DNA from: Piromyces finnis finn
Taxonomy: Eukaryota; Fungi; Neocallimastigomycota
Assembly: GCA_002104945.1 (NCBI GenBank)
Contig: MCFH01000015.1
Location: 434,001-498,000, forward strand
DNA length: 64,000 nt
Reading direction: 5' to 3'
Positions 1 through 64,000 of the stretch are shown here, one piece after another. Below the pieces are notes generated by a model, which had not been told where the DNA came from, made no database searches, and saw only the letters and a program-made list of their open reading frames with translations. Position 1 is the first letter of the stretch. Each line of letters begins with the position of its first letter. The translations under genes were made by a program, and so were the position numbers.

Positions 1-461
1 TTAGAATTACCATTGATAATAGTAGATGTTGCAATTACATTTTGGGTATAATTAGTGTCAATGGTATGACTACCAGTAGTAGTGTTACTATTATGACGTT
101 GGCTATTGGTATGGGAAGTGGTACTATATGCACTCCCAGACATATAAGGAGTATTTTTGTTTTTGATGTATGGGGAAAACATTTGAGCAGCAGAAGGATT
201 ACTACTACTATTTTTCCGACTACGGTTAAGACTGCGATAATCATCATCACGAGCAGCAGCATATTCCTGGAAGGTCATATATTGATCCTGACTACTAGAA
301 GAAGGAGGTGCTACTGGTATTGCACCTGCATTCGTTGAGGATTCTGGTGCATTTGAAATTGAAGTTCTAAATCGTTGAAAAAATTTTGAAAAAAGACCGC
401 TTTTCTTTTGTTCTACAGAATCTAATTCAAATGTTGTTAATTCATGAACCTCTGAATTCAT
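1..461 (-). CDS. 5' part of an unknown protein-coding gene, running off the window edge (MNSEVHELTTFELDSVEQKKSGLFSKFFQRFRTS...)
   Basis: ATG at 461-459 opens a stop-free minus-strand frame of about 153 codons to the window edge. The segment is GC-richer than its flanks and Ser/Thr/Asn-rich. The ORF track misses it because it has no stop. No family recognised. Confidence 0.75.
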   Translation of the reverse strand, partial: MNSEVHELTTFELDSVEQKKSGLFSKFFQRFRTSISNAPESSTNAGAIPVAPPSSSSQDQYMTFQEYAAARDDDYRSLNRSRKNSSSNPSAAQMFSPYIKNKNTPYMSGSAYSTTSHTNSQRHNSNTTTGSHTIDTNYTQNVIATSTIINGNS

Positions 462-2563
462 TTCTATATATATTTATTTTATTTTGACTATTTTATGGTT
501 GTGTGTTTAATATTAAATTACAGGTGAGGTCTTTTATTCCCTCTAAAGAGTTTTATATATTTTTATATTTTTTTTAAAAAGATAATTTTTTTTTGTAATA
601 TTATTATTTGTAATAATATATGCTTTAAAAATATTTATTATTTGCTTCGGTTTATTAATTAATTATTAAAATCTTATAGTTCTTGTTGTATAATTCCTGA
701 TTTTTAAATTGTACTTTTTTTAACAATTGTTAGTTTTATTACTTTAATAATGTTATATATATTATGGTGAGATGGACCATCAAATAATAAGGTATATTAA
801 AATGAATTTATAATATAAGCTAATAAATTATTTTATCTAATATCAATTAATTAAAATAGTTAATTATAGTTGGGGTTAATACTACCCTCTGTATATAATA
901 CAATATAATACAATCTATGAATTATATCTTAAAATTTTATCTTTATTATGGGTAGAACCATGGTCATGGTTAATTTTAAAATTTACATTTCAATAATTTC
1001 AAAAATTCCAAGTGGATATAAAGTTTAATAGTTATAATTTTGTTATATGACATTTATATTAATGAAATAAAAATAAAAAAAAAAAAAGAATATAATAAAT
1101 AGGTTATTATGAATATCGAACAGTATAAAATTGTTGAAATTAACACTTTAACCTTTATAAAATATATTTTTGATAAAAACATTTACCTTTTTTATAAAAT
1201 GGTATTTATTATTTTTTTTATGGAATATTTAAATTTAAATAAAGAATAATGAATATTTTACGTGTATTTAGTGTATTTAACATTAGAAATTTAATTGGAA
1301 TATAGGTGTGTTGAAATTTTTATATAATACTATTGAATTGGTGAAATTTTTGAAATAGGTCGATATGTGAATTTAAAATTGTATTTGAATTACTTTTATA
1401 TTGCAAGTATATATATATATACATATATATATTAAATGGAACCATATAAGATACAGGATATATATATATATATGTAAGAAAAAAAAATAATTTTACTTTA
1501 TTTGATTTGAAATTAAAAAAAAAAAAAAACAAAATGCACATTAACTTACATTATATTCTCATTGCTTATTATTATTGTTATTATAATATTTCTTGTTTTT
1601 TTTTTTGTTTGTTTGTTTGTTTGTTTTAATTCTTGTTTTTTTTTTTTGTTTTATTTATATTGTAATATTTAACAAAAAGGGTATGTGTAAAAATGTCTTT
1701 CCAATTAAAATTACAATTTGTAAAATAGTCACTTTATTTGTGTTTTGTATGTAGGTAAAAAGAAAGTAATACATACAATAAAGAGAAACTCTTTTTTTTT
1801 ATTTATTTATTTAAAAAAGTGTTGTTTTGTTTTCTAATAAAAAATCTTTATTGCATTTGGATTACTTTTTTAATTTATCAATTATTTTTAAAATTTATAA
1901 TTTATTTAAAAAAAAAAGTTTTTCCTCTTCTTTTTATTATCAATAATTAATAAAAAAACTTTATTAATTATAATTTAATAAAATATCTAAAAAATAATGA
2001 AATTTTTAAATTCTATCCAAAACTTCTTTTTTTTTGGAATAAAAAAATTAAGATAAAGGACTTGAACAAAAAGAAAAAAGGTGTAAATAACAAAGTAAAT
2101 AAATAAAACAATAAAATAAATGCTTATATTCTTTTATCTTTACTTTTGAAATTCTTTTTTTTTTTTTCGTTTATTTCAGCAACAGCAGTAGTTTTTTTTT
2201 TTATTTTTTTATTATTAATTTAATTTAAAGATTTTTATAAATTAAAATCATCCTTCCTTTTTGTTAATCATCAAAAAAAAACTTATCAAAATTAAAAAGT
2301 AAATGAATGGATAAATAAATTGTTAATAAAAGTAAATGAATATATAGATAAACTCTTGATAAAAATAAATGCTTAAAAAGAAAACATACCTAAAAAGATA
2401 TCAAAAAAAAAAGTCTTAATTTAAGGATTTCGCTATAAATAAGAAAAGTTATTATTTGACTTTTTTATATATATAATATTCTTTTTTTTTTTTTTTTTTT
2501 TTTGATGCTTTTTTTTAACCTGAAAATATTAAAACTTTTGTTATCTTTTTATTGATGATTTAA

Positions 2564-2567
<4 letters not shown>

Positions 2568-2633
<66 letters not shown>

Positions 2634-3164
2634 TTCCGAGTGCATTTCTCCCATCGATCAGAGTTAGCTCCAATGGTGGTTCTTAGAGAAACGTTGGCTC
2701 ATTCCTATTGCTAGGTGGTTGTGACCCTCCTGGTCTGTCATACTGTTTCTTCAGCTTCGACGCTCACTTAATCCATGTACATTAGATGCATGTCGTTGTA
2801 CGATATTTCACAACTACAATGCTAAGCCTCTTATAGTCAATTTGATCACGTGTCAACCGCCCCCTAATGTTTACACTTAAATTGATTAAGGAATATTATG
2901 TGTTTTTGGCATAGCCTAAGTCACCACTTATTAAGTTCTAATTTGGAATGTACCATGTACACTAGACCCTCTCAGGCCGGCTAGACGAGTGTTATTATCA
3001 TAGTAGTAAATTAGAAAGTTCATTTATACTTACCTGAATATCATAACCCAACCCATGGCAAACCCAGTGGGAAAATCCACAGGCACTGACATCTGCGGGG
3101 TCGAACCAGAAGCCTTATGTATGCTAAGGAAACGCCTTAACAACCAGGATAAAAACTGGAACGA
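2568..3164 (-). mobile_element. SINE-like non-autonomous retroposon with tRNA-like head, ~530-bp body and 63-nt poly(A) tail
   Basis: GC-richer island at 2631-3164 abutting an uninterrupted T run at 2568-2630 (poly-A on -). The direct repeat ATTTAAAAAATT lies at 2558-2569 and 3165-3176 (target-site duplication). The head contains the B-box-like GGTTCGACCCC (3107-3097) and a 5-bp/7-nt stem-loop CCTTA-GCATACA-TAAGG (3129-3113). Confidence 0.7.
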
Positions 3165-3597
3165 ATTTAAAAAATTATCTATCAAAAAAAGAATAAAAAA
3201 AAAAAATATTATTAAAATATTAATATATAATCAAAAAAAAAAAAAAAAAGGGAATTTTATATTTAATTAAATTTATTATCACTTTTTGAGATAATTTTTA
3301 TAATAAAAAAGGCTTTTTTACTTTTATCGATATTAATGTTGGTATTAAAAAAAAAAAGACTTTTATATTTCTTTTTAAATAATGATTATTATAATTGAAA
3401 AAAAAAAAAAGGATGAATGTTTTATAAATTATTTAAAAATATCAACAATTAAAAGGAAATGTTGATAGAGATACTATTATATACATTATAAAATAATATA
3501 TAAATTCTACACCTACTAACAGTATTTATATTACTACTTGATGTACGCTAACATTCTGAGCATTATTATACTCTATTTTAAAGCAAAGAATACTTTT

Positions 3598-3712
3598 TTT
3601 TTTTTCTTGAACGATAAGTTAGCACCTAACCTGCAAGAATTATTCCTAGTAATAATGGTTTCTTAGAGTATATTGCCTTGATTTCTATCAAAGTGGCTTA
3701 TCCTCACTGAAT
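3598..3712 (-). ncRNA. Possible two-hairpin structured RNA (H/ACA snoRNA-like)
   Basis: Two adjacent interrupted hairpins: GCC-TTGAT/ATCAA-GGC at 3675-3697, and TTCTTG..GTTAG/CTAAC..CAAGAA at 3604-3639. An ANANNA (AAACCA) box sits in the hinge on -. There is no canonical terminal ACA box. Confidence 0.2.
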
Positions 3713-4208
3713 TGTTATTTTATAGTGTTGGTTTCAATGTATCCTTTTATCTATATATATCATTTATAAAACATTCTTAAATACTTGCATATTTAACACC
3801 TATTTAATTAATTAAAATATCTTTTTTTTTTTTTTTACTTCATTGTATAATCAAAACCAAAAAAAAAAAAGTTGATATAAACCAAGCAAAAAATTATAAT
3901 GAAAATTATAGTTATAATAATAGAATAAAGAAAAAAAAAAAAGCAATGTAATACATTGGAATGAATGTTAATGTGTAATATATTTTTTTTATTATTATAA
4001 ATTATTATTTTATGTGTTAATGATAACAATAGTGTTAAATTATAATATACAACAATAATTAAAATTTTATTTTTTTTTTTTTTATATTATTCTTATTCTC
4101 ATATTCATTGTAATTCATGGTAATACAAATAGCGTTAACACTAATAAAAAAACATTTGTTTTTAATTAGAAATAGGTTGATTCTCACAATAGAATTTTCT
4201 TTTGTGCT

Positions 4209-5643
4209 TTATCTAATGAAAACTCTCTTGAAATTTCCTCTACGGCCCCATGGAATATGGAAATCATTGGCTTTTTGACCAATGACACCCTTTTCTTTAG
4301 CATACTTCTTTAATTCATTACGAGCTGCCTTCATTTTTTCTAAACGTTCACCTTCTATTGTCATACCACTACTACCAATCATGTTGTCTTGAGTTTTACT
4401 TCTTTGTGCAATAATTGAGGTAGTCTTTGAATCGCTATTCTCATGGATATTTTGATTATAATATCTCTTGAAATCGCGGTGGCCAATATGAGCACCACTT
4501 GGTAATATAAGTTCAGTTCCTTCAGAAGTAATTGTTAAAGCTTGGTTATATCCTTCATTTTCTTCACCATTTATCATTTCTTCATCTTCATCATCCAAAA
4601 CGCTAAAGTCATAGAAATTTCCGATTTCTAAATCTGGACCATCTTCATAAGAAATTTTGTTGTGACCTTTATCTAACATATGCTTTCTAACAGCTTCTAA
4701 ACTATGAAACATTCTTTCACAATAAAGACATGTGTTACCAATAGAGATTTTTTCACCTAAATAAGCAATTAAAGCCTTTAAATTGGCCAAATATTCAATA
4801 TCTGGAATAAAGAAAGAATGTTCCACTGTCATATGCTTCATTTTTTCTTCAAATGTATTACCCTTAAAATCACAAAATAAGCATTCTGTTTCTTCTAATA
4901 TTTTAGATGCTTTTATTTTTTCATCAAGAATTTTATTGAATTCTTCTTCAGTTTCAGCTTCAGCAAATCTCTTTTTCCAATTAATCTTTACTTCTTTAGG
5001 ATTATTATTATCGTCGGATAAATCATCGTCTGACTCATCATTATTTAATTCATTATTTTTTTCATATTTTGCAACTTTTTCAATATGTTTTTTTGAAATT
5101 TCATGATTTTTATAGGCATTTTCAGTATTGAATGTTTTTCTATAAATTTCATTTAATTATGAAATTGATTATATATTTTAAAATTTATATATATAATTTA
5201 AATTTATTAACTTTTTTTTTTTTAAATTTAAATATATTTATTATGTTTTAATTTTTATTATATTTTAAATATTTACTTGCAAAATTCACAGTTCCATACT
5301 TTTATTTGACTAGCAAGTTCATTTTCTTCAATTTGTTTTTCTATTAAATAATGATTTATTTTTTTAAATTTTTAATTTATATTTTAACATGAATTAAAAA
5401 AAAAAAACATTTATTACATATTAAAATGTTGTATATAAGTTAAGAAAGATAAAAATATTTACTAATTTTTTCATTAAATTCAGCTTCTGTTATGGATGGT
5501 AGATCAGCAACTTTTCTTTTTAAATTATATTTATGCCAATCCATTTTATAGTGTTCTCTTTGACTTTCAATATCTTTTAAAAGAACTTTACAAGTTAAAC
5601 AGGTAAAGGTTGTGGTATTTCCTGTAATAATTCTTGGTTCCAT
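4209..5643 (-). CDS. REI1: Cytoplasmic pre-60S maturation factor Rei1/Reh1 (ZNF622 family), 3 exons
   Basis: N-terminal FTCLTC...HYKMDWHKYNLKRKVADLPSI. C2H2 fingers CEFC..H..H, CLFC..HM..EH and CLYC...HMLDKGH. Also SFFIPDIEYL, ELILPSGAHIGHRDFKRYY. Start at 5643, stop at 4209-4211. Confidence 0.93.
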
Positions 5644-7269
5644 TTTATTTCTATTTTTTAATTTGAATAATGCTATTAAATGTAAAAAGTGTTTAGCTAT
5701 AATTATCTTTTATATCTTTTTTAAAAGTATTAAATTAATATATCACTATAAAATATCTAAATATATTATATTTATAATAGTTATAGTCTATTTATTCTTT
5801 GTTTTTTTATGTTTTGATACTTTACAATTTATATATTTACTAAATAAAAAAAAAAAAAAAAGGTTTTAAGGATTACTCTGTTTAATGAATCTTTAATTCT
5901 TTACACCTTTTAAAAAGTTTTTAAAGTAAAAAATAATAAATTAAATTAATTAATAATTAAAATTAATTTAATTAATAATATAAAGTTGTCACCCTTTATA
6001 TAAATTTTATTTATGCATTTTATGGATTGATGAGAATTACTATGCCAACCATTAATACATTATTAATTATTATGGAGAAAAAAAAAAAAAAAAAAAGAAG
6101 AAGAAAAAAAAAGAGAATCTTGACTTTACAATATAACTAAAAAATAAAACCTATAAATATATTGGCATCACTCTTTTACTATAGTAGAAATATAATGATT
6201 AGAATAAAGATCAATAGTATTTTTTTTTTTTTTTACTTTTAATTAATTCTATTTTTTTTTTCTTATAATGCCAATATAACACATAAAACTATTTTTACAA
6301 TATGAGTGTGTGCATTCTATTCTCTTTTAATCCCAAAGTAAAAAAAAAAAAAAAAAAAACTTTTAACCTTTGAGATAAAAAAAAAATATATTTCATAGCG
6401 GACTTTTTCCGTTATATACAATTAAAATTAAAAAAAAAAAAAAAGGGTTTTTTTATAGGAATATGGATTAAATAAAAATATTAACCTTTTTTATTATTAT
6501 TATTATTAATTTTTATTTTTATTGATGGGTTTAATCTTTCTTTTTCTCTACAATAATTACTAATTTGAATATTATAATGAATGAAATTATGTATACTGAA
6601 TAACTCATGATATAATTTATATAGATTATTATTTTAAGAAACTATTATATAAAACACTGTATATAAAACAATTCATTATAGCGTCTATTAATATAAAGTG
6701 CTAAATTTAATGAATTTTATGAATATTTAATTTTTAACAAAATAAAGTCAATTGGGTTTTAAAAAAAAAACGAACAATTTTAGTTTATTAATTTTAAAAA
6801 TTATGTACTTTTAACAATAATCTAATTCAAATGGTTGTTTATTTTTTCTTATAGATTTGATTTTTTATACTAAATACTATTTTTCATTTATTTCTTTATT
6901 TCTAATTCTTTTATTCTATTATAATAGATATTATAAAGTTTAATACCCATTATAATTAATATTCAAATACATAAAAATTAACCATAAATGCATATATATA
7001 TATATATAGTTAAGAATTTTATTTTTTTCAAAAAAAAAAAAAGGTTAATTATTTTGTTATAAAAAATAATAATGTGGATTAATAAGGCCATTTATAAATA
7101 AAATAATGTTCTATATTTTATTCATAATTAAGATTCTGATTCAATACATCTCTTTCATTAAAAAATGTATACTTTTAATTTATTATAAAATGATCAAAAA
7201 AAAAAAAAACTCATTATTTCTTTCCTGGTGTAGTGCATATGTATGTTTTACAAAGAGTTATATAATTTA

Positions 7270-7550
7270 TTTATTTAAATATATATATTTCTATATTTAT
7301 TTACTTACTTATTTATATATTCATTCATTTATTTATTTATTCATTCATTTATATATTTCTATATTTATTTACTTACTTATTTATATATTCATTCACTTAT
7401 TTACTTATTCATTTATTTATATATTCATTCATTTATTTATTTATTTATTCATTCATTCATTCATTTATATATTTATATATTCATTCACTTATTTACTTAT
7501 TCATTTATTTATATATTCATTCATTTAATTATATATTCATTCCTTTATTT
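7270..7550. repeat. Degenerate (ATTT/ATTC)n low-complexity tract
   Basis: Repeated tttattcattcat / ttatttatatat units. These explain the spurious Y/L/F/I-rich ORF 7106..7528. Confidence 0.8.
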
Positions 7551-10089
7551 ATTAATTTCTTTTCTTATCAAAATCTGGCTGTTTGGTTAAAATTGTTTAT
7601 CTTTAGAGGAAAAATAAATATTTAAATAGGTTACACAAGATAAAACTTTAAAATTTTTAATTGGATTTCAATGATTCTTATATGAATTGCTTATCAAAGT
7701 TATTTATAAATTAAACATATGGATATCATGTGTATATTAGTAAACACATTAATGTATGTTAATAAAACATAAATCACTTTTTTTGAATTAAAATTTTTTA
7801 TTGCATTATAAAAATTTTCTATCAAAAATAAAAAGATTATCAATTATTTATTAATGCAATATTTTAATTAATTATTTTGTATTTATTAATAATTTAGTTG
7901 TATTCTCTTTTAGCTTTAATGGTCTACCCTTGAATAGAAATATCATTTAGTTTTGCTTTTTTATTTCTTTTGCCATTTCTTTCTATATTTCAACTTTTTC
8001 CTTATTTATCCAAAAAATTATTTTATTATTAATATATTTAATTATATTTTTTATATATGTATTATTAATCTAAATTATTTTCTATCCATATATTAATAAT
8101 ATATTTTTTTAAATACTTTATTGAATACTAACTTTATTTTATAATAAAATTAAATTCATGGTGATACATGTATAACCAAGGAGGTTTTGAAAAAATCAAA
8201 ACATAAAAAATTGCATCATTTTTTAAAGGTTTAATTAAATAATAATATATTAGATTATATTGCAATATATACATCATATAAAATAAAAAATCACATTTTT
8301 AATTATTTTAAAAAGTTGGACAAATGACTTTTTGATATGAAAAAGGTAGTGTTGGAAGGAAGGGAGTTTTATTTTATAAATAACCACTAAAACAGGCCAT
8401 TTGGACTATACCGAACTCCAAACTCATAATAAAGAAGGAATGAGAAAAAAGTTATGAAATACAATACTTTGTTGTTATAAAAAACTTTATTATTCCTGTT
8501 TTTATATATACATAAAAAAGTTTTGGTTTTTTATGTAGAATATATAAAAAAATATTTTTATTATTCATTAAAATCACTAAAAATGGTAAAAATGGTGCGG
8601 CGGTATAAACATCATTCATAATGGTAATAATTTAATGGTGGTAAAAAAAAAAAGAGATTGGCAATAATGACATGTAGTGATAAAACTAAGGATAATTTCT
8701 TTCTTTTTCTCTATCTTTTTATATTTCATTCATTTCATTGTAAAGATCATTCTACCTTTTTTATTTTTTCTTTTCTTTCTTATTCTGTACATAAAATTCA
8801 TTTTTATTTATAATTTTCTCTTTTATTTCGGTGTCATTAAAGACTAATTAAAAAATTCAAACTTTTTTTTTTTGGATTTTCGATTATAATTAAAAAATTA
8901 AAATTTATTATTAAATAAAGTTTAAATCCATTTATTTATGAATAATAAAAATCAAAAATTTTCTTTTCTTTTTTAAAAGTAAAAAATAATAAAAATAAAA
9001 AAAAAAACATTAAAAAGCAAGTAAATCTAAACCATTTTATTTTATTTTATTTAAAAAACTAAGGGATAATTATTAATAAATAAAAGAGAGTGAAGAAAAA
9101 AGAAATAATATAAAAATAATACACCTTTAAATAATAGTTATAATAGAAAGAATATTTTTATTAATAAATTTTAAAATTTTACTCCTTTTTTTTTACAACA
9201 ATTTATTATAACAAAAAGTAAAATGTTTTTAAAAGTGTAAATAAATATCAAATATAAACTCGAAAAAAAAAAAAAAAACATACAATAAATAAAATGTTTT
9301 TTCTATTCTTTCCTTTAATTATTGAAATTATTTAGATAATAATTACTATAATTAATTGAAAAAAAAAATAAAATTATAAAGAATTTGTATATTCTAATCA
9401 TTTATTTTATAGTCAAAAAGTATTTTATACAAAAAAAAAAAAAAAAAACTCTAAAGTATAAAGATATATCACTATTTTTAAGCAAGATTAAATAATAAAA
9501 AAAAACACTTATTATTTTATTTCACAGTTTATAACATAAAACTTATAGTAAAAAAAGAAATTATATCAAATAATATTAAACTAAAAAAATTAGTTTATTA
9601 ATCTGAACTAATCATTATCTTTTTCTTCTTTTTCTTTTTCTATCTATGCTTATTCAACATACTTTATTGTAATATAATATATACTTTTGTTTCCTTTATA
9701 GATTAATTATTAGATATAATTAAAAAATTCATATTAAAAAAGATTTCTGTGAAATCAAGACCAATTTCAATTATTTTTTTTTCTTTAAAATAAAATAATA
9801 TACTGTTTTATTATTATATATAATACTTGTATAATAATAATAATAAAGAAAGAAAAAAGGATAAAATTAAAAGAAATAATATATCATTTTATTTTATACT
9901 TTTAATAAAAATAATTGTTATTCTAATTCTGAATACATAATAATAGTAATAATAATAAAAAAGGTAAAATATATAAAGAAATATAAATATATTAGATTGT
10001 TGATTCAATTAATAACTCATAAATAAATAAATATATATGTATTATATATATAAAATAATATATAAAATTAAAAAAAAAATAAAGAAACA

Positions 10090-11935
10090 ATGTTTGATAA
10101 TTCCAAGTATATTGAATTAATTTATGCTGATATTAAGCCAGAAGCAAATGATGGATTAAAATTCACTGGTGTTGTCAAGGTAATAATGGTGATAAAATTT
10201 CAAATAGAAATATATATATATAATATAAAAACATAAAACTATTATATTTTTATTAAATATATAAATGTATATGTATTATATATTTATTTTCCAAATGGAT
10301 TTTTTTTTTTATTATTCATATATTATATATGGATTATTAAATATAGATTAATGTTCAATCACTTGGTAAAAAAGAAAAGAAAGGAACTAATCATGAACAT
10401 AATGTTTACTTACATGTAAAATTATCTGATGGTTATGTTGTTGTAGGAAAGGTTAAACCATTCCGTTTACTTGCTAATAAAGATGAAGAAGTAAGAGATA
10501 GTTACAAACCATTTCATCCATTATATTTCAGATTCTCACATACTTCAGGTATATAATAATTTTAATTATTCAGGGATTTTTAAAATAAATATAAAAGAAT
10601 AAGATGTTAATTAATTATAAATTATTACTTTATTATAATACATAATAGGTGGTTTTGGAAGACCAAGAATGACCGAATTTTACTTAATGTAAGTTTTAAA
10701 ATTAATCATTAATTCATTAATTCATAATAATGATTCCTCCCTAATTTTTATATTGATATATTGATGTTGATAATATTCATTTATACAGTTATGAACATAT
10801 TCGTGTTATGCATGACGAAAGAATAAAGGAAAATTATTTCTTTAATTATAATGGAAGTAATTTAAAAATACCTAAACGTTTGGGTTGGATTAATCAAATT
10901 TATGGTAAGGATTGGCATCGTACCTTAATTTATGTTCGTCGTCCAACTTTACCAGGTCAAAGTGTATATATGATTGGTGCTCGTCCAAGTAGTAAAATGT
11001 ATTCTGCTACCCATGGTCAAGATGTACCAATTTATCATACAAATGTTATGGATAAATCAAAAAGATTAATTAGAGGTAGATATAGAAATAATTAGATTTT
11101 TTTAATAATTAACAATAGATTATATATTTTTTTTTCTTTTATAGATAAATAGGATACTAATTTGACATAACGTTATAATTTTATTTAAATAATTACTATG
11201 TTATCTAATATTATAATAGAATTTGATGATAAATTAACTTGGGTTCCATTGAGAAAACGTATGGGTAGCGATAATAAAAATATGCCATTAGGAACACCAC
11301 TTGACTGTAAATATTATAATGAATTAAGAAAAAAAATATGCTATTGCTAATGATAAATTAATCTTTTTTTTTTTTAAATATTTATTATTATATATTTTTA
11401 TTAATATATTCTTTTTATTACAAAAGGGACAACGGATGATCCAAATTGTGGTAATAGTTGGTTGGTTTCTGGTTATGGTTTTGATGAAACTAATTCAGAA
11501 TTGCATTTAGGTCCACATTACTGGCTTTTAGATATTATTGTCGATAGTTTTTACTGTGAAAGTAATGAAGAAAGTGAAGATGATTTCTATTATCAAGATG
11601 ATTTAGATGAATTTGATTTTGATCCATACAATTCTGATCATTTTTCTCCAAAATACAAAAGTTCTGGTTCTTATAATTTAAGAAATAAATATGAAGAATT
11701 ATCCTATCGTAAAGGTGGTAATGAAACTTCACAGTATAATGATGGACGTGGTTATACTTTTAAATTTAAACTTTGTGATGAAAATGGAAATATTGAAGGT
11801 TCCCATCTTAATGGAGGTGGTGGTTTAACTCGTGTCGCTCAATGTGGTATGATTAATATTATTGATTATGGTGTCCCTGGTTCTGAAAGATATATTCCAA
11901 TGGATGGTGTACGAAGACCAATTCGTGATTGTTAA
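10090..11935 (+). CDS. 404-aa protein: CBM21-like N-terminal domain + alpha-amylase C-terminal-extension (P. haloplanktis AHA-type) domain, no catalytic GH13 domain
   Basis: Six GT-AG exons (10090-10179, 10347-10548, 10649-10688, 10789-11075, 11220-11306, 11427-11935) join in frame, 1215 nt in total. C-terminal motifs: RTLIYVRRPTLPGQ, DDKLTW, GTPLDWTTDD, GPHYWLLDIIVD, VAQCGMIN. N-terminal motifs: FTGVVKINVQ, EFYLIYE, YFFNYNGSNLKI. The gene model is solid; the domain calls are from motif memory. Confidence 0.8.
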
Positions 11936-13738
11936 TTAATATCATCATAATAGGATTAAGAAAAAATCAATCATATCTACACCTACCATGAAATATTAAT
12001 AAAAAAAATTTAAGATGTAAAAAATACCAGCAACATCAAATCAGTACTAAACAATCGATCGATTATAATTATCATTATAATTTACACCTATACGATTTAA
12101 CAATTTTTTTTTTATTTATTTATTCTTTTATAGTAACAATAAATATTTAATAATAATATTATAGTAAAAAAAAAAAAAAAAAGTAATAAAAATTAACAGC
12201 AAATAATAAAGCAATATCCTAAACACAAAATAAAAATGAAAAAACAAATATCATCTCAAAAAAAAAAAAAAATAAAAAAAAATTAAAAAATAAATAAATA
12301 AAATAAAGCAAATTATTTACAAAATATAGCAACGTTAATATTATATAATATAATAAAAAAATATAAAAATCAAAACAAAAACGAAAACAAAAACAAAAAT
12401 TAAAAAAAAAAAAAAAAAAAAAAAGAGTGAAAGAAAAACAAATTATTTAATATACAATATACAATATACCTTTTTTTTTTTTTTTTTTTTTTAAATACCA
12501 ATTTTTTTATTTTTAATAAAAATATAATAATATCATATATAATTAAAAATTGATAAAAAAAAAGAGAAAAGAAAAGAAAGAAAAATAGACATCATAGCAT
12601 ATAATTTTTTTTTTATTATTAGTTTTCCTTTTTTTTTTTTTTAAGTAATTAAAAATAAAGATTAATTTTTTAAATTTAAATAGTAAAAAAAAAAAAAAAA
12701 AAGAATCTAGAAAAAATAGTATCCTTTTTTTAGTAGTTAGTTTTTCTTTTTTTTTTTTTTTTTAACCTTATTATTTTTTTTTCTTAAAGAAAAATTCAAA
12801 GTTTATTATTGTAATTGTTTTATGTACTTTATTTTAATAAAAAATTCATTATTCTTAATATAGCGTAGTTGAGTTTTTTTTTCATTTCAGTTATAAAAAA
12901 AAAAAAAAAAAAAGCATTCACCTAACGTGATCAATATAATCTTTTGTTATTACCAACTATTCTATAAGAATATTAATAAAAGTTAAAAAGTTTTAACGAA
13001 AAAAAAAAAAAAAGTTTAATTTTTTTTTATATACAAAAAGAAATATTTAATTTTTTTTTCAAAAGTGTCAATAAGAGTATAATAACCAACTAACTAACTA
13101 AATAAATAACTAAATAAATGAACGAATAAATAAATTAATAAATGAATGAATGAATAAATAAATAAATAAAACTACACTACAAAAAACTAGTTTATAATCA
13201 TTTTTTCAAATTTAATTAATCCAAAATTTTAAGAAAATTAATGGATATACCATAAAATTAATTCATTATATTAATTTACCATCAATGTAATTAAAAAGGT
13301 TATATTTGATGTATATTTGAACAAAAAGAAAAACTTTATTTTTTATATTCATACCATACCATTCATATATCATCAAGTATTGATTTGTTAAATAGTTTTT
13401 TTTTTTTTTTTATGAAATTAATTTTTTTAAACTAAACTTTAATAATCTTAAAATATAATAACATCACATTTTTGAATGTCTTTTATTTTTTAAAAAAATA
13501 TTTTTTTTAGGTGAAAAATATAAAGCATATAAAAAGTAGTATTTAGCTCTAGATATTCTAAGTTAGAAAAAAAAAACGAATAAACAGTTAGAAATCAAAT
13601 ATACAAAAATAAAACTAATTCATTGTTACATAAAGTATAAGTAATATAATTTATAATATAAAGTTTTTTTTTTTTTTTTTTTTTTAAGAAAAAAATTTAT
13701 GAATATTCAAGTAAGTAAAAAGAAAAAATAAAAACAAA

Positions 13739-15413
13739 ATGGATAAAGTAAATACTTTAAAATCAGAAATAAGACTATGGGAAAAGAAATTTATTAAAAA
13801 AAATGGTAGAAAACCTTTAAAATCAGATATTGCCAATGATAAAACAATTGGTAAATGTACTTTTTTTTAATAATATTAATATAAATATAATATGTCCCAT
13901 TCTTTTATTAATTAATTTGATTATAAAAAAAGAGAAAATATTGAATTATAATGAAACCAATTTAATTAACAATAACAACAAAAAATAATAATAATAATTA
14001 AAAAAGATTTCTTTTAATTAATTATAATTTTATTACTCTGCTATTTCCATTTTATTATATTGTCATATATTTTAAAAATGTTTATTATTTTCTTCATTAT
14101 GAATCCGATTTTTTTTTTAATTTTAAAAATGAATATGAATATAATAGTAAAAAAATATGAAAAATATAAGAAATTAAAAAAGAATTTAGAAAATCAACAT
14201 TCTGTTAGTATAGAGGAAAAAAATAAATCATCACATCATCATTCTATAACAAAAAAAAGTCATAGTGATAATGAAGAAGATCATTTATCCTCCAAAAAAC
14301 AACAACAACATTCATCCCAAAATAAAAAAGCTTTAACTCGTTCTAAATCTCTTAATCAAATACCAAATGGTAAATCCTCCCATCACACAAAAACAGATAA
14401 AAAGACTGGAAATTCTAGAAAAACAAATCAAAGTAGCAATAAATCTAAAGTTTTAGTAGTAAAATCACCGAATGAAGCGTTTTCTTCTTTTTCACCAAAT
14501 AAAAAAAATACTGGATATAATCATTCAAAGAAAAAGAAAAATAATTTTAATTCAGATTCCGAATCGGATTCATCCTCTAATGATTTTGATGAGGATTCTA
14601 ATATAGAATCGTCTACTCAAACCTTAACAGAAGATGAAAAATTAAGTGAAGAAGAAGAAGAAGAAGAAGTAGAAGAAGTAGAATTCTTAAACGAAAAACA
14701 GGATAGACCTAAAATTAAAAAATCATGGACAGTAAAAGAAAAAAATAGTCATTCTGAAAGTGATAGTAGTCATAGTAGTAGTGATGATGATGACAATGAT
14801 TTAGGATCGGAAACAGAAGTTCAAGATATGGATAGTGAAGAAATAGAAGAGGAAATTATTGAATCCCACCATCGTCATCGTCATCATTCTGATACAGAGA
14901 GTTCTGAAGATGAAGAAGATGAAGATGATGAAGATGATGAAAGTTGGAGTGATGAAGATGAGGATTCAAGTCATAAATTAAATCAAAAAAAGAGAAATAA
15001 AACAAGAATTAAAAATAAAACCAAATCATTAAAAAAATCTAATTCCAAATTAAATAAAGATCAGTTAAAATCTAACCATAAAACAAAAGAAGGATACTCT
15101 TCTAAACAAAAGAATTCTAAACAAAATACTAGTGCCAATACATTAGTCGATAAACATATAAATAAAAAAGATGGCATAACAACAAAAAAGAAAAATAATA
15201 ATAAATCAGCAAAACGAAAATCTAAAAATGATGAAGAGGAACAACAATCTAATGAACCTCGTGTATTAGACATTATTAATATCACTCCAGAAGATATATA
15301 TAAGTAAGAGAATCTTTTTTTTTTTTTTTTTCATTATTATAATAAATAATAAATAATAGGAAACATTTTTTTTAATTTAATTATAACTTTTATTAATTTC
15401 ATAAAAAAAATAA

Positions 15414-15479
<66 letters not shown>

Positions 15480-17065
15480 ATTTTCCCTCAATATACTAAT
15501 ATAAATTTAATATTAATAATAATAATTGTTATTAAAATTTATTACAATTATTATTTTCAATATTATCTGTCGTTGTGTAATTTTTTTCATTATAAATTAA
15601 AAGTCGTACTCCTGTTACCGGTGTACTACGGTTACGTATTGTACGTCAATATGAAACCCTTGTAGATCGAATATACCCTCGTTTTGCTCTTTATAATCTA
15701 TCGAACGGCCCTACCGGTTTACAAATTATGAAAAGAAATAAAAATAGTTTACCTTTACCTCCACCAATTCTCTTGGCTCGTCGCCGTAAAAAATGTTCTA
15801 AACCAAATTATATCATTAGTCGTAATACGGATCAAACCGTACGTAAAACAAAAGAAAATTACGTTGCTACTCTAAGGTAAAAATAAAATTAAAAAAAAAA
15901 AAAGAATAAATAAATGATACTATTATCATTTAATGAAATCAATATGATCAATTAAACTGAAGCTATAAAAAAAAAAAACCTATTGATTTATTATTAATTT
16001 TTTTATAGGTATTGTAAAGAACATTCCTTATATATGTTATTAGATTCTAGAAAATATAATCCAAAACTACCAAATAAAGGTTTAAAAACATCATCCCTTA
16101 TACGTTTTGTAAGAATTTAGAATGAATATTTATGTTTTTTTTTTTTTTTACTTTATATATATATTCCATAATAAAAATAAAAAGAAAAAATAAAATTTAG
16201 ATACTAATGAGATATATTTTTAATTTTTTTTTGTTTAATTCATTCATAATAGACAAACTTAACTAATCATAATGTATTTGTTGCAACACCTGGCCTTTTC
16301 TATGATACAACGAAAGTAAAAATTATATTTGAAATATATATATATATATAAATATATTAGTATTTTTTTTAACATTCTTGTTTCTACATATCATTCCAAA
16401 GCCAATACCAGATATTTTAAATGATGTTGATTTTGAAAATGAAGATAATTTATTCTTTTTAAATAGTAATCCAGGACCAACACGTAACTATCATATTAAA
16501 TAGTAACATATTATAAAAATTTTTTTATTAAAGTAAATATTTAAATAAATATTTATATTTATATAAAAAAAAAAAAACATATCTACCTATTTAAATTTTT
16601 TTTATATTCCAAAGGTCCTAGAATTAATAGTGGAAAATTTGGTTCGAAAAAATTTGATATTAATAAACCATGCAATAAATATCGTAATCTTAATTTTACG
16701 GAAACTTCAGGAGGTAATAAATAAAAAAAAATAAATTTTAATTTTTATTTTAAAGGAAGAAGAAATAATATTGTTTTTCTATAATATTTAATCATACAAT
16801 AAAAGCATTAATTTATTTAAAAATTTATTAAAAATATGAATAATAACACTTAATTTTAGAATTCTTCTTTAGTAATTATCACCAAAGAAAATATAATCCA
16901 GAGCTTTCTATTAATGATAATAATCAACCTAAACCAATCTTATTTAGTTTTGAACAAATGAATTCTACAGATTATACTGTGGATGTTATGCATCCACTCA
17001 CTCCTTTGGAAGGATTTTCAATTGCATTATCAATTATTTCTGAAATGATAGAAAATAAAAATTAA
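13739..17065 (+). CDS. Divergent Tubby-like protein (TULP family) with N-terminal Sld2/RECQL4-N-like motif and long charged disordered linker
   Basis: Exons 1-2 give MDKVNTLKSEIRLWEKKFIKKNGRKPLKSDIANDKTIVKKYEKYKKLK. Exons from 15604 give YPRFALY..ILLARRRKKCSKPNYIIS..NYVATLR. The last exon gives FSFEQMNSTDYTVDVMHPLTPLEGFSIALSII, matching the Tubby C-terminal pattern. The intron junction at 15302/15604 is in frame. Stop at 17063-17065. Confidence 0.8.
15418..15477. repeat. (ATT)n microsatellite in intron
   Basis: About 20 perfect ATT units. Confidence 0.95.
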
Positions 17066-18384
17066 AATAGATTTAAAATAATAATAATAATAAAAAGATG
17101 AAGAAATAGACATAATATACACAAATTAATTATTAAAAAAAAAAAAAAAAGAAAATAAGACATTCATTAATAATATTAAATAAAATATAAATGATATTCA
17201 ATATTTCTCTTGAACTATCAATGTTTTTTTTTTTTTTTTTTTTAACTTTTTTTATATAAATTAAGGGTTATTGATAAATAATTTTTTTGATTAAAAAGAT
17301 TATTTTTTAAAATATATACATATATATTGTTATTATTGTTATATTTACATATTTATATATATTTTCAATATGCAGTAGTAATGAAAAAAAAAAAAAAAAA
17401 AAAAAAAAAAAAGCATTTAACGTTTTATTTTTGAATTAAATTAGTTTCATTTTTTTTTTCTATCTATCTGCATTATTAAAAATATTAGATATGTATTTTC
17501 AATAGAGTTCTTTATTAAGATTATAATAAATAGAAGCAGCACTTTATATTTAAAAGTAAATAAGAGAATTTAAAATTTTTAAAGTTTTACATTTTACATT
17601 ATTATTATTTTTTTTAATAAATGATAATCTGGCTGTTTTAATGTTGTGTATAATTTCTTTAATTTTACATATTAGTTTCACCATATATGTATTATTATCA
17701 TATTATCATTTATTATTACTATTATTACCATTATAATAATATTATTACTAGTATTTTTATTCTTTTTTATTCACTCTTAAAAATTTATTTAATTATTATT
17801 ATTATTATTATTTTTTTTTTTTATGAAAAAAAAATTTTTTTTCAAAGTGACAAATTTTAAAAACTATAAAAAATAGAAATATTTAACGTTTTGACTTTCT
17901 GTTTAATAAAAGCTTTAAAAACAAAAATTATAAAATAAGATTATAGATTTATTTAAATCTGGTTATAATAATTTAAAGTATAAAATAATAATTAAAACAG
18001 TAAGCTTTTTTTCTTCTTCATTTTGTTTTTGTATATATAATAATTTTTATTTTTAAAGTTTTAACTACAATTACCTACCTACTTATTATGATTTAATTAT
18101 CATTTATTACTACTTCATTAAATAATAAAATAAGAATAAGAAGAATATAAAATAAAAAAAAAACTTTTTTTAATCATTTAGATATTTTAATGTTTATATT
18201 TTTAATTTATTTATTGTATAATAATTATTATTGAAGAAAAAATTGTTTAAATAATTAAAAATATATATATATAAAATTGAATATAATAGCATATAATAGC
18301 ATATAATAGCATATAAAGAATAAAAAAAAAAAAAAGGAAAGGCATCGCATTATCATTTTTCAAAGATTAAAGAAATAAAAAAAA

Positions 18385-19425
18385 ATGGCAACATCATTTC
18401 CTGTTGGGGTTTACCCTCCATTTAATAGTCGCTCTACTCGAACTTTTCCTACTACATGTAATGAAAAAAAATATCAGTAGTATTTTACAAACATATTGAA
18501 ATATTATATATATATAGACATTTTTATCTTTTCATTCACATTTAATTATGATGTATAAATATTATAATAAAATAAAAAGATTTTATTTTTTATTAATTTA
18601 ATTTTCAATATTTTTTTTTCATTTTAACTAGCAAGGAAATCGGAGACTCATGATACATCTGTTAAAAAAAGGTTCATAATATATATATATATATATATTT
18701 TCAATTTAATTATACAATAATTTTTCTTTTCGATATATATAAAATAAATGATATTTAATTAACCGTTAATTATATTTGTCATTTTTTCTAAAATTTTTTT
18801 AATAGAGTATTAAATTCTAAAACTACAAAAGAAGCTTCTGATGATTATATACGAAATCTTCAACAACAAATTTATTTATTAGAATTGGAAACAAGATATT
18901 TGTAATATTCAATATTATTATATAAAAAATCTTTATTAATATATATATATATTTAAAATTACTGAATGAATTGTTATTATATATACACCTAAATTTGGAA
19001 ACCTATTCAATTATTAATTTAATTATTGTATTATTAGACGAAGTTCAAAAGGTAGTACTATGAAATACACTACTAAATACTAAATATTAATATTCTTTTA
19101 CAACATATTTTATTTCCTACATTATTAATTGATATATTATACATAGCAAGAGGTGAATGTGGAAATTTAAATGGTCGAAATGAAAACGGCGGTAATTCAG
19201 CTACTGCAGAATTTGAATCAATGATTAACAATAATTCTTCTTCTCTTAATGATGTTCTTAATGGGCTTAAATATAAATATGTTGAATTACAAGAAAAAAA
19301 TAAACAAGATTTAAAAGTATTCCTATAATAGAATTTAAATGAAATAAATTAACTAAAAAAAAGAGAAAATAAAATTTAACCTAACGTTATTTATTATATA
19401 TCAAATAATAATAATAATAATAAAC

Positions 19426-19462
<37 letters not shown>

Positions 19463-19610
19463 TTAAAAGATGAAACAGATAGAATTAAAGGAGAAAATGC
19501 TAAAAAAGACATGGAATTAGGAAAAAAAAATGAAGAAATTGACATGTTAAGAAATGAAATTAATTTATTAAAAGGTAATATATATGATGTTTAATAATCC
19601 CAATTTATTC

Positions 19611-19645
<35 letters not shown>

Positions 19646-21350
19646 GGAAATGTAATTTTAATAGTGCATTTTGAAATTTTTGAAAAAAAGATTAATAATT
19701 TATTTCTAACTATATTAAAATGCCTGAAATATATATATATATATTATTTATATTATAAAGAACATAATATTGATGAAAAAAAGGATCTTTCTAATGAAAA
19801 TATTGACTTGAAGAAAAAATTAGAAAATATTAATTCAGAAGTTTCTCGATCTGATCTTTCATATAAAAGAATACTAAAAGAAAAAGAAGAAATTTTAAAT
19901 ACATTGAATACTTTGCGAATGGAGTATTCTTCTGCAAACGAAAAATGTGAAGATCTTGCCAATATTAATGAACATTTAAAACAAAAAATTACAGATTTAG
20001 AAAAAGAAATAGAAGATTTAAAAGTAATTTTCTTAAAAAAAGAAATGGCATAATAATAATAATAACAATATTAATAATAATAAATTTTTTATGGTTCATT
20101 TATTTATCAAATTATTTTTATATTCAATAAATTTTTCAAAAAGGAAAAAAATTTAGAACAGGCAAATATAATATCAAATATTGATTTAGATGCAAGACAA
20201 CTTTTAATAGATTCAATACAGGTAAGATATTTTATTTATAATTTTATGAATAGAAAAATAATTTCCATATGATAGAAAAAAATAATAATATATAATACGT
20301 ATATTTTATATAAAAAAAAACAATTTAATAATAAATATATATAGAAAGAAAAAATAAAATTAATGGCAAATATGAAAAAACTTGAAGTTGCATATGCTGA
20401 AGAAAAACAATTAAGAGATAAGGTTATTAATGATAGAGATAAAATAATAGAAGAAAATGTATCCTTAAATAATCAAATTGAAGAATTGAAAAGAAAATTA
20501 GAAAGTGTAATTGAAAAAAATAATAAAATATTATTTATTAATTGTTTTTTTTTTTAAAAAAAAAAGATAAAAAAAGAAAGACGGAATGAATTAACTCTTT
20601 TTTTATATATATAACTTTCAATATTTTTATTTACTTTAGGATATAAAAAAGGGAGATGAATCTTTTAATCAAAGGAGAATTGCTATGCAAAGTGTTGAAA
20701 AAATGCAAAAACAAGTCGATAAATATAAAGATGAAGTCGATACTCTAAAAATTGCTAATGATACAAAAGAAAAACGTATAATGGAATTAAAAGAAAAATT
20801 ATCTAATCAAGAAAATACTGTCAATAAGGTTTTAGAATCTAAAGCTGTATATGAAGATACAATTTCAGAAATAAAATCAAGATTGAATAAAGCTGAAGAA
20901 CAACTTACCAAAGCGTCTAATGATAAAATGTAAGAAACTTTTTTATAGTATTTTTTTTTTTATTTTAAAAAAAATATATGTAATATAATGTAAATTTATT
21001 AATGCTTTTTTTTTTATTATATATAATAATTTTTTCATTCTTTTCTCAACAACACAACAACAAAAAAAAAAAGTAACTTACAAAATGAAAATGAAACTTT
21101 GAAAAAGAGTATTAATCATCAAAGAAATGAAGTTAATAGATTAAATAAGGATTTAGATACTGTTCATAAAAAATTAAAGGAATATAAGAATGACAGAAAT
21201 GCAAATAAAGAAATCAAACAACTTATAGATCAAATTGAATCCTCTGGTGACAATTATATAAGACTTATGAGAAGTGTAAAATCATGTTTAGATAAAACAA
21301 AAGATGAATCCATGTCTTCCATTGATATATTTTTAAATAGTAATGATTAA
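18385..21350 (+). CDS. Multi-exon long coiled-coil protein of unknown function
   Basis: About 10 in-frame exons starting MATSFPVGVYPPFNSR. Contains DDYIRNLQQQIYLLELETRYL followed by heptad-rich E/K/L/N exons (ORFs 19664, 20363, 20685, 21099). Stop at 21348-21350. Confidence 0.75.
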
Positions 21351-21560
21351 AAATAATAATAATAATAATAATAATAAAAACAACAATGAATATAATGATA
21401 TATTCAGTATCATTAGGAAAATTGATAATATTACTTAATCTATTAGCATCATCAAATAATAATTTTATTACAAAAAAATACCTCAAAACCTATTATTTAA
21501 TTTTTATATAAAAACATTAATATTATCACAAAATTATTTAAATAAACTTAAATTGTAACG

Positions 21561-21591
<31 letters not shown>

Positions 21592-22117
21592 CATAAGCAT
21601 AGGCGATAATTATTATTTTTGATAGTGAATTATAAATGATAATAATTATACTAATAAATATTATTTCTTTTATACATATGTTTTTTACATGAAGACTCTT
21701 TTTTATAAATTTATATTATTTATTATTATAAAATAAATAAATAAACAAATAAATAAATAAATAAATAAATAAAATATCAATTAAATAAAAGAATGAAAAA
21801 TAACATATATATTAATATATTATTATTTATTTATTAAATATTAAATATATGTATATATGTATTATTTAATAAACAAATTTATCTTTCAAAAAAAAAAAAA
21901 AAAAAAAGATTTCAAAATCCCAATTTTTAAAAAGTAAAATATTGAAATTAATAATTTTTATTATAAATTTAACAAATTTTAAATAATATATTTTAATAAT
22001 ATAAATTTAAAATTTTAAAATAACATTTATAACATCGACAATTTGCTTTTTTTTTTTTTTATAATATTATATTTTATAAATTAAGTTTAAAAAAAAAATT
22101 GTAAATAATTTGTAATA

Positions 22118-23638
22118 ATGGATAGTATGGATTTACCATTTTTAATACCTCCATTACCATATGGTCATGTTGAAGATAATGTATATAGAGGAGGGTATCC
22201 TAAGCAACGATATTTAAGATTTTTAAAACGTTTAAAATTAAAAACAATAGTTTCGCTTACTCCAAAACCTGTTGATTATGAACAATTTAAAACATTCTGC
22301 AAAGAACAAAAAATAGAAAATATTCATGTTCGTGTTGAAAAACCAAAAGATTCCCTTCCACTTACATATGCCAAAGTAGCACATATTATTCAAATCATTC
22401 TTGATACTAGTAAACTTCCAATATATGTTCATTGTTTAGACGGTTCTGTGATTACTGGTGTTATTTTCATGTGTTTAAGAAAGCTTCAACTTTGGGATAA
22501 TACTATCATACATATAGAATATAGAAGATATACACGAGATGATGATATTAGTTCGGAAGCCATTAAATTTTTAGAAAAATATAATGGTGAAATTGTTATT
22601 CCAGAAAAAATACCTCATTGGCTTTGGAATGGACAAATACCATTTAAAAAACATCCTACAATGAAAATTCGCTTACCAGATTCACTTGAAACAGAATGTA
22701 AGTATAAAATATATAGATATAGATTTCGTAATAGCATTAAAAATAACTATTTATAAATAATTTTATTTATCGGGGTTTAATATTAAAATTCTTAATTTCA
22801 ATAATCGTTTTATATATATATTAATGGATTTTAATTATTTTTAAATATATATTTTCTTTTTTTTTTTTAATTTACAATTATTAAATATTTTTTTTTATAT
22901 GTAAAAATCAAAACCCGTAATATAAAAACAGCTTCAACAGAAAATACTAGTAGTCAAAATCAAATTAGTAATGACAATTTGGTTAAAGAAAAAACTAGTA
23001 TTAGTAATAGCCAAAAATTACCAAGTAATAACAATAATGAAAGTTCTAGTGATATTAATATCATACAACATAACATTCAAGAAATTGAAAATAATCAAAG
23101 TTTATCTCATTCAAAGTATAATATTCATGAAGCTATGAATGAAGAATTTACAGAAGCTATTAGAAAAAGGATTGATGAAAAAATCAATAATTTACGTAAA
23201 TCAGGAAAATACAAAGCAAATAATGATGAAGAATTACAAACAAGAAATAATAATCATAATAAATCAACCTCTTCAAGAAATAATGAATACGAAAAAATTA
23301 GAAAACCAAGTAATGGTCAAAGATATTATAATAATCGTAATGAAGAAAAAGAAGGTTACAATACAAATAGTGAATATGAATCTAATGATGATCTATATGA
23401 TAGCTACTATAGTGGTACTAACATAAGTGATGATGAATATTCCGATAATGATGATAATTCATCTTATAATGAATATAATGATAATGATGAAGATAAAGAA
23501 GACGAAGATGAAGAAAGTTACTCCAATTTTGGTATGGAGGATCGCTTCAATAAATCATATGATATTGGTGAAATTAATTATCAAAAAATGTCTTTAACAT
23601 TAAAAGCTTTAAATCTGGAAAGTTTAAATACCCATTAA
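22118..23638 (+). CDS. OCA6: Siw14/Oca-family atypical dual-specificity phosphatase, OCA6-like, with acidic C-terminal tail (2 exons)
   Basis: LIPPLPYGHVEDNVYRGGYP..FLKRLKLKTIVSLTP, VHCLDG, CLRKLQLW. The intron 22699-22931 joins ORF 22118 to ORF 22979 in frame. The subfamily assignment is by resemblance. Confidence 0.72.
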
Positions 23639-24244
23639 TATTTATTTTAAACAATCAGTATAACGAAAATAAATATATAATTCATTATTTAAAGAAATTT
23701 TTTTAATACAAAATAATTTGGTAATTATTATTATTATTATTATTATTATTTTTTAATAAAAAAATAAAAAAAAAAAGAAAAGAAAAAAAAGAAAATATAA
23801 TAATATCAAGAATTGAAATGAAAAAAAAAAAAAAAGAAAAAAAATAAATTTAATATAATCAATAATTACATTGTAAATATTCTAAAACAAAATCGCATAT
23901 ATAAATAACATTATCATAACATTGCATTTTAATAAAGGTAAATTTATAAGAGTGAAGTAAGGTTCATATATCATTTAATTCTTTTATTAAAACAAAACTA
24001 TCATATTATTCTATTCTATGTAAAGAATAGAATAAGAAAAAATTAGATACTTTTAAATTATTCAAATTATTATATTAATAAATTTATAAATGAGTAAAAA
24101 AGTATATTTGAAATATATATATATTTATTTTTGCGTTATCCTAAATTTATCATTTATCATAACCATTATAAGTAATATATTATTATTTTTATTATTATTA
24201 TTGATTTTATTATTAATTTTTTATTTTAAATATAATGAAGATAG

Positions 24245-24245
<1 letters not shown>

Positions 24246-24336
<91 letters not shown>
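24246..24336. repeat. (TAT)n microsatellite
   Basis: About 30 perfect units. This is the source of the poly-Leu ORF 24090..24416. Confidence 0.95.
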
Positions 24337-24337
<1 letters not shown>

Positions 24338-24671
24338 TTTAGAAATTATAAACTTTAACTGTTTAGGAATATCTATATTACAATTATTAATATTAATTTT
24401 TTTTTTTAAAAAATGATTATATATCTATGTATCTACTACTATAAACTTCAATAATAGATATATAATATAAAATAATATAATATTGATTATTGAAAACTAT
24501 TGATTTGATTTTAATATAAAATTGATAAGATATGCTGAATCATATATTGACTTTTGAATTATATATGAAATATTAATTAGTGTTATAATTTTTTAAAAAT
24601 TTATATAGTATTCATTTATTATAATTATTCCTCGTATGATTATTTAATGTGTCGAATTTCCTGTTAACTAC

Positions 24672-26801
24672 TTATTTTAATAGTTCTTCCACAGTTTTAT
24701 AATCATGAGTATGGTTAACGATTTTAGTGTAGATATCTTTTGGTATTTTTGGAATTAAGGAAATTGAAACAGCAATAATTAATTTAGAATTTAAATTTGG
24801 GAAATTTCTTAATTTATGATAAGGACTTTTTAAATATCAATTATTTTTTTTTTTTTTTTTTTTTTTGGTGTGTATTGTTGTATTGTTATAAGAATTTGAA
24901 TTGTTAATTTAATAATTATTTTTTATTTTATATAATGAATAAAAAAAAAATAGAAATATTATGAGTAAAAATATAAATATTATATAAATAGAAATATATT
25001 ATATATAAATTTTAATTTTTACTTTTTTTCATTTAGCAACTCTTCTCTTATAATAATCATTTGAGCAATTACAAAAATAATATTCAAATGAACGCCGAAA
25101 GCAAATAAGAAATCCCATAAGCATAAAAGTTCTTGTAATGGAGGAGTACATGCACAAAATGATAAAATAGCTATTAAAAATATTTTTTTATATTTATTTT
25201 ATTACATATATATAGTATATAAAAAAAAAGTAATTATGTATATTTAAGAATTATTATAAATGATATTATTATTAAGTAATATTATAAATTTACTTAAAAT
25301 TATAATATACTTATTTTTAAAATTTACATGAAAAAGCATATATTTCAGCAGTAAGTTGGTTTTTTGTCAAATGATTATATAATTCAGGATCAATAATTTC
25401 TAAGCAAATATCTAAAAGCTTTTCCAAAAAAAAAAAAAAAAAAAAAAAAATGGACGTATATCATTTAAATAAATAATTGATTATTATATTTTAAAAAAAT
25501 TTAATGAATTTTAATTCAGCTATTCTTGAATAATAAAGAATTGTAAAATATATATATATAATATTTTTTAAATTAGTTTTTATTTATATTGCCCTTACTT
25601 TTGCACCTGCATGAGCTCCAATTAATGATGAATGCACATATAAAGGACAATAATATTGAATGAAAGTAGAAAATGCATAAAATGCTTCCATTTCCGGTAA
25701 AACATATAAAAATGGTGCTGCAATAACATTCATACCTTGAACGTATGTGAAATTACAATTAACATCCGAAACAATTTTCTCTAGTTATCATTTATTCAAA
25801 AATATTTTGTTTATTAATATTTTATCCAGTTATATAATTATAATATATCATTATATATTTTTATATATATTTAATATTTATATATATTTGGAATTTAAAA
25901 ATATATATATTGAAAGAAAAATCTTATTAATTTTTATGTTATTTTATCTACCAAGATTTTCTTTTCAAATCGTTAATGAATTGAATTCAGTAAATAACAA
26001 AAATGAAATTTTTTAATTTTCTTTACCTTTTTCTTTTGACCATACAAATGCATTTAAAAGTCTAACAATCATATTATCAGTTACTTTTTGTTTGAATTTT
26101 TCATCTGTTCTAAGCGTTCTAAAACCATCATTTTTAATTTTATCATAAAATTTTGATTTTCTTTTACTCACAAATTTTAAATATTCTGATGCAGAGACAC
26201 GATAAACGCCTAATAATATTTTCCATATTTTCCCTCTTAAACTCGCAGTGTATGAATTCATCATAATCTTATTCATTGATTTAATATATTATCGAAATTA
26301 TTTAATTTATACAATAAACATAAATTTTTACAAGTTTGCATAATTATAATAGTTGAAAGTAAAATAATTTAAATAAAAATTAAAATGCATGTATATTTAA
26401 AAGTATTTATATGTGGTATCACTATATAAAATTACTTCTGAACCATCTGGCAATCCAAATTCATATATCATACTTCTTAATTTATTTAATGAAACAATTA
26501 ATTCTTTTTCTGAATGATTAGTTTTTTCTAAATGATCTTCATATTTTTTCCTCAATTCATTAGAATAACGAAATCTTGAAAATAAATGTAATTTTGATGC
26601 TTCCTGCAACACCACTGATTTATTATTATTAGTAATTAATGAATTCCCAATAACATTAGATTTAACTATATTTGGTTGAACATTTAAATTAATATTTTCA
26701 TGTTCATTTATAATAGATAATGATTTTTGTGATATAAAGGTTGGTAATCCATCTAACGTTAATGGATAATTGTTATTATTATCATCATTATCACTTTTCA
26801 T
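24672..26801 (-). CDS. BUB2: TBC-domain GAP subunit of the mitotic exit/septation network (Bub2/Cdc16)
   Basis: LNKLRSMIYEFGLP, LRGKIWKILLGV, KIKNDGFRTL, RLLNAFVW, YVQGMNVIAAPFLYVLPEMEAF, CPLYVHSSLIGAHAG, ACTPPLQELLCLWDFLFAFGVHLN. Multi-exon; stop at 24672-24674. Confidence 0.9.
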
Positions 26802-27104
26802 TTTTATTATTTTTATTATTATTTATATATTATTTTGTCTTTTTTTTTTTTTTTTTACTTTTATTGTTTGATATGTTTGAAGTTATATAGTAGTATAAAT
26901 TGTATAAATATTAAATATATAGTTTATATTTTTTTTATTTATTTAATTCGTTTAACATTTAGTTAAGCATTTTACCAGTTTATGTTTGTATTCACAAAAA
27001 AAAAAAAAAAAAGACTAAACATAATATTTTTTTAATAATTTTTTATATATATTGAGAATTTGTATTAATCTTGCAAAGTAATTTTTAAAATTGCATTAGA
27101 GAAG

Positions 27105-27139
<35 letters not shown>

Positions 27140-28860
27140 TATTATTTTAAAAAAAAAAAACAATATTGAATTCAGTTATTCTAATAAAAAATATTTATAT
27201 ATATTAAATTTTTATTGAATTTTATATAATCTTTTAATTTTTTTAACTTCGTATTAAATATAAAATTTTAATTAAAGTAAAATGAAATATGAATAAAGTT
27301 TCTAAATAATTAATAATTAAAAATAGAATTAAATATAAAGGTATCAAAATATTATTTTTTATTTTTTTTAAAAGACAAATAAAATAATATATTAATAATT
27401 TCTTTGAAGTTTAATTAAGAGAAATATGTGTATAAATCAATTATTAAAAACTAATTATTTATTAATTGACCTTTTTATATTATTTGTATTTATGTCTGAA
27501 AGAGTGATAATTGTAAGTAAAGTAAAAGTAATATTAAGAAACTTTATTTCAAATAATCTAACCCAATATGTATTTAAATGTCACCTATTTAAAATTTAAT
27601 TTAATTATTTTCCATAAATGATATAAATTTTAAAAACTTTAATTCTTAATATTTTGTTTTTCTAATTAATATTAATAAAAAGTATTTTTAAAAATGTGGA
27701 TGAAAATAAATATGAAAAGAATGCATATTTGAAAAAAAAAAAAAAAATCAAATATTCATCTCTTCATATATTATTATTCATATCTTATAGTAATATTGTT
27801 TAAATTGAGATAAGAATATATAACTATTGTATCATATTTAATAAACTATTTATGTCGAAATATATATATACTTTGAATCCCATTAGTGAGAATATGAGAT
27901 AAATTTTATTTTTTATATAAAAAGTATATTTTAGCCAATGATCATTTATACAGACTAATATTAAAAAGTTAAAATAAGATATCATATAATTCATATTATT
28001 ATGAATTATAATTATATAAATTATGTATTTTTAGAATAATATATAATAAAAATAAGATGATATGATCATCTTACAAATAATAAAACTGAATTATATATAT
28101 AGTGATGGAGGTAAAAATTAAATAACAATTACATTTTTTATGTATATGGTACAGTTGTTGAGGTATTTTTTAGTAAAAATAATAAAATAATAGTTAATCA
28201 TTATACTATTTATATCTAATTATTATGTATGACTAAAAATATGTATCATTTATGATAAAAATTATATATAAAATATATTATTTTTTTAGTTATTTTTTTT
28301 TATAAATATTTTGATAAGAAAAGGTTTAATAACATTATAATTATAATATTATTAAACTATTAATGCTTTTATAATTCTGTTATTTATAATTAAATTTGAT
28401 TATTAATTTGTTAATTAACATTTAATAAATATAGTTTGTTAGAGAAACCATTATTCTATTATAACATATATAAATATTTATATTCTTTTTATTTTTTTTT
28501 TTTAATTTTGAAAAGAATATATATATTCTAAAACTATTTATTATGAATTTTTTATAATAATTTTTATACTTTTAATTTTATAATAAATAATATATAAAGG
28601 AATTCAAAAAAAAATAATAAAATAGTATTGATAATAAATAAAAAGTCATATTAAATTAAGAACAGTAAAGTATTTCTTTTATATGAATACAATTTAAGTA
28701 ATATATACATATATTTGTATATATACCAAAAGTAATTTAAGATAAAGAAAAGAATCACTGTCATACCTTAACAAATATTAAATAAAAATTATAATATTTG
28801 CTTTTTTTAATAATATCAAAATTTTAATTAAAATAAGTCGATCAATATTAGTATTTTTAC

Positions 28861-29760
28861 ATGGAAGACACTCAAAATCCATATTCAAATTACATCATGT
28901 CTAATTATTCTTCAAATTATTTAAGAAATTCATTTGAAAATGCAGGTATTGTGCAAATGATGCAACAACTGGGTCTTAGACCAGAATCTAATCTCCAATT
29001 TCCAAACCAACATAGCAGTTCTAATCGTCAATCATCAAATAATAATTTACATTCTCAATTTCATTCAAAAATTGTTTGTCAACTATATTGTAAAAGTTGT
29101 AATGTAACACTATGTAGAAGAGGAATGAAAGCTATTTTATTAGCTGATACAAAAGTCGAACTATATTCAACAGATACCCCACCAAAAGGTAACAAAAAAA
29201 AAATAGTTAATATAAAAATACAAAAATTTAGTATTAAATAATATTTTTAATAAAAATATTTTCTTTTAATTTCTTTTCATTATATAATGTAGGAGTACAA
29301 TTAGTAGGTCAAGATTATATGACTCGTAATTGTCATTGTTGTATTAGAGATGTTGCTTGTTTGGGATGGTATATATTATTAATAATGTATAAATAAATAT
29401 TTTATTTTTTTTAAATATATAATTTTTTTTATTGATATTTAACTTTATATATACTTAGTGGTAATGTTGTTGGATATCATGTAACACAACCTTGTCCTCC
29501 TTGTTTAGAAGCATGTAATAATGGCCATTATTGGATGTTTTATACTGACCAAGTTGATTCTTGTGAACGTCTTGATTCAACAAGTAAAAATACTTTTTTT
29601 TTTTTTTTAAATATCTTATTTTTAATATTAATATTAAAATTTATGTTAATTGAATTATTTTTATTTATTAGGAAAAAGAATTCTATTATGGGCACATCTT
29701 CCTCGAGCTGAAAAAGATATAGATAATGAAATGGACAATTTTGATTTAGTTTGTCGTTAG
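28861..29760 (+). CDS. FAM72: FAM72 family protein (4 exons)
   Basis: [81 protein letters not shown], ending VCR*. This is the FAM72A pattern. Confidence 0.92.
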
Positions 29761-30280
29761 ATTTACTATAAACAAAAAATAATAGACACAAAATACTATC
29801 AAATGTTAAATATTAATGTTGTATAAATATTTTTTTTGAATACAATAGAATATTTAATTATAATTTAAATTTTTTTTTTTCATTTTTTAATTTAAAAATA
29901 CTACAATCAATGTCAGTCACATTTATTTTATAGAAAACCTATTTAATAGAACAATAAATTAAATTTTGAGTAATCTAATAATAAAAATTTTTAGTTATGG
30001 AAAGTACTAAAAATAATTATATTAAATAAAATGGATAATTAAAAAAATATGTATTTATAAAGGGAATTATTATTTCATATTTATTAAGTTATTTTCATTT
30101 TTTTTTTTTTGAGTTTTAATTAGAAAGTATAAATAAATATAAAAAATATATTAATTTAGATTTTATTTCTGATGAAAAATATAATAGAAAAAATGGAATA
30201 AAATTCTTAATCTGTATGTAAATATTAAATATTAAAGAAGATATTCAATGCATATAATTAAATGGTATTTTATAAATGTA

Positions 30281-33200
30281 TTATTTAGGAGAGGTAAAGC
30301 ATTGCTCTAAATGGGATTGAGCTGAATTAGATTTTTTCGTTGATGAAGAGGAACTTTTTGGTATATATAGTAGCATATTATTTTCATAAATCTTCTCATA
30401 TTTAGAATCAATTTTTCTAAATTGAAGATTTTTTAGATTCCTTTTTTTTGTATAACTAGTTTCTCCATTGAAGCTGACACTTTTAATATTAACTTTATTG
30501 CTAATAGTGTCTATATTTTCAATATTGAATGGTAATGGACGACTTAGAATCTTATCTAAGTTCTCATTATAATCAAATGTAACATATTTAATGATATGTT
30601 CTATATTATTGTTATTAATCTATAAAGTATAAAAATATTTATATAGAAATTTTAAACATTAATATTACCATTAAATATTATCTTGATGGTATAAATATTA
30701 CAATACAATTATTTTACCTTTGGTATTGGACTATTAATAATAGATTCTATTACTGAATCATCTTCGTGATATTTTATTTCATTTTTATAAGCTATTTTAC
30801 TTTTATTGATTTTATAGTTTATAAACTATTTGTAAAAATTTGTATATATAAATATATAATGTATATTAATAAAATTTATTATTTTATTTTAAAAATATAT
30901 ATATATATATTTTAAAAATTTGATAATCTTACATCTTTTTTAATTTGATTAATAAATTCCTTCTTTTCTTCAATATTAAATACTTTTTTATTTAGTAATC
31001 TATCTTTAAATGAATATATAGATGATATTCCCGATCTTGTTAATAATGAATTACTATAAGCTGTTGTATTTTTAGAGAACCCTTCATTTTTAGTATCATC
31101 TTGTAATAATTTATTCATCAACATTTCTCGCTCATTTGCTATCAATATTTTATCATCTTTAATATATGGAATACTTAAATCTGATATATCACATTTTTCT
31201 TTTAGGAAATTATTTGAATTATATGAATCTAGTATTTTTTTGTTTAGTGATATTAAACTTTCATGTATTGTACTCTTTTTTGAATCAGAATATTTAATAG
31301 CATTGGATTCATTAGTAGAACTATTTAATAACAAAATATTTTCTGAAGTACTTCTTTTAACATTTTCTTTTATATTGCTAGTAGTACTATTTTGATTATC
31401 AGTAATTGAAGGATTGGTCAAAAGAGTATGTGATTTAATGACGTCTGCATCTGAAATGAAACTTGAATTTTTCAATATTGTATTATTATCATAGTCAGTA
31501 GGGGTATTATTTATTTTGCTTATTATCGTTTTATTTTTATTAAATATTTTTTCTTTTATATAACTTAAGGAATCAGAATTTTTAATATTTTTGTCAATTT
31601 CCTCAATTGTACAATTTTTAATAATAGTACTTCCTTTTGATATAGAAACCAATGACTTATTATTTCTCTTTATTGTTGGTATATTTGCAATAACAATTGG
31701 TGTTTTGAAAACTGAAAACCTTTTTTTACCATTAGATTTATATATTTTATTTCTATTTTCAATAACTTGACTACTACTTGCTTTTAAATAGTCTTTACTA
31801 CCAGCAAAATAATATTTAATTTCATTAACTTTATCTTCAATAATTTCAAAAATTTCTTTATCTTCATAAATTTTTTTGTTAATACCGTTGATTTGAACTT
31901 CAAATATATCTTTCTGATTTTGTTCGTAATTCTTTAATGGATCCATTTCAACAAGCTAATTGTAAGTAATTATAAATATATAGTAATTAGTTATTAATAT
32001 TCATATTATTAAAAATACGTTATTTTATTAATATTTACTTGGTTTGTTTCATCCAATATTTTTAATACTGTTTGATTATGTTGAATATTTTTACTCATTC
32101 CTAAATTATATTAAATATTATCAAAATATCAATTAATGATTAATAATAATAATTTCAATATTGTTTTTTTTTAATTTTAAGTAATTGATAAAATTAATAT
32201 TACCAATTATTTTTATTCTATATGTTTTTTCTTTTGTTGATATAACTAATCTATATTCAAATTGTCCTTCATCATTTGGAAGAATATCAAATTTACATTC
32301 CTCTGATTTTCCAGGTGGAAGAATAACTGATTTTGGAGCCATTAATATGTTATTTGGATTACTTCTCTTTCCTTCAGAAAAGTTTGTATACACAGTAACT
32401 TCACCCTTTGATTTAATTGTAAAGCTACCAGTTGTTAATAAACCATTCGGACAAATACCTATATAAAGAGATGTTGTAAAATATTATTATAATTTTAATT
32501 TTTGAGTAATTAAATTAGTATTTTTATATTTATATTTACCCATATTAATAATTCTTGGAGATATATAGAATTTCATTGTTCCACCAATACCAATTAATTG
32601 GATTTCTCTACTTGTTAATCCTTTACATTCTAAATATAAAATTGATTGGTAGCATTTTAAGTATTTTGGAGTAAACTTTATTACTATATCAACACTTTCC
32701 GAAACATTTAATTCACCTTCTTTCATGGATAATTCAAAATCATGATTTTGTTGTTGAATATTCCATTTGAATTTGACGAGACCTACATTTACAATTGTTA
32801 ATGTTTTTTCATATACACAATTCATTGCACAAATCCCATAATCTATTTTATTAGTAGATATATTGATTTTTGGAAGCGTTCCTTTTCCTACAATCGAAAG
32901 TGTATAATTTCCTGCGTTAGATGATAGTGTTGCTGTTGAATGAAGCATATAACCACCAGTTGGTATCCATGAAAATCTAATAACTTGACTTTCATTTCCA
33001 TTTAATGTACCTTTTGAAACATTACATTGAATAGGATAGACTACTTTTAGTTTATAGGTTAATGGGAATTTACCATAGTTTTTTAATATAATATTCTTTT
33101 TTGTATATTCGAATATTGGACATAATCCTAAATCAATATTATTTATTTCTTGGGGATGAATTAAAGCATGATTACAATCACCAATAACTTTAAAAGCCAC

Positions 33201-36200
33201 ATATGAATCAAAAAGATCAGATTTAATATCAAAACTTTCACTAAATGGTCCAAAATGCTTATTAGAATTTACATAAGTCATTTTTATCATTGATATTTCA
33301 TTAGGTTTAATAAATCCTGTTCTATTTGTAAATTGAATATTTGAATTATTTCCTCTATGAACTATGGAATAATGAGTTCCAATAGTTCCAACATTTTTAA
33401 TATTAAATTTAATTTTTGGTGTGCTATTTAGTTCAAACATTCCAAAGTTAAATACACTTTTTTCAATCATTAAGTTTACATATCCTGAGTGCAATTTCAA
33501 TCTTATTTGATTTTTGGAGTATGGTGAATTAACATCAACAAAAATATTTTTATTAATTTCTACTGTCGGTTTAAATTGAATACCAACTTCAAAAGAACTA
33601 TATGGCATAATTTGGAATTTATCCGGAGAAAACTTAATACCTGGAAGAATATCATTATATTCCATTTGAACAGGATAAATGACATCTCCAGTATTTCTAA
33701 TAGTAACCTTTTGTTCATATTGATTACCAATTATACAATCATTAAATTCTAGATATAAGCTTGAAATAATAATCATTGCATCTTTACCAACACCATTTAA
33801 ATTAATTTCATAATTTTCTAATGGTGTTATAAGAGAAACTGTTGCGGGAGGTGGATTTTCATTTTCAGGTTTAAATACTAAAGGTAGTCTATAAGTTTCT
33901 TTTGGTTGAATAAATATTCTTTCATTAGGCCAATCCGGTCCCTCAGAGAATGTACCATTAGAATATAAAAGTACACCATTAATTTTCAAAACAGCTGTTC
34001 CTTTATTTTCAATTGGTAAATATACATCAAGTTTCTTACCAATAACACAATTACCAAATTCATAAGTCGATCCATTTTTAAGGGATATTTGTGGATATCC
34101 ACCAGCGCCAAAGAATTGAAGGCGAATAGGTTGAGAATATTCAGGTTGAAATATAATAGGGAAAGATTGAATATGTTCATCTATTGGTTGGAAAATAAAT
34201 TTAACATTAATTGAATCCCCTTTTTTAAGAATGCCTTCATCAGGAACTATTTTTAATCCTTTATTATTTGAAGTTATTGAATAATTAAAATCTTTACTAC
34301 CAATGTTTTTAAATTCCTTTGTAATAACTTCTGTTTCTCCAATACCTTGAATGTTGAAATCTATTTTATTCATATTACACAATACAGAGATATTTTTTGG
34401 ATTAGCAATTAATGGAATAAGATGTTCATTAATAACACTAAAGTTAGATATACAATGAAGAGTAGCAATATAATCCATTTCATATTCTAAATTAAGGTCA
34501 ACATTTACTGTAACACTTTGATTTGCAGGTAATAGTATTTCTTCTGGGTTAACTCTCATATATGATTGAATATTAGATAATGACTGACTTGTAATTGGGG
34601 TATTTTCAATATTCTTATATAAATTCTTCTTTCTTTTATATCTATGTTTACTCATTAAATCAATTATAGTTTTGAAGCTTTTAACAAAATTTGTTAAAGC
34701 TTTGTCACCATCATACTCATCAATATATTTTATTAAACAATCTGAATCATTATCAAAATACCTTGATAAAATATTAAGACGAATGATTTCCCAATAAAAC
34801 ATTTTTGATTTTTTAAAATGATCATATCTTTTATTTTCATCCAATAGACTCATTTGAATTTCTTTACTGTTACTTTTAATTTTGTTTCTTACGATTATAT
34901 AATTTCTAATTACTTCAGATCTTGGATCATCGTTATCAAAAGAGTTTGTAAATTGAATTTTTCCAGGACTAATTATTTTATAATGTTTATGACTAGCCAT
35001 AGTCCATTTAAAGTAAACTTTTGTATCAATAGATCCTGTATTTTTAATAACAAGTGATTTCATATAGGTATATTTAGCATTTATATCATTAAATTCTATA
35101 TTTCCTGTATGTGATAATATTACTGTTCCTCCCTTTCCAGTTAAATTTATTTTACCACGATAGCAATTAGAACTAATAAATATTTTTTCTTTGGAGGTAT
35201 ATTCATTTTCTGCATAATATTTACAAGATATCTCAACGTAATTATGAGAAGGAATAAAAATATTTAAATCTTTTTTCCAATCATATTTTATATTATTATT
35301 AGTAGTTCCACTTTTATTGAAGGTTATAGTTCCTATTTTATTTTCATTGTATTTTTGTACTTCAGAGGTTAAGGCTATTGTATATGCCTCTCCGGTTACA
35401 TTAAAATCAACATCAACACCAACAATGCCACTATTATATATATAGAATTTCTTGGCCACCGAAGAATTAACTGGGATTGGATTAAATTTCATTAAATATG
35501 TATTTTCTTTATTATTTTCTTTAATTACATTTACGTTATCCTCGTAAGTTTCAGGAAATATTACATCAATTTTACCTGTACCACTTTTTGCATGTATGGG
35601 AATTCTAATAATTCCTTTTTCCCACATAATATTTAAATTCCATTTAAATATATTTTCTTCTTTCGGGAAATAGCAAACAGTTAAAATAAATGAATTATTT
35701 GGGGGTATAAATCCATTTTCAGGATAAACTTCAAAGGTATTTTTAATAGATTTATTAATCATGAAATCAATAGCAAAATCTCCAATATTTTTGAGTTTAA
35801 TATAAATTTTATTTAGAGTATTAACAGATCTCATCCCAAAATTAATTCCTTTTTTATATGTAATTTCTTTATCATCCATGTCATAAAGTTTTAAGATTGA
35901 TTTTCCACTTTTACCTAATAATGTTATTTCTTTTGATTTCGATTTAGTGAATAGTTTGAATGATACATTTAAATTTGTGTTACTTTCAGGTTGATAAATG
36001 AATTCAATTGGTTTTTCTTCGTTTGGATTACATATTCCATCAAAATTTAATAATTTTAATCCAATATTATTTAAGTATTGTTCCCATATTGATAATTTAC
36101 TTGGATCTTTAATATTTTCATTATCAATTATATTATTATTATTATCATCTATATTAAAGCCATTAGTATCATTAGTATTAATGTTATTTAATGTTTCAAT

Positions 36201-36584
36201 ATCTTTCTTATAAATTTCATCAGAGGTACCAGGAACTACTGGTCTAATTATATATCTTCCTGAAATATTTCCAGTATTTTTAATATATATTTTTTTAATT
36301 GTTTCTTTATAATCTCTACATAGTCCAAAGTTTATTAAATCAACTTTAGGGAAGAAATCAATTTTACAAATTCCGCCAATACCATTAACTGTACCACATA
36401 TTGGTTGAAAACCATAATTTAATGAATAATTAAATGAATAATTTATGTTTTCTGTTGGTGTGAATTTTAATATTATAACTTTTTTTTGACCGATAGAAAG
36501 TGAATTTTTACTATTTACTAATTTAAATGGACAATCATATTTTTTATATAATTTAGCTTTATCTTCAATATTTTCTATATCTTC

Positions 36585-36616
<32 letters not shown>

Positions 36617-39600
36617 TTTCTTCATCATCACAGTCGTCATCATCATCATCACTTTCTATATCACTATTATTATTAGATGCTTCTTCAAAATCAAATTTTA
36701 AATCATAATTAAGGTCTATTGTTCCTTCATTGGATAATGTAATTGCTTTTTCATATTCATTATTAATATGACATATACCATAATTTATTGTCTCATAAAA
36801 ATCAGGTGGATCTATAACTAGTTTTGGTTGACATACAATACCCTTAAAATTGACAAGTAAACTTTCTGTTTTATATTTTATATTTGAAAATATACCATAA
36901 GAATTTAATATTTCCATTTTTGTAGGTACATATACAATATGAATTTTTCTTTTTGATTTTGGCTCTATTACAATGTTATCAGATTCATCAATTTCTTCAA
37001 TTGATAATGAAGGATGTTTTGATGAAAAATTTAATACACCAGGAACAGTTCCTTTATTCTTTATAACTAATGTTTTAACGTTCTTTCCTCTCCAAACAGT
37101 ATAACCAAAGTCGATCATTTTTTTATTTATTACAATGTCAGGATAACCACTTGATCCAGTTAAAGATATATAAATAATTTTATTTACACTTGAATTATCT
37201 GGAATCAATTTAAAGTATCCTTTATTAACTTCATTTGTAGCTGTAGGCATATACGTTAATCTAATAATAATGGTTTCACCATTTTTAATTACTCCAAACT
37301 CAGGATCTGCTTTAAAGCAACTACTAGTACATTCTGTTGTGAATTTTGAATAAATAAGTCCTGCATTAGATATTGTTATTGGAACAATTAATTTAGAACC
37401 AACACCACAACACCCAAAATCAACACTTTTAACAGATTGTTTTAATATAACAGAACCTCCAATTCCATGTAATCTAAATGGTAGTTTATCAAATATATTT
37501 GTACATATAACAACCCTTGTTTCCATATCACATTGAGGAATATTTGGAATAAATTTGATTTCAAATTTTTGGGACTTTTTAGCACCAATATCACCTTTAT
37601 CAGGGAATATTTGAAATGGATGAATAACACTAGAAAAAGTTTCTTTATCTTCTTTCCTTTTTTTAGCATCTAAAATATTATATTTAGTTTCAACATAATC
37701 AATCCACCATTTAACAGATCGATTTGATTCATTATTAAAAGATATTTGCTGAATCTTTGATTATATAAATTAATTTTATTAAAAATAATAATTTGTAGAG
37801 TTGCTTAAATAAAATATTCTTCAATTGGTCTTTTATAAAAAATTTTATATTGTATACTTACTTCACCAACTTTATTTACATGTACAATACCAAATTCTAC
37901 GGATTTAGTTTTCATTGATAATGAATTTGATATATCACCTTTTAAATGCAAAGTATATATTTCACTATTACTTCCAACTGTAGTGAAAAATTTAATTGCT
38001 TCTCTAAATTTTCCCTAAATATTAATTTAACAAATAGTTTAAAATGCTTATTTATAAAAATAAAATATTAGAATAATATATAATACAATATTATATATAT
38101 TACTTCTTTATTTCCCCATGCTGTTAAAACTAATTTTACAGACTCGTTTGGTAAAAGTATAATAGGAAAATTCGATTTATCGTTTTCTTTTTTTTTAATT
38201 AATGTTTTAGAATTATTATTTTGTTTTTCCATTATATATGCTATTTCATCCCAGTCAAATTCTAAATTCCTATAATACTCTGACATATTACCCATTTTAT
38301 TATCATACATTAATAATTTTGAATTGAAAATTATATTATTGTTGTCTTTTTCGTCTTCTTTTATATGCCATGTAATAATATTTTCATCAGAAGAAACAAT
38401 ATCTATTAATGAAAAATCAACTGATCCTTTATTATAAATTGTAAGTTCCATACTTTTGAATTTAGAAAACTCTATATAATTAAAATCTAATGCTAAATCT
38501 GCATGCTCCCAGAAACTATCTCTAATGTTATTTTCATCGGTATTTTTAATTAATTTACCGATATTAGATTTAATTTTCATTTTACCACAATAAGTTGATA
38601 CAGGGATGAAATCCAAATTATTTCCATATTTTAATATAATATAACTATTGAATTTTCCTGCTTGTTTTCCTTCAAAAGATACTTTGTTAGTTTTTGATTC
38701 ATTCTGTTTTAAAATTAACTTACTTTCTTCTATATGATAAGGTGGTAATGAGTAAAAATCAAAGTTAACTGGATTTCCGTTATTTGTTATAAAAATGCTT
38801 TTTGTATATGACTTTCCGATAGAAATATCATCAAAATATAATAGTTTATTTGAAATACCGATTTCTGGTTCACCTACAATACATGAAAAAATAAGACTGG
38901 GAGCTTTAAATTGGGCATCTAATATATGTTGATTTGAAATATCTGTATAATATGAAGCATAGTCATCATCTTCTTTCTTCATATCTTTCATTGGATTATT
39001 AAATACATTTGGTGAATTATATGAAACTTTTAATATTGATTTAAATGAACCCATCGAACTACTTAAACATGCAATTTCTAAAGGAACTATTTCAAACGGT
39101 TTAATAATATTTGATGTATTAGTTTTATTTATCTTGAAAATATCTTCTTCACTTTTATTAATTTGATTTTCATCCCTTTTTATATATTCTATTTTCTTTT
39201 TTCCCTTTTTATATATTATATTTTCAATAGTCTTTAGTTCTAAATTATATTCAATTTCATAATTTGTTTTATTTCTTAAATATATTGTTTTTTTAGCTTT
39301 TTCATTTTGTTTAGTAATAGGAAATTCAATAGTTGTTGGATTATATGGTGTTTTACCTACTTCAAAATCTATCATTGTATTATTAAAACCTTGTAATAAA
39401 GTAAAAATATTTCCTATTGCATAATTATTTTCATCCATAATTGATATATGTCCATAACATGTATAATAAAAGTTTTCTCTATTTATTATATTTGAAAACC
39501 TTTTATAATCTATATATAATGGTATATATAAATATGAATATGGCTTTACAACGCCATCCAAAGGAATATCTGTTGTAAAAGGTCCTGAAATAAATATATG

Positions 39601-42600
39601 ATAGGTTTGATCTACTTCACTTTTACTTTTTAAAATAAGAATATTATTATATAGTTTTGTTGAGAAACAATTATTATTATTTTCATCTTCAAAATCATCT
39701 TCATATTCTTCATATTCTAAATCGTCAGCTTCATTACTCTCTTGAAAAGATTTATCTTTTTCATTTTTGTATGTTACAATGATTCCACTATTCCTAAGAT
39801 TAGTAGTATTATTTTCTTCATTATTTTTGTTTTCTTCATTATTAGATAATAATTTTTTTAGTTTTTCTTCTTTAATGGCTTCATCATCTTCTTCCATAAA
39901 TATCTTTTTAGAAATAACAGTAAATTGACTGGGTAAAGTGAAAGTTTTTGAACTGTGATCTTTATATAGTGTTTCAATATTTTCTGGTTCTGTTCCTTTG
40001 AACGGTGGACAATCATATCTATTATTGAAAAAGTTTCTTATTCTCAATAATTTTTCAACATCATAACTTTTTCTTGATTTTGAAATACAACATGCCGATA
40101 ATATGATAGTATATAAATGTAATTTATATGGTGTAATTAATTCAAAATTAAGATTAGATCTATAAAGTCCTTGTGTCCAACCGCAATATGTTACTTTAAT
40201 AAACAAAGTAGAATTTTCTTTTATTTCAAAACATAAACCTTTAGCAGTGTTATCTTGATTATTGTAGGGTATTATTGCAGTTTCATTGTCAGCTAATGAA
40301 ATATTGAATGGCGTATTTTTAGGTATTGAAATTAAACATTTAGCTTTCTCATTGATAACATTAATTAATGGAATATATATAGAAACCTCAGTAAATGGAA
40401 AAGTAAGAGGGAAACCAATTTCATCAAATATGGGTATTAAAACTATTGGTCCAGATATGGAATGAATATTAATTTCATTAACTTCAGATATTGGATTATT
40501 AATTGAAATGACTTCATTTCTTGGACCAGTTATTATTGAGTTAAAATCTATTTTTACCTGTTTTTTTTCGTTAGGATGTAGTATAACTTGTTGATTATCA
40601 TTTATTATTATTTCATTGGATGATGGAATAAGGGGTACAGATAAAGGATAAAGTGGATCCTTATTTTCAATAGTTAACCTCTTGCTAGAAGTTCTATAAT
40701 ATATATCTGTTGGCCCAAAGTTAATTTTTTTATCAATTGATATGGAATAGCCACATAATGCTTTTAATTTAATAAAATATATTTCACCCATTTTTGTTGT
40801 TACTACACATCTACAATTAATATTACCGAGTTTTTTTGAAGTTACAGATAATGTTATAATTTTTGAATTTACTTTGTCAATAACAACCTTTTTTTCTGAT
40901 ATTTTAAATATAGGACTATATTCCTTTTCTAGTATAAATATATTACATTCATTTTTTTCTCTCTTTAAATTTTTTATAACAAAGAAATTTATTCTTTCAG
41001 TGTTAGGTGAAATCATTCCGAAATCCAATTCATTTGTATTAATCTTAATGCTTGGAAATGACATACATATTAGATTTATTCTACAAATATAAAAAGTAAA
41101 ATGTATAAGAAATTTATACAATATTTTAAAAATGTTTAATAAATTATTATCTTAAATATAAACAATATTTGTATAAATTATAAACTAATTTTTAATACCT
41201 TTCAATAGGAAATCCTCTGATATTTCTTAACCTTATAAAACCGTTAATATTACTACTACTATTAAACGTTTTATTATTATAAATAAATTTAACGGTAATT
41301 TGGACCTTTTTTTTAGGTAATAATTCACCATAACTTGGTTCTATTTTAAATGTTTCTGATGGGAATGCTTGAAACTGATATTTTACTTTTGAAAATGACT
41401 TATTTTTTAAAAAAAATTTCTTAATGAATGGAAATTGATCAAATATTATTGTTTTGTTATCCATTTCTACTTCTAAAGATAAGATATCATTTATTTGTAA
41501 TGGTACTGGTTTGAATGTAAAGTATTCATTTTTCTTTCTTAATGATTCATTAATTTCATCCAGAGTATTAATTTTCATTTTTTCATTATCACTTTCCTTT
41601 ATTAAAATTTTGTCTTTTTTTTTTTTAGTAATAAATATAATATGAAAATCAACATTAAATATATTATATAAAGGAAATAAATTAGAATAATAAAATTATT
41701 TATAAATTATAATGAAAAATATACTTCTATTTCTTCGATCAGAATAAAACTTTTCTTCTTCGATTTTATTAGTAAAATATTCCATTGATGGGGTGGTATC
41801 TAATTTATATGGTAATTCTACTTCTAATTTCGCTTCTAATGATCCATCATTATTTTGTCTCACATATTTGAATAATTGTTCTCTCCTTTTGATAGCATAA
41901 CCTGCTGTACTTAATTGAGAACAGTCACTTAAAAGAATATCATTATCTGTAGGGCGTAAAAACCAAACTTTCCATACTGCGTAATACTGACTTCTCCAGT
42001 ATTTAATATCAGGAGGTATTAATTGAGTTGATTCATTATTTTTATTGTTTTTTCTGGATGCTTCTGAATTTGAAATTACTTGATTTGATGCTGAATCTTT
42101 TAATGAATCTTCATCATAATAAAGGGATGATAAAGTTTTTATTTGTTTGCCTAGTTTAATAATAGGGTTTCTTAAAAATCTTTCAAAACGTAATCTATTA
42201 CCATTTGTAACTAAATAATTTGTATATAGATTATATAGTACTTCTGATTGTATATAAATATTAATATTTTGATTTAATAATATCACAAACAACTGATCAA
42301 CATATGCTTGAAATGATGGATGATTCGCATCTGAAAAAGTAAATATATTAGATAAATCTCTTAATAAATAGATATACTTTTTTAAATATTGAATTTCAGG
42401 ACTAGAAATTTCATTAATAAATTCTTCAACTTTCTGATCATTACTAAGGTCTTTTGGAAAATATTTTAAAAATTCAGTTAAAATTCTTTGAAATACTAGT
42501 TTTTTAAAATGATCTGATGTATTATAATTAATACAAAGTGGTAAGAGATAAAGAGCTAAATCTCTAAATTTTTCATTCTATTATAAAATTTTTAAATTTA

Positions 42601-43009
42601 TTATATTTTAAAAATAAATATTATAAATATTATATTTCAAAATATTTTTCTATTTCTTTTTTATACCTCGTCTGCAGTTGATATTGAAAAAATTGTGTTA
42701 AATAGTTTGATAGCAATATTTTGATTAGTTAGTACATTTAAAAGTCTATCTTTTATTCTAATAATATAATTTAATGCAAAAAAACGAGTTGTAGGTTCAT
42801 CTGACTTTAAATAACTTATAATTTGATCCCAAAATTTATCGTAATTCTCGATATTATTGTTTAACTTATAAAAAATTAAATATTGTTATTACTAAAGTTT
42901 TTTTTTTTAAAAAAAAAAAAAGAAATAATATTAAAGTAATATGCCTTTTATTTATTACAATATCCTTTGTCAGATCCACATCATTTTTTTTAAAATTGAA
43001 AAATACCAT
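30281..43009 (-). CDS. Giant (~3,880 aa) protein: N-terminal helical (ARM/HEAT-like) region followed by many tandem Ig-like ASH/PapD-like domains (HYDIN/CFAP47/CFAP65-like superfamily)
   Basis: A 13-exon model joins ORFs 41696, 41192, 38068, 32487, 32133 and 30912 in frame (11,643 nt). The unit 'idFG.......k.i.i.N.G.....f...........f.i.P..G.i.p.....i.i.f.P' recurs many times. The last two exons, including a 13-nt microexon after a 36-nt intron, are uncertain. Confidence 0.8.
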
Positions 43010-43583
43010 TGTTTTATTTTCACTATTAAGTAATGCTTAAAAATATAATAATATATTGTATAACATTCTTCATTTACTCATAAAATATATAAAATATGTT
43101 TATATAATAATTATTAAGAAAAGAAATTATTATATTTACAAAATTTTGTGAATATTATTTGCAGTAATTTTTTTAATATATTATTTTTATTATTAAATAA
43201 ACTTTTTCATTTATTTTTGAAATTTTTTGTTTTTTTGTTTTTTTTTTTTTTTTGTTTTTTTTTTCAAAATTAAATAAAGTTTAAAAGATATCAAAAATTA
43301 AACATTATGTATTTTATTACTTTAAAAGCTTTCATCTATTCTTTCTTTTTTAAAATTTACAATTAAAATTGTATATATTTACAAAAAAAAAAAAGTTTTT
43401 CTAATTATATTACTAGCATATAATAAAATAAAAAAACATTAAAGCAATTATGAGAAATGTTTTGTTTTATTACTTTATTTATTTAAAATTATTTATTATA
43501 TTCTATTGCTATAATTATCACATTATTATATATATAAAAAAAAGATAATTGCATTTATACATTTATAAACCAATGTTGCTTAA

Positions 43584-44864
43584 TTATTTATGATGAGATA
43601 TGTTTCCATTTGTTTCATGTTTTATTGACTTTGATATACTGCTAGAATTTAATGATGAATATGACCCTGATTTTGAAGATAATGAGTTCATATTTTCAGA
43701 TGATGTACTGTTTAACTTCTTTCTACGTTTTGATGAATGTCCATATGATGATACTGACGAAGTACTATGTTTCTTTTCTATATATATTTAGATAATTTAT
43801 ATTATTATTAAAACTGTCTTATTTAAATGTATCAATATAAACATATATAATATATATATTTTAAAAAAAAAAAACTTACCTCTTTTACCCTAATATATAA
43901 TTTAAATGTACAATTTTAATTTTTTTCAAATAAATAAATAAAAAACATATATATTTATGTGTTAATAGTTAATATTATAATAATTTATCTTATAATATAC
44001 ATATGCTTAATTATATTTACAATTAATTTATCTTCCAAAGCTGTCGGTTTTGTTTTTTTTATTTTTTCTTCTTCAACTTTTTCTTCTATTTCAATTGGTT
44101 TTGATACTGATTCTGCTATCCTGTCATCAATTCTCATTTGATATATTCTTGATTCCTGCTGATTAATATATGATATATTTGTATCTATAATGTGTATAAT
44201 ATATGATTTTTTTTTTTTTAAAATTAGTATTATTCTAATGATTTAATTTTTAATATTTTCCTCTTTTCACTTTTAACTTTTTTTCTTTTCTTTTTTATTT
44301 ATTTATTTTATAAATTATTGTCATAAAAGATATAAGAAAAAAAATTTACTTTCAATTTCTTCTATTTCATTAATCATTTCTTTATCGGTTTTTTCATCAG
44401 TACTCCACCAATAACCTTTATCTGGGTCAAATCGTACTGATTTAAAAGCTTCTTTAAATGATATATTAATCAAATGTAAACTTGTTATCTTATATATATA
44501 TATATATATATATCATATTAAAATCACATTTATTTCATTTTTAAGATATTAATAATAGTTGATAACTATATTACAATTCTATTAGCAAATAACATGTATG
44601 CGTTCGGTGCTTGGTATATTGTGCCATTAATGACATAATAATATTGAATAGGTGAAGCTATATATAAAATAAAAATAAATTTTTAATTTGGTATGTTATA
44701 AATATTAATAATATTTTATTATGTGTTTTAATGATTACTACTAAAACTATGATATTACCACTAGTAGGACTTTTTCTGTTTTGTTTTGCAATTACAAAAA
44801 GTTGTGGGGGCATAGATAAAGTTACTTCATATTCAATTCCTGTCATATCACTTTTAATAAAAAT

Positions 44865-44899
<35 letters not shown>

Positions 44900-45223
44900 T
44901 TTAGAAATAATCAAAGTTTATATTATCATATTAATTAAAAACCATTCAAATATATAAAATTACTGTAATCCTTTGTTCATCTCAGCAAGATCAAATTGAT
45001 TGAATCTCGATTGCATCTTAATAGTTTCATTGTTACATGTTTTATCATAAAACTGGGAATAACTGAAATATTCAATTACATTTTCTATTAATAATGGATT
45101 CTTATTTGATAACAAATAATAAATTTTTAATATTTATAAAATTATAATAACAAAATTAAGAATTAATAAATTCATTTATAATAATGTTTTATAAAAAAAA
45201 AAAAGAAATGAATTATCCATTTT

Positions 45224-45262
<39 letters not shown>

Positions 45263-45403
45263 AAGAAAGAAAAAAAATACAGTATTTATTAAAAAATAAA
45301 TATAAATTATAAGACATAAATCATCAGACTTTACCAATGCTAACCATTGGGGATCACGAAAGCAAACAGTGGTTAATTCTTGTTCTGTTAAATTTGATGA
45401 CAT
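43584..45403 (-). CDS. MED6: Mediator subunit 6
   Basis: [87 protein letters not shown]. Multi-exon with a 10-nt microexon at 43880-43889; stop at 43584-43586. Confidence 0.93.
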
Positions 45404-46225
45404 TTCTTTAAATTTTATAAATACAAGATTGAAATAAAAATTACTATTATATCATAATAATAATTAATTAAAATAATAAATATTAATATTAATTGGTAAT
45501 TATTATTAAAATAAAAATTAAAATAAAAAATAAACTTAAAAGATATTTATTGATAACAATTAAAAAAAAAAAAAAAAAAAAATTAGTTATTTAAAAATAC
45601 ATTTTATTAAAAATATCTTCCGATTAATAATTTAAAAAGAACATATTTTATTGATAATGTTTTTTTTAATTATTTTGAAATCATTGTCATTATTTATTAT
45701 TTTAAAATATTTAAATATAATTATATATAAGTCATTACTAATTTATATTAATTATAACATCAAAATATTATAAATTTACAATTTTTCACTTCTCAATTTG
45801 AATTATTTCTGTCAAAAAAAAAAAAAAAAAAAAAAAATTATACATTTATATATATAAATATTAAATGTTTTTTTAAAATTCATTGATTAATTAAAAAACG
45901 TGATATACATTAATTTATTTGAATTTTATTTTTTTTGTATATCGGATATTTCACCGAAACTTCTGAAGAAAAAAAAATTAACCAGTATCGACTATGTTAA
46001 AACAAGAATAATGAATTCATTTGCCTTATTATAATTGAAGATTAGTTTTATATAAATATCCAAATAATACATAATTTAGAATAATTCTAGTTAATTTTTA
46101 GTTTTTTAAAATTTAAAAATTTTTAGCAATTAAAACTATTTTGAATTTAATAATTCGTCGTAATATTCATTTCAATTATAATAATAACATTGAAAAAATA
46201 AAAGTGAATACAACTAAATTAGAAT

Positions 46226-46938
46226 ATGAATGAGAATTTAAATAGACTTGTGGAAAAAGCAAAAGATAAAATAAAAAATAAAAATATTCATTTTAAGGCT
46301 TATCATGAATTTGAAGAAGAAGAAATAATTGAAATTCGGAAATCCATTTTGGAATGGTATGATGAAAATAGAAGAATTTTGCCCTGGAGAATACATGAAA
46401 TAAGTGTAATTATATATATATATTTATCAGTAAAATAAAACAATAATAAATATTATTATTCAATTACTATTTAATGTATTATCAATATCAATATATTCTA
46501 ATAAATGTTTTATTTTTTAAAAAATTGAAATTATAAACTATTAATAACTTTATTGAAATATAAAATATTATAAAGGAAAAAAATAAAAATTCACAAAGAG
46601 CATATGAAGGTATATTTTATTATTAATATTGCTATATAAAAAAACAGCACATGTTATAATTGTATTATTAATTTATGATTTCACATAATAGTGTGGGTAA
46701 GTGAAGTAATGCTTCAACAGGTATAATAAAAATTATATATTTTTATAATATTTCTAAAATTAATATAATTAAACAAGTGATATTATATATATGAATAATT
46801 TTTTGTAAAAGACCCAAGTTGCAACTGTTGTAAGCTACTATAAAAATTGGATGTCCAAATGGCCAACAGTATTTGATCTTGCTAAAGCTGATATTGAAGT
46901 AAAATAACAAATAAAAACTATATATATATATTGATATT

Positions 46939-46971
<33 letters not shown>

Positions 46972-48724
46972 CCATAAAGTGAATAGTTATTTAAATATTT
47001 GAATGGTATGAACAGTAAATCTAATTTATTATTAATATTATAAAGGATGTAAATAAAGTATGGGCTGGATTAGGTTACTATGCAAGAGCCAATCGTTTAT
47101 TACAGAGTTCAAAATTAATTGTTGAAAAATTTAATGGAGAATTCCCAAGAGATGCAAAATCATTAGAAAAAGAAATTCCTGGTGTCGGGAAATACACAGC
47201 AGGTATTTTAAATGATTACTTTAAAATTATATATATCAAGCTTTACCAATATACTATTTATTTAAAATAAAATATATTTAAGGTGCTATATCATCAATTG
47301 CATTTGGATTACCAGCTGAAGTTGTAGATGGAAATGTCATAAGAATTATATCAAGATTAAGAGGAATTGGAGGAGATGTTAAAAAAGCAAACGTCGTTAA
47401 TTATTTCTGGTAATTAAATGTTATTAATATAAATAAAAAAACTAAAGTAATTAATTATGTTAAATTGTTTATAACTATAGGAAACTTTCAAAAGATTTAT
47501 TAGATCCTGAAAGACCGGGCCATTTTAATCAAGTAAAATTAAAATAATTAGTAATATTATCGTACACTTGAAAATGTTTAATAAAATATATATACAAATT
47601 GTAATTAATTTTAATAAGGCTTTAATGGACATTGGATCAGCAATTTGTACTCCAAAAACATATTCATGCAATAAATGTCCTATAAAAAATTATTGTGTAG
47701 CATATGCAGAAGTATTATGAATTTTTCTATTATACTTTGAATTAACTATTTAAAAGTAATTTATTAATTTAAATCGAAATTAATTTTAAATATATAGAAA
47801 CTAGCTAATGCAAAAGTTAGTAATTTATTCACAAAGAAAAAAAATTATGAAGAAGAAGTCATTGAGGATATTGAAGGTAACAACGCTATAATATCGAAAA
47901 TTCAACTTAAAAATAAAAATGAAAGAAAGAAAAATTAATATATTATATAAATATATTATAAATATTATTATTATAAGAATGTGATATATGCATAAATAAT
48001 AGAAATTTCTATGACGAGTATGATATATCAAGTTATCCTATAAAAGTAAAAAAAGAAGCCGTTAAAATAGAATGTAAATAATAATAAAAATTAAAAATTA
48101 ATCGATTATTAATTTAAAATAATTACTGAAAATCATAATTAATATAAAAATTATTAATTGTTATTATCATCTAATACGAATTAATAATTATAGCTTATTT
48201 GGTTATATTATTTGAAATGAAAGATAATAAATCTAATAAAATTTTAGTTTCAAAAAGACCAGAGAAAGGGCTTCTTGCAGGTTTATGGGAATTTCCAAAT
48301 ATTTTATTAACAACAGTGATACCAAAAACTAAAGCTAAAAAGAAAAATGATGATGATACTAATATGATTGAAATTGATATGAAAATAAAACACAAAGCAA
48401 TTCAATCATATTTAAAAAAAATGAATCTTAGTTATGATAATGTTTTAGAAGAACGCTTTTTAGGAAGAACAAAACATATTTTTTCTCATCTTCATCATTA
48501 TTATTACGTTGAATATGTTCAGCTTGATAAATTAGGTAAAAAAGCTTCATCCTTTAAAGATGAAGATTATATTGAAGCCATTGAAAAACTTAAAAAAGAA
48601 GATATCTCGGAAAGTGAAGATGAAGATTATAGACCACATAAAAAAGTAAAAGTTGAAGATAATTATGAATCTAAAACAAAAATAAAAGATATAAAGAAAG
48701 GGTAATGATGGATTTATTTTTTCA

Positions 48725-48757
<33 letters not shown>

Positions 48758-48887
48758 ATATATTTAAAAAATTATATTGCTATATAGGAAAAGCGAAATA
48801 GAATTAAAATGGATTAATAAGAAAGATATAAGTAAATCTGCTATTCCAACAGGAATGAAACGTGCTTACTCTTTATTGAAAAGATAA
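46226..48887 (+). CDS. MUTYH: A/G-specific adenine DNA glycosylase (MutY/MUTYH)
   Basis: [24 protein letters not shown] (catalytic Glu), [10 protein letters not shown], HhH motif [20 protein letters not shown] (catalytic Asp), 4Fe-4S motif [22 protein letters not shown]-like [15 protein letters not shown]. Stop at 48885-48887. Confidence 0.95.
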
Positions 48888-50695
48888 TAAATTAAAAGTA
48901 ATTCACAGTTTCTGTTTTTTTTTTTTTTTTTTTTTTTTAATTTTATATATAAATTGAATATGTTTTGAGATTAATAAAGTAATCATATAATTATAGACAT
49001 TGTTAATTATAATGTTTCTCATTTTTATAACTAGAAAATTATATTTATAAATTGTAATATTTAGCTAGACTTTATTAATATACAATTGTAGTAAATAAAT
49101 AGTTTCAATATTAATTTAGAATTATAGGTCTTATGAATGTGTATTATTATATCATGTATATCTATTATAAATATATTAAATCAACATATTAATATTTATA
49201 TACTTTTTTTTTATGTGTTTAATATTTCAATAAAGAAATTTAAAATTATTATTATTATTAGCAGTAGCATTATTAGTATTACATTTGCTTGCATTCATTT
49301 ATTTCAATACAAAAAAAACAGTAAATTTAATAAAATTATTCATTAATTAAATTGTATATTCATATTCATATGTTTTATTATATAATTAAAAATTTTATAT
49401 TTAATTATTTGATATTTTCATCTATTTTATTTTTATTAATTAATTATATTTAATATATATTCTATTTTATATAAAAAAAGTCACCTTTTAAAAAGTTAAA
49501 AGGACTTTTAAGCGTTTATTTTTTAAAAAAAAAGATTAAAGTAACACTAGGCATATATATATATATACATATACATATAGAATAAAATATTATTTATTGA
49601 TAGTATTATACATTTAAAATTAAGTATAAAATTAACAATAAATAATTTATTTACTTTTTTCAACTTTAATAACAATTAATTTTTTTAATTTTTTTATTAT
49701 TATTATTAGTATCATTACCAATAATAATACTGAATTTTTTTTTAATATTTAATACTGACAAAAAAAAAAAAAAAAATTAAATATTAAACTGCTATTCTTT
49801 CATTCTTTTATTATTATTTTTAAGTAGTATTAATATTTCTTTTTCTTAACATATTATTTTAAAAACTTTTTATATATTCAAGTATCAAAAGGTATAATTA
49901 TAGAATCAGTTATATCTTAATTTATTCATTTATTTTTATTTGATAAATTATTAAAAAATATTTTCAATTACCATATAATAAATATACAAATCTAAAATCA
50001 CTTATATAAAAGAAAAATAACATTCCATTATTAATAATAAAAATTAATTTTCTTTTTAGAATAACGGAACTAGTTAAGCCAAGCAAGCAAACAAGCAAAC
50101 AAAAAAAAAAAAACGTTTGAATAAATAATTATTAATGAAAAAGCAATATTAAATTATATATTGTAAGTATAATTAAAAAGGAAAAAAAATTAATATTATT
50201 TTAATAAATATGTGATTATTTTAATATTTTTATATGAGATATGAGTTATAATAGTTTAACAAATAATGTGAAATTAAAAAGTTTTATAAATAAAATTTAT
50301 ATAAATAACTTCAAATTAAAAATGAAAATGAAAGGAGTAAATTTAGTATTATTCATTTTTCCAAAAATTCAAAAATTATAAGCAATATTACTATTTTATT
50401 AATTAAATTTATAATAAATATTATAAATTAATTATTGTTAATGAATAATTGCATAAGTATTGAAACAAAATGTTATGTTAAAATTACAAAATTATATTGT
50501 ATTTAGCTAAATTTCTATTATAAATGGATGAATTATATACATAAAACTCAGTTATTATATTAAAGAAATAATTCCAAATTTTAAAAATTTATATAAAAGT
50601 TAACATAACTAAAAGTAACTAAAAAACAATATTTTAATGTTCCTTAACATTTGTTATTTAAATTATTCTATTTTAAAGATTATTATAAACTCATT

Positions 50696-58890
<8,195 letters not shown>

Positions 58891-60472
58891 AAGAGTTTAA
58901 CACCACATTAAAATTTTATTATATATATTTGCTTACACCGAAGAAACGATAAACCTCAATAACAGCAACAACAAGGAGACAAACTATATATTCTATAGTA
59001 TGAAATTAATTTAATATGTATATTCACAGTTAAATTTTTACCTCTATTAATAATGGCATTCATTTGTAATCAACTAGTTAATATTACCATATATTCAATT
59101 TTATATTTCTAAACAACAACAGTATTTTAATTTTTCTTTTTTTTTTTAATTTTATTTTATTTTAATAATTAGTTTTTATAATCATCTTTATATATATATT
59201 TATATATATATTGTTGTTGTTGTTGTTGTTATTGAATATTTTACTTATTTTTTATTATCATTTTTATTTCTTTTTCTTTTATTATTCCTTGAAAATTTTG
59301 ATTATTTATACAACCTAAATTTAAAACCATGTATTTATCTGATCTTTTTAATTATTTTTGTTATTATTATTATTATTATTATTATTTCTTTTTAAAATAA
59401 TATATTACTTTTTTTTTTCTTTTCTTTATCTCCATTGTCATATATTTATTTATTATTATGCTAAGAAAATAAAAATTATATTTATATAAAAATTAATCAT
59501 AAAAAATAATAAATAATAAAATGAATTATAATAAAACTAGGGCATATCCAAACTTTTTCAAGATTTATATATAATTATCATTTTATTATATTCATTTCAT
59601 TAAAATACCTGAATTATTGTACAACAATTCCCATAAATATATTATATATTATATTTATGATATTTTACCATGCATTTGATATGAACAAAAATACATACAA
59701 TAATAAATATATCGAATTTTTATTAAATATATATATATATATATATATTACAATAAAGGACTAAAAAAGCATATTTTTTTTTTTCTTTATTATATCTACC
59801 CTTTATACGATATTATTCAATTCATCTAAAAGAAGTTTTTAAACCATTAATATTCCTTTTCTAAAGATGACTTTTTTTTTTTTAAGAATGATAATAAATA
59901 AAAAGTTTTTAATATAGACTAACTAAATCACCATCTAAAGAATAAAAGTAAACTTTATTAAAACGGTTTATTTACTGAAATATTATAAAATTAATCTTTA
60001 TGTATTATAGTAGTATATTAATGAGAAAGAAAGAAACATATTTATTCATTTTTTTACTTTAATTGAATCATTGTATATAAAATATTAACAATATTAACAT
60101 TATAAGTACTTCACTTCTCTTTGTTAATATTATATTTAATGAGTGAAAAGATATTATTTATACTATTGTTTTCTATATAATTATAAATGCGCCTATTGAT
60201 ATTACTTTTTTGATAAATAATATACATTTTTATTTTCTAGCCCTAAAATATGTGTTATACATTGTATCAGCTAAATTGGGTAATTTTCTAAAAGTAACTT
60301 TATTAAATTTGGAATAATATTCTTAATATCAGTAATTATTTCATAATCAGATTAACCACTAACATTTTCTTTTAAGTTCAATTTTTTTATTATTACTATC
60401 AACAGCCATAACAATATTTCCATTATCATCATTCACTTCATATTTTAATATTTTCACCATAATAATTTTAAA

Positions 60473-61110
60473 AATTTGTTTGAAAATACATTCAATGTTA
60501 TCGATATTGACGGTAAAACTAGAATAATTTCTGATATGTTATTTTAATATGGAAGAGATATTAACATACTTAAATATCGTATTAACAAAATTAAACCATA
60601 TCATTTATATATAGGACATAATAATTATCGAATACCTTTACATTTTCTAATAGACTATTCAAAAAAATATAGTGATGTATTTTTTCCAAATGAATTGTTT
60701 GTTACTTGTGAAGATAAACAAATTGAAGAATTTATAAATACGTTTTTACATTATGGTATTTTGTTGTTCAATTTCAATGATTCACAATAAATATAATTTT
60801 TTTATTATTAAAGTATTGTTATACAGTATTTTTAATAGTTCTTATTTTGATGTATTTGATAAGAAACTTGTTTTTTTATAAGTATTTGTGTAAAGAACCA
60901 TATATTAGAAAAATATTTAACATATTATGTTCAACTACGAGTGAAGCATTTAATAATTATATTGTAATATTGTATCACAAAAATAGTCGATCCATTTTAT
61001 ATTAACTCTAAAAAAAGAAACAATTTATTCTGATACTATTAAAGAGTATTCGAAAAGCATTTGTATTAATACGAATGGTAATTTTTATTATTTAAATAGA
61101 ATTAATTATT
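60473..61110 (+). pseudogene. Decayed coding relic
   Basis: Protein-like frame NLFENTFNVIDIDGKTRIISDMLF*YGRDINILKYR...IPLHFLIDYSKKYSDVFFPNELFVTCED... with an in-frame TAA at 60545-60547. Further fragments lie in other frames. No family identified. Confidence 0.35.
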
Positions 61111-61910
61111 AAAATAATATTTAAATTACAACATGTAAGATATATAAACCATAAAAAATTATCTTTTTAACCTTTTTAATATAAATATGCTTTTGTAATG
61201 ATTAAAAAAAAAGGTTAAGTAAAATTGTTCACCCTTAATTTAATATATATAAATTTAAATTTATATATATTATATTATTGTATGACCTATTTGTTATCAC
61301 AAAATCATGTTATAAAATATACTTTTTTTGTTGTTGTTGTCATTTATTAATTATCAAAAGCTTTTTTTAACATGTAACTGTATGTATATTTTTTTTCATA
61401 TTAAAAATAAATAATAATAGGTATTTATATGATTAAAGAAAAGAAAAAGTTATTAATAGATTTTTGTGATACTTTTAAATATCTATGCTTAGTAATAGTT
61501 AACAGTTTTTAAATTTTTAATAATAATTAAAATAAATATTTAATGCTTAAATATTACTTTGTCAATAAACACTATTTTTTTAAACAATAAACTTTAAAAG
61601 TAGTATTTAATAATAAATGTAAAAGTATTATTATGAAATTCTATTCATTACTTTTACAAGTTTTTTAATTTTTTTTTTTTTAAATAAAGAATTACAATTT
61701 TTTAAAGAGTAATGAAATAATAAAATTAATGGATATTACTTATTTCTTATGCCTATTTTTTTTTAAAAAATATATATATAAATTCGTTTTTTTTTTTTTA
61801 TTTTATTCAGAATAATTTATTTACAACAAGTTTCATTAGAATTACTTTTAATATATATATACTACTATTATTAAATATTAAATATTTAAAACGATATTTC
61901 TATACTTATA

Positions 61911-63214
61911 TTAAACATAATTATTATTGGGATGGTGGAAAATAAAAAGGATTTGAAGTAAAAATAATTGAAAATAATATTGATAAAACTTTTTTATAAT
62001 TTCTTGATTTGGAAAATAATGATAATAAACATTTGGATCTATTATATTATAAGTATCCTTTGAATCATTGGTATTATTTATATTATAAACTGTGTATAAT
62101 AAATTTGGATTCATTACAGTAATATTATAATCATTATCTAAATTTATAGTATTAATATTGATATGTGATGTTAATGAGGAATTATCTGATGGCACTTTTG
62201 TAAAAGTCTGATTATTAGAAAAGTTATTTTGTGGTTCTAGCAAATTCAAAGTATTCAAACTACCATAACCACTATTTGGATTGAAATCAGTATTGATATT
62301 CTGAGAATCATAATTATTACCAATATTGTCATAGGAAATATCTGATGGCACTTTTGTAAAAGTCTGATTATTAGAAAAATTATTTTGTGAATTTAAATTA
62401 TTATAAGGATCATTTAATCCCTCATTGCCAATATTTGAAAGAGTAATATTATTGAATGATTGAGGTGATTGGAAATCATTAAATCATTGTTGGTTATTTT
62501 TTCAACATGACTATTTTCATCTTGATTAAAAATATTGCATTTGAAAATTTTAATAGGAAATTGACCATTTTCTAATGATTTTAAATAATAAAATATTTCA
62601 TTGCTTTTCCCCTTTTTATATAATATAAAGTATTTTTTCATTTTAGTAGTACTTCCTTTAGTCCCTTTAAAGAGTCTTTTCGAACTTATCGTAGAAAAGG
62701 GTTCCCCAACATATATATCTGTATCATTACTTACAATGAAATGATATATGTAGAAACCCTTTTTTTTGTTAGTATTTGGTGATATCATTATTTCTTTTTT
62801 TAGCTCCATTAAATTGTATAGTTTCATAGATCTATCTAAATCATGGATAGACATTTTTGTAATTTTTGAAGAAATTTTAGCAATAGTTTCATCATTTCTT
62901 GAGGTGACATTTAATCTTACTAACCACAGAAATTCAAACCCTTCACATGCTTCTTTTGTAAATTTAACCCCTTCACTATTTGATTCTATATAAGGAATCC
63001 TTTTCAAATATTCTTCATTTTTCGTCAGGGAAAGAGGTTTTTTGCATTTTTTTTTCATTTCATTTAAATTTTTGATTATATTTTTTTGAGATTTATGACC
63101 TTTAAAAAAATCTCTATCTGAATAACATGTAAGATGGGTGTCAGTGTATTCTAATGATTTATAATTTTTATAATATTCTTTTATTATATTAATTAAAGTA
63201 TATCTAATATTCAT
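61911..63214 (-). CDS. Intronless gene (or young pseudogene) split by a 1-nt frameshift near 62480; N-terminal globular domain with velvet-like motif, Asn-rich C-terminal tail
   Basis: ORF 62414..63214 and ORF 61911..62351 join if AATGATTTAATGATTTCC is read with one extra A (NDL-NDFQSPQSFNN..). The motif YVGEPFSTISSKRLFKGTKGST is present. A 16-aa internal repeat (QNNFSNNQTFTKVPSD) occurs twice. Confidence 0.6.
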
Positions 63215-64000
63215 TTTATTTATAATATTAGTTATAAATTATTAAATAAAAAAATAACTTTTAAATTCGTAAAACTTATAAATATGAAAAATAAATAAAG
63301 AAAGAAAGAAAAGTGTAATGAAATAATTCTTAATTTATATAACACATAAAAATCATAAAAATATGAAGTATAGATGGATAATCCAACAAATGTAAAATTA
63401 AATTTATATATTTATATATGTTATTTATTACTATTAATATAGAACAATATATAATACAATATTTTATTATATATTTTATTATATATCTTAATTTATTTAA
63501 TATATATTACCTATATATTAAATAAATTAGGATAATAAAGAGTTTCACTATAAATTTATTGGCTATTTAATTTTTATATTCAATCAATATAATAATATAA
63601 AAACTTACTATATTGTATAATAAATAATGTCTTTATTTATATAGTAAGTAAATTTATATGTTTTTTCTTTTGTAATTACAATTCATAAGTTTTTTTTTTT
63701 ATTTATTAAATAAAACTCTTAAATAAAATAAAAAAATAAAAAACCATAGTCATTTTTATTTACACTGTAGATAAAATAAAATAACTGATTTAATTATAGG
63801 TATGATGAAAGAGAGGATAAAAACTCCATAATCATATCATGTCCAAATCTATAATTATTTTAAAATTTTAAAAAAAATTTTAAAAATTTTAAAAAAAAAA
63901 TTTAAATTTCAAAATTTTAATTTTCGACCTGTTTGGGTATACTTATATATAAAATAAGTACAATGTGTAGAAATATCATTTTATTCTTTTTTTTTCTATT

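Follow-up and report, generated by a model that had tools for sequence, protein, structure and literature searches.

A stretch of 64,000 nucleotides from the Piromyces finnis genome (contig MCFH01000015.1, positions 434,001 to 498,000; hereafter the window) carries a gene for a 404-amino acid protein whose residues ~150–397 are, as judged by sequence comparison, homologous to the C-terminal extension of Pseudoalteromonas-type GH13 alpha-amylases. We infer that this protein is probably, though by no means certainly, a cytosolic, non-catalytic binder of alpha-glucan (glycogen) built from two beta-sandwiches, which would serve anaerobic gut fungi as an adaptor. The layout of the gene and its domains is given in Table 1.

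Table 1. Exons and protein domains of the gene, in window coordinates.
Feature	Coordinates	Strand	Description
Exon 1	10090..10179	+	Codons 1–30; start codon at 10090; 10096–10179 aligned to transcript contigs L091–L094
Start Met of exon 1	10090	+	The same Met is the start in orthologues
Exon 2	10347..10548	+	Codons 31–98; ends in phase 1; missing in deposited ORX52581.1
Exon 3	10649..10688	+	Micro-exon of 40 nt; from transcript alignment
Exon 4	10789..11075	+	End of N-terminal domain, linker, first strands of C-terminal domain
Exon 5	11220..11306	+	Carries the ...LTW... and GTPLD motifs
Exon 6 and stop codon	11427..11935	+	WTT..GYG..GPHYWLLD, acidic insert, AQCG.IN
N-terminal domain, residues ~1–135	10090..10861 (including introns)	+	All-beta sandwich
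C-terminal domain, residues ~150–397	10904..11911 (including introns)	+	Divergent member of the amylase C-terminal-extension family; CBM20-like fold
Acidic low-complexity insert, residues ~277–343	11549..11749	+	Fungus-specific loop of the C-terminal domain; predicted disordered

The six exons splice into an intact open reading frame of 1,215 nt (404 amino acids plus stop), and all five introns (100–167 nt) begin with GT and end with AG, which bears out the clean six-exon model of the initial annotation. The same uninterrupted 1,215-nt frame occurs in four independent JGI metatranscriptome contigs from a close relative (~90% nucleotide identity), and when aligned to the window, these contigs break into six collinear blocks at the exon borders. 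The gene is thus expressed. The share of 31-mers from the stretch that is present in four sequencing runs (0.57–0.58) equals the exon-only fraction calculated by hand from the exon lengths (1,035/1,816 = 0.57). The surrounding genome has a GC content of 20% and spans 56.46 Mb in 232 contigs, and the gene is single-copy in it.

ORX52581.1, the 300-amino acid protein deposited for P. finnis, is 100% identical to residues 105–404 and starts at an internal methionine in exon 3, so that the first 104 residues, encoded by the first two exons and the opening codons of exon 3, are absent. Orthologues from Anaeromyces robustus (ORX82140.1, 404 amino acids), from Neocallimastix species and from metatranscriptomes are 400–406 amino acids long and share the start of the six-exon model. 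Because the lengths and starts of these orthologues, the six transcript blocks and the 31-mer fraction all agree, the 404-residue model is the right one and the 300-residue deposited model is not. Public models from Piromyces sp. E2 (299 amino acids) and N. californiae (288 amino acids), compared by length only, are likewise shorter than the 400–406-residue orthologues.

No coding sequence lies just upstream of the gene in the window, and the metatranscriptome transcripts hold only the 404-codon frame. Their 5' untranslated region, 471 nt long with a GC content of 14%, contains in-frame stop codons up to 21 nt before the ATG; an upstream exon encoding a GH13 domain or a signal peptide was looked for in these transcripts and is not there. 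An AT-rich stretch (10010–10095) precedes the start codon and extends into it. Some 2 kb beyond the gene, on the same strand, lies a low-complexity open frame of 415 amino acids rich in Ser, Lys, Glu and Asp (14060–15307, +).

Among the proteins recovered, orthologues occur only in Neocallimastigomycota, where they are strongly conserved across four genera (72–91% identity). One of them, P0003 (404 amino acids, 82% identical to the window protein), was the stand-in for database searches and structure prediction; structures were predicted for P0003, representing the joined window protein, and for a bacterial domain. In one Logan assembly, P0078, a member of the cluster of the Anaeromyces orthologue, has a 278-residue copia-type gag frame (PF14223) running in frame into the normal start codon, which could reflect insertion of a retrotransposon immediately upstream or a chimeric assembly.

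Sequence searches reveal relatives of the C-terminal domain on several kinds of enzyme. A search of the representative set with exon 6 alone recovered only P0003 and one 224-amino acid protein carrying GTPLDWTT, LGPNYWMLDVDMD and AQCGKINI; so few relatives are found in this way because most of the alignable domain sits in exons 4 and 5. In an ESM Atlas feature search, exon 6 yielded no lead. A two-sequence profile of P0003 and the 224-residue protein retrieved 75 proteins. These comprise six clusters of fungal orthologues, GH13 alpha-amylases of Pseudoalteromonas, Shewanella, Colwellia and Thalassomonas, in which the ~190-residue extension is placed after Alpha-amylase_C, GH14 beta-amylases with the same extension, and metallophosphoesterases with the domain at their N-terminus. 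In two of the last group, P0030 and P0037, the domain precedes a calcineurin-like metallophosphoesterase, an arrangement that recalls the CBM20-bearing phosphoesterases GDE5 and laforin. Four further proteins (P0010, P0014, P0019 and P0023; 395–699 amino acids) form one well-supported clade and combine an N-terminal region without a Pfam family, propeller-like by eye, with the domain and a Cys-rich C-terminal tail. A survey of 185,579 prokaryotic species genomes found the extension encoded in 184 stretches, and the best 80 of these 184 come almost entirely from marine Alteromonadales-like Gammaproteobacteria. Furthermore, a mollusc-dominated ESM Atlas cluster matches the domain with a TM score of 0.72.

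The homology was recovered from both directions. BLASTP aligns the window protein with bacterial copies at 45–70 bits over residues ~150–276 and again at the AQCG.IN block, and a hidden Markov model built from the 57 non-fungal copies alone matches the window protein at 55.3 bits over residues 151–276. Across 63 sequences (6 fungal and 57 other), 19 columns are invariant, including R-T at the first strand, N, LDWTT, G.G, W..D...D and CG. Two invariant tryptophans, W235 and W267 in orthologue numbering, are candidate aromatic platform residues. The likeness to the P. haloplanktis propeptide and related GH13 extensions is therefore one of homology over the whole ~190-residue domain, as the initial annotation had proposed from its motifs; every motif that it listed in the C-terminal half occurs, in the order given, at positions conserved in the bacterial family. 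No Pfam model covers the extension in any of the 63 domain sequences.

Fungal copies nevertheless differ from the bacterial extension in several respects, and their identity to it is only 25–32%. Of the four cysteines conserved in bacteria, which probably form disulfides, three are gone: the small C....C loop is deleted, the MDC cysteine is replaced and only the cysteine of CG(K/M)IN is kept. The acidic insert of ~65 residues is absent from all bacterial copies and has a pLDDT below 50 at residues 288–340 of the P0003 model. Unlike the bacterial copies, moreover, the fungal domain shares its chain with an orphan sandwich at the N-terminus.

Neither a catalytic domain nor a secretion signal was found with the fungal domain, in line with the earlier reading of the sequence. 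The GH13 catalytic (beta/alpha)8 domain is missing, with no match to PF00128 or PF02806 in the exons or the orthologues, and Pfam, NCBIfam and PDB sequence searches with each exon, with P0003 and with the domain profile returned nothing above threshold. The Kyte–Doolittle profile of the window protein reveals no hydrophobic N-terminus and no transmembrane segment (maxima of 0.69 and 0.74).

These results bear on the idea that the domain is a ligand-free secretion helper or intramolecular propeptide, and the fungal protein a relic of a transferred amylase that has lost its catalytic part. The P. haloplanktis propeptide is structurally independent and has historically been described as cleaved from its precursor after export, but secretion proceeds without any need for it (PMC1766363). 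The fungal protein, unlike that propeptide, lacks a GH13 domain, a signal peptide and a cleavable linker, so that there is neither an export signal nor a passenger; it is intact, expressed and highly similar across genera. One ESM Atlas match superposes both fungal domains on an amylase C-terminal region (TM score 0.46), as a relic would predict, yet the Pfam Alpha-amylase_C model does not match the N-terminal domain. We regard such a relic as highly improbable.

Structure prediction relates the C-terminal domain to starch-binding modules. The bacterial domain modelled alone (P0041, residues 490–678; locus L011, 3001–3567) reached a pLDDT of 95.6 and a pTM of 0.91, and its 50 best Foldseek matches are nearly all members of CBM20, CBM25, CBM26 and CBM41. 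Superposition on CBM20 pairs 89–96 residues, nearly a whole CBM20, at 2.1–2.8 Å with 16–24% identity, and the match has a middling Z score of ~8. In the predicted structures, the domain thus has the CBM20-type beta-sandwich fold, which is also the fold of STBD1, GDE5, glucoamylase, CGTase domain E and beta-amylase. The extension is, however, twice the size of CBM20, adding about 90 residues that include the invariant DWTT and HYW.LD..D. The CBM_20 model (PF00686) matches neither the orthologue nor any of the 63 domain sequences at E values up to 10, and the family profile matches no solved CBM among PDB sequences. Accordingly, the relation to CBM20 is one of predicted fold. For a profile–profile comparison, CBM20 sequences numbered zero in five genomes that hold the domain and one partial copy in 151 Gammaproteobacteria, and the P. 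finnis genome contains no match at all to canonical CBM20 (PF00686). CBM69 was also considered as a relative and set aside: its solved sequence, 5X5S (PMC10223318), is not matched by the profile, and the family is absent among the structural neighbours.

The CBM20-like fold of the C-terminal domain is what upholds the likely link to alpha-glucans made in the initial annotation, and details of the sequence complicate it. Most invariant residues are polar (R, N, D, D, D and H), and they lie in the additional elements that CBM20 lacks; the ligand could therefore be a different one. The tryptophan of the bacterial 'GWE' motif, which may, we presume, match a CBM20 binding-site tryptophan, is replaced by isoleucine in our alignment of the fungal copies, and this replacement would count against glucan binding. 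Together with the absent CBM20 sequence match and with metallophosphoesterase and propeller-like partners that are not obviously amylolytic, these features would suit a sandwich whose ligand is not alpha-glucan but, for instance, a different polysaccharide, a protein, or a metal or small molecule at the acidic/His cluster, its likeness to starch modules being historical only. We consider this reading unlikely.

A cryptic enzyme, in which the conserved Asp/His/Arg cluster of the elaborated part of the domain forms an active site for glucans or phospho-glucans, would draw on the same polar columns: the 19 invariant positions include R, N and three D with H residues nearby, a degree of conservation unusually high for a plain binding module. 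The bacterial domain, on the other hand, always stands beside an independent catalytic domain, all of its structural neighbours are non-catalytic modules, and neither a known catalytic motif nor an enzyme family of Pfam is matched. A hidden active site is thus quite improbable, and the earlier suggestion of a new enzyme family finds no support, while the accompanying label of a new CBM family is reasonable. In a limited literature search, we found no paper in which the propeptide is called a CBM.

The N-terminal domain had been likened to CBM21 on a motif pattern. The strings quoted for it are present in the 404-residue protein. The P0003 model of this domain, moderately confident (pLDDT 47–70), is a beta-sandwich with CBM21 among its tied best structural matches, whereas every sequence and profile test failed. 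Across 16 orthologues, the N-terminal domain has a mean column identity of 87%. The CBM_21 model (PF03370) has no match in these 16 orthologues at E values up to 10. A genome-wide scan with PF03370 found seven other places, five canonical and above the cut-off and two weaker and in tandem (C68, C2, C200, C112 and C174), with this gene not among them, and hhalign of the domain against these CBM21 places gave a probability of 0.5%. Its language-model neighbours are weak (0.79–0.82), with starch-binding families in 6 of 10 named rows. Outside the orthologues, a profile search detected no sequence relatives of the domain, and a word search returned only orthologue fragments. The CBM21 resemblance is thus a lead and not a finding. 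CBM21 is a module of the PP1 glycogen-targeting subunits PTG, GM and PPP1R3B and of Rhizopus glucoamylase.

Two further candidates in this part of the protein were rejected. DUF5889 matched the N-terminal domain below threshold (best E value 0.0017), with no real member in the genome and no paper found on this family. The linker sequence KRLGW was considered as a PP1-binding RVxF site, and its leucine misfits the V/I position of the consensus.

In a phylogeny of the C-terminal domain, the fungal sequences are monophyletic with 100% SH-aLRT support. Their stem is ~5.7 changes per site long, and with so long a branch and no sister that can be identified, the tree names no donor. A bacterial origin followed by the gain of introns, as suggested at the outset, is plausible.

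Our preferred reading, that of a cytosolic glycogen binder and adaptor, joins these lines of evidence. A role as an accessory binding module is suggested because the bacterial partner domains are amylolytic enzymes. A cytosolic location is predicted since the loss of three of the four cysteines fits the reducing cytosol and since both signal peptide and transmembrane segment are absent. Anaerobic gut fungi store large amounts of glycogen, and the C-terminal module would bind alpha-glucan, most likely the glycogen of the cell itself, with the N-terminal sandwich perhaps providing a second surface for glucan or for a partner. The protein would then serve glycogen particles as an adaptor or scaffold, comparable with STBD1 (CBM20), a non-catalytic intracellular glycogen binder, plant PTST (CBM48) and the PP1 subunits (CBM21).

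A bolder extension of this reading is possible but rather doubtful. The amylase propeptide may represent an unrecognised family of starch- and glycogen-binding CBMs, a remote and enlarged branch of the CBM20 clan with a site of its own formed by DWTT and HYW.LD..D. Gut fungi would have recruited it, possibly via gene transfer, together with a CBM21-like sandwich as a cytosolic organiser of glycogen granules, an analogue of STBD1 and PTST of independent origin.

For P. finnis, the deposited protein model needs correcting, since its first 104 residues are missing. More broadly, the comparison with starch-binding modules offers a testable function for what has passed for decades as a dispensable "secretion helper" in a model cold-adapted amylase, and the fungal gene provides an enzyme-free use of this amylase-extension domain in what is predicted to be the gut-fungal cytosol. 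Should binding be borne out, the family would deserve its own CBM number, and the Neocallimastigomycota would have, in the fungal protein, a candidate adaptor for glycogen granules peculiar to them.
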